64,000 nt of DNA, from NCBI GenBank assembly GCA_964106915.2, contig OZ066914.1, one strand, 5' to 3'. The notes under the pieces were generated by a model that was given only the letters and a program-made list of their open reading frames with translations, did no database searches and was not told the DNA's origin. This DNA comes from Podarcis gaigeae (taxonomy: Eukaryota). The position numbers and the translations under genes were made by a program. The stretch's first letter is position 1, and every line of letters begins with the position of its first letter. Below, in pieces: positions 1 to 64,000 of this stretch.

Positions 1-2146
1 TTCAAAAATGATGCACGTACAGACAAGCATACAGAGAGAGACACCAGGTGGTTCTGTGAAAGCTTGGTTGGCTTTAATCAAAACGATTCATTGTGGAAAA
101 AGTCCTATGAATAATTCCCCATGTTTCTGGCACCAGCTTTGATCTGATTTGGAGTACACAAGGCACTTTTTAGATGACATATTAAAATTATATATGTGAG
201 CTTTGTCGGCAACAGTTTATCAGTTTGGATTGGAAAAACAAGATTTTGAGCATCCTGTGTTGACCAAATAATATTTAGTACAGTTCAGGAATCGAGATAG
301 GTCTTTCTCCACATTTCTAGTCAGTCTCATCAAGTGCAGTTTGTAATTCCCAGGGCAAAGCTCACTTCCCCTGTTTATAACTGGTATAACACAGGCCAGG
401 ATTGGGTTTCTTCAAACAAAATTGGTAGGCAATGTAGACGATAGAGAAAGCCTAGTGAAAGTATTATGGGAAAAGTTGAATTTATAGATTAATGTATCCA
501 GGGAAGGGATGCAGCATACTGGTAGATCTTTCTTTTAGATTCTTTTAGCTTCAATCCCTGGCATCTTCTAGTAGGGCTGGAAAGGATTTGTGACTGAAAT
601 CCTGGAGAGATCCTGCGAGAAAGGCCAGGCATAGGGAACATGTTCCTGGATTTCAGCTCCCATAAGCCCAGCCAACATGGGCAATGGTCAGGGATGATGG
701 GAATTGGAGTCCTATAATGTTTGGAGTGCCTCTGTTTCCCAACCCCAGTATAGTCCCTGGTATAAAGGATCAGTGGTGTAAAGCAGATTTCTGAGCCCTT
801 ATGAGCATAGCTTTTAGATCATATAAAATATTACTGATTGTGGTGGAAGATTTGTTATCTTGGCCCCTTGGACATAGGACCCAAATGGAAGGTTGCGTTA
901 TGAACTGACCCTATAAGAGCTTATCTGTCATATCTGGCTACTCTCTCCTTAGTCTGGTGTTATAGGTGCTTTGATAGGAAGTCCGGAAGAAGAAGCACAA
1001 AGTAATTCACATGGACACAGTATTTTCATTTCCCTGACAAGTCTGGTGTTGTCATCATGTGCTTAGCTTAAACTGTTGAACAAGCCACATGGCAAACTTC
1101 TCTCCCTGCATGGAAATGTTATTTGTTTCTAATATCCCCGTGAAACTTTAATGTTCTGCATGTTTCCTGTAACAACACATGGCAGAAACATTTTTCTTAC
1201 ATATTGAACCTATGCTCTACTCATTGGCCGGTCAATAAATACCATACTTACTTTACCCTGTTCTTCTATAACTACTCTCCTTCAATTTGGGCTTGTGCTC
1301 TTGCCACAGTTTCCTGCAGCTGAAGTGTTTATTAGCATGATGTGCCTGTGCTATGCTTTCCACAACTGTATCACCAGCTGTGTCATATCCTCTTATGAGT
1401 CATCTAAAGGGCTTCAAACAAAGCAATAAGGTGCATCCGTCTTCTTGAAGCCACAACTTAATCTTTGTAATCTGGCAGCTGAGCTCTCCTCAAATGTGAT
1501 TTGCAGGAAGTACTTCCACAGCAGTGGCAAACTTAGAGGGCACATCTCTTTCTATGGCCAGATTTCCTCAGTTGTGGTTTTGTCTTGTTTGCGGTCAGGG
1601 GACCTGCATGAGCAAGAATGTGCTTTGCCAGATTTTTGGTGAACTGAAAACTTTCACTTTTCTTTCAAACTAATGTGGAATGTCTTCTGTTTGCAATTTT
1701 GAGACATGCACCCTTGCACTGAGGGGCATTCTTCACTCTCTTCGGAGTAGAGTATCTGTACATTTATTCAGATGAAAACAATCCTGCTTCTTAACAAACC
1801 TTTGGCTTATCTGTTTGAAGCCATGGGTGGTGGTGGAATCACACAATTTGGTTTTGCTTTTTTGGGGAGCAGTGGGGAAATAGACAATTTTGGGGGGAAA
1901 CTGAAATGCATGCTTATTTATCATCCAACCTAAACTTATTTGATTTCTCTAACAGCTTAAAATCTATCATTTATAGTAGCACATATTTGGCACATATATG
2001 AGTTTTATGCTATGCACATCTACTCAGAAGTAAAATCCATTCTTTTTAGTGTAGCTTAAGCTTGGGCAAGTGCCTAGGACTGCAGCATCAAAAAATGAAT
2101 ACTGTACTTTAGTTTTATACAAGCAAAATTGTGAATACACCCACTA

Positions 2147-2147
2147 T

Positions 2148-2202
<55 letters not shown>
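2147..2202. repeat. (AAAG)n microsatellite
   Basis: Direct observation. Confidence 0.95.
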
Positions 2203-2541
2203 TGCTACAAATTGTTGTACCCTATGCTATCTAAGTGGATATATATTAGTTTGTGGGGTTTTTTGTGATCTGCAGGCAGCACTGCAGAAATTCATAATTG
2301 ATTCGGGTGTTGTATATATTTAACACTGTACATAGTTTTAAGTAAAAATCTTTATACTGCCCATATTGAGTGAACACAACCCCTTCTTGGGTGCAAATTA
2401 TATAGTATCTGAGAAAGAGAGCGGACCTAGCGGCTTTAAAAGTTTTAACTTCTTATTTTATAACAAAACAACCCCCTACCCAAAAGTATAGAGCAACCAA
2501 GTTGACTTCAATTCATAGTGTAAGTATGCTTTGCAAATGGT

Positions 2542-2542
<1 letters not shown>

Positions 2543-2588
<46 letters not shown>
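2543..2588. repeat. (TAT)n microsatellite next to the BRF1 acceptor
   Basis: Direct observation. Confidence 0.95.
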
Positions 2589-2607
2589 TATTGTTTTCTC
2601 TTGAAAG

Positions 2608-2781
2608 GAAAACGGCAGATCCATCATTTGGGGAACCAGCTGCAACTGAATCAGCATTGCCTTGATACAGCCTTCAATTTTTTCAAGATGGCCGTGAGCA
2701 AGCACTTAACCCGAGGGAGGAAGATGACCCATGTGATCGCTGCTTGCCTCTACCTGGTGTGCAGAACAGAAGGCACTCCAC
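2608..2781 (+). CDS. BRF1: BRF1 internal coding exon (human exon 3 equivalent), first TFIIB-like cyclin repeat
   Basis: Encodes (G)[57 protein letters not shown], near-identical to vertebrate BRF1. 174 nt, phase 1-1. Acceptor ttgaaAG at 2606-2607; donor GTATCCTTT at 2782. Confidence 0.97.
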
Positions 2782-4925
2782 GTATCCTTTCACTGCTGCT
2801 TGAATATTTTGGGGGGCATTCCTTGGGCCGTTTGAGCGCTTAACTCTTCTGTGCTTATTCAAATATAAGTCCATTTTTGTACACTTTAATCTTGTCACTC
2901 ATGGAAGAAAACGCCAGGAAAACATTTTGTCTTGAATAAAAGTCAATGGTGAAATTGGTAGGGATTGTCCAATTTAATCTATAGTTGAATATGGTGCCCT
3001 AGCCTGTAGGGGAGGGGCATGAACGGACTACCCCCGCCCCTTTGCATTAGATCAGGCCACAATGTGATTATTCCACATTTCAGGTCAGCTCACTGATTCT
3101 ATGCACTGAGTATTTTTTTTTATAAACAATTAAATGTGCCTATTTACTAGCTGTGTATGCCCTAAATCTCTTGATGCATGTGCTTTTTAAGGGTGATTGT
3201 CTCATGTCAAAATATAACGACAACAAATTATATTTGCAACAATACAGTGTACAGGTAGCTTTCATCTTAAGCGGGGGATTGATTTGGGAGGTTCGCTCAT
3301 AAATGCAAAATTGCATATAGCCAGGAACCTCAGGAACTGCCAGCCCCCCTTCCAAGATGGAAGACAGTGTCCCAGAGCCCTCTTCCCTTCTTCCCAAAGC
3401 CTGGTAAGCAAGGAGAATCCACTGGGCGTGGGTGGGTGGGGGGTGGACAGTAAATAAATGGAGAGCAGGGCCTCTCCATTTATTTATTTCACCCACCCAT
3501 GCAAAACTGTGATGATGTAAGTAAAAGCAGCGTAAGATGCATTTCATTTTGATTAAAGCCAAAGCAGTCCTTTGAATCTTTCCACTCTGCGGAACAGGCA
3601 AACTGTGTTTCACATTTTGTACCCATTTCCACCTCAACTTCATGATCCTGGTGTTCTTTTCTGGTGTACCATTTTCTTGGGAATGCTTAATTTTTTTCAC
3701 ATTAGTGATGTTTGTTGTTTTCGGCTTCCTGCTCACGGAACAAACAAACGAACAAACAAACAAACAGTGATATGGGGTTCATACCACAATACAAGCACAA
3801 TGTGCAAACAAACCCAGTATATTGGATTCCTTCTGCTCCTTAGAATTTCAGGTCCGCATTGATAGAAGGAAATACTTCCTCAGGCGGACCAGGAATGAGC
3901 GTGTGCTTCCTTCAACAGAGCTATGCTACTTCTGTCCTTTGTTCGCCTGTTAGAATATTAAGCAGTTTCCCTTATTATCTAGGTAATGTGTTGCCTAAAC
4001 CTTAGACTTTAAAACTTAGCTCAAGGGTGGTGAACCCTTTCAGCCCTTCTTGGACCACGTTTGACAGGTGGGACATCACAATGGTGTCATGACTTGGCTT
4101 ACCCATGGCACTTTGAAAAGTATGTGAAGTCAGGTGTGGGGCAGGCTGGGTTGAAACAGCCTCGTGGGCCAAATGGAGTGGTCTGTCAGGTCTAATGAAG
4201 CCCACAGGTCAGAGGTTCCTTGCCTTAGAGGGGGTAGCAGAGCACAGTGTTTGGGATAAGAATGAAAAAGAACAAAAATACCGAAAATCCAACATGAATC
4301 ACAATATTTAAAGTAAACAGAAGATTAGATGAAAATGCATACGACAGTTCTGGCAGCAAATTGAGTGCTGAAGTAAGAGTTGAAGAAGGTTTCTTTAACC
4401 ACAGTAGAGCAAAAAAAGGCAAGCTCCTGGCTGCAGAAATAGAAATACCCAACGTTCAGTGTAAAGCTGCTTTCTTTTTAATGGTTTGCAGCAGAGCAAC
4501 TATATAATATAATGAGAAACATGTTTACATTTTCAAAGGGCAAAAAAGGTTGAAGAGTATGTTAAATTAACATTTTCAGCATGTTCAAAGTTTAGCTCTC
4601 AAGAAAACGTTTATAAAAGGGAAAGAAATAGACAAAAAGCTAAACATAAGAAATAGATTAAAGTGTAGGGAGGAATCCAGTGAAGTAGTTCCCTTAGTGC
4701 AAGGTTTTCCAATTGTGCAACAGAACTTCATCACCTTCTCCCTGTGTGCCCCCCACCCTCCCCAAATTTGCTCTTGAGGGTTGGTGGAAACCCCAGAACA
4801 GATTTATGGGCATATGGAGGAAACAGAGAGAGGGTAAGTTCTGTTCTACAGCCACAAGTCTTAGCACTAACAAAAATACTTCATTACATACCACCCATCA
4901 TTTCATGATACTGGGTGTTGTTAGT

Positions 4926-5385
4926 ATTTATTAAATTTGTATACTGCCCTTTGCCCAAAGATCACAGGGTGGTTTACAACATTAAAAAAAATGAGAACAC
5001 AAAATCCATAATAAAACAAAAGCAAACCAATAACGCCCCCCCCAAAAAAAAACCATACCGTATTTATTGCTCCATAAGACACACTTTTTTCCTCCTAAAA
5101 AGTAAGGGGAAATGTGTGTGTGTGTTATGGAGCGAATGGCGCTGCGCAGAGAGGGAGAGATTTTGTTTCTTGTTTTCTTCCTCTAAAAACTAGGTGCGTC
5201 CTATGGTCGGGTGCGTCTTATGCAGCAAAAAATACAGTATTTAAAAGGACGTAGAATGTTCAGTCAGCTAAAGGCTTGGTGATAGAGGAACGTTTTTGCC
5301 TGGCTCCTAAAGATATGTAATGAAGGTGCCAGGTGAGCCTCTCTGAGGGAGAGTATTTCAAAATGGGGAGCCATTGCAAAAAAAA
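4926..5385 (-). mobile_element. L2 3' fragment (same family as 47537), interrupted by a MITE
   Basis: Aligns with 47575-47820 apart from the 5058-5237 insertion. Confidence 0.7.
5058..5237. mobile_element. Tc2/pogo-type MITE
   Basis: About 27-bp TIRs ccgtatttattgctccataagacacac / gtgcgtcttatgcagcaaaaaatacag; TA on both sides. Confidence 0.85.
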
Positions 5386-6139
5386 AAAGGCCCCTTGAGT
5401 TTAAATTTAGAAAAATGAAATGCCATTGTAAATAGTATTTGCAAATTGATTAGCATCTTCTGATTCATGGTCTTTCTAAAGGAGCATTTAGGGCTAAACA
5501 AGAAGCCACCTCCTAATAAGGGAGGTTTTTTGGTACAAAAGTTGTAGCAATCTGCTTTCAAGCATGGGGGGTGGGTCTTTTGAAAAGAGGGTTGCATTTT
5601 GCCAGTAATTTCAACATTATGTGCAAATAATCTGGATATTAGCTACCAGGGTTATTTTGCAAGGTTGTGGGGAATAGGGGGCAGTTAAAAAGAATATGAT
5701 GGGGCGATGTTTGCCCTTTTTATTCTTTCATCAGCATAATTTGCTTCAGCTTTCCCCTTGTGGTTACCTTGACATTCGGCCCCCAGGACAACGTAGTATG
5801 TGTAAGAGACCATCTGGCACAGTGATCTATGTGGGTCTGTTACATAAGCTCAAGCAGTAACTAGAGTGGATAACTAATTTTGTGTATGTTGTCAGCCTGG
5901 GTATAGTGGAGTGTTTTCACTTTGGTGGAGTTTCACTTAAATTATGTGCCTGCCTTTTGCTGGATAGTTAGGTCCCCTCATTCCTGTGAACACGAACATG
6001 AGGTTATAACTGAAAGCAGTCCTCAAGAAGGGTTGTACTCTCCCCTCCCTTTTGTAATACTAAGTACACAGTCAAAATTCCCTGCTGCCTGGTCAGCCAG
6101 TTGCATGGAAGCAGATCTGCATAGCTCTGCATTGACTAT

Positions 6140-6660
6140 ATATAGCTCAATGCTTTGCATGCAGAAGGTCCCAGGTCAAGCACCATGCCAGATAAAAGCA
6201 TCAGGTTGCAGTGAGTGAAATATTCTGCTAGAAATTCTGGAGAGTTGCTGCTGGTCAAGAGTAGACAATACTGAGCTAAAAAGGTAAAGGTAAAGGACCC
6301 CTGACAGTTAAGTCCAGTCACGGACAACTCTGGGGTTTGCGGTGCTCATCTTGCTTTACAGGCCGAGGGAGCCGGCGTTTGTCCGCATACAGTTTATCCG
6401 GGTCATGTGGCCAGCATGACTAAGCCGCTTCTGGCGAAAGTAGAGCAGCGCACGGAAACGCCAATACCCTTCCTGCTGGAGCGGTACCTATTTATCTGCT
6501 TGCATTTTTTTGGCGTGCTTTTGAACTGCTAGGTTGGCAGGAGCTGGGACTGAGCAACGGGAGCTCACCTTGTTGCGGGGATTCGAACCGCTGACCACAG
6601 CGCCACCCGCGTCCCTTGATACTGAGCTAGATGGGTGAATAATTTGACCTGGCTTAAGGT
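6140..6660 (+). mobile_element. Squam3-like tRNA-derived SINE, split by the Sauria SINE
   Basis: tagctca...ctttgcatgcagaaggtcccagg...gtagacaatactgagcta|gatgg. Related copies at about 506-790, 8620-8720 (-), 33765-33905, 52262-52432 and 59018-59143. Confidence 0.7.
6279..6615 (-). mobile_element. Sauria SINE (Squam1) inserted in a Squam3-like SINE
   Basis: GGGACGCGGGTGGCGCTGTGG head, GGTTCGAATCC B box, (ACCTTT)n tail. TSD atactgagcta at 6268-6278 and 6619-6629. Confidence 0.9.
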
Positions 6661-6857
6661 TCCCATGAAACCTCCTCCATTACCATATGCTTGTAGTGTT
6701 TGGTAACACACCTATCCATTATGTTTAATGAGATGCACATATGTGCATCAGGTGGCCCTGCTTTCAGGCTTCTAGCAGTGCCTAGACCTGGAGGGGTAGT
6801 GAACTCTGTGGGGGATCACCACTAATGCACACAACTCCATGCGGGTATAGGTGAATT

Positions 6858-7720
6858 GTGAAGGTCCTGTGTGAGTGCCTGGAGGCGGTTGGAGGTTGGA
6901 TGGCGGCTAACAGATTGAGGTTGAATCCTGACAAGACAGAAGTACTGTTTTTGGGGGACAGGAGGCGGGCAGGTGTGGAGGATTCCCTGGTCCTGAATGG
7001 GGTAACTGTGCCCCTGAAGGACCAGGTGCGCAGCCTGGGAGTCATTTTGGACTCACGGCTGTCCATGGAGGCGCAGGTTAACTCTGTGTCCAGGGCAGCT
7101 GTCTACCAGCTCCACCTGGTACGCAGGCTAAGACCCTACCTCCCCGCGGACTGTCTCACCAGAGTGGTGCATGCTCTAGTTATCTCACGCTTGGACTGCT
7201 GCAACGCGCTCTACGTGGGGCTACCTTTGAAGGTGACCCGGAAACTGCAATTAATCCAGAATGCGGCAGCTAGACTGGTGACTGGGAGTGGCCGCCGGGA
7301 CCACATAACACCGGTTCTGAGAGATCTGCATTGGCTCCCAGTACGTTTCCGAGCACGATTCAAAGTGTTGGTGCTGACCTTTAAAGCCCTAAACGGCCTC
7401 GGTCCTGTATACCTGAAGGAGCGTCTCCACCCCCATCGTTCAGCCCTGACACTGAGATCCAGCACCGAGGGCCTTCTGGCGGTTCCCACATTGCGAGAAG
7501 TGAGGCTACAGGGAACCAGACAGAGGTCCTTCTCGGTAGTGGCGCCCGCCCTGTGGAACGCCCTCCCATCAGATGTCAAAGAGATAAAGAATTACCTGAC
7601 ATTCAGAAGAATCTTAAGGGAAGTTTTTAATATGTAATGCTGTACTGTTTTTAACACTGATTGGGAGCCGCCCAGAGTGGCTGGGGAAACTCAGCCAGAT
7701 GGGCGGGGTATAAATGATAA

Positions 7721-7766
<46 letters not shown>
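6858..7766 (+). mobile_element. L2 LINE 3' fragment (RT C-terminus, 3'UTR, (ATT)n tail)
   Basis: ORF with WMAANRLRLNPDKTE, VHALVISRLDCCNALY and LHWLPVRFR motifs typical of L2 ORF2; microsatellite tail. Confidence 0.92.
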
Positions 7767-10736
7767 GATTTGGTCTTGCTAAGGGCAGGAAAGCTGTAGG
7801 TGCCTTGTCTGTCTTGAGTTTCAAGCCCCTTACAGGTCTGAATCTTAGAAGGAGAATCTTTGAATCTTGGTGAGCTGCAGTCTCTCGTTCTCTCACTGTA
7901 TTGCATCCTGCTGTGGGATTGAGTTTAATGAACTAGAAGTTCTTCAAATAAATGAATGCATAATAATACTGACCTGCCTTGCAAGCTTTTAAGGATTACA
8001 AAACGTAGATGTCTTTGAATCTCTTTGGATATGTTTAAGTGCTAAGTATTCGTATATGATGATAGTGCAAAAAACCTGCACCAAGAGAAGCAGAATTCAA
8101 TTATGGAAACTAAGCAACCCTCCTAATCAATGTAGTAAATCTAGAATTGATCATCCCAAAGACATGACTGCCTAGCCTTTGCTTGAAGACCTCTGGCAAA
8201 TGAGAGACCTCTAGCAAATGCAAAAATTTGCAGGACGCTGAATAATATGCCCATACCAAATTATCTGCTACTTTTGCACTGGTGTTCTCTCAACCCTGCA
8301 TATAAATTGAGAGAGTCCTTCCAGTAGGGCAAAATGGAAGGCTATAGAATGACTTTTAACAGTAGACTTGCTCTTCAGATTAGCCATAGTTGAGCTGGAA
8401 TTCGTCACAACATGCAGTGCACATTGTGTTTGTGTGTGTGCATAGATGAAGAATATAATTTTGCCAGATAATACATTGCAATAAATCAACTCTTATTTAG
8501 TGTGGTGTTTACTGATAACTTCTTTCTCATGTGAACATGCATAGCTGCCTTTTCTGGAGTCAGCCTGTCGGTCTCTCTGGCTCAGGGCTCTGTACTCTTG
8601 CAGCAGTTCTTTGTGGTCTAGGCAGAGGGGCTTTCTTAGTCCAGCTGCCTGGTATCCTTTGGTAGATGGCAGGGATTAAACCTGGGGATTTCTGCCTGCA
8701 CAGCATGTACTGAACTCCTCAGCTGCAAAATCCCCCCCCCCCAAATCTTGTTTTGTTTTTCTAATGGAAGGGTGACTCTCTGACTTCTTCCTGACCCTGA
8801 GCATTGCCCTTCTGCATCATTTGGGTGAATTACATGCAGGAACGTGTGCTGTAATCTTGGCAAGAAAGTGTTTTGATAACTCTAGCAGAGCAACCCAAGA
8901 AAGTACTTGGGAGAGGCTGCACATTTTTAAACTTCCAAACTACAGGCTGGAACAACTGGTTGTTCTTGCTATTAAGACCAAATTCTGAGTAGGATGTTTT
9001 GAAATGCATGGTAGTCTTGTGTAAGCGTTGCTTTCTTTTTTTCTTTAAAAAATCCTGCCCTTCCTCCAAGAAGTTCGGGATTATGTGCAAGGCTCTCCTC
9101 CATTTTATCTTTATACAACAGTAAGGTGGGTGTGATGAGCTGCCAGAGCTTGCCGGTCCTTTGCTAGTACCCGGCCCTCTAAGTGGGCCTGATCAGCGCC
9201 AACAGGCACCAGCCAGGCAATGACCCCTGAGGAGACTCTCCACCTTTGGGAGAAGAAGGGTGGGACACTCCACCAGCTGCTTGATGGCAGAGAAGGAGCC
9301 CAGTTGTTGTTTGTTAGGGAAGAAGGAAGGGAGGCGAAGCCCAGTAGAGACACAGGAAACAGTTTGGGCAAACTGGATGCTCACATAAGGTGCTTCTGCA
9401 GAAATTGGGGAAAGGTGGTCCTTGCTTCCAGTTGGAGATCTTCACCAGGCCGCTCCCCTAAGCCCTGTTGCACATGGTGTGAGAAAGTATACCAAGGGCC
9501 TGTGTTGATATAGCACCTTCCTCTTGCTGGGGAGGCATAGGAGCCCTGGATTTTAGCCTGCCAAGGGCTCTGAGGCAGAAAACCTCTGTCCTTTTTGGAG
9601 AAAGAGCCTCCCCTGGAACACGGAGGCAGCCCTGGGAGGAACTTACTGACTCTGGGGTTTGGTTTGGCCTGGGAAAAGAAGACATGGATATCTTGAGAAA
9701 AGCACAGCACTGAAACAACTCTGAGAAGAAGAGGACTTGGTGCTGGGAGGACTGCAGGTCTGCGAGGAAAGCAGATATTATGAAGCAACACTTTGGGCAG
9801 AAAACCTGATATGCAGTTGACCAAGCATGAGTTGGTGGTGCCTTTGCTTGATGGCCCGTGCAAGTCATGGAACATGCCCCCTTTGACGTCGTCCTTCCCC
9901 AGGGCTCCTTCCCCAGGTGCAGTGCGCTAGACTGAAAGTTAGGACAAGGGCTGACTTCGATGTGAGAGATCCAGGGTCAGGATCTCTGACAGTTTAATCA
10001 ATACTAATAGAAGCTTTGGGGTGGGAACAACAACAACAATATCATCATCATCTGAGGGACCATTGTGGCTCAGATATGACAATAGTACTATTGGGGGAAA
10101 AGACGCCTCAGTTGTTTTGATTTTGAATTATAAGCATTTTCAAAATTTACTAGATTGCCAAGTGTAGTTAAGGATAGTTAAGGATATTCACTTATGGAGT
10201 TGCTATTTCTGCCAATTTGAGCATTTTATTATGTTCACAATAACATAAAGCACCTAAAACCAATTAAGAGTCCATGCAAAACCTGAAAAGTAAACAGGCA
10301 CTGCATGCAGGCTTGCAATCCAATCAGAGAAGAGTCCTGCAAAGAGGAAAATGAATGAAGGTAAATAAGAGGGAAGGGGCAGTTGGCAAACTCTCCCCGT
10401 CATCTCACAACTAGAAGATTGGACTGAGTTGTTTTCACTAGGATTTAGCCAACAGATGGCTCACCGTGTGAACTTTTGGTAGACAGGAATAACTGCAGCT
10501 GGTGATGGAAAATATGAAGGATGGACCCCCTGCACTCTCGACAAATGGGCTTTAATTTTCCTTTCCACATATGCTGCCGTGTGTATCGTTTTGGAGAGCG
10601 AGCGAGCCAGATAAGAATGTTCCTGTGTCACTGAGTAAAAAGAGGGTGTTTCTTCCTAGTGGGAACAGGATACAGGTGCACAATGTGTGCTTGGTGTTTA
10701 CAAGTTAACCCTCTTCCTCGCACCAGAAGAACAAAG

Positions 10737-11033
10737 CTGGACAAAATGCTAAATTGTACTTGTACAAAAACAGTCACATGTAGACTGTAATCTTACTTAA
10801 ATTTGTAATGTCTGAAACAACACTTGACATATTTTTATATTACATTTTTTATCCCTCCTTCCAAGAAGAGCATAGATTAGAATCATAGAATTCTGGACAA
10901 AATGCTAAATTGTACTTGTACAAAAACAGTCACATGAAGACTGTAATCCTACTTAAATTTGTAATGTCTGAAACAACACTTGACATATTTTTATATTACA
11001 TTTTTTATCCCTCCTTCCAAGAAGAGCATAGAT
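10737..11033. repeat. 141-bp direct duplication with a 15-bp spacer
   Basis: Copies 10737-10877 and 10893-11033 differ at 2 positions; spacer tagaatcatagaatt. Confidence 0.95.
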
Positions 11034-14000
11034 CCCCCCTTCCATTTTTGCATTAAAAAAGTAAACCTAATTTAGAGTGGGTACAAATATGCAGTGCTTG
11101 GGGCCGAAGTTGCTCTAGGTCAGCTTGCTGAGCAAGGTGGCGTTTCTAGGGGGGTCCACAAATATAAAAACTTGCTTTACTCCCAAGTCCTCTAACCACA
11201 CCTGTGGCTTGGGAAGAGGCAGTCTCCTATCTCAGTGTGCTCTGAATATCACATTGCACAAGCTTCTACTTACTTATTTGTATTTATTTATAGGCTGCCT
11301 TTTGATAAAATGCACATACCCAAATACGTAAAAAAAGCATCCAAAAGCAAGAAAGCCAACAGCAAAAATGATAAAACGCAGCATGTTTTTTAAACACCCC
11401 CCCCAAAGAAGAATTAGAATATCCCAAAGGGTTGTGCAGGGCACCACCGAAAGTTCTCTAAACTTCAGTGCAATTGAGATAAGGCCCAGCCTCTCTCAAG
11501 TATTCCGGAACAGGGATGGCAGGAATTCAAGTTTATAGGGCCTACCTCATTTTCTGATTAATTCTAAGGTCTGTCAACCAGTGTCAGGTGCAAAAGAAAG
11601 GGCAGGAACACAGACATAAGCTAATAATTAAGGAACAGGCTGCCTCTACATGTGTTCAGCCCAGGAATTGTAATCGGTATGAAAACCAAGCTCACAATCG
11701 TTTCACACAAAAGCCCACTTCTGGTTTTCCTTCCAGCTTTCTTTGTTTTAGCGGCCTAATTTAATGATGGAAGCCTTTTAGTAGTTGCTCTTGGCAGCCA
11801 GTTGAGAGTAGTTTAGAAACTCTTGCTGATCCATGACAAATTAGTCAGATACCTACCAGCAGACGCTGATCTAAATTGTGCCCGTGCTTTTTCTGGAGCA
11901 TATAGTAAGCTTGAAAGAGAGGCAGGAATTTCTTTCACTTGCACTGGGTTAAATCTAAGAAATACCTGAGGGTTTTCTGCTGCTGTTTCTTACTTTTCTC
12001 CACATACCAGTGCAGTTTAGAGGTTGGGGACTCCAGGCCAGGGCATGATCTGTGCTTTCTCCTTACGAGAAAGGGTTTGGATATTTGCTTTTGACAAGCT
12101 GGTGAGTGGATTTGTGGATTTCTGTGCTTTTCTCTCTGACCTTCAGTGCTTCCACCCAGCGACTTGCCATTCATTCACTTTAGTGAAGGAGATTGAGCTC
12201 TGAATGCATAAGGTTTTCTGTATGGTGTTGTCTTCCCCTGCAGACATGCAGAGCCAACTTATGCACATGTCTGCAGGCATTGCCCTATTCATTACCAAGT
12301 GGCATTATCTCATTTGAGGCAGTTGAGAGATGCACCCTGATGTGATGATCGTGTAGCAGCATGTTTGGAAAAGCTGTGCAGACATATATATATTATTCCA
12401 CTAGTACCACATCTGATGCTGACTGCTTAATATGATTTTATTTATTTTATGCACTGGCTGTATTTTAGTAGTGCTTGCAACACCTGAGATTGAAGGTGGG
12501 GGTGTCTTTTTAAATGCATTAAAAATACCCTCCATTATAAGATAAGTAGGAACAGTAAGAACATCTAAAAATGTTTAAAAATAGTCACATGCCCCCACAG
12601 CCAAGAATGCCAAGACTACTGGGAGCAGTATCTTTCAGCCATTGTAAGCTTTTAACTTTCTCCTAAAAGTTAGTAATGAGAAAGGCAGGCTCACATCAGC
12701 AGGAAAGGCATTTCACAAATGGGGAGCCATCACTAAGAAGACCCTGCCATGTGATCAGAGCCAGCCAGTAAGCACTTAGCAGTGGCACACCCCCAGGTAC
12801 TCGCTTGCCCGAGGGCCTTAAATATTTGACACTGGAGGAGGCAATCTGCAAGGAGCTCAAGGTGGCATACATGTCTCCCCATCCCCAATTTTTATCTGTG
12901 CAGTAACCTTGGCAGCACCTTGGGCAGAACTTAGTTGCATCATTTTATTGGGATTCACCTCTCACTGCTGGTATTTAGGTGTCTCCTTAAAACACATTTA
13001 TGTAGGCCTTTGCCATTATGTGTTTTATCTGTCTGATTTCAGTGGCATTTATTTTGTTTTGTATTGCATACTATGTTTTTAATCTTGTACACCACTTTGA
13101 GGCTGGATAAAAATGTCTTAATAAATAACCCTAAGGGTAAGCTGGGCTGAGAGATAGTGACAGGCCTGAGTTGAGCATCATTGTAGCTAAATGTGGGGAT
13201 TTGAACTCCTTCTCCCCAGCACTACTCCACCAAATGGGAAGGCAGAGAATTTGCTTCTGAATGGAGGGACATAGTAAGCACAGAGCCCTGTCTTTCCTTG
13301 TAGCTGCATTTTGGATGCAAGCTGCATCCGAATAGATTGCCATCTTTGTGCCGTGGCGTGCTATGTGAAATTGTGCTGCCAGATCGCAGTCAAACCCACA
13401 ACAGAGTAGTATGCGAAGAGGACTTGATTACCTCTTTCCCAGCATATTGCTGGCAGTGATTATTTTGCCAGAGGCAAATGATATGTACAATCAGTGCATA
13501 TTTTTCTTGCGAAGAGCTCTAGTAACTGAGATTAAGTTTACGAGATATCCTTAGAAAACACACACAACAAACCCTGATAATGAAAAGAGCACTTTCTGGG
13601 TTGTAAATGAGACTCGCAATAAGTGTTTGCCATCTACAGAGGATTAAGGGGCATAAAAGTTTGATGACGCTTCCGAGCAAAGATTCTCTGTCTTTGTTGA
13701 GAGTCTTCTTTTTAGTGGGAGGTTATATGCTTGTAATTTAGAAACCTGGATAATTGCATTTTTTTCACCTCCTTTGGAAGCGAATCTGCTCGTGCCACTT
13801 GCCACTAATATCATAAAGCTTTGAACTTTTAAATTTAATTGGTAAATAAGTGTCAAATATTGATTAAATAGGCCGGTTTGACTCTTCACAGATAATGGGT
13901 CTCAAAACAAAATAATAGATGCTTTCATGTTTCCCTGAGAAGGGTATGTGTGTCTGTGAGCGAGTGGTTCCCTAAATTGCTGCTTCAAGATCATTCAAGT

Positions 14001-15422
14001 CTGATTATTACAGACCTTGTAGCAAAACAAGAGTTCAGTTCATGGACAGACCAAATTAACGTCTATATCTTAAGCAAGCTTTTTGGAATGCAAAGGAGTT
14101 CTGTCTTTGTAAAATCCGTGATAGGCTATTGATGTTTTGGGCTGCTACAGTGAACTCTAGTTTACTTGACATTTTATATTATATAGTGTTTTAAGGGGTC
14201 ACAGCACTTCATATACCATATTTCAATAATAGCAGGTCACGTCAAAGACTGATAAATCTTCACTGGTGGAATCCAGTTGCGCTTTTGCGCCTGTGAATGT
14301 GTTCCCTAAGGGGAAAAGAGTGGGGGTGCAGTCCCCCCTGGCTGATGGTTGCTTATTATTAGATAACTAAGACAGACAATTAGCCATTTAGTTGCTCATA
14401 CCAGCAGTCTCTTAATTCTGCCATTATTTGGCACCAGGATTTTTCATGAAAACTGCAGCATGTGTAGATGGTGCAGAAATGTCCCATATGAAAGGCTGGT
14501 GAGGAATTGTCTTCCAAAACTTTCTTAACCAAGTTCTTTTGTAGCAGTTAGCGTACTAAATCTGTCCTCTGCTTCCATGTCACAGCTGAAGATTTCATCA
14601 TTCTACTGTTAGCATTCCATGAAGGCTTCACTGTTCTTGAGCAATTCAACAGCAGCAAACTAATGTACATTTTATAGCAAAACCCATGTGATCTCATTGT
14701 TTTGATTAGGCAATACACTGCCAGGTACGGATATAAAAGATGATGATGCTTGATCGCCTTCTAAATCTTGATAACTGTAGGAAAGACTGATGTTTTGTGG
14801 TTACTGAATTAGGGCTAAGTATAAATTTCCTTGGAAGAAAATGAGCACTGGCAGCTAAGTCCTGCTTCTTGTGTTCATCCTTGATTCATGCATTACTTCT
14901 GCTACTGTGTGATTTTGGAGCCTGAAGTGTAGTAGTGGGCAGAAGATAATGCTCTCTGGTGCTTTGCTCTGATACTCAGTCTTAGACTGATTCTGCACTT
15001 CCTTATTCTACCCTCTGCTTGAAGAAGACTCCTAGGCCTGAGTGCCACATATCCAGGTTGCTTCTGGGGTTTGTTTTTGGCCTTCTGGCCTGTTCCAAAG
15101 CCCTGAACCATAATACATAGCAGGATGATATTCTGGCTTAGACAGGTGAGACCAGAGTGGCCTTGCTGGCTGAGGCTGAAGGGAATGATAGATACCACTG
15201 TATTTGCTGTGATTTGTGGGTGCTGGGCTGCTAACCCTCAAAGAATAGGTAACCTTTGGTCCTCAGGAAGTTGGTGGACTTCAGTTCCCAACAGCCTCAG
15301 CCAGAATTGCATATTGATCCATCTGCTCTCTGCAACTTCCTCCCAGAAAGTCCAAGCTCGTTTAGGATTTTCCGGCAGCAAATAACCTCACTCTACCAAA
15401 AAGCACGAAGGATTGTCTAAAG

Positions 15423-15693
15423 CAGGGGTCGGCAACCTAAGGCCCATGGGCCACAAGCTGCCCACGGGGGTCGTTTAACCGGCCCACGAGCTACCCCCCA
15501 ACCGAGCTGGCCGCTCGGCGAGTCCCCGCGTGTTACGCTAAACCGACGCAGTGCGGTGCGGGGACTCACTTCTGTGGCCCCGGAAATTGCATCTGCGCAG
15601 ACACCGGAAATCGCGGGTGCACGCGATCCGGCCCACAGAGGGATCTCCGCTGGAGTGAACCGGCCCAGGGGAGAGAAACCTTGCCGACCCCTG
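15423..15693. mobile_element. Non-autonomous hAT transposon
   Basis: TIRs caggggtcggcaa / ttgccgacccctg; TSD gtctaaag / atctaaaa. Shorter relative at 53794-53939 (TSD acttaaat / atttaaac). Confidence 0.85.
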
Positions 15694-18600
15694 ATCTAAA
15701 AGTAGGAGTGGGGGCAATTCATGGGTGCAAACAAAAATATATCGAACGTTAAAAAAAATCCACAGTGTGTCTGTTTTGTGCCACACTCCTTGTACAAATA
15801 AAATACTCGCGTCTCCAGTAAAACAAACAATTTAATACAAACAATTTAAAACATCTATGTATTGCGTGATCTACGCATGCCAATGTCCTTCTGTGTTCAT
15901 TGGCACTGGCAGCAAAATGTGCATAGGTTTGAAGCCTAATATTTTTTATGTAAATTGCTTCACAGGGAGAATGTTTATGTCTGGATTATAAAACACAAAA
16001 ACATTCATGCTTTTGCCTCACAGCTATTTGAAGAACCTTCACTTGGTAGCGGAGAGGAGAAGAAGCGTATCGCTCAGAGCATATAATTATTACCTTATGA
16101 GGCTGGGGAGATTACAATAAGATAATGTATGTGAAGAACATTGGGAAGCAACTTATAAAGGATAGTAGTAACAAGCATCCTGTGCATTAATATCAAATTT
16201 GTTGTCAGAGCGCCAGTCTTGATGCAGCCAAAATGGCATCACTCAGATCCAAGCAGTGGTATCAGTAGGTGATCTATCAGAGAGCTCTTTGGGTTCCTAA
16301 TGTCCAGCTGTTCTTATTTATTCAGCTTCCAGGTAAAACCTGATTTTGCAAGTTTGCATCCTTGCTTTTCCAACAGAATCTTTTTGCTTTCTTTCCCTTG
16401 TTTTTTAAAAAGAGGATTTCCACCCCCACCCCCCAGTGCAGGGAATTTTGATATGCAGATTTGTACAGTCTTCTGCAACACAGATACAGGCAGCCTCTCT
16501 GAGTCCTCATGGTGCAATCGCAAGGAACAGCTCTGTATTTGTGCTACAGCATTTTTTGCATGCTTCGCACATAAGCAACCAATCTCTCTGTGGTCAACTA
16601 ATCTAAAGTTGATTCTGAGTGTTGTAACATTTGCCATATTTGTTATCTGATTATTTTCATTCTTGTGCCATGTACTTGGGTGTTGATAGACTAGAAGTGT
16701 CAGTTAATGAGCCTAATTAAATAATTGCATAGTTTTTTGTATTAATTTTATTAGCTTTATGTTAATTAATGAGGGAGAAGTTCTATTTCTGCTAGGCGGG
16801 TTATTCAGCTGTAACGCAGAGTGGAGTTTTTTGAGTGTTGGTTAGAGAACAATGATAAACAAGGAGACCTCATGATTTTTTAAAATCGTGAGGTGCAGAC
16901 TTCCAGAAAGTACGTAATTGCTTCCAATCACTTGTCTTTACATTGTAGTTGAGTTGAAAATCTTTAAAACATTGGGCGGGGTTATAATTCATAGCAGAAG
17001 ATATGCCTTGCATGCAGAATCAGAGTTGGAGGGAACCTTGGAGTTCATGTAATCCAAGCCCCTGCTCAGTGCAAGAATCTGAAGTTCAGGATGCAGTTCC
17101 AGCATCCCTGAAGGATGACCGTTCAGTCTCTGCTTAAATACCTCTAGCAAAGGCAAGTCCACCACAGTCTGTTCCACTCTTGAACAGCTCTTGTTATTTC
17201 TCCTAATATTGACCTGCTATCTACTTCTGTGCAGCTTCCATCCCTTGATTCTAGTTTGGCCCAAATTGGCAACAGAGACAAAATCAGCTCCAGCTTCTTG
17301 GTGGCACGCCTTCAAATTTTCAGAGACATCTCCCCTTCACCTCTTCCTATTCTGTCTAAGGCTAAACAATACTAGCTTTGGCAACTGTTCCTCAGAGGAC
17401 TTAATTTTCAGACTCCTTGCTGTCCTGGCAGCTCTTCTCTGAGCATTGTCCAGCTGGTAAGTGGCTGTCACCACACCCATTATTCTGCTCTTGTCTCGGG
17501 CTCTTTCCAGGCCCAAACTCCAAACATCTCCATCGGCCTCTCCCACCCTGCACCCCCAAATATTTTTATCCTGCATGGCTTTGCTTGGCTGCAAACTGTG
17601 GTCTGCTGATGCAACCAGACACAATAGCATGAGGTAATCTGGAGGACTTTCCCCCTGCTTTTGTAGCCAGTTAGACATTTGCAGCTCGATTTGAACTCGG
17701 CTGTGTTTAGCGGGTGCCTTGTCCTTTATATAGTTCCTTTTGTGATGGGTATTATATGTCTTGTCTATAAATAGCTCCACCAAATGGCTTCACCAAAAGG
17801 GATAATCTTGCAAACAAAGGGGGCTTGACCTCATATGGGGGTCTCAGTCTTTGCACGGATTATATTGAACTGGCTCATACTAAGGGGGACAAATGTTGGT
17901 TTGTGTGCTGCATTCCAGCCTCACTAAAGACCCCAGATACTACTTGCTCCATCTTCCTGACCTTTTCTCTCCCAGCATGTTGCTGGGGATGAAGTCACTA
18001 TTTCTGTGATTCACAGTCTCCCAAACCGCTTGTATTTTAAAAGAGAGAGAGAGATTAAAAACAAAGGGGTGTTTTTACAACTGCTTCCTATTGATAATTG
18101 CTCTCACAGCAGGCATAGTACAGGCCACCCCTTGGAAAGCAAATGACACATTTCCTCTTTTCTCTGGCAGCCTGGCATCTAAACATTATCTGACATTGCT
18201 GCAAGGGAGGCCTCAAATTTGCGCCCTGAACTTTTCTTAATCTTTAATGGATATCTGAACCATCACACAATGCTGCTCTGTGTGTATATGTAATGAATTT
18301 CTAGTGTTGTTGTCTTCCATTCAGGCATCAGTGTGCTAAGCTATTTCTGGCTCATCAGATTCTTTTCTTCAAGGTTTGTGTGTGCATTGTGTTTACAGTG
18401 AAAGTGTATGAACGTGATCCAACACACTCACTATATTGTTGTTGGGTTCCATCCAGATTTGTCTTTGGCAGCGCTTTGGATGCTCTTGCAGGCAGAATAG
18501 AGAAGAGGTGATTTTTGGCCAGTCCTCCTCCTCCTCCCTCTGTCCTCAGAAATGTTCTCCCGTTAGTGGAGCAGCAGCCTCTGCTAGATATGAGTTATCA

Positions 18601-19219
18601 TTTGCAAAAGGAAGGAGCATAGAATTGTGGTGTTGGAAGGGAACCCAAGAGTCATCTAGTCTAGTCCCCTGCAGTGCAGAAATCTCAGCTGAAGCATCCA
18701 TGACAGATGCCCCCCCCCCCCGCTTAAAAACCTCCAAGGAAGTAGAGTCCATAGAACTCTACAGTTCTATGATTCTGTGTTCTTCTGTGAGGCTTCTATA
18801 CTGCTGGGACCTGTGGAAATAGTGTGCTTTCTCTTCTCCTGATGAATTATTTTTAATGAGGGCCAAGCCACTTGTCAGTGAATTGATCCAGAGCGTTCGG
18901 AAAGACTCCCATTTGCTTATGGAAGGGACTAACCTGACGGAGGCATCAGCCTGAGGTGGTGGAAATGAAGCAGTTTTTTTGGGGGGGCTGTTCTCCATTT
19001 CCTTGCAGCCTCTCACAACTCCTATGTTGTTCTGGGGTGTCCCTCAACCTTCTGGGCAGCTTTGCAGGGAGCTGCTGAAATTGCATGCCCCTCTTCCTTC
19101 AGTGGGAGCAGCCTGAGCCGAGTTGCGCATGGAGGGGCTCTGGATCCAAGTCAGTGCAAGTCTGTCCAGAAGTGCAGTGGTTCACCTTTCCCAGCGTGAA
19201 TGGCAGCCCTTCATTTATA

Positions 19220-19994
19220 ACCATGATAGCTCAGTTGGTTATAGCGTGGTGCTGATAACGCCAAGGTTGCAGGATTGATCCCTCTATGGGACAGCTGCCT
19301 GTTCCTGCATCATAGGGGGTTGGATTGGATCAGGGGTTGGCAAACTAAGGCCCAGGGACCGGATGCGGCCCACCGGGCTCGTTAATCTGGCCTGCAGACC
19401 CTGCGCTAAATCGGTGCGGTGCAGAGGATTCGACACATGGAGACTGACTTCCGCAATGCTGATGCAGCTTCAGATTGGCCGCAGGAAGCTCCTGCAGCCA
19501 ATCCGAAGCTGCGGATGCCTCTGGGTGGGTGGCGGCACTGGCACAGTTTCAGATTGGCCGCAGGAAGCTCCTGCAGCCAATCCGAAGCTGCGGATGCCTC
19601 TCGGCGACACCCCTTCCTTCCCGCTAAGGCAGCTGTGTATGGCCAAGAGCCAAGCGGGAGGAAGCGGTGGTGGCGGAGAGGCTGCCTCTGCTGCCCAGGC
19701 CAGTGGCCTGGGCTTTGCGCCCCTGCGGACCCCTGGCCAAGGCAGAGGATGACGACAATGCTGCCGAAGACAAGGTGGTGTCGGCAGCTGCAGCGTGAGT
19801 GGCGTTGGCGTTGGTGGGGTTTCTCCTTTCAGGTGAGGGGGGTCCTTTGGGGAGGGGGTTGCTTTTGGGAGAGGGTGGGTCCGGTCCCCCACAAGGTCAG
19901 AGGGACAGTGGACTGGCCCCCTCCTGAAAAAGTTTGCTGCCCCTGGATTGGATGATCCTCAGGGTGCCTTCCAACTCTGCAGTTCTGTGATTCT
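19220..19994 (+). mobile_element. tRNA-Ile-derived SINE with CR1 tail, split by a hAT element
   Basis: tagctcagttggttatagcgtggtgctgataacgccaaggttgcagg matches the tRNA-Ile body; the 3' part is the CR1 UTR. Confidence 0.75.
19331..19945. mobile_element. Non-autonomous hAT transposon
   Basis: TIRs caggggttggcaaact / agtttgctgcccctg. Perfect 8-bp TSD gattggat at 19323-19330 and 19946-19953. Confidence 0.9.
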
Positions 19995-20621
19995 TTGAAT
20001 TATGGAAGCAAGCAAGCCTGGCGTATTCTGAGATCAAACCTGCTCCCTGACCTTTGAGCGATTGAGAATCCTGCTGAAAGCCCCACTTCTGCCTCTGCAT
20101 AACTCTCTCCATGGGTTTTCATTGTGACGCCAGATGCACGAGGTATCTTTAGGAACTTTGGGAATATATTGTTATATGTATTCTTTTTAAGCTGCAAATG
20201 GGCTAGCTGGAAGCAGAGCCGAGGCAGGCGAGATGATTTATTTCAGTGTATTTTGAAGACAGTAATAAAGCCTCGCCCTCTTGTTCCACTGGTAAAGCAA
20301 TTGTCAAAGGGTGTGTCTGTGTGAAGGGTTTGTCAGAGGCTGGATGTGCTTGTACAGCCCATCTGAATTTGTGCGCGTCTTGCAACAAAGGATCTTTTGT
20401 CTCTCTCACTAGGCTCTTACACAAATTCTATGGCACTGAAAAAGGCAGGTTGGATATAGGATATGGATGTAGACAGAAGAACTTGGATCTGCCATCTTAA
20501 GTGTGGTTTTCTTTTTTACAAGCTGTTGTGGCAGAAGTAAGGTCTTATGAAGGAGGGGGCATCCTTAAGCCCCAGAATAGGATTGCAGCACCTGCTGACT
20601 CCTGAAATTCAGTGTAATGCA

Positions 20622-20623
<2 letters not shown>

Positions 20624-20662
<39 letters not shown>

Positions 20663-20942
20663 TAAATATTATATTCATGGAGATGTTTTGTAACTACTTA
20701 GCGCGGAGGCTTCTTGTTGAAGAGAAGGATTGAGGTCGTATCTATGTCATACTTTTAAAGGATGTGGCTTCCCCCAAAGAATCCTGGGAACTGTAGTTTG
20801 TTAAGGGTGCTGGGGATTGTAGTATTGTAAGGGGTGAGCTATGGTTCCCAGGATTCTCTGGGAGAAAACCATAGGGGGAGTGGATGCGACTTGAGCTGTG
20901 AATCAGAAAGTCCCTGCTTTCTCTAGGTGGTCTTAGGGGAAG

Positions 20943-20989
<47 letters not shown>
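20624..20989. repeat. (CA)n at about 20624-20660 and (CT)n at about 20944-20989
   Basis: Direct observation; another (CA)n at 36521-36547. Confidence 0.9.
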
Positions 20990-20994
<5 letters not shown>

Positions 20995-21559
20995 AGCCTC
21001 AGTCGCTCAATCTGAAGTAGGGGAGTAAACACTGCTGACCTTCTGAATTTCTGTAAGCCTTACAGTATAAGGATTGCAAGTGGGTTATGTATATGAAGCA
21101 CTGTGACAAATGTTATGTTTAATTACTTCATTGACAGTTTAGTGGAAGCAAAAGGGTTTTCCCCGCACACTTTTCATATACAGATAACTATTTATGGCGG
21201 GGTGTGTGTGGGGGGGTTATGTTCCGAGGCACCGCCTGTTTGAGTAAAGTAAGGTATATTTGAAACACCACTGAAAAAAGCCTGCAAGCACCCTGTTCCT
21301 GCCCTGCCCCGCCCCGTTCACACCCCCTTTTGTGATGTTTATGGCTCATTTCCGAGTTAGATGTGATGCCCATATGCGCGGTCGTGCACCTATTGAATGC
21401 AATCAAATGAGGAGTTGTCTGTACACATAAGTTGACCTACAAAGTTGTTCTGCTTGAAAATTGTCACAAATTGACACCTGTACAACGTCCCTTGTTTATT
21501 TACTACCTTAATCAATGTAAAAGCACCCTGATATTTTTCATAGAACAATGGGCAGCGAC

Positions 21560-21988
21560 AGGAAACGTGTGCAGAGGAGGGCAATCAAGATGATCAGGGG
21601 TCTGGAAACTAAGCCTTATGAGGAGCGTTTGAAGGAGCTCCTTGTTTAGCTTGGAAAAGATGAGACTGAGAGGAGATATGATAGCCATCTTCAAATATCT
21701 TAAGGGCCGTCACATGGAGGAGGGAGCATGCTTGTTTTCTCCTGCTCTGGAGAGTAGGCTTCAAGCTGCATGAAAGGAGATTCCCACTAACATTAGGGAA
21801 AACTTTCTGACAATAAGAGCTGTTCGGCAGTGGAACAGACTCCCACGAGAGGTGGTGGACTCCCTTTCTTTGGAGACTTTTAAGCAGAGGTTGGATGGCC
21901 ATCTGTTATGGATACTTTAGCTGAGATTCCTGCATTGCAGGGGGTTGGACTAGATGACCCTTGGGTCCCTTCCAACTCTGATTCTAGG
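21560..21988 (+). mobile_element. CR1 LINE 3' fragment
   Basis: KPYEERLKEL...RLRGDMIAIFKYLKG-like coding remnant plus the gggggttggactagatgaccc...cccttccaactc 3'UTR. Other CR1 3' ends at about 17016-17445 (-), 18619-18750 (-), 28690-28990 (-), 47120-47256 (-), 59545-59712 (+) and 56660-56723 (+). Confidence 0.88.
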
Positions 21989-22026
21989 ACACCCAAGAGC
22001 ACTGTACACAAACCAGTTTACAGTTA

Positions 22027-22287
22027 CAGTCGCACCTCGAATTGAATGCGCTTCGGGTTGAGCGCGTCCGAGTTGCGCTCCGCAGCAACCCGGAAGTAAC
22101 GGAGCGTGTTACATCCGGGTTTCGCTGCTCGCGCATGCGCAGACGCTAAAAATGACGTCACGCGCATGCGCGGTAGCAGCAAAACGCAACCCCGCACACG
22201 CGCAGACGCGCCGTCGTGTCTTATATTCCATTCGGGATGTGAATGGGGCTCCGGAACGGATTCCGTTTGCATCCCGAGGTACCACTG
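22027..22287. mobile_element. Tigger/pogo-type MITE
   Basis: TA|cagtcgcacctcg ... cgaggtaccactg|TA; CpG-rich interior. Same family at 22481-22714 and 24602-24861. Confidence 0.85.
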
Positions 22288-22480
22288 TACATGCCAAAGG
22301 AGTAAACAAAACCCCTCCTGCCCCCTTTATGGCATTCAAGGTACGGAAACCTCTTTCTTAGCCTAGACTATTCCTCCCTCAATCCAGAACCCCATTTACT
22401 GGAAGAAGCTGGGATAGGAAGGGGTAAGGGTAAATGCATCCATCCAGAGCTGATTCCAGTTCATTGATTGGGTGGGTATA

Positions 22481-22714
22481 CAGTCATACCTCATGTTACG
22501 TTTGCTGCAGGTTGAGCGTTTTCAGGTTGCATCCCGTGGCGACCTGGAAGTACCGGAAAGGGTTACTTCTGGGTTTCGCTGCTCGCGCAAACATGCAAAA
22601 TGATGTCATGCGCAGATGCGGCGAATCACAACCCACGCAGACACAGGTTGCGTTCTGCTCATGTTGCAAACAGGCCTCTGGAACAGATCCCGTTCGCAAC
22701 CAGAGGTACCACTG
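22481..22714. mobile_element. Tigger/pogo-type MITE (same family as 22027)
   Basis: TA|cagtcatacctc ... gaggtaccactg|TA. Confidence 0.85.
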
Positions 22715-24277
22715 TACTTTCAAATGTGTTGGGCAATTTTCTGCAAAACCCGTCCCTCTTTGAATGAAACAACTGGCAAAGCAGTATTCCACACTGAAGC
22801 GGTTTTCATTCATTTTTCCAGAGAGCAAGGCAACTCATGACTGCAGAGGAAGTGCCAGCAGGTTGGCACAAAGCCTTGTAATGTTTGTGGGGACATTTCT
22901 CTAACCAATGGCAGTTTTCCTGCAGGTTTCTTACTGCTTTTGGACCCCCCATAAGTGTTTTCTGGCTCTGAGTGTTTGGATATTGTCAAGAACACTTCTT
23001 CGGACACCAGCATTCTACCCTACCATGCACTGGAAATCTCATTGTAAAAGGAATTATAATACCCCAAACCCCCTAGTGTGATTTCCCTCCCCAACATTGG
23101 ATAAAGGTTCAGATTGTGCCAAGTGAATACCTCTCCCCTACCTTGCTGATAAGAAGTAGCTGTGGAATGTGCAGTATAACTTTGAAGCTCTTTGTGTTTT
23201 TTTGTTCCTATCCTTAAAAATAATAATAATCCACAGTATTTAAACTGAAATGTTCTGGCTAAGATCTACTCTAGTGTTTATTAAGTTGAAAGAATGATTA
23301 TAATTATGGAAAAGCCAACCTTGACTAACTCATCAAAGCGCTGAGGTTTTCTAATGCTTGCACAAGCTAAGAAAACATTCCATAATCTAAAACATTTGAA
23401 TGAATGAATCATCTAATGTATGTTGTATTATTGCACAGTGTTCTGTTGGTGTAACTCATAGTCACTCTAAAAGCTGCTCCAGTCTTTGTGAAGATCTCTG
23501 AAACTGTGCAGTTGCAAAGTCTCGCTGTCAGGAAACTGAGTACATAAAAACAGTTGTGTGGCCCATAGGTGACCAATAGGCAACTGGGTTTTTGTGGCAT
23601 CCCTAGATGGGACTAAGAGGGCCCATGGCCAAGTTATAGCATGGGGTTAGACTAGTGTCCCTGTCTCCACTGTGGTTGAACAGAGGCAAGACGGTTTCAA
23701 GGTACAGGGGGTTAGACAAGGTACATGGTCCTAGAGTTGGATCTTCTCATCCTTGGGATTTGAGTTGTACTGTATTATGCTAACCAGAAAGGTTGACTGT
23801 CACGGCGCTGACCAAAATTACATCCTTGAATCTCAGTCATCTTGGATGACAGGGCTAGCAAAGCCTTTTTTAGAAAGCCATGGTAGTGCAGTGGTTAGGA
23901 TGCTGGGAGGCGCAGGTTCAAATTCTCTCTTGTCTGTGAAACTTGGAGCTGGTGTCCTTAGGCAGGGCCAGGATCCCAGACCTAAGCAGAACCGACTGAT
24001 GATGCCCCTTCCTGAGAGCCTTCTAGGTTTTTTTTTCTGAACTGGCACTCCAAGCAGGTGGTTGGATCTAGCCACCCTTCTCAATTTTCACAATGCCCCC
24101 AGCCTATTCCCCATTCTGGAGCAATGTGGGGAATTAAAGGTTGTTGGGGGGGAGGGTTGACCCCCCCAGCAGTTCTGCTTGGAGCACTGTCACTGCACAG
24201 AGCCCACTGGCAGAGAAGGAGCACAATTTGCCCAGGGCCCCCTCACACCTGGAGCTGGCCCTGATGAAGTTCACGGG

Positions 24278-24491
24278 NNNNNNNNNNNNNNNNNNNNNNN
24301 NNNNNNNNNNNNNNNNNNNNNNNNNNNNNNNNNNNNNNNNNNNNNNNNNNNNNNNNNNNNNNNNNNNNNNNNNNNNNNNNNNNNNNNNNNNNNNNNNNNN
24401 NNNNNNNNNNNNNNNNNNNNNNNNNNNNNNNNNNNNNNNNNNNNNNNNNNNNNNNNNNNNNNNNNNNNNNNNNNNNNNNNNNNNNNNNNNN
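24278..24491. other. Assembly gap (N run)
   Basis: Run of N. Confidence 1.
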
Positions 24492-24601
24492 GATTGTTTT
24501 GAAGATGGGGGGGGGGGGGGGAGAGAACCACGTATACTTCCCAGAGCAGCTCCATTTTCAGAATGAAAATGTAATAAACAATGAAAAATATTTTTAGATT
24601 A

Positions 24602-24861
24602 CAATCATACCTCATGTTACGTCCGCTTCATGTTATGTTCTTTCAGGTTACGTCCTGCAGCGACCCGGAAGTACCGGAAAGGGTTACTTCCGGGTTTTGC
24701 TGCTCGCGCATGCGCAGAAGCACAAAATGACACCACATGCATGCGCAGAAGTGGCAAACTGCAACCCGCGTGTGTACAGACGCACCACTGCGGGTTGCAC
24801 TCTTTTTATGTTGCGAATGGGCCTCCTGAATGGATCCCGTTCGTAACCAGAGGTACCACTA
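24602..24861. mobile_element. Tigger/pogo-type MITE (same family as 22027)
   Basis: TA|caatcatacctc ... gaggtaccacta|TA. Confidence 0.82.
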
Positions 24862-26509
24862 TATATATTTTCCTCGTGGACAGGGACTTCTCTGTTTTTG
24901 TGACGAAACTATGCAAAGTGTTGCATGCACAGTTAATAAGTGTCACGTCGAGCCGTTTAAAAATCACACAATACTTGGCGAGTTGTTCTCAGAGATCTCC
25001 CTGGCAAAAACGCTTGTGCCAGACAGCAAGATCGGCAGGAGATTTTGAAATGAAAGCGAGATGTTATTGAAAGGAAATGTAAACCCGGAGGGAGAATGAT
25101 AGCAGAAAGATGGATGGGATCCAAAGAAAGGTAACTCTTCTTTTGCAATCCCTTTGAGAAGAACCTGGCCAGAGTGCTTTGTGTTCCATGTGACTTAGAC
25201 ACACCTGGCTTTTAGCTGTTGATTGTTGCTGGTAGAGGTTCCTGTGGTTCTTTGCATCAATGCAATCTCTTGGTTAAACATTCCCCCCTATTAGTTGTTC
25301 CAGCAGGAGGGTGCTATTGCTATTTGGCTGATGTGAGGAAAGGAAGGAAGCATGTTCAAAGTTTTAATGTGTTAGCTGTGTCTGCCAAATCTACTGATAG
25401 CTGAGCCATGTTTGTCTTCTTTCTGAATTATAAAATTGGAGGTGTTCAATCATTCTTCCAGGTCAAATGATTTGCTTTTAAAATGTGTTCACAGTAATAA
25501 TTTCCCAATCCTCAGAGGAGCACCCCTGCTGTGTCTCTGCTTGATTTGGGCATTCATTCATTAGTGAGTGGGGACTTGCAGCTGAATAGAGGAGAGGCAG
25601 CTCATAAATGAGACTATGGAATTCACTACCACAAGATGGCTTAAAAATGGGGTTGGACAAAGTCACAGAAGGTGTGGCTGTCAGTGGCTGGCTACTAGAC
25701 GTGCAGCATTCTCCTGAGTACTACTTGCTGGGGACAATTGCGCTTGTTCCCTATTTGTGGGATTTCCACATCATCTGATCTGCCACTGCGGAAAACAGGA
25801 TGCTGGCAAGGTGTGCCTTCCTTCTGATCCAGCAGGGCTTTCCTTACATTTTTACACTCTGGAAACCAACCTCCAAAAGGTGCTACCACCTGATACTCAA
25901 TTATGGTGTGCCCAATACTTTTGAACCCTTTCTCTGCCTTCGGGAGCAAACCTGCAGTTTGATGATGATGCACAATGTGTCGGTTTTATCGGATGCTATT
26001 AAAAAGGAGGAGTGTGTAGTATTAAAATTCTGGGGCGGGGAGCAGAGCAGACCTGACTCTCTTTTACGATAACCACATGGTGCATTTAGAAAGTCTGGGG
26101 AGCATGATTTGGTTAGAATTGGGGGAAGCGAGTGGTGGGATCTGTGGCATTCATAAAGCAACATTTCCCCTATAATTTGATCCACCTACTGTCTCTGTTA
26201 GCATTTAGTTCCATCCTGAAATTAGTGTTCCGTACTGACTAGAATATTGGCTTAAATGCCAGGCAATGTTTTTCTTAATAAAACAGCAGCGAAAGATGTA
26301 GACCCTTACTAAACGCTTATGAATGAGTGGATTGTGTGTGTGTTTGGAAAACCCCTAACCACCTTTCTTAACAAATCAGGATAAGGAGATGTCACACCCT
26401 ATCCATGTGCATTTGGAGCAAAGTGCTTTTGTTTCTTTTCCCAGCTGCCAGTCAAAGAGCAGCTCCTCACGCCTGAGTATGTGCTTAAGTTCCTTAACCT
26501 CCACCACAG

Positions 26510-26541
26510 ACATGCTGCTTGACCTCAGCGATCTCCTTCAG
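26510..26541 (+). CDS. BRF1: BRF1 32-nt coding exon (human exon 4 equivalent)
   Basis: C|AC ATG CTG CTT GAC CTC AGC GAT CTC CTT CAG = HMLLDLSDLLQ, in frame with the previous exon. U12 branch TTCCTTAAC at 26490-26498, CAG ending 26509, donor GTATTG at 26542. Confidence 0.96.
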
Positions 26542-26985
26542 GTATTGTACTGCATCTGCTTTTCTCCAAATGTTCTGCTCAAACATTAATCCTTGCAAGT
26601 GAAGAGCTACTAACGTGGGTGCTTATTCAGGAAGCCTTAATTATCTCTTTTTTTGGTTTAGCAGTGCTGGACAGGAAAATCACAGGGGTTGGAAATCAGG
26701 GATAATTGTTCTATGCAATTAGAGATCAAGTGTTTGGTGCCTCTCGCTCCCTTCAACAAATAACAAATCAACAGTTAGTATCATTGTGATGCTAACGAAC
26801 TTGCTGCTGAGGCAGTGGCCCAAGGTCAGATTTTATATACCTGCCTCCCCCCAACCTGGTGCCCTCCAGATGTTTTGGACTACAACTCCCATCATCCCTA
26901 GCTAGCAAGACCAGTGGTCAGGGATAATGGGAATTGTAGTCCAAAAACAGCTGGAGACCCAAGTTTAGGAAGCACTGCTTTAGAG

Positions 26986-27362
26986 CAGTGTTTCTCAACC
27001 ACGGGCTGTATACCCCCCTGGTGGCCCCATAGACTATTCCAAAGGGGCCACAGGTGAAAATCACGTAAATGTAGGGTTCACGGCATGAGACTAGGGAGCC
27101 ACAGAGGGAAGTGAGAAGTGAAGAAAACAGAATTGACTGAGAAAAGAAATCAGAAAAGAAAAAAGAAAACAGAGAAGTGGAAGAGAATAGAAAACAAGAG
27201 TAGAGTCAACCGAGAAGTGACCATGCTTCCCAGTGGATTTGTAAAAATTATAAATAAGACATGTTCTATTTACAAGCAAGACATTTAAATAGCTACCTTT
27301 AGCCACAGGAAGGAAACAAGGTCGGAAGGGGACCATGGTCGGAAAAAGGTTGAGAACCATTG
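26986..27362. mobile_element. Non-autonomous hAT (Charlie-like) transposon
   Basis: TIRs cagtgtttctcaacc / ggttgagaaccattg; TSD ctttagag / ctctagag. Confidence 0.85.
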
Positions 27363-30300
27363 CTCTAGAGTTTCAGACTGGTGAGGACTTTGCCAGCCCT
27401 ACCTGGGACCATCTACATGCAGAGTAGGTTTTCTACCACCGAGATGCAACCTTCCTTCTACTCCAGGACATTTGGGTGGCGCAAGATTGGGGTAGCAGGG
27501 CATGTCATTTTATGGGATGAAGCTTAATTTTTGCAAATTTCATCAGTGATGACATTTAAAAAATATTTTTGGGTGTGAGGAATGCAAATCCACTGTTATT
27601 TTTGTGACTGCGCAGCATTTAGCTTGTTAAGTCTACTGATGAAGCGCATAAACTGCTTTCGGAAAACAAACCAATTTTTGTTTTAATCCTTCTGAAAATG
27701 TCAGGTGATGCTAAATAAATATAAACGTAAATCAATAATATAGTTGCAAGTACATGGCACACATTTTCTAATGATTTCTATGCAGTTTTACAACTTTTCA
27801 GCACCCTTCGTCTTTGGAATTTGAAAGTTGGGAAATTCAGCATGCCCTATTGGGGTAGGCTTTTATGCACCATTCAAGCTATCTTTTACTTGTTATGAAA
27901 TTATAAAAAATGTGAAATAGAGGGCCATGGGTCAAAAGGGGGGAGAAAATATTTTAGCAGGGATGGCTTGAAAAGAGAATGATTGATACACATGGGGTTG
28001 TTGTATATTTTCTGAATAATTAGGTTGATGGTTGAATGAGTTTTAGCCTCTGGTAGTTGGTGTTGCATGATAACTATTTGGACTAAAAGTGCACACGGAG
28101 TTGTCTGTAGAAGTGCATTAAGGATTGGCATTCTCAACGGTTATATATATGTGTGTTGCATGTGTTTGATATGACCATCCCATATCAAAATATTCTATAC
28201 ACAACTCAGCTGGTAGAGGTTATTTTTGGCCTCTCCAGCTGTCTTTAGTAACTGGCATCCTCTCATCGACTGCGTGGAGCTTCAAAGAACCTTTGGGAAT
28301 TGCAGTAATTTAACAAATTTTTATTCTTAAAGGAGCCAATGCTAAAAATAAACTCCATATAGCAGTATGTCAGAGGTGGTAGAGAGACATTGGGGTTTCA
28401 TGGCTGCCAATGCTGATTTTTATTATATGATAGATAGTTATAGAAGGAAACATTTAGCTCTTTTGGATTGTTGAATCTCTTTGACAGGTGGATTTATTTA
28501 TAGTCCCACTATTTCCCACCCTTTTCAGGTTCACTTTTGACATCAGCCTAAAGCATGGTGTCTGCTTATTAAATACTGTATACATGCCCATTTTTGTCCT
28601 CTCTCTTGCCTACTCTTTCCCCTCCTACTCTTTTTCCTTTTCTTAAAAAAATCTGTCAAAAGGAGCAACAACAGAAGAAAAAGTGGTGATCATGGAATCA
28701 TAGGATTTTAGAGTCAGAAGGGACCCTGAGGGTCATCTAGTCTAACCCGCTCCAATGCAGGAATCTGAGCTAAAGCATCCATGGCAGATGGCCGTCCAAA
28801 CACTGCTTTAAAAACCCCAAGGAAGGAGAGCCCACAACCTCTCAAGGGAGACCGTTCTCCTGTCAAATAGCTCTTACTGTCAGAAAGTTCTTCCTAACAT
28901 TTAATCAGAATCTCTTTTCTTGTAACTTGAAGCCACTGATTTAAGTCCTACCCTTCAGAGCAGGAGAAAACAAGCTTGTTCCCTCTTCCCTCACGATCAT
29001 TCCCACAGAAGGGCATGTTGAATCTTTCAGCTTTCAAATTCCAAAAATGAGCGGTCCTAAAAAGTTGCAACGTGATTTTGGAATTCACAAGAAATTTGGG
29101 TTAGATTAATATAACATAGATTTGCTTGGTAAGTAAAATGTGTGTAAAAGTGCGCGGAAATAATTAAAAAGGATTGCCAAGCACTTGCAGATATATTATT
29201 ATTTTAAATTATTATTTAGCATTACTTGACATTTTCAGAAGGTAAAATTAAAACTCTTTGGTTTTCCGAAAGCGTTTTATGTGCTTCTTTATCAAAAGTA
29301 GACTTACCAAGATAACTGTTGTCCAGTTCCCCAAATAGTAGCAGATTAAAATTAATCACACCCAAAAACATATTTTTAAGACCCCTCATTAAGAAATTTG
29401 CAAAAATTAAGTTTCGCTGCCTAAAATGACACGCCCTATTTCCACGGGGCAATTGAAGGTAGATCGCTCTGTGGGTGGAGGGGGAAATCCTGCTGGATAA
29501 AGTCCTTAAGTGCCTTTGCCTGTCTCTGTCCATGATGGTTACATGCTTAAATACAGACTAGGAGGAAGTGGGTGTGAGAGGCTCAGGCTAGTTACTAACC
29601 CACATTTTATGTAGCTTACTATAGCTAAGGGTAGTTGGGTTGAAATGTCATCTACTAATTAGGATGATGTTGATGACTGCTTGATGACTTTGCTGTTCAG
29701 TTTATGGCACTTGTAATAATTAGCTCGCATGTAACTCTTTAATGTCTTGTCTAAAGCTGATATTTGAAATGGTTCCTTAAATTCTTAGATTTAGGAATTT
29801 AAATTTAAAGTCTGGATTTGCCAGACTTTCGAGAATTCTGTGGCCAGAGAAAAATCAATTCACCGTACAGCTCGCCGGGTAGATTTTGTTCACAAACTGG
29901 TGGTGACTATAGTCAGGAAGAACTTCCCTCTCTGCTCACACCTGTGAGTTTCATGTCCGAATGGGATGACACTATCTTCAGATGAGGCACTTCTGGGGGC
30001 TCCCCATGCCCCAGAGGTTCTGTGGGGCTTCTCCAAAGGATTGATCCTTTAGTGTGGCAGGCCCTGCCCTATGGAACTCCCTGCCGGTAGAAGTTCAGCA
30101 GGAACCATCCTTCTCTTCTTTCAGATGTCTTTTGAAAACTAGATTGCAAAGGTCTGTCTGAAAAATGCATTCCCCCCCCCCCTTGCAACCAATCAGTAAT
30201 TATTGGTGATTTTAATGATGGCTTTATGGGCAATTTTTTTTATTTCATTTTTATATATTGTATACAGCAGGTTATAAATACAGTGCATAAATAAATATAA

Positions 30301-32094
30301 TGCATTCTGCTGGGTTTTATCAGGTTGATGGGGGAAGGTCACCTTAAACTCTTAATAGAAAGCCCCCTGGAGCAACCCCATCCTAAACTGTGTGAAAATG
30401 TGCTGACTGCTGACGGAATTTTTATGTTCCTGAGGTTCGTCTTATACTCACTAAGACCAGGGCTTTTAGTGTGGTGAGACCTGCCCTTTGGAATGCACCC
30501 AAAGTGAATATCAGGCAGGCGCATACAGTATTTGTATTTAGGCACATGCTTAAAATGCCTCACCTGAGCAGTGTTCCAGCTCTGTTGGTTTATTAAGGTG
30601 ATCTACTGATTTGTGATGCATCTTGTTTTATAAATGTAATTTTCTGGTTGATGTTATGCTGCTGGCCATTTTGATATATTTTTCTTAATGTTGCCCAATT
30701 AGGTCGGTTTTTTTTGCCCTTGCAGGCTAGGTCCACCCTTGTCTGTTCTCCATCGACATTCTTTGATGGCCGTATTGCCGCTTGCCTTTCTCCTGATCTG
30801 GAGGAAAAAACTAGATGTTACATGGAGTTTTACAGGCTCAGGCTTGCAGAAATGATATAGTGAACCCCCCCCCCCAACCACCATGGAAGTCAGGAATTGA
30901 AGGGTAAAAAAAAGTTGTTTTGTGCAAAAACTCCACTCTAAATTGAGAGCTGAGATTTTAAAATGAGAGAACTGGAGGAATTATCCAGTATTGAAGCTTT
31001 GTACTCTGAAAGTAGAGTTTTTTAAACAACTCTTTTTTCACTGGGATGATTTCTCCACAAAGGTAAACCCCAGTCATTGGAGACATTGTTTGGAGAACTG
31101 CTTGACTTGGTATAGTATGAGGAAATAATGCATAGCATGGTTAAAGAAATAATTCAAAAGAGTGAACTGATAGTCTCAGTAGATGTTGAAATTCCTCCTT
31201 TGGAAACAATCTTGATCTCTCTTGGCTGGCTGTCACCAGATAATAATTATTTCATCCCTGAAATATTTCTTTTGTAATCTCCAGAGTGAAACGGTGGATC
31301 TTATTTTTACAGTAAGTTTTGAACAGCTGGTAACCTGATATGGAGCCTGGTTGCTTGAGTGCCTTAGCTATCTGCTTTGCCTGGAATTGCTTTTCTTGAC
31401 CTTGTTGATGACGAAGCGTTTGCAACTAGGTCCCCCTACTTACCTGTTGTCTTTAATAGACTAAGTGCTACTGTGATTGGCATCTCATCATTTGGGAATC
31501 AAATGAGCTTCGGGTAAATGCAGCTTGATATTTGAAACCCCGGTTTGCACAGAAAGCTGGGGAAGGCTCAACCGGAGCTTGCTACCTAAAATAATATTTG
31601 CAATTTCCCAGGCTCTTTTTGAAGTGTTCTAATTGTTTTTTTAAGCAATCCACATGACAACCCTGGTAGGTATGTGTTAGTCCAAACAGGGGTCCTATTT
31701 GTTATCCTCACCTGCACCTCAGTGACTAACCTGTTTTGCTCTGGTGAGGATGATGATGAGAAACTCAGCTGTCCTCTCCAGTTTGGAGTAGGAGAGTCGG
31801 TGGGGATTGTCCATTGTTCTGAGCTTTGGATCAGGCATAGGCAAACTCGGCCCTCCAGATGTTTTGGGACTACAATGCCCATCATCCCTGACCACTGAGG
31901 TGCTCCTGCATCCCGCACTCCGAGCATCCTCTAGTATGCGCAGCTCTGAAAAAGGCATTTCCCTTCTTCTCCAGTGCGCTCAGTGACATATACCAGATGG
32001 CATATGCACACTAATCTTCTAGCATTGCACAGCAAAAAGCGTGAGACATCGTAGAGCTCATCTACGTATTTATTTACACACTATGTACAGACAA

Positions 32095-32445
32095 GGGACG
32101 CAGGTGGCGCTGTGGGTTAAACCACAGAGCCTAGGACATGCCGATCAGAAGGTCGGTGGTTCGAATCTCTGCGATGGGGTGAGCTCCCGTTGCTCGGTCC
32201 CTGATCCTGCTAACCTAGCAGTTCAAAAGCAAGTCAAAGTGCAAGTAGATAAATAGGGACCGCTGAGGTGGGAAGGTAAACAGCGTTTCCGTGTGCTGCT
32301 CTGGTTCGCCAGAAGCAGTCTAGTCATGCTGGCCACATGATCCGGAAGCTGTACGCCGGCTCCCTCGGCCAATAAAGCGAGATGAGCGCCGCAACCCCGG
32401 AGTCGGTCACGACTGGACCTAATGGTCAGGGGTCCCTTTAACTTT
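32095..32445 (+). mobile_element. Sauria SINE (Squam1)
   Basis: Full-length head to tail. 13-bp TSD tatgtacagacaa at 32082-32094 and 32446-32458. Confidence 0.92.
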
Positions 32446-34767
32446 TATGTACAGACAAAGAATTATGGCATCCTCTCTCATCAGCTCCAAGAGAGAATAG
32501 GACGAAGTAAAAACAAAAGTACAGTCCAACAGTACCCGCAACAGAAGAGAGAAAAGGCTGTCTTCCGTTCCCACGGTCTTCCCAGACAGGCATGTGATTT
32601 ACACCAATCACATCTGCAGCATCAGATGCATAAAATGCTAACACCTGTTAGCTAGGGATGATGGGAGTTGTAGTCCCAAAACATCCTATGCCTGCTTTAG
32701 ATGCTCAGTGCAGTTATGGGAAAGGTCATCCCTTCTGTTGCATAGGAATACTCCCCACCTCCAGGAAGGGGGATTGCCCCTGCTCTTCCATGGAGGTGCA
32801 GTTGAGGTTGCAGAGAAGAGGAGGGCAGAATGATGGTGATCACAGATTTTGGCTTGGTTACCAAAGCCAGTCAAAATTTGCGGATCCCCATTTCCAACAT
32901 TGCAGATGGAGAGCCGAGGCCTAAGAGCAAAGTGGCTTGCCGAAGTGAGATTGTGACAAAGGCAGTGCTGGATGCTGTGGAGATCTGAGTATTGTAGGAA
33001 AGAAATGTATTTATCTTTGAAAAGGCAGTTTGCGGCAACCGAAAAGTGAAATGCACCTGTGCTATTTGATGGAATCCATGTAAGAAGCAAGAATTTTGAA
33101 TGTGTGCAGATGATGACACTCCTCCTCCTTCCCCCGCCCCACTGCTAAAAAAAAAAAAAAAGGAAAAAGACCCAGAGCAGAGGACGGATGCTTGTAAAAT
33201 ATTTACAGCAAAGCACCGTAAATTGACACAATGCAACAACGCAGCCCCATCATTGATTCACATTGAGTACCTTGTGGTTATCTCCTCTCTCATTGTTGGT
33301 ATAAAGCTCCAGATTCAAGCTTATAAATACTTTATAATTCCAAAATGAAGTGTGAGCATGTGTGTGTTCTCCAGCTGAAGCATCAGTAACACTTGCTTAT
33401 CAAGGGACTCTAAACCAATTTCTTCCTGCTGACTTTTTGTACTGGCATTAAACATGTATGAGGTCTATGGAAAAACCCAGTGGAGCAATGGAATAGTGAG
33501 CAGTGCATTGCAGGCTTCCTATCTCAATCGATGACAAAACCAAACTCTGGGAAATTGTACTTTGAGAGTTTAGATCAGAAATTCCCAAGGGTCTCTGATA
33601 TCAAGTGTTTTGTTTTTCCTTTTTGCAAAGCTAAGCTGTCTGCCCTGCTCTTGGAGTACAAATGGAAGGAGTAGGGTAGATTAGGGACAGAGACAGTTTT
33701 TCTTCGGGAATTGGGTAGGGGGTAAAATAAAGGAATCATTGTCTGTGGTGTCTGTGTGTGGAGGGGGAATTGCTCAGTAGTAGGACACTCTAGAAATTCC
33801 TGGTAAAAAGGATCAGGTAGGAGGCGATAGGAAAGACCTCCCTCTGCTGAAGACTGTTGAGGACCATTGCTAGTCAGAATTGTCAATGCTGGGCTAGTCT
33901 AAGGTCATTTTACTTTCTGCTGTTGTTTCTTTTTGGACAGAAATAATCAAAAGAGAGATCTGTACCACAATAATTACACAGTTAAACCGCAATCCACCAT
34001 CTTACTTCAGGTGTGGGGAACCTTTGACCCTCCAGATGTTGAACTACAACTCTCAGTAGCCTATTGCCAAGGTTGATGGGAGTTGTAGTTCAGCAACGTC
34101 TGGAGGGCTAAAGGTTCTCCACACCTGCTCTATATTCTTCTGACTCCAGCTTTAGACAAAATGAGGTAAACTAATATGGGTAAAATCCAGTATTGTCTGA
34201 GCAGAAGTCTTCACCCCAACGCTCTGGAGCAGATGGTGGGGTGCGGGGTGCAGGAGGGCAGAGGACAGTGAATTGCAGTCATTTGAGTGGACATCATGAC
34301 ACTCAGGAGCAGACATACCAGTCTGAGTCAATTTACACCAAATCATAATAAAGTAATTGTAAGCATGGCTTGGTATGCTATCTCAGTAAGCAAGCACTGG
34401 CTTGCTGATAACAAACTAGACTCTGAAGTCATGGATGGGATTTGAACACCATGGTTTACAGGAAGTATGATTTGGTATGCTGTGTGACTTGACAAACCAT
34501 AGTTATAGCTTTTACTCTGCCTCTGGGAAGCCCTTGCACTAATAGAAACTGGAGCAACTGAACAGGTAGAATACGCAACTATGGCTTACCCTAGTTTGGG
34601 AACCCCTGTCCATGATTTGTTCAAAACTATTGTTAGTGCAAACCGTGTTTTGGTGTGACCACCAGCTGGACCAAGCACTTAAAAAAAAACTTGGCAGGAT
34701 AGAGGAGGAAAATGAAAAATAAATTGTAATGCTGCCTTTATCTTAGATTCATAGAATTGTAGAGTAT

Positions 34768-35148
34768 TTGTTGTTGTTTAGTCGTTTAGTTGTGTCCGAC
34801 TCTTTGAGACCCCATGGACCAGAGCACGCCAGGCACTCCTGTCTTCCACTGCCTCCCGCACTTTGGTCAGACTCATGTTCGTAGCTTCGAGAACACTGTC
34901 CAACCATCTCGTCCTCTATCGTCCCCTTTCATGTCTTTCCCAACATCAGGGTCTTTTCCAGGGAGTCTTCTCTTCTCATGAGGTGGCCAAAGTATTGGAG
35001 CCTCAGCTTCAGGATCTGTCCTTCTAGTGAGCACTCAGGGCTGATTTCCTTAAGAACGGATGTGTTTGATCTTCTTGGAGTCCATGGGACTCTCAAGAGT
35101 CTCCTCCAGCACCATAATTCAAAAGCATCAATTCTTCGGCAATCAGCC
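34768..35148 (-). mobile_element. RTE-BovB LINE 3' fragment
   Basis: (CAA)n tail and BovB-like RT C-terminus. 9-bp TSD gtagagtat at 34759-34767 and 35149-35157. Confidence 0.9.
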
Positions 35149-36624
35149 GTAGAGTATAGCGTCCAAAATTATATTTGGGTCACACTCAGTAATAAGATGT
35201 CTAACTGGCAGAATGTTACAGGTGGATCTTGCCCCATAATTTTATTTCCATACTACAAAAGGCTTACTCTGTTTAATTTATGCCAGTCACACAGCAGTTA
35301 AAGGCACAAGGCATCATTCACTTTGTCTCTGTACCTGTATTTCTTGCTTCAAGCTGCTCCTGTTGGAAGAGAGTAAATATCTTCTCAGAGAAGATACAGG
35401 AAATGCCTCACATTCCTTCTTTCTGGATGCTTAGCAAGAGTGATTAAAGCGACTAAGCTTCCTTAGCAATAGAAGTGCTGACATACCTGCCAAATAAGCC
35501 TTAGAACATTGTCTCCATTACAAAAAGCTAAATCAGAGTCAGGGCTCCTGCTGCGGGGTACAGAGGTTGTATGTGAAGATAAACTACCGGTAGATATGGT
35601 TCCAAGTTCTACCAAATGAAGTTAATTTGCCTTCAGGTGACCTGGCAATTACGGGAACTACTTTCAGGAGTAGTTCATTTTTGAACTCCTTCTGTGAACT
35701 TCATCCAGTTGAACTAGTTCAGTCCAAGTGCTGTTCAAGACTCAGTTTGACGATAATCCTACACTTTTTCAAGGCTGTGGGAAGGGAGAAAGATGCAAAA
35801 TGCATTGCAGTGTGATATCTGAAGTGAAGCTTCTTGAATATTTTAGGGTCTTTTTTTGGAGTGGGGGGGGGGGAGAAACACTTCCAGATGCTGGTGCCCC
35901 TAAACATTGGTAGCAATTTCAGCTCTGTGCCCTGACTAAGGCTACCAGATATTTTTCAATAAATCCGGGGATTTATAAGAAGTCTTAGAGCTGCAGGTCA
36001 TCCTATTAAGAGGGTGGCACTGTAAATTGGAGAAAGCACGTCACTTCTCTTAGCAGTTTCCCAAAAAGCCTATAAAGCCATTTTCTTGATAGGACATCTA
36101 TAGAACCTATTGCATAGGAAAAAACACATACTAAGTATAAATAACTATGAAATGAGAATGATTACTGTCAGTGAAATTTGCCCCCCCCCCCCCGCAAGCA
36201 TAGGTAGCTATCCACAGATTATAAAAGAAAGCTTGAAGGAGCTTTGAGATCAGCTTGTTACACCCTGATCAGCATCTGGGTTTACTGAGTGCCACTTACG
36301 CACTAACCTCTGCTGTACATTTTCTGACACCCCTTTCTGTTTTCCCATTGACTTGGTTAAAGTCTTTTTCTTCCTCCAATACCCCAAATGTGGTATCTTT
36401 CAAAACAGCAATTTAAAATCATCTGTATCTATGTATTACAATGGATGTTCAGAAAGTGAAAAATATTGACATTTGCACACGGATTCCACCCTGGACTCCA
36501 TATACGGTTCATATACGGGGACACACACACACACACACACACACACATGCGTGTGTGTCTGTATATGAACTACGAAGGTTGTGATTCGAGCTTAAAAAAT
36601 CTGAGAATTAGCAAAGTGCTTAGC

Positions 36625-36750
36625 GACTGGGATTGCTCAGTTGGTAGAGCATGAGACTCTTATCTAAGAGCCTTTGGTTTGAGCCCCACGGTGGGCAGGG
36701 GGTTGGGCTAGGTGGTCCTTGTGCTCCCTTCCAACTCCCCCATTCCATGA
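36625..36750 (+). mobile_element. tRNA-Lys-derived SINE with CR1 tail
   Basis: gctcagttggtagagcatgagactctta...gagccccacggtgggc resembles tRNA-Lys(CTT), joined to agggggttgggctag...cccttccaactc. Confidence 0.72.
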
Positions 36751-37121
36751 AATTGGTAGCCTATCAAAGGCCACACATGGCATGCGGTGAAGCTTCCAGT
36801 TCTTTTTATTAGGTTGTATCCAATCGTAGTTTTGGCCTAGTGGAAAGTGCTTATGATGGTGCAAGCCACAGAACCCACTTGTTGACAATGCGCGGTATCT
36901 CTCTCTGTGCTGTATCCCATGTTGTTCTTTGTACCTGTTCTCTCTGTGCCACATCCCACGCTGGCTGGCCTTCAGACACATCTTTCTGGCAGGCACAAGA
37001 GTCTAGTGGGTAGAGGGAATTGGTGAAAATTGGGTGCCCTAACTCACATGAGTGGAAATGTTTCTGCTAGTGCAAAGTCACCACAGTATTATGACTCAAT
37101 GTGGATATTTTTGCTGATGAC

Positions 37122-37435
37122 CAGGGCCGGATTTAGGTTTGAGGAGGCCCTAAGCTACTGAAGGTATTGGGGCCCTTTATATGTCCAGTTGTCCTTTGTC
37201 AAATTGTCACTGTTTTTTGTGTCGAATATGTACTGTATGGTAATTTATTCACCTAATAGGTATCTAAAGCCATTTGCCACTGTGCTGTATGTAGGTTTTA
37301 TTTTATTTGTTTTTTATCTTATATTTTGGAAATGTACATCCAGGTTGTTTTTCCTTTAAATTATTTGGGGGGCCCCCCAAGAGAGTGGGGCCCTAAGCTA
37401 TAGCTTGTTTAGCTTATATGTAAATCCGGCACATG
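37122..37435. mobile_element. Probable non-autonomous DNA transposon (hAT-like)
   Basis: Inverted ends cagggccggattta / taaatccggcac; internal repeat ggccctaagcta; TSD degenerate. Confidence 0.6.
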
Positions 37436-37451
37436 CCAATGAGACTGGTAA

Positions 37452-37688
<237 letters not shown>

Positions 37689-38179
37689 TAATAAGAGTTG
37701 ACTTTCGGTACGTGGGTATACTTGTGCCATGATTTCATGGCAGCTTCTCAAGCTAAAAAAAACACATTTACATAATGCAATTTAACCTGTATGTAGAAGG
37801 CATTTGAATACTAAATCCAAGGAGTCCAGAGATGAAAGCTGCCAATTAAAAGCACAGAGGTAACTTTAGAACAGAAAAATCTTAAGTAGTTTATTATCAG
37901 CAGTGTGAGCAAGATAAGGCTCCCTCTTCCAATTACGTCTGTCTTTTATTTATTTATTTATTTTAAGTAAACGAACAGGCTCGGATTAAAAGCATGAAAT
38001 TGTTGATTGAAATTCAGTAGAAATGGTGCAAGTTATCTTAGCAAATATTTAATGTGGTCACCTTTAGTGTGGGAGACTTTGCAATTAGACATTGAAGTAT
38101 TGCAACCAGCACTTACCCCTTCAGCCACTTTGGCTTCTTGGAAGTAGATCTACTCAGAAGCAACATCACACCCTTGTGT

Positions 38180-38197
38180 ATAATAATAATAATAGTA

Positions 38198-38248
<51 letters not shown>

Positions 38249-38516
38249 TTTTATTATTTATACTCCGCCCATCTGGCTGGGCTTCCCCAGCCACTCTGGG
38301 CGGCTTCCAAAAGAATATTAAAAAACTGTGATACATCAAACATTAAAAGCTTCCCTAAACAGGGATGCCTTCAGATGTCTTCTAAAAGTCTGGTAGTTGT
38401 TGTTCTCTTTGACATCTGGTGGGAGGGCGTTCCACAGGGAGGGCGCCACTACCGAGAAGGCCCTCTGCCTGGTTCCCTGTAACTTGGCTTCTCGCAGTGA
38501 GGGAACCGCCAGAAGG
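38180..38516 (-). mobile_element. L2 LINE 3' end, same or closely related family
   Basis: (AAT)n tail followed by tttatactccgcccatctggctgg... matching the other L2 copies. Confidence 0.88.
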
Positions 38517-41336
38517 TATGTGGATCTCCTCTAAGAGGGATGTGTAGGTGAATAATCCATCTTCTTGGTTTGAAATAATAAAAAGATTAACATACCTTTA
38601 AAAGTGCTCTTTTACTTCAGACAGAAGTCGGTCAATATTTGGCCGGCTTTGATGTAACACATCCTTAAAAGGTCAGTGCTTCATCAACAACCTCGAGAAA
38701 TCAAAGCAGATTTGGGCAGTGGTGTTAAACATAGACTCTCTGGGGGTTGTTTCCAAGCATTATTAGTGCTACGGGAGTATAAACCAGCAATTGGCATCAC
38801 ACTACCAGGCAGTACTAACTCCTGTAAGGATATCTATCAGCAATGTTAACAGCACTGCTGTGTGCCTGATGTTGTTAAATGAATACATATTGTGGCAAGT
38901 CAGAAGCTTGCTGATTATTGTCGTCTACAAATGAATTTCTAGTATTTTGAGGAAGCAAGACATGCCAGGGAACCCCAAAATTTACTAAATGTCAAAAACC
39001 ATTTTTTAATAAAAAAACTGCATTTAATTTTTATAAGCAGGTTAGTCCACATTAATCAAGGCACTTGTGTAATTGTTGTCCAGAACCTGTCTGGTAATAA
39101 CTCTGATATCTACTATAATAATAATAATTCTTAGAATTTTTATAGTATTTTATAGTGTCCGGAACACTTTACATATGCTACCCCAGCCATCTTAAAATAA
39201 CACCATAGGTCAGTGGTAGCCCCTGTTTACGCTCCATAATGGACGGCAAAGGTTTGAGAGTGGCTTAGCTAATGTCATCTGGGCAGTTCATGGCAGAGGT
39301 GAGATTTTAAATGGGGGTGTCGTAGCTTGTACTCTTAGCCATAAAGCTGTACCAACGACTTCCGAAAGCTTGCATGTATTGAATGCTGTCCTACATGATT
39401 ACTAGAATATTTAAGCTTTTGGTTTCTCAGAATACCCAAGTTATTCGGGAAATTATGCAGAGACCAGCTAACATTACAGTTGTCAAATTAACTGAAATGG
39501 GACAATGGCAATACAAATATTCTTTTAAAGCAACCAAGCATCTTGCATTGTTGGATCTTACAAGGTTGGACAGGAATATTGCATCAGTGACATCAGTATG
39601 AATTTGTGCTGAGTATTGTTTTGTAGGAGTTCGTTGGCATGATGCTGAAGTATCTCAAAAGCTGCTTGGTTTCTCAGTCATGGTGATCTTTGTAAAGATG
39701 CTAACTAGGATACAAAGAACTACTTGGGGCGCAGTATATGCCCAAATTTGACTGTGACTTTGTGAAGTTATAGCTAGTTGCAAAATTGGGTCACAGTGGA
39801 GCTTTTGACTCCATTGGATGCAAAGAATTGGCTGTAACTTTCTTTAGATCTTGGCTCGTTTGACTTTCTTTCTTCACTCTAAACGTCTATGTTACCTAAT
39901 TAACTGAGTCTTGCTTCAGATGCGAATGTTTAACCCCCACAATCAATTTGAGCTTATGCTCTGAAAATGTGTTGGTTATGGCAAACTCTCAGGATCTGTT
40001 CTAGTAAAAGGGCATCATGGCTGCCAAAACCACCAAGAAAACAAGTAAACTTTGAAATTAGAGACAGATCTCCAGTTGCTTTAGCTCAGAGTTTATATAG
40101 GTGAAAACGGAGGCAATAAATATATCCCACTTTCTAGTGATTGTGAAATATCTTGAGAGAGAGAAAGAGAGAAGACTCATTTCTGAGCCTTCTCTATAGG
40201 GTATATGATGAACTGACAGTATCCTACTGGGGGTTTATTGTATTGTAAAAACTAATTTAGACAGTATTCCCCACCCCCACTCAATTTTTTAAAAAAGGTA
40301 TTTAAATTCTACGAATAGTAACAGTACAACCCCGTGTTTGCTTATTCAGAAGTTAATCCCTCTAAATTCAAAATAACCTATTTTCAGGAAAACATGAATA
40401 AGATTACAGTTTGCTGTAATTTTTGATTTTGAAAACCAAGTGGATGTACTTGCACTGCTTCATTTGACAGACTGAAGAAAAGTTTGTTTGCCTGTAGTTA
40501 TTGGCTAACCTTACAAAAAGAATGACAGGGTTGAGATACTATAGTTGTTTAGTAAGTGAACATCCATTGGTATTGGAGCGCAATGATTTTAGCTTAATAG
40601 AACTCTTTGCAGAGATTTCAACCATTTGAGCTGCACAAAAGGTTTATGGCACCTTCTGCCAGCACAGTCCTGTATCAAGAGAAATTGGTACATTTATCGT
40701 ATCTCTTATTTTGACGGACCCAATAGGACCATAGTTATCAGGGACTGTACATTTCAGCTAGCAGAAATGCCCAAGTGAATAAACTGCAAATGTAAGAGTT
40801 CACTGTAGTGGAAGCCTATGTGTCTTTAATACCCAGTGGAGCTTAGGTTCGTATAAATGGGTGTGGGAGTGCAGCCTTGCGTTGAGCCTCTTAAGTCATA
40901 TTATATGCAAACGTTAATGTGAACACAAGGGACCATGGATCCAGTAATCAGCAAAGCACACAGGTATCTAGGACAAGTAAAAATGTTTTATATTCAACAG
41001 ATTCTCAAACCGCTCTACTTTAGAACATTCTGTTTGAGCCAGCTGCAGTCTGCAAGTTAGTTTATCTATATACAAAATAAACGCACGTCACGTGCAAATT
41101 TTTTAAAACATTTCCCCCTCCTGCATGTTGCAGTTCAATAATTAAGTCAAATAGCTTATGAATAAATAAAATAAGATTAAATTCAAGAGCATTCCTTCAC
41201 TTAGTTTGATAACCAGATGGTAAGTAGACAGTTAAAAGTAGCGGAACATTCCAAATCGCCCTGGAATATTTGCAGTCAGGTCAGAGTATCCCATAATATG
41301 CAGAGCAGTCCCGGAATACATTCTAAGTGAAATGCA

Positions 41337-42369
41337 TCATGCATAGAAAATGAGTTCAGGTATCTGCCCTCCTTGCACCCCAGTGCCGTTGGTACTGTCC
41401 GAGGAGCACTGGAACTGGAACGTCACTTTTCCACACTGTACTTCGGTCATTCCCTCTTGTCCAAAGTAACTCAGCTCATTGCCATCCAGGATGGCGCTCA
41501 CATTGTAAAAGGTGTCTTGCTCAACCTGCACGGGATGCTCGAACCATACTGAGAAAGTGTTACTAGATCCATCAGAGGTAAACTTCGTCAGGTTCTGGGC
41601 AAGAACAGCCCCCAGCCGCTTCAGTTCAATTTTGACGCTGTATTCCGCCTTCCCACAACTCGACCCGTACAATCCCAGTCCGGCTATAAATATCCTTTTA
41701 TCAACAGCAAACTGGATGCTGTCACACCGACCTCGGTACCTCCACTGATTGCTACGGTAGGCGGAGGACTGAAATCGGTGGCACCTCTGGGGTACAAGTC
41801 CTTTCCTCTTGGTTAGCGGAAATTCTAACTTGGGCTTATTGGCAGCAGTATACCACAAGAAAATATTATGCCTTTCCTCCAGCGTTAGGATGTCGGACTG
41901 AGCAGCCCCGTTGGCGAACTCTTCCAGAGTCATGGTTGGGATCCGTACCAAGTACAAAGCTTTCCCCAATACATTCCGCTTGTTCCTTGGCGTAACCGGC
42001 AGCCCTTGCCTTTTGCATTCAGCCTCAGCCCAGTTCAGGACTGCCTCAAACACCACCACCTCCTTCGTGTTCAGGGCTTCCCGCGTCACGATGATCTCTA
42101 GCGTCTGTTGATCTATTTCGCAGAAGCCCTCCGATTTTAGTGCCATCTCAGCCTGAGCATCAATGACTTCCCAGCAGCGCTGCGTCAGCTCCGGCTCCTC
42201 AAAGAGTCTGCTCTGAGACAGCAGAACGCAAGCATTCTTGGCCTCTAGACTGGTCTCCAGAAAATTGACGCAAGCTTTTGCTAATGCTGGGACAATGTAT
42301 TTCTTGGCTGCGTACAGAGTAGCAAGCACAGTGTCTGCTTCCAGGTCGATTTCATCGCTGTACATGTAC
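41337..42369 (-). CDS. BTBD6: BTBD6 last coding exon (end of BTB, BACK and PHR domains)
   Basis: (K)YMYSDEIDLEADTVLATLYAAKKY...GTGVQGGQIPELIFYA*, near-identical to BTBD6. TAG acceptor at 42370-42372; TGA at 41337-41339. Confidence 0.98.
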
Positions 42370-42551
42370 CTATCGATGCAAAAGAAAAAAAGGAGAGAGA
42401 ATAATCCAATTTTTAAAAAGAACAGGCATATGGTTGCAGCTAATCATTTAACATCAACCATCCTTAAAGGCCTTTAAACCCATGTTCCCAAGCTGCTGAA
42501 AGACTGTTGAAAAGCTTTGTTTTCATCCAAGTTATCTTTACTACCACTTAC

Positions 42552-42670
42552 TTTAGTAAGATTAGGAAGGCTGCAGGTTCCACATCTGGTATATGGATTT
42601 CAGATTTGACCTCTGCAAGATCTCCATAAAACATGGCATAGAAGACAGAGCTACCAACTGCCAAAACATA
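42552..42670 (-). CDS. BTBD6: BTBD6 coding exon 3 (BTB domain)
   Basis: [39 protein letters not shown](K). 119 nt. CAG acceptor; GTAAGT donor. Absent from the ORF track. Confidence 0.96.
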
Positions 42671-43016
42671 CTGCATTTAAAAAAAGAAAAAGAAAATCAG
42701 CCATGGTTGTAGACAGCTATATTTAAGTAGGTAGAATTATATAATAATTTCAATTTTAGGAGTATTTCCCCTCCCCATTTAGCTATAATACTTAGAATGT
42801 ACATGAGTGTAAATTTATTTTATCTAGTGTCAGAGAAGATATTATATATTTTATACAACTCCTTAATTGCATTTTGCAAAGATAATATGGGATGACCCTA
42901 TAAATAAGAAAAATTGAGCTGGAGCATGTAGAATGGTACACGGGTCTTTCAATGGAGAACAGAACAAATAGAACCCCATAGCAGGGGAAAAGAAAGCTGA
43001 GTGTCATCCCACAAAC

Positions 43017-43107
43017 CTTGTGAGCAGGAACTTTCTTGGCTGCCCCCACTGGGCCCACAATAAAATGCACATCCGCCATAAGTTCGTTATTGAACATGAG
43101 CGCGTTC
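43017..43107 (-). CDS. BTBD6: BTBD6 coding exon 2 (start of BTB/POZ domain)
   Basis: (R)NALMFNNELMADVHFIVGPVGAAKKVPAHK. 91 nt. ttgcAG acceptor; GTTTGT donor. Confidence 0.96.
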
Positions 43108-43444
43108 CTGCAAGTTTACAGAAAAGGAGGATGCTGTTAAAACCGCAGCTGAGCAGGCAGGCATCACAAGGCTCTTTCCATGCCCTCCTCCTCCCCCATC
43201 TTGGACCCGTTCCAACCATGACTGCCAGTGCCTCCTTCCCTTCTGCTTCCTCGCTGGAAAGGGGCAGGTAGAAGCTCAAATCTGCCCGCCTCCCAAATCT
43301 CTGGAAACATCCCAAACCCTTGAGCGCAACTGGAGTGCCCTTTCTTCCAGACACCCAAACTCCATCCCCCCTTGTTGATATTACACAGCACAAGTTCACG
43401 CCCAGGTTGTTGCTTGCTGCAACCTGCAGCCCGCTGGAGCTTTC

Positions 43445-43644
43445 NNNNNNNNNNNNNNNNNNNNNNNNNNNNNNNNNNNNNNNNNNNNNNNNNNNNNNNN
43501 NNNNNNNNNNNNNNNNNNNNNNNNNNNNNNNNNNNNNNNNNNNNNNNNNNNNNNNNNNNNNNNNNNNNNNNNNNNNNNNNNNNNNNNNNNNNNNNNNNNN
43601 NNNNNNNNNNNNNNNNNNNNNNNNNNNNNNNNNNNNNNNNNNNN
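43445..43644. other. Assembly gap (N run) covering the end of BTBD6 exon 1
   Basis: Run of N. Confidence 1.
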
Positions 43645-43947
43645 GAGGTTTTGCAGCGGCGGCGGCGGCGGGGGCTGCGCGCTCTGCTGGAGCTGAAGGG
43701 CGTTTTTCTTGCTGTTGGCGGCGGCGGCGGCGTTATTGCTGTTGGCGAGGTTGGTGTTGGCGCTGGCAGGGTAAAGTTCCGCAGCCATCTTCTTCTTGAG
43801 GGCCAGGGGCACTATCTCATAGCATGCTGGCCCCTTGCCGCCGGCCCGGACGCTCCTTTTGGACTTCTTTAAGGTCTCTGGAAGCAGAAGAAAGAAAGTC
43901 AAGCACTTCATGATCCGCCCATGGAAGCAACCATGGTCCAGTGGCAT
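43645..43947 (-). CDS. BTBD6: BTBD6 first coding exon (3' end hidden in N gap 43445-43644)
   Basis: ATG at 43947 gives MPLDHGCFHGRIMKCLTFFLLLPETLKKSKRS...CYEIVPLALKKKMAAELYPASANTNLANSN...PPPPPPLQNL. MAAELY (ATG 43788) matches the BTBD6 short-form start; MKCLTFF..LPET and CYEI match the BTBD3/6 long N-terminus. Confidence 0.88.
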
Positions 43948-46270
43948 CAGCGGGGAGGGATCCCCGCCTCCTCCTCCTCGACGGGCAATCGAGCACAACA
44001 GTCCCACGTCCAAAGATGTCAACCAAAAGAGAAGAGAATATCCTGCCTTTGGAAGGGAAAAAACAAACAAACAGTGGCCGCTTCGGTTCGTCGCTGGGAG
44101 AGATCTATGCCCAAAGCGCCTTTTTGCGCTCCGTTCCTGATGGGGGCGCAGCGGTGATGCCCTAGTGAGTCATCGCTCACCTGGCGCCCGGGAGCGGAGC
44201 GATGGGGGCGGGGAGGTGGGAGAGGACGCGGGGGTGTCCCAGCCTCGAGCCGGCGGCCAGCACCCCACCGCGCTGGGCCCACCGAACCGGCAAAGCCCAG
44301 GGAGCCGTCGAGGCAGCGATTTCCGCCGGAGAGGCCACGGCAAGCGGCGGCGGCGACGCTGAACTTCTGCCAACCCTCTCGGAGCGGAGGAGGAGGGAGC
44401 GAGCGAGCGAAAGCAGGAAACTCGGGCTTGCTGGCTTATTTATTTATTTTTATTTTCCGGCCGGAGGTGGAACATCCGCGAAGGAGCAGCCGATCCCCGA
44501 TTATTCTTCTTATTACTGTATTATTATTATTTTCCTCCACGGTCGCAACAAGACCCGTAGTCGGTAAAATCCCAGAGGCGGCGGCGGCGATGCGCAGAGG
44601 AGTCGGGTGGGGGCCGGCATCCGATCCAGCCGCTCTTCTTTGCAAAAGGAAAACCCTAGCGAAATTGCAGGCGGCGGTTCAGCTTCTGCGCTCGGGGAGG
44701 CCGGTCCCCGGCGCTCTTCTCCATGGGCGGGCGCCGGGTCGGAGATGCGCTCTTGCTGTCTTTGCTGCTGCTGCTCCGCCGCCTGTGTCGTAATTGGAAA
44801 GTCAGCAAGAGCCGCTTTGCCGGGCTGGGCGCCCGTGGCCGTCCGCGTGTGCGCCTTCTCGCGCGTATGTGCTTCCTCGCCCGTCTCTCCCTTTCTGGCG
44901 CGGCGGCGGCTGCTGCTGCTGCCTCCGCCGCCTCCTCCTCCCGCTGCCTCAAATAGCCAGCAGCAGCTCCGCGCGTCACCGGCGCCTGCTCCAATGGCGA
45001 GGCGGCGGAGAGCAGGGCGCACGGGGAGGGACGGAGGGCTGCCTCCCTCCTGCCACCCCTCCCCTGCCAGACAATATGTCATTCTTCTCCGCTCCTTTGC
45101 TGGCCGCCCACCCCCTTCCCCCCTCCCTTTTTTCGCCAATCAATCCAGTCCCCTCCTCCATTTGGGAAATTTACAGGAAACCCAAATTCGCTTTCCTTGT
45201 TGGGCGAAGCAGATTTTGAAAAAGCACAACACACACAGGCACACACAAACGCGGCTGCAGCGGAGCATAAGAGAACCAAGAACAACATGCAGCCCCCGCT
45301 TTGCAAACCCCCTCCAGCAATTTCGGGAAAGGCGCCGCGGAAACAGCAGAAGTATTTCAGTTCAGAAAGGGATCTGCAGGGCTTTTTTTTTTTGCAGATA
45401 AAAGTTCGGCTGCTTTTTTGGGGTGGGGTGGGGGGGAGCGTACTTTACCCACCACCTTTAAGCGATTGCACGGGAAAATTCTTTCCCTTCCTACACAACA
45501 CACACTTGGCAGCAGCTCGCCTGACCTCGCCTCTGCGTTTGCTGCTGCCGCTGCCCCAAAACGCGATCGGGAAAGCAGTAAACAAATGGGGCCAGGTTTG
45601 GATACCCCCCTCCTTTCCCAGGCGTAATGCAAGCCTCAGCTGGAGCGGAGCGTCCAGATTTATTTTGCAAATTCTGTCATCCCTTGCCGATCGGCACCGG
45701 CGACAGTTCTTGGTCTAGTTGCAAAGTGCGTGGTTTTTTCTGGAGGGGGCGGTCGGGTCGCTCAAGGTAACGACGGCAAGCAGTCCCGCAGCTGGCGAAC
45801 TCGGCTGCAGCGCCCCGCCGACCCCGGATCGCCCGGTCCCAGCCGCGGCCCTCCCCGTTTCCCATCGCCGCCGCCCACCCCACGGCTCTGATAAAAGCCA
45901 CTCAAGTGTACCTGCTGGCCCGCTCACCAGGCGCCCCCTCGCCCCAGTCCGGCTGGGAAAGTTTGCGCGGCGGACTCATCCTTGGAGTCAGAAGCCATGA
46001 TTATGGAAATGGCAGTCTCCGGCGGCGGCGGCGGCAGCATCAGGCAGGCGGGAGGGGCCGCCTCGCCGATCCCAGCTTAGTGCAGCGGCGGCGGCCCCCA
46101 GCGAGCTTCCTTCCCAAGCGAGCCGAGCGAGGGCGCCCCTGCTCCTTCTGGCCCGAGCCTGGCACAGTGCTCTTTTTCTCACTCCGTGCGACCCCCTCCT
46201 TCGGGCAAAGGCAAGGGGGGGGGGGCATAGCGCTTTGCAAAAGTTTTCGTCTGCCCAAGCCAAGGCGAAG
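43645..46270. promoter_or_regulatory. CpG island / BTBD6 promoter, possibly bidirectional
   Basis: Abrupt GC- and CpG-rich stretch with (CGG)n runs. CCAAT at about 44991 and 45137. Minus-strand G-quadruplex-type run GGGAGGGGGGAAGGGGGTGGG at 45107-45127. Lies directly upstream of the BTBD6 ATGs. Confidence 0.85.
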
Positions 46271-46339
46271 TCGCCCCAAAACTGCCATAGAGATAGCAAA
46301 ATTATCAAAAGTAGGGGGTCCATGGTCTGGCTTTTGAAA

Positions 46340-46415
46340 CAAGGGGGTGATGTTGTGCAGATGCCTGATGATCGTCTTCCAAAGCAACTACTCTATTTCA
46401 AACTTAAAAATGATG
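46340..46415 (+). mobile_element. Short RTE-clade LINE remnant
   Basis: DVVQMPDDRLPKQLLYFKLKN resembles the RTE motif GHVVRMPD.RLPKQLLY.ELK. Confidence 0.6.
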
Positions 46416-46417
46416 GC

Positions 46418-46460
<43 letters not shown>

Positions 46461-47084
46461 TTTATACCCCCGCCCATCTGGCTGAGTTTCCCCAGCCACT
46501 CTGAGCGGCTCCCAATCAAATGTTAAAAACAGTACAGCATTAAATATTAAAAATTTCCCTAAATAGGGCTGCCTTCAGATGTCTTTTAAAAATAGGATAG
46601 CTGCTTATTTCCTTCACATCTGAAGGGAGGGCGTTCCACAGGACAGGTGCCACTACTGAGAAGGCCCTCTCTGGTTCCCTGTAACCTTACTTCTCGCGAT
46701 GAGGGAACCACCAGAAGGCCCTCGGCTCTGGATCTCAGTGTCTGGGCTGAACGATGGGGGTGGAGACGCTCCTTCAGGTATACCGGACGGAGGCCGTTTA
46801 GGGCTTTAAAGGTCAGCACCAACACTTTGAATTGTGCTCGGAAACGTACTGGGAGCCAGTGCAGATCTCTCAGGACTGGTGTTATGTGGTCCCGGCGGCC
46901 GCTCCCAGTCACCAGTCTAGCTGCCACATTCTGGATTAATTGCAGTTTCTGGGTCACCTTCAAAGGTAGCCCCACGTAGAGTGCATTGCAGTAGTCCAAG
47001 TGGGAGATAACTAGAGCATGCACCACTCTGGCGAGACAGTCTGCGGGCAGGTAGGGTCTTACCCTGCGTACCAGGTGGAGCTGG
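46418..47084 (-). mobile_element. L2 LINE 3' fragment, same family as 6858
   Basis: Highly similar to 7100-7720 in reverse; (AAT)n tail at 46418-46459. Confidence 0.92.
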
Positions 47085-47536
47085 TTTGCAGTGCTTAGCT
47101 AATTGGAACCACTGATTTCACAGAATCAAAGTTGGAAGGAACCCCAAGGGTCATATAGTCCAACCCCCTGCTATGCAGGAATCTCAACCAAAGCATCCAT
47201 GACAGATGGTCATACAACCTTTGTTTAAAAACTTCCAAGGAAAGAGAGTCCACAAGCCTGGAGTTGCCAGCTTCATTTTTCTATCATTTGTATTTTAAGC
47301 TGAATAAAAAAAAAATGTGTTTGTGGGGTTTGCGAAAGGTGCTGAAGTGCTGAGTTGTGTTTATGGTTTAATAAAAAATAAACTAGATTCAAGAAACCAG
47401 ACTGAATCCCTTTCTTTAAAAAGGGGTGGAATTTCTTTCAATAGAAGAGCTTCTGTGCTGGATCATGCCAGTGGGCCATCTGTCAGCATTCTGCTCCCCA
47501 CTGTGGCAACTAGATGCCTAATGAAGCCCACAAGCC

Positions 47537-47576
<40 letters not shown>

Positions 47577-48072
47577 TTGTAGATTGCCTTTCATCTGAAG
47601 GTCACAGGGTGGTTCACAACATAAAAATACAAAATGAGAACTCAAAAAACATAATAAAAATAACAAAAACAAACCAATACACCCCCAAGCCCCCATATTT
47701 AAAAGGGTATAGAATGTTAATCAGCCAAAGAAAGGCCTGCTTACAGAGAAGCGTTTTTCTCCTGGTGCCTAAATATAAACAATGAAGGTGCCAGCTGACA
47801 CCAACAAAGAGGAACCCACTGCAGAAAATGCCCGTTGTTGCATTGCCACCCTCCGGACCTCTTGTGGAGAAGGCATATGAAGAAGGGCCTTGAATGATGA
47901 TTGCAGGGTCCAGGTTGGTGGTCCTTGAGGTATTGTGGTCCTGAGCCGTTTAAGGCTTTATAGGTCAAAACCAGCACTTTGAAATGACCTAGGAACTAAT
48001 CAGCAACCAGTGCAGTCAGACCAGGTTCGGTGTAATATGCTCCAAGTGTCTCGTCCCAGTGAGCAACCTGGC
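47537..48072 (-). mobile_element. Older L2 family 3' fragment
   Basis: LVLTYKALNGSGPQYLKD motif; 3'UTR shared with the copy at about 4926-5385. Confidence 0.75.
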
Positions 48073-51000
48073 CCAGGGGAGTAGCACCTCCTTACAGTGC
48101 CCTGGTTAGGCTCGGGTGCCCCCCCTTGGGGACAGAGGCTGCTGCAGCAGCAGCCAAGCAGGGGCAGGGGGCAGAAGGTAAACACCCTCTGTGCCCTGTC
48201 CCTCCCCCCCCCGGCGCATGAGTGCCCGCCTGTCAGCAGCGAGGGCAGGGTGAGCACGGAGTGAGTGGGTGGTATTCAATGCTCGTCTTATTTGGAGTAG
48301 ATCCATTGTTGTTACTAGACATGATTAACTTAGGTTCCTTAATTTAAGTGGGTTTACTCTGAGTAGGACTTAGTTGAATATAAGATTTTTAGCGTGAAGA
48401 GGGAATGCTTCCTTAGCTGTGTGCTCACTTGATACTGCAAGGCCCTCTCTGTCCCTTCTTGAGGTGTCCTGCCCCATAATGGAGAACAACTTAGGGATAT
48501 CTACATTCAACTAGAAATGATCCTTGTGGTGGGGGAAGAGACAGGTAATGACCTTCCCTAGACAGATGGCACAGAAATAAAGCAGTTGCACCTATCCACT
48601 TTGTAAGTGCTTGTTGCTTTTGTTCATGTGAACACAAAAAAGTATGTCTTGCTTTTCCATATCATGCACCCCTTTCTGTTGTTGCTATCAGCCTAGAAGA
48701 CAGCTCTTGAGTTTCTGTAAACTTCTGATTACCCCATGTTGCACACTCTTTTGAACCATTTGGATAAACCATATCCACACTTGTATTGAACCCTTTCTAC
48801 AAAATGTTGATATCTCTGATCCAGAACCTACTCAGGACATAGAATCACGAATATACAGAAAATGTTACAAAAGCTTGGGCATAGGTTTGGAAGAAGTCCA
48901 ACATTTAAGTGTGCCTTGAGCTGATGCTTGTTTTGTGATGTCTCTATGGCATTGTTTAGTTATGTTAATCTGAGTTCTTTATTTTCAGGCCTAGTTCAGA
49001 TAAAATGAAAAACCGTGGTTTCCAGCTATGTGAAGAAACTTGTGACGAGCCTTAGGCTCACACATTTCTCCCATTTTGCTTTTACAAGGAGATTAGGAGC
49101 TTCCGCTTCTGTTTTTAAACAAACCAAGTTTCCTGTGATATCTGAACATGGGTGACTGGTTTGTGTTTTAACTGTTTGTTAAATTTGTATCCCACCAAAT
49201 GGTGCAAAAGACTGCGACGGTAAATGAGAATGAAACAGATTAAAACAATGGTTCTGGTTCCTGGCTTGTTCTCACAGATTGTAGTTTAAACAGACCACCA
49301 TCTCCTGAGTTAGAATGTCACAAGGAACTTGGTTTGTCTAAACCTGTGGGTGGGTGCTTTTGATCTCCTTTGGTATGCACAGAACGAGATGGAGTGTGTG
49401 CACTCAAGACTTCATGTAGTAGGAATCCATAGTTCCCCATTACATCTGAACTAGGGCTCAGTCTTACAGCATTACAAAGCAGAACTCTACACACCTTTAT
49501 AACTTCCATAGGATTATTTTTTAAAGAAACTTCTGGCATCACAAGCTAACATGGTACTTGGAAGAAAGTACCTTGTTGTCTGTGGGCCTTGATATTTTCA
49601 TTTAATCTGTTTTGGGAATTGAATTGTTCAGTCTTCAAGGCTTTTAATTTCTTTGGTGAGTTTCACTTTTCTATTAACGCACAGTGCAGACTGGTGTTGT
49701 CAAGGCAGTCTGTAAGCATGAAAGACAAAACAATTTTCTGAAATACCACAATGCATTTGAGGCTCTGTGCAGGGCAGCTTTAGGTAAAAAAGTGATAAAA
49801 AGTCTTTAACCTCATCCCAGGAGATTCTCATCTTGTGACCTGCTAGCTGCCTTCATGTTATCACTGCCAATGCACACGAGAAAGTTTTGTGATTTTCTCT
49901 TTCTCTGTTGCATTGTGAAATGTAACATAGAAATGCAGCCACAAAAATCATATTTATGGTTTGCTTACACCTTTTATATATTAATGAAGTTGTGATGCTT
50001 AAGATTTATAGCATTTGCTTTTACTTGGGATACTAGATTTTCTTGGGGTCTTTAGTTCTTTCAAACAAGTTCATTGATTTACAGCAATTTAACTATAAAT
50101 CTGTATGAACATCATGGATAACTAATGTGCGGATTTCCTCCATGAATCTCTACAACTCAGATAGTGTTAATAATTTACTTGGTATTTTTACTATGATCTA
50201 CTACTGCCTGTACAGAGGTTTTCATGCAGTGTTGCGGACTATGTGTATGTGCGGTCATTTTATTACACAATAAGAATAAACAGAACTCGCTGCATAATGG
50301 GTAAGTGTTAACACTTAGCAGCAAATGAAGCTGATTTCATTAATTATAAGTCCACGAGAACTATTTAAATGAACATTTTCAAGCGAAGCCTCATCCTTAT
50401 CAACGGAAGAACTCAAGCAGGGCATCAACTGAGAAAGCATATTCGCCAACAAATTACCTGGCAGGAAATGAGAAACTGATTCCTCCACAGAAGAGCATAA
50501 ACATATTAAACAAAGGCTTAAAAAAATATATCTGCTGCATTAGAAGTTGACCCCTCAAAAAAGCACTATTTATGTAGCTTTCTTCGTTTGGAACCACAAA
50601 CACCAATATAAAAATGATTTTATTGCGGCGCAATAGTTAGGCATCAAGCTGCATTGCTAAGCACATTAAACTGAGATAAATCGGAAAAACAAGTGGGCTG
50701 GTAAAACCACATGGCTGCATGCTCTAATTGGTTTTCCAAATGAGAATCTGAAAATATTTATGTAAGTTACATATACTGCTTTTCAGGTGGTTTGCTTGCA
50801 TAAAATTATTAAAGCAACATGCATGAATGAAAATTGTATAATAAAGCAGAAAAGCCAAACAACTGTTTGTCACTGGAAAACCTGTATCACTCCTTCAGGA
50901 AAGGGGAAATAAACATAATCTAATCTGTGCCTGGTGGAACATTGATTCTTCTAGCATAAACTTTACAGGCCAGGTGAGCGATTTGTTTTATGGGCCACCT

Positions 51001-51460
51001 TGGGAAGGGAGTTGCAGCCTAACCCCATGCTCAGTTCCTCCAAAGTGGGCCACCACAGCTGCTATGCTCTCAGCACACTTTTCTGGCAACTCTAATACTC
51101 TTCAGGAGACTGGATTTTGCTAGTCCTTTACTCCTGCAATTGCTAGCCCACTGGGCTAAACCAGAGATGGCCTGCCAGATCTCTCAGGGTATACTTGTTG
51201 CTCTTCAAAAAAACAAGCTTCAAAGCAGCCATGTGGGGCTGCTTATTTAACTGACATCTTCTACCAGCCCTCCTGGGCTAAACAGGCTGTTGGAATTTAG
51301 ATTGAGGAAACAGAATGGATGCAGCAGCCTTTCACCCACTACCAGTGCCTCACATTGCTGTTTTGAAGCAAAAGACAAATAAATATGTACAGGAGATCCT
51401 GATCATATACCCCCTGTGTCGAGTCTGATAAGTTTTGAAGTTGGCTCAGAAAACAAAATA

Positions 51461-51686
51461 CAGTGGTACCTCGGGTTACATACGCTTCAGGTTACAGACT
51501 GCGCTAACCCAGAAACAGTGCTTCACGTTAAGAACTTTGCTTCAGGATGAGAACAGAAATTGTGCTCCGGCAGCGTGGCGGCAGCAGGAGGCCCCGTTAG
51601 CTAAAGTGGTGCTTCAGGTTAAGAACAGTTTCAGGTTAAGAACGGACCTCTGGAACGAATTAAGTACTTAACCCGAGGTATCACTG
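51461..51686. mobile_element. Tigger/pogo-type MITE (different interior)
   Basis: TIRs cagtggtacctcgggtta / taacccgaggtatcactg; TA TSD. Confidence 0.88.
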
Positions 51687-52604
51687 TATTAATTAAGAAA
51701 TACTATTAAAGATGAGAGTTAAAAATCACAATCTAAATAAGAATATAAAAAAATAAGTGACGAATGCTGGTGGAGGGAAGTCACATAGGTGTAGCATTTA
51801 TGTATGTCTGTATTGTCGGAATTTGAGTTGGTGTAATTGTGTGGTTGTATGTGCATTGTAAATAATAATATAAAAGAGTATGTTTAAATAAAAGTGCGAG
51901 AATAAAAATTGCAGATTTTTTGTTGTTGTTAAGTAAAAACATTTTATGACCTCTTCTCCCCACCCCCTTGATCTATGATATGAGAGAGGAACACTTGAGA
52001 CACGAAAAATTTACAGACAAAATGTTCTGCATGCTTTACGAGAACTTTATTTTCTCCTGTCCCTTCCTGCTCCCAGGTGGTGCTGCCCTCTAGCACACCC
52101 CTGGGCACGCCTCCCCCCTTCCCCAGCATTCTGGCAATATCTTTTACTGCCCTGGTTATTGCATGCACTGTCATATTCTTTACAGCCCACAGCAGTCAGC
52201 AGTTCATGTTATTTCCTTGTGCAGTGCACTAACTTGAAAATCATGGTGGGTTTGGGGTTTTTTTTGGTAGAACATCTGATTTGCATGCAAAAGGTCCCTG
52301 GCTCAATCCCTGACATAGAGCTAGGAGTGCCCCCTGTCCAAAACCCACAACAGTCACTGTCAGTCAATTTAGACAGTGCTCAGCTACATGGCCAATGGTC
52401 TGACTCTATAAAACATCTTTCCATGTCCCTATGTACTTCTTCCGCTGGTATATGTTGTTACCTGTCTGGACTGGAAACGTTGCAGTAGTGTAACCCATTT
52501 TCTGTCAGTGAACTAAGAACTGACAGTAGGCTTTATTGTTCAAGAAGCATGTTCACGAAAGTAAAGGTCAGGATCAGAAATAGCCGACTCTTGTTTTGTT
52601 GCAG

Positions 52605-52754
52605 ATCCATGTTTATATATTCCTCGTTTTGCACACATGCTGGAGTTTGGCGATAAGAACCATGAGGTTTCCATGACTGCCCTCAGGCTCCTGCAGCAGA
52701 TGAAGAGAGACTGGATGCACACAGGGCGACGGCCTTCGGGGCTTTGTGGTGCAG
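52605..52754 (+). CDS. BRF1: BRF1 coding exon (human exon 6 equivalent), second cyclin repeat
   Basis: (D)[49 protein letters not shown], with the GRxP motif. 150 nt. ttgttgcAG acceptor; GTATGG donor. Confidence 0.97.
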
Positions 52755-53000
52755 GTATGGAAGAATTTGTGGGAATTGTTGGGTGCATAGAGCAGCAGCA
52801 GTGGGTTGTGCAGAAGGCGCTTTGCAGGTGACCCCCTGTTCATTTTGTAAGTAGGAAGCAGTTGGTGAATTGACAAGCACAACCTTAGAATCAAGCTGAA
52901 GAAGGTTGGAATTCAACTCCAGGGACTAATCCAAAGAGGTTGGATAGCGCCTAGAATGCCTCCTTCCTGCAACTCCTGCAGCCAAGCTGGTGCCAAACAT

Positions 53001-53328
53001 GTTGTTGTTGTTTAGTCGTGTCCGACTTTGTGACCCCATGGACCAGAGCATGCCAGGCACTCCTGTCTTCCACTGTCTCCCGCAGTTTGGTCAGACTCAT
53101 GTTTGTGGCTTCGAGAACACCGTCCAACCATCTCGTCCTCTGTCGTCCCCTTCTCCTTGCGCCCTCCATCTTTCCCAACATCAGGGTCTTTTCCAGGGAG
53201 TCTTCTCTTCTCATGAGGTGGCCAAAATACTGGAGCCTCAGCTTCAGGATCTGTCCTTCCAGTGAGCACTCAGGGCTGATTTCCTTCAGAATGGAGAGGT
53301 TTGATCTTCTTGCAGTCCATGGGACTCT
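53001..53328 (-). mobile_element. RTE-BovB LINE 3' fragment
   Basis: RVPWTARRSNLSILKEISPECSLEGQILKLRLQYFGHLMRREDSLEKTLMLGK...RRRGRQRTRWLD. TSD caaacat at 52994-53000 and 53329-53335. Confidence 0.92.
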
Positions 53329-54804
53329 CAAACATACTGCTCTGCTTTCCTTTGGACCACATTAGCAGAGCCAAGAGGCGGGTCGTGTCCTCTCAGGACC
53401 CATAGAAATACACACTGCCCAGGCTTGCACCCCAGGGAGGTCACTTCGGTGCTGCTAATGCAGCAGTTTGACTTCACCCCCAGAGGTGCACTCTTGTCTC
53501 TTGAGATAGATGGATGCCGACAACAACAGAACGGTAGATCAAACTCTGCTGGTAACCGATCACTGGATGGTTTGCAGTAGATCAGCAAAGACTTTGACTC
53601 CAAATTGTTTCACAAGAGCAACAACAGAAAGCCCTTTCCCCCTTTCTAAATTGTGCTGCTGATTGGAAGAAAGCTTGAGGAAGAAAACCAGGGCTGGGTC
53701 TTTGTGTGACGTGACAGAAAGCTCAGTCCTGGTGCTGGAAACAATTTCCAGGGTTGAGCATGGCTCGGAGGTGCCCTGTCCCTTAACTTAAATCAGGGGT
53801 TGGCAAGGTTTATCTCGCCTGGGCTAGTTCACTCCTGTGGAGATAGCTCCGTGGGCCGGATCGTGTTCCGGCACCGCGGAAGCGAGTCCCCGCTCCACGC
53901 TGTGGGCCCCGCCCACGGGCCACAGGTTGCCAACCCCTGATTTAAACAATGTGTCCCCATGCCACTATTTTGCATCTGGCTGCGGTTGCTGGGAGCTTGA
54001 GGTTTTGCTAAAGAAAGCAAGGCTAAAGTCCACCCTCCGCTGGCCTAACAGAACCCCTCGCAACGCAGCATGAGTTTCTAATGGAGTAATCCACACATTA
54101 GTATTCCTCGAGCAGAGACAATAAGCTCCCTGAAGAGCATCGTGCTAGTGGTTTTTGTAGCACGTGGAATTAGGTGATTATGTAAGAGCAGAAGAAAGGG
54201 CCTCCTGGATCAGACTATGATCAATCTTGTCCAATTTTCTTTTAACAGTGGCCAGCCAGATTCCTTTGGAAAACTCTGAAGCAGGGCCGTGAACACGATG
54301 GCATTTGATTGCACTAGTCAGCGAAGTAATACCGCAAAATTTAACCAATTAATCAGTTTTTCAAAGATTAAAACAAAACCAACTCTATAAAAGATAAGTG
54401 CTTTAAAAAGACTTGGGGGGTGACAGGTGACGTTGAAGGGAAATGCCCAATTCTCCCTTAAAATACTCTCTTCAAGACTATGACTACTGTGAAGTGTAGG
54501 TACAGGGTGGTACCTGTACATTAGCCATTCTCGGCGCAGTATTCTATATAAAAATGCATGAGTAAAAAAATTCGCGCTTGTACAATGAGACTTTTTTGCC
54601 CTCTCCCCCCCCCCGCCCCCATGTGTGCCCTGCACTATTTCTATATCTGCTCCAGAGGGTTAGGGAAACACAGAATAGATTTAGGGGGTAGGTGGGGGGG
54701 GGCAGGAGGAGAGGGGAGAAAGCCTCATCATGTAGAGCAAGACTGCTTGCACAAAGTGAAATAAATGGGCAAGTTACTTAATTCTATTGATTTCAATAGG
54801 TCTA

Positions 54805-55155
54805 AAAAAGGCAAAGGGACCCCTGACCATTAGGTCCAGTCATGACCAACTCTGGGGTTGCGGCGCTCATCTCACTTTATTGGCCGAGGGAGCCGGCGTA
54901 CAGCTTCCGGGTCATGTGGCCAGCATGACTAGGCTGCTTCTGGCAAACCAGAGCAGCACACGGAAATGCCGTTTACCTTCCCGCCGGAGCAGTCCCTATT
55001 ATCTACTTGCATATGACGTGCTTTCAAACTGCTAGGTTGGCAGGAGCAGGGACCGAGCAACGGGAGCTCACCCCGTCACGGGGATTCGAACCGCCAACCT
55101 GCTGATCGGCAAGTCCTAGGCTCTGTGGTTTAACCCACAGCGCCACCCGCGTCCC
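54805..55155 (-). mobile_element. Sauria SINE (Squam1)
   Basis: Same family as 32095. TSD ttc(a/g)ataggtcta at 54792-54804 and 55157-55169. Confidence 0.92.
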
Positions 55156-56254
55156 ATTCGATAGGTCTACTCTGAATCTAACTATTGCTGCATAGTGCCC
55201 ATTATGTGTTAGCAGTGCCCTTTTCTTCAGAATTATTGTTTATTCACATGCAAACTTGTACAGATTTTATTGACGTGGGTGACAGCCATTTGAAAAAATG
55301 GCTTTTTTGTTTTTGTTTTTTGTTTGGTCTCTGCTTTTAGTGAATTTTGCTGGGTGACTTTTCAGGTTCTAGAAAAATTGTCCCCCTGTCCATTCCTTTC
55401 TGTACTTTAAAAGCTTCTGTTGTGCTTTCAATTGAACCACAGATAACTCAAGCCCTGGTACAGATTACAGTGGAAGGGAATTTGCCCACAGATCCCAGAT
55501 ATTATACAGCTGGATCAGAAGGCAATCCCATTTTATTTAAGCCAGGGTTCTGCACCTGTTTGTCCTGGACAGATTTATTATTGTAATCTTGACCGTGGCA
55601 TTCCACAACTACAGGTCAAGCATTTTTTGTCATCTTTTATAATCTTTTTTTAGGTTGAGACAGTTTCACTGATTATGTAGATGAGGGACAAATGCAGAAC
55701 ATAAATAACACCCATCTAAACATGTAAATGGGTGCACTTGGGAACCCTGTTGGGCTTGGGATGGATGGACTAAACCTGCTTTCCATCCCCGGGTGATCCT
55801 TGCCATTGAGAATCAAGCCTTCTTCTATCTGCATAGCTCCACCCCTTAATCTGCATAGTCACTTAGCTTCTTCAACGCTACATCATTTTGCTTTAGGCAT
55901 GTCTGATCATGATCATTGGGGTGAGGAATGTGAACTTTGCATCAATGCTGGAGCTCTTTGGCCTTTACCTTGCAGTGTGTGTGCATGTGAGTTTCCAAAA
56001 GAAAAAGAAAAAAGCCCTGTGTTGCATTTATAGAACTCTTTCTGCAGCTGGCTTGATTTTACTGCATGCAAAGTAAGTTTTATAAAATTCCAATTTAATC
56101 ACTCTGTATTCAAGCCCAGAGCTAAACATCAATATTTTAAAATTAATATGAGAATTAGAATTTCAGATGGTACTTGCATGACTCACTGTATTCCCTTGCT
56201 TTCCCCCGCATTGAACTGCCTTTTGATGTAGCCCTTTCCCTGTTTATGCTCTAG

Positions 56255-56348
56255 CTCTTCTAGTTGCGGCAAGAATGCATGATTTTCGGCGCACTGTGAA
56301 AGAAGTCATCAGAGTGGTTAAAGTTGGCGAATCAACACTAAGAAAAAG
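56255..56348 (+). CDS. BRF1: BRF1 coding exon (human exon 7 equivalent)
   Basis: (A)[30 protein letters not shown](R). 94 nt. ctAG acceptor; GTAGGT donor at 56349. The gene continues beyond the window. Confidence 0.96.
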
Positions 56349-56813
56349 GTAGGTCAAGTTTGTGGGGGTCTTCGCATTTTACGTAAGATGCAGCGCAATG
56401 TGTTTACCACGAGGACAGGACTATTTTACATTTCTACAGAACTTTCCACTGATAGGAATATGAATGGTGGTGAGCACCAGGGCCTAGCTTGGGCTGTGAG
56501 GAGTGGCTGTACCCAGATATAGGCTGCGAAGGCCTATTCTTCAATCTAGGTCAGTTGCTGGTCCTGGAGCCTAGATTTGAAGAGCTGAAGTCTTAGCAGG
56601 GAGAAGGTACTGCTCTGTAGGCTAGGCAAGGTTGGAAGGCTTGGTATCCTTTATCTATTGTAGGGGCTTGGATCAGATGACCATTGTGGTCCCTTCCAGC
56701 TCTCCAGCTCTATGATTCTATGAGGCATAGCCAGCTCAGAGGTTTCCTGTTACTCGCCAGTTACTGGTGCCAGTGTTGCTCTCCTAGATGGACAACACAC
56801 TTGACCCTCTGCC

Positions 56814-57014
56814 AGGTTCAAGGTCTGTTGTTGTACCTTACAACATACCCACTTTGAGTTTTCCCTTAGAGAGTGACTCATTTGAAGTTGTCTTACATTG
56901 GAGAACTCTACAGAAGACGAGGCTTGTTGAATTTGCATTCGCCCCAAACTTGTGCCAAACAATTTCCTCACCTTCGTACTTAGTAAGATCTTCAGCTCAA
57001 GCGGGCTGCCAAAG
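56814..57014 (-). pseudogene. Exon-like segment of the RGSL1-like remnant; 3' boundary uncertain
   Basis: tcttctctgtcctaTAG acceptor (phase 2). FGSPLELKILLSTK resembles the RGS-domain P.ELNI motif and recalled RGSL1 PPKLRV. Candidate donor AAG|GTGAGG at 56971. Confidence 0.45.
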
Positions 57015-57425
57015 CTATAGGACAGAGAAGACAAAACATGGGAACTCGGCTGCTCCCACCCATTACCAATGTCTTCAAGGATGAACATGTAGAATTATTG
57101 TGCATGTAGACTTCCCCGTTCATTTACACAAAAAGAGCAGCTCCTTTTTTATTTCCTTTGCACGCAGCTTCCCCCTTCATTGAAGTTAAGGAGGTTGCCT
57201 TTCTGTACTGTGAACTCTGAAACCTCCTATATGATATGTTCAAGGGATTTTGGGATTGGAAAAACTGTTCTAAAATTAGTCATTTCTACAGAGATGTTAA
57301 GGCAAGGATTCCATTGCCTTGCAAGCATTTCATTTAATATGCTGGCAACAAAAATTATTAGGGCTTAGGCTCAGATGCTGTGGACTTCTTTTAAGTAAAA
57401 CCCATGGGATGCATTTGCAACTCAT

Positions 57426-57714
57426 AGGATGGAAGGTGATTCTCCCTGTAGCTTGCTGCCGATAAAAGAAATCTCTTTAAAGCCCAGCATTTGAAATGCT
57501 TCAGAGGTTGAAGCGAACCATACAGTAGCATGCACAAATGAGTCAACTTTATTAAAAAATGCAACGTCATTGATGGGTCTGAATGACAAAGGTGTCGTAT
57601 GATGGAAATTTTCCATGTAATCCCATATGTTTAATTGGCACAGCATTTTTTTAAAAAGGTTTGTAAAAAAAAAGCTTTCCGTTTTAAAAAGTGTTTGTGT
57701 TTTGTCAAGTTCAT
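57426..57714 (-). pseudogene. Exon-like segment of the RGSL1-like remnant (RGS-like helix)
   Basis: Open 289 nt in AT-rich DNA. INDVAFFNKVDSF (57536-57574) vs recalled RGSL1 INDLYFFSEMEKF; EISFIGSKL vs DVILMRSKM. Phase-1 acceptor gtttttgcaAG matches the upstream phase-1 donor. Donor reads ATGAGT. Confidence 0.55.
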
Positions 57715-58932
57715 CTTGCAAAAACACATTATACACTTTTTAATCATTTGCATTAAATAGGAATTCTAAAACCATTGTCTGTACAGTCGAGTGGTATGGA
57801 GCTTGTCATCTTCCCTTAAAAAGCAAATAGCTGCAGAATTATCTCACTGAATTTTTCTATTGCTTATGCTTTCAATAAATGCTAAAATACTTAAGTCTGA
57901 AAAATGACATGAAAATACAGTTTAATATATTGGATGTATTACTGGTAAGCTACTAATTTTTGAGCTGGCAATATATCGTGAATTATGTGTGCGTGTGCGT
58001 GCTGTGTCAAAATCACAATGTGGGAGAAACTGTGAAGCTAGCTGATGCCTCTGTATACCTCCATCTTAATCTCAGATATTGTGATTATATCAGTATATCA
58101 CAATGTTTAGCTGGTGGTATATTGTGATGTTGAAAGCCAGATGTCACCCAACCCTACTTGACACTGTTGTGATTGACAGGTGGCTGGTCCTGCATAGGTG
58201 TCAAACTTGGCCCAGATCTAGTTCGCCATCCCGCTGCTTTATAGCATCAAATGGCGTATCTTTAATTAATTTTTCTTTCTAATCCACTTGATAAATTTCA
58301 GGGCAAATCCTGGCTTCATAGGAACATCATTTGAAAGCCACAATTCTGACTGATTGCTCTTTAGTTGATCAACATACCGATTTAAGCCTGTTTAAAAGCG
58401 CATGGCACTGCGGAGCAGATACTTTGCACGGTTTCCAAATCATTTGGATGGATTATTGGCGCGCAGCCTTCATTTTATTTGAGTGATAGCAAATGTGCTG
58501 AATTGTAGTGGAAGCACATTCATTTGAGCAGTTGTTTAAAATGAAGGAGCGTAACTGCAAAATTCGTGCTTTGAAATGTTTACTCAGGTCATGCATATCA
58601 ACTAAATTGACAGTGTTATTTACTTTGACAAGGTAAACGTGACAGCTGAATTATTTTCAGGGAGCTATAATTACAACTGTATTTATCACAAATCCATAAA
58701 ACATGATTGATGTTTCTCAAATAACCCCACATTATATTGCATTTATCGCAGAGGCATATTCAAAACAAACCTTTTTGAGTAAGTCTTCCTGAGCCCAAGA
58801 TTTTTCCTTCAAGCACTTAGATTCTTGAAATGTCATTAGGTAGAAGTTGGCTGAATTAATAAGTACTTGTTTCACATAACTGTTTAAAAAACACACACAC
58901 ACTGCTTCTTGTGATAGACATTGCTTTTTCAC

Positions 58933-59448
58933 CTGAGGTTTTTCTCAGGGTGAGGTTGGGAGTAGATTTCTTGCCCCTTTCTTTCCATGTCTCTCTTTTT
59001 CTCAGTTCATTGTATCTGAGGAGGACTGCAGTTGAGTGGCAGAGCCCATAATTTGCACTCAAAAGCTCTCAAGTCCAGTCCCTGGCATCTCTGGGTAGGA
59101 CAAGGAAAGAAGTCTGGTAGAGCTGTCTTCCGTCAGTATAGACAAGGAGTTCTTGGTGGACTCCCATCTCCCATGAGCACCAACCAGCATAGTCAATGAT
59201 CAGCTGTGGGGGGAACTGCAGTTCATCTGAAGGGCACTCCATTGCCTACCCCTGATATTGGATACTGGGTTATATGGAACAATGGTCCTATCTTCCAGAA
59301 TCTTCTTGGTCATTAGCTTCTGCCTCCCATCAACTGCATCCAAGTGTCGGAGCTTTATAAAATCATATACACTGGAACTTTGCACACTCGTAACGTGTAT
59401 TGACAGTTTTTGGAGAATGCGTAATTCTTTTGCTTGTTTTCTCCTGTT
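58933..59448 (-). pseudogene. Exon-like segment of the RGSL1-like remnant, interrupted by a SINE and a MITE
   Basis: ccctccAG acceptor at 59449. Reads NRRKQAKELRILQKL...YDFIKLRHLDAVDGRQKL..., then TE sequence (about 59018-59254), then YNELRKRE...LRKTS and CAG|GTGAAA donor at 58932. FIKLRH...RQKL resembles recalled RGSL1 FCKYRR...RQEF. Confidence 0.45.
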
Positions 59449-60164
59449 CTGGAGGGTAAGACTCAAACCAATGGCTCCAAGTTGCGAGAAAGGAGATTCT
59501 GACTAAGCACCAGGAAGAACTGTTTGAAAGTAAGATCTGTTTGACAGTGGAAGGGTCTCCCTTGGGAGCTTGTAGACTCTTCTTCCTTGGAGGTTTATAA
59601 ACAGAGGCTCGATGGCCATCTGGGTGCTTTAATTGAGATTCCTGCATTGTAGGGGGTTGGACTAGATGGCCCTTGGTCTCCCTTCCGACTCTACAATTCT
59701 AGGATTCTAAGATTCTTATACTGAATGACATTTCCTTCGGCTTCACTTTGTAGGGGTGTACAAGTTCATGTACACAGCATGGGTTATTTTTAGGAGTGGA
59801 AGAAGTGATATTCTGGGGGTTTTTTGGCTTTGTGATAGGTCAGGTTCTGATGCTTTTCATGGGCATTGTATTAAACTTTTTTAACAATGAAAGAGAGCAA
59901 GATGAGGGGAGGTTATATTAAGCACTCGGGGTAGGGTGGGGAACATGCAATGTCAGTGGTTAGCGGATATGTGTCAGTCAAGACGGATCTTGAATCAGCT
60001 GTTAAGCAGATGGCTGAGAAGAGGAATTTGGGATCTTACCAAAAGGAAAAGAATGTTTGTTATGAATGGAAGTGCATGGCTTTTTTTGGTATCTGGATAC
60101 AAATTTCATTGGAGAGGCACCAAGAACTGCTTTGCTAAATTAAGTAGAGGCCTGAAATACATAC

Positions 60165-60462
60165 TAGCATAATTTCAAAGTGCTATCATTGGTTGAATGA
60201 CAAGCAGCTTGCTCGCACATTAGGCAAAGATCCAATCTGAATATCTTTCTGATATTTCTTCCAGTAAGTTCACTGATCAACCTCTGTTTTCCTTCCATAG
60301 AGAAAGTGCCATTTTCCCCACAGGATTTTCCTCCAAGCGAGTCTAGCATTTCAGCAAACTATTTACAACAAAGACACTAAGAATTTGCTGGTAGACTTCA
60401 GTACTTTCATTTTCACACTCGCTTAAGCACTTGTCAGCATTGCTGTCGCTTGAGAGTTGCAG
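60165..60462 (-). pseudogene. Degenerate exon-like segment of the same antisense remnant
   Basis: Acceptor ttgtttttgtaCTGACtttgTAG and donor |GTATGT, but stops in all three frames; similarity weak. Confidence 0.3.
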
Positions 60463-61567
60463 CTACAAAGTCAGTACAAAAACAACCCAAAATGTTTTGC
60501 TGTTTCTTCCTTTTGCCCTTAGACTATCATTGATCCATAGATGAGCTGGAAAAATTTTGGGTCCCCGAAGATTTATTTGACATAGTCTGTGACACTTGTA
60601 AGAGGCTTACAAGTTATGTTTGTCTAACTCTGACAGAATCATTGCTGCTTTTGTCTTAAGTTCAAATCTTTACAGCCCCCTTGGCTTGAGGCCAAGCCGT
60701 GCTTAGGTTTCCCCCCTTTACATGTGGCCAAAACCTGGTTTCTTGACTAGCAATATGCTAATCATTGCGATGGGTCAGGGACTGGTATGTAGATGTTGTG
60801 ATGTGAGGATACCTGCATAGTATTACAAGAACTCCTGGGAGGTACAGCACATTTCTGCTCTGAACAGACACACATTGCCTTGCCTTGTCGCATTTCTGTC
60901 ATTGGGGGCCAGCAATCCAGGGTCACAGTTGAAGAGCATGCTTTGGTAGCATCATAACCTGGTCTTAGCCTGTAGAGCATTATCTCATACAAACCTGCCA
61001 GCTCAATAAGGGTCAAATCTGTTACCTGTATCAAAACAACCAGCCTGTTTCTGTCCTCATACCTCCCTTTTTCATCTGCAGGAGATTCTACGCTTCTTTA
61101 CTTTTTGCTGGCCACTTATGAGGGTGTTGTGTTGGAGATAGGGGTTCATGGATGTGGATTCAGACAGCGCTGTCTTCTTTGTATTGGTGAAAAACGAAGC
61201 GCTGATATTCATATCTGGATAAAAGGCAAATTGTTTCTGTTTTACCTGAGGATTTGACCTTTACTTTGAAGGGCTTCAACTACTTGTGGTCTCTTTTAAT
61301 GGGGCAGGTACCTTTTTTGTATAGATGTGGATTTAAAAAAAAAGTTTTGTATTGGTTGTGTTCATTGTCATTGGCTTTTGGGTCCACATTGTAAGTCACT
61401 TTGGATGTCTTTGGTGAGGAAGGTGATTTAATAATGATAATACCAGTGCTGTGGGTGCCAGCACAAAATGACTGCCATGGGCGGCAGCAGCAACAAACAA
61501 ACAAAATGTGATGGTATTCTGTACTTGTGATGCTGTCACAAAAAGCACTGTGTGTGTGTGTATAGTA

Positions 61568-61703
61568 CAGGCTTCCTCAGCCTTGGCCCTCCAGATGTTT
61601 TTGGCCTACAACTCCCATGATCCCTAGCTAGCAGGACCGGTGGTCAGGGATGATGGGAATTGTAGTCTCAAAACATCTGGAGGGCCGAGGTTGAAGAAGC
61701 CTG
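61568..61703. mobile_element. Palindromic hAT MITE (about 135 bp)
   Basis: Fold-back arms ...ccctccagatgttt..ctacaactcccat / atgggaattgtagt..aaacatctggaggg; TSD gtatagta / gtatagca. Relatives at about 626-748, 26840-26977, 31832-32694 (split), 34008-34127 and 59144-59254. Confidence 0.85.
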
Positions 61704-62269
61704 GTATAGCAGGCGATAAGAGAGTTGGATATACGGTAAGTCAACTTAGGCTAGAGCTGAACTGCTATCTGGTGTCAGCCAGCCAGGCAGCTAGGGTGGC
61801 TCCTTTTTGCCACCTGTTCTTTTATTTCATGTGGCAAGGCCACCGTGAGAGTTCATAGGGCAGCCCCCTGGACCCTCCCCACCCTCTTAGGTCACAGTAG
61901 GAACAAGGGCCAGGTGTCGCATCCAGTTTCAGTTGGGGGTGGGGGTCTGTGCTGTCCCTATTCACGCCTGCTTCCAGACTGCTACCTGCCTTTCTGTATG
62001 TACTATGCATGTGTGTGCACAATGAAAATAAATAAAACAGAGAAACTGCTTGGTGAAAGAAACCAGCTATCCCATCTCTTGCTGGCAACAGGTGTCTTGT
62101 TCACTGCTTCCCCCACTACCACCACCAGAACAATCCCAGATCATTTTCTTTCTTGGTTGGTCCCAATACAGGGGTGCAGAATTATCTTGGATAACCAGTT
62201 CTGTAACTTGTAAAGACTGTAACTTTTCAGGAAGTGGAAAAAGGGGCCAATTACATTGAAAAACCTCAC

Positions 62270-62449
62270 CTGAAGATTCAAGGTGAAGCTTGTGATGGTA
62301 TGTAATGCCTTCTTGGAGAACAGTTGGTACTTGAATTCCTGCAGGATAGGTCCTCGTGGCATGAGAGATCCACTAGGCATAGCTTTTGCCGTTTTGTGGC
62401 GTACGGTTGCTATTTCCCCCCAGTCTGAGGAGTGCTTGCAAAGCAGGTG
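62270..62449 (-). pseudogene. Exon-like segment of an RGSL1/RGS22-family gene remnant
   Basis: ttcctggcttctgctcttAG acceptor and CAG|GTGAGG donor. 180 nt, open, phase 0-0: HLLCKHSSDWGEIATVRHKTAKAMPSGSLMPRGPILQEFKYQLFSKKALHTITSFTLNLQ. Resembles recalled RGSL1 QWRKIATEDLKQGGSL...FEELCYKNPKMAIQKIS. Confidence 0.55.
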
Positions 62450-63127
62450 CTAAGAGCAGAAGCCAGGAAATCCCTGCTCCAAGCTTCACATTCGCCTGGA
62501 GCTCATCAAGTGGTGGTTGCAAAGTGATTGTCCTTTCAGCTCCAGCTTCCTGCCAGCAGCAATATGGGGCTGATAATACTGGCCTGCCTCACAAGATTAC
62601 TGCAAGAGTATATGAAGTGCTTTGAACACTTAAAATGTGCTATAAGAATGCAAAGTGTTATTAAGTACGTAGTGTTCATCACACTTGAAGTGAGGAGAGG
62701 GGGGAGAAATTCTTCTAAAAGCAGCATGGTTATTCCCAGGCCAGAGCTGGGAATCATTTCTTGTACTCTATTGATTTGAAAGTATTGGATAAATTTCCCC
62801 CACATTTTTGTGTTTGTGTGTGTGCTAAAAAAAACAACACAACACCCAAAATGTCACTGCCCGAGCTTTGCATGTGTAACATAACATTGCACATTCGTTC
62901 CCAAATATCTCAAGTTAAAGGATCTCAGGTTACAGGCTTGGAAGGGACCTCTACTTTTGACTCTGTAGGCCTTGCTGTCAGTACAGGGCTGGATGACTTA
63001 AACTTGATTGCAATATGGGGGCTATTATGAATACTTACACCAATATTAATTTATTACATTTTTTTTTTTTGAGATGAACGTAAAGCTTGTTCCTGCATTT
63101 TAATTTGACTACTGTTAATGACGTAGT

Positions 63128-63488
63128 GGGACGCAGGTGGCGCTGTGGGTTAAAGCCTCAGCGCCAAGGACTTGCCAATTGAAAGGTCGGCGGTTCGAAT
63201 CCCTGCGGCGGGGTGCGCTCCCGCTGCTCGGTCCCAGCGCCTGCCAACCTAGCAGTTCGAAAGCACCTCCGGGTGCAAGTAGATAAATAGGGACCGCTTA
63301 CCAGCGGGAAGGTAAACGGCGTTTCCGTGTGCAGCTCTGGCTCGCCAGAGCAGCGATGTCACGCTGGCCACGTGACCTGGAAGTGTCTCCGGACAGCGCT
63401 GGCCCCTGGCCTCTTAAGTGAGATGGGCGCACAACCCCAGAGTCTGTCAAGACTGGCCCGTACGGGCAGGGGTACCTTTACCTTTACC
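63128..63488 (+). mobile_element. Sauria SINE, different subfamily
   Basis: GGGACGCAGGTGGCGCTGTGGG head, GGTTCGAATCC B box, (ACCTTT)n tail. Perfect 13-bp TSD ttaatgacgtagt at 63115-63127 and 63489-63501. Confidence 0.92.
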
Positions 63489-64000
63489 TTAATGACGTAG
63501 TAGCGTCTTCTATTTTTGTGGAAGAGGGCTTTCTCTGAGGTCTGACCCAGTCATTTATGGAATATTCATTGTATATCTGTAGAACTTTTAAAAATAATTA
63601 TAAGAATTTGTACAAATCGTTTTGTTGCTTTTAGAGCTTGCATTTTTTGTATTTTATCTCATTTTTATTTTGTTATACAGTGCTTTGATAGCTTCAGGCT
63701 GTGCAGCAGTTTATAAATTAGTCAAGTTAATGATAATGATTAAGATCTATAAAGGTCGATTATAAAGGAAATTAAATGCAAGAATTTCCTTGTGATTTCA
63801 CCGTTTATAACCCTGCTATCCATGGGCATATATGTTCCTGCAACTCACGATAACACTTCATACATCTGATTAAAGCTCTTGCCCTATTTAATTGTTAGTC
63901 TAAAGGTGCCACAATGTTCTTTCTTATTTTCGCTGCAGCAGATTAATATGACTGTCCCTCTGGAATTGCATTTCAATGGGCATTTTATGTTGGAAAAAGG

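What the first reader, a model, noticed from the sequence alone, without database searches (positions are those of the whole stretch)
56814..62449. Second nested antisense gene in BRF1: a multi-exon RGSL1/RGS22-family remnant
Seen: a chain of minus-strand segments with splice signals at 62270-62449 (open, strong AG / GTGAGG), 60165-60462, 58933-59448, 57426-57714 and from 57014 downward. The last two junctions are phase-compatible (phase 1, then phase 2). From memory of human RGSL1, motifs recur in the same order: WGEIAT..GSL ~ WRKIAT..GSL; LQEFKYQLFSKKALHTI ~ FEELCYKNPKMAIQKI; FIKLRH..RQKL ~ FCKYRR..RQEF; INDVAFFNKVDSF ~ INDLYFFSEMEKF; EISFIGSKL ~ DVILMRSKM; PLELKI ~ PPKLRV. Spacing is nearly ungapped across the last predicted splice. 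Inference: a divergent RGSL1/RGS22 paralogue in a BRF1 intron. I know of no counterpart at the human BRF1 locus. Its 5' part would lie beyond the right edge of the window.
Basis: partly seen in the sequence, partly recalled or inferred. Interest (0 to 1): 0.85.

Follow-up and report, generated by a model that had tools for sequence, protein, structure and literature searches.

The report
Fossil RGS-like gene inside lizard BRF1
An intron of the lizard BRF1 gene holds, on the opposite strand, the decayed remains of what was probably a gene of the RGSL1/RGS22 type; it makes no protein now, seems to have died before geckos, iguanians and wall lizards split, and its family could not be confirmed by any database search.

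Summary
The segments exist at the stated coordinates and are single-copy, in a BRF1 intron of a lacertid-type lizard. They do not form a working gene: e2 has four stops, e3 is cut by repeats, the e4 donor reads AT, and no spliced RNA was seen. Orthologous DNA from horned lizard and gecko is frameshifted, lacks the splice sites and shows no synonymous bias. Horned lizard shares two e2 stops, so death predates that split. Crocodile and birds keep only a conserved non-coding element between e3 and e4. No search (Pfam, PDB, 1.8 billion representatives, Atlas) found an RGS hit. That comparison rests on remembered RGSL1 sequence. Verdict: probably (about 0.7) an ancient pseudogene of RGSL1/RGS22 type, partly reused as constrained non-coding DNA; family membership is unproven. 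The scan noted this stretch before (s1-711303) and an unchecked similar relic on other DNA of this genome (s1-656187).

The parts
62270..62449 (-). e1: open 60-codon exon-like segment with good acceptor and CAG|GTGAGG donor
   Evidence: single-copy depth; no orthologous outgroup DNA reached it; no database hit
   Evidence: 72% identical to horned lizard, syn/nonsyn 10/28; homologous frame open 73 codons in horned lizard (L016:21979-22197)
   Evidence: 89% identical to horned lizard over 221 nt against about 62-68% in flanks, P about 1e-13; no synonymous bias; 1-nt loss at 60102; frame open 57 codons in horned lizard (L016:21738-21908)
59432..59717 (+).
   Evidence: depth spike; absent from the horned-lizard orthologue, whose flanks join; family name from own knowledge
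59250..59431 (-). surviving core of e3 (FIKLRH..RQKL)
   Evidence: alignable to horned lizard with indels
58933..59249 (-).
58469..58886 (.). conserved non-coding element between e3 and e4, shared by lizards, crocodile and birds; dates this intron segment to before the lizard-bird split
   Evidence: 76-86% identity, frame-breaking indels
57426..57714 (-). e4: first part of a second RGS-like domain; hidden 1-nt loss at about 57608; dead donor ATGAGT
   Evidence: 65% to horned lizard, syn/nonsyn 5/26; faint gecko orthologue, nhmmer E 7.7e-7
56897..57014 (-). e5: strong acceptor, GSPLELKI motif; 3' end uncertain (candidate donor at 56896 reads GC in three related runs)
   Evidence: not alignable in horned lizard or gecko
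56233..56364 (+). host BRF1 exon on the lower-coordinate side of the intron (tblastn limits)
41337..43911 (-). BTBD6, the known nested antisense gene (context)
   Evidence: Pfam BTB/BACK/PHR; orthologues

Best explanation
An ancient pseudogene. A multi-exon gene with several tandem RGS-like domains, of the RGSL1/RGS22 type, once ran antisense through BRF1 introns, as BTBD6 still does. e2 with its extension held one whole RGS-like domain; e4 and e5 held another. It lost function before the lacertid-iguanian split and probably before the gecko split, then decayed by stops, 1-nt indels, loss of splice sites and repeat insertion. It makes no protein. Part of fossil e2 is now held by non-coding constraint. 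Shown: lesions, absence of coding-type selection, shared stops, single-copy state, constraint on 59930-60164. Inferred: that the segments were once exons, their family, and (from RGS22) a former role in motile cilia or sperm rather than as a G-protein GAP.
For: Lesions and dates. In the 94-nt ungapped block 60452-60359 the predicted frame is the only minus frame free of stops in both species. Read by eye, lacertid-gecko indels within e4 keep the frame between two anchors. From memory only: horned-lizard LNVFVLNGFVELLDSQKRK lines up without gaps with RGSL1 LNTQHLEFFREFLKERKAK (start of an RGS domain). About 78 residues on, TLLNLAKQF..RFQ lines up with TLLTLQGHV..DYQ (about 83 in RGSL1). Putting gecko GKIF before lacertid HHTTPLSFRPIND gives the spacing of RGSL1 IFGH..AIND. 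RGS22 carries four divergent RGS domains (PMC13443885).
Against: No significant hit in Pfam, PDB, 1.84 billion representatives, the 5.8-billion set or the Atlas. No codon-position signal. Splice sites not conserved. No trace in crocodile or ten birds where the intron was covered. Helix-moment test negative (combined P 0.28). Both fold models uninformative. The RGSL1 comparison is from memory and made after the fact.
Confidence: 0.7

Rival explanations
1. Chance resemblance. The stretch is ordinary intron plus conserved non-coding elements and repeats; open frames and AG/GT pairs were picked out, and remembered motifs were fitted to them.
Confidence: 0.17
2. A true pseudogene, but of another multi-RGS lineage, or a partial copy of RGSL1 that landed in the intron and never worked, rather than a once-functional separate paralogue.
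For: No living orthologue found; none annotated in the turtle, bird, crocodile, gar or frog loci as far as covered; exons unrecognisable in archosaurs.
Against: The element shared with crocodile and birds lies between e3 and e4, so a recent block insertion is excluded.
Confidence: 0.1
3. A working gene or spliced antisense transcript in this lizard, using e1 and e5 or a shortened frame.
For: e1 and e5 keep good signals; one 154-nt contig of a guessed RNA run lies in e5.
Against: Four stops in e2, AT donor, repeats in e3, no spliced joint and zero depth over e1, e2 and e4 in two guessed-RNA runs; mostly amino-acid-changing differences in close relatives. Tissues are unknown.
Confidence: 0.03

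Closest known systems
RGSL1 (regulator of G-protein signalling protein-like; formerly RGSL1/RGSL2)
   Same: From memory: order and spacing of short motifs across the last two RGS-like domains.
   Different: Known RGSL1 lies beside RGS16/RNASEL (own knowledge), not in BRF1. This copy is broken in all three lizards seen. No alignment to a real RGSL1 sequence could be made.
RGS22, radial-spoke protein with four divergent RGS domains (PMC13443885; PMC11779644, PDB 9FQR)
   Same: Inferred layout of tandem RGS-like helical domains.
   Different: No exon piece or profile matched any RGS chain in the PDB sequence searches; RGS22 is intact and widely conserved; different locus.
BTBD6 nested antisense in BRF1
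   Same: Same host gene and same strand, about 13 kb away.
   Different: BTBD6 is intact and 85-100% conserved from fish to lizards; this relic is dead.
Unitary and duplicated (unprocessed) pseudogenes, some exapted as conserved non-coding elements
   Same: Exon-intron layout kept, shared inactivating changes, neutral decay, one part constrained without synonymous bias.
   Different: The parent gene or living orthologue is not identified, so unitary versus duplicated is open.

Membership tests
RGSL1/RGS22 type | RGS domain detectable by profile (Pfam PF00615 or relatives) | tested here: inconclusive
   No hit for any piece, but each piece holds half a domain or less after some 200 million years of decay, and joined models were not searched.
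RGSL1/RGS22 type | Significant collinear sequence similarity to RGSL1 or RGS22 proteins | tested here: inconclusive
   Blank in PDB searches, representatives (e4) and homologue search (e1; length window excludes full-length proteins). No RGSL1 or RGS22 sequence could be fetched for a direct alignment.
RGSL1/RGS22 type | Several tandem RGS-like domains in one long protein | not testable with these tools
   Two domains inferred from memory; the 5' part lies outside the window.
RGSL1/RGS22 type | Nine-helix RGS fold | tested here: inconclusive
   Models of pieces: pLDDT 50, and one single long helix; Foldseek blank.
RGSL1/RGS22 type | Expression in testis or multiciliated cells | tested here: inconclusive
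   No recorded RNA holder; no spliced contig in two guessed-RNA runs of unknown tissue.
RGSL1 orthologue | Synteny with RGS16/RNASEL | tested here: not met
   Lies inside BRF1 next to BTBD6; RGSL1 synteny is from own knowledge.
Functional nested antisense gene | Intact frame and splice sites under purifying selection | tested here: not met
Unprocessed pseudogene | Inactivating lesions with neutral evolution of former exons | tested here: met
   Stops shared with horned lizard, frameshifts, syn/nonsyn 10/28 and 5/26. That the segments were once exons is inferred.
Unitary pseudogene | Intact syntenic orthologue in another lineage | tested here: inconclusive
   Broken in horned lizard and gecko; not seen in crocodile or birds; turtle and gar loci cover only 3.4 and 2.3 kb of the intron; tuatara, amphibian, coelacanth and shark DNA not reached.
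Transposon-derived sequence | Multi-copy DNA | tested here: not met
   e1, e2, e4 and e5 at single-copy depth; only parts of e3 are repeats.

The most novel reading that the evidence does not exclude
The relic marks an undescribed third vertebrate gene of the RGS22/RGSL1 type (a radial-spoke-like protein), nested in BRF1 and lost in lizards and archosaurs but possibly alive in tuatara, amphibians or lobe-finned fish. One of its RGS exons was reused as a lizard regulatory element, and the unchecked relic at MAP3K13 (s1-656187) may be a fourth family member.
Probability: 0.3. Interest if true: 0.55.

Novelty: new member of a known kind. Interest (0 to 1): 0.32.

Why it matters
If real, it adds a lost member to a small family whose best-known gene, RGS22, was recently shown to be a radial-spoke part of motile cilia and sperm (PMC13443885). 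It would point to a locus where a living orthologue could be sought and date a gene loss in reptiles. The constrained stretch at 59930-60164 would be a case of a dead exon kept for a non-coding job. It shows no new mechanism and has no present protein product.

Tried and rejected
Profile and sequence searches of every exon piece, of horned-lizard and gecko pieces and of two single-exon alignments: blank. Weak chance hits were rejected (alphavirus E1 E 0.12, TBC1D1 E 0.71, Reeler E 0.14, pilin E 0.27). Metagenome scan blank. Rfam hits at 61570-61701 are below gathering score and fall on an inverted-repeat element. Fold models were too poor to search further. I first read the turtle locus as a deletion of the region; that was wrong, the anchor is a repeat present twice in turtle. 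Rhineura and Anolis loci did not reach the intron. A candidate e5 donor at 56896 was rejected as unconstrained (GC in three related runs). Left out under the operators' rules: searching or folding a joined spliced model; reading e2 through its stops; typing remembered RGSL1/RGS22 sequence into any tool, so no score exists for that comparison; N runs were not filled; no human contig was fetched or compared, so the human BRF1 locus was not checked.
Full report
Setting. The window is squamate DNA; its repeats look lacertid to me (own knowledge). BRF1 runs on the + strand, with exons at about 52568-52759 and 56233-56364. BTBD6 is nested on the - strand (Pfam; orthologues; the same nesting in turtle, birds, crocodile, gar and frog). 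The finding lies in the BRF1 intron after 56364.

Observation. The five segments and the quoted lizard peptides are there. e1 is open with good signals, and e5 has a strong acceptor. But e2 has four stops. The e4 donor is ATGAGT. e3 starts inside one repeat, contains another, and changes frame before its donor. Long open frames are in excess on this strand (8 against 1.4-2.9 expected), though other bins reach 5-6, and the GC-rich promoter bin 11. Exon-like AG..GTRAG stretches occur about once per 9 kb, three of them here.

Database tests. Exon by exon, nothing of the RGS family appeared: Pfam, PDB sequences, 1.84 billion representatives for e4, the homologue search for e1, the Atlas and metagenomes. 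The e4 blank argues against an annotated close orthologue. It says little about relatives at about 25% identity, which half-domain pieces would miss. Folding gave nothing usable. Two guessed-RNA runs showed no spliced joint and no cover of e1, e2 or e4; one 154-nt contig lies in e5 and two unspliced contigs lie on the conserved element.

Orthologous DNA. Loci were fetched through BTBD6 and through partial BRF1 proteins. Crocodile and ten birds share only the element at 58469-58886, which lies between e3 and e4; no exon remnant was found in them. Turtle and gar cover too little of the intron. Horned lizard (L016) aligns over e2, e3 and e4. e2 is 72% identical with syn/nonsyn 10/28, e4 65% with 5/26, and neither shows a third-position excess. 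The e2 acceptor, and the e2, e3 and e4 donors, are absent. Two e2 stops are shared. The repeat at 59432-59717 is missing there, so it is a later lacertid insertion. Gecko (L017) keeps a faint, frameshifted orthologue of e4 (E 7.7e-7). Any gene here was therefore dead before the lacertid-iguanian split and probably before the gecko split. The element between e3 and e4 excludes a recent block insertion.

In the predicted frames, horned lizard is open for 73 and 57 codons and gecko for 73. This is partly inherited from shared ancestry, so it is weak alone. In block 60452-60359 that frame is the only minus frame free of stops in both species. The comparisons expose 1-nt losses in the window at about 60359, 60102 and 57608. 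From my memory of RGSL1, which is a lead and not a test: LNVFVLNGFVELLDSQKRK matches the domain start without gaps. Gecko GKIF joined in thought to lacertid HHTTPLSFRPIND gives the RGSL1 spacing before IND. A reference-free helix-moment test was negative, and the composition tests were marginal and confounded by A+T content.

A surprise. The DNA at 59930-60164 is 89% identical between lacertid and horned lizard against about 62-68% in the flanks (P about 1e-13), with indels and no synonymous bias. A second block at 60510-60630 is 86-88%. Part of the fossil exon thus seems to be kept for a non-coding reason, which is unknown.

How it works. Most likely it does nothing as a protein gene (shown). 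It is the remnant of a multi-RGS-domain gene nested antisense in BRF1 (inferred, 0.7). By analogy with RGS22, which has four RGS domains lacking the G-alpha-binding residues and sits in radial spokes (PMC13443885, PMC11779644), the ancestor may have been a cilia or sperm protein; that step is analogy only. Rivals: chance resemblance 0.17, a different lineage or never-working copy 0.10, a live gene 0.03.

Known or new. Paper searches found nothing on such a locus. It is best filed as a new member of a known kind, an unprocessed pseudogene. I do not file it as RGSL1: synteny is not met and the sequence tests are inconclusive.

Left out. Under the operators' rules, the joined spliced model was not searched or folded, e2 was not read through its stops, remembered RGSL1/RGS22 sequence (no reference) was not entered into any tool, N runs were not filled, and no human contig was fetched or compared.

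Noticed in passing
window 58469-58886: Conserved non-coding element shared by lacertid, horned lizard, gecko, crocodile and birds (core nearly invariant). Two guessed-RNA contigs begin within 5 nt of each other at 58596-58601. A possible 45-nt + strand micro-exon (AG at about 58586, GT at about 58632) would be in phase with BRF1, but its acceptor is shifted by one base in archosaurs.
   Followed up: partly
window 59930-60164 and 60510-60630: Blocks 86-91% identical to horned lizard with no synonymous bias; not found in the bird DNA covered. Likely lizard-specific constrained elements on top of the fossil exon.
   Followed up: partly
window 61568-61703: High-copy inverted-repeat element (58-nt arms, 86%) that gives sub-threshold Rfam miRNA matches.
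   Followed up: yes
window 62593-62824 (-): Another open AG..GTGAG exon-like stretch of 232 nt just upstream of e1; no recognisable motif; may be chance.
   Followed up: no
window 63855-63970; L002:911-1011 and 1506-1635: Old repeat fragment shared with turtle, where it occurs twice; it is not an orthology anchor.
   Followed up: yes
window 50306-50613: Small conserved intronic stretch shared with turtle, crocodile, birds and gecko, in the BRF1 intron between BTBD6 and the exon at 52568.
   Followed up: no
other piece of this genome (finding s1-656187): A first-reader note of a possible lost multi-RGS-domain gene antisense within MAP3K13; worth comparing with this relic.
   Followed up: no
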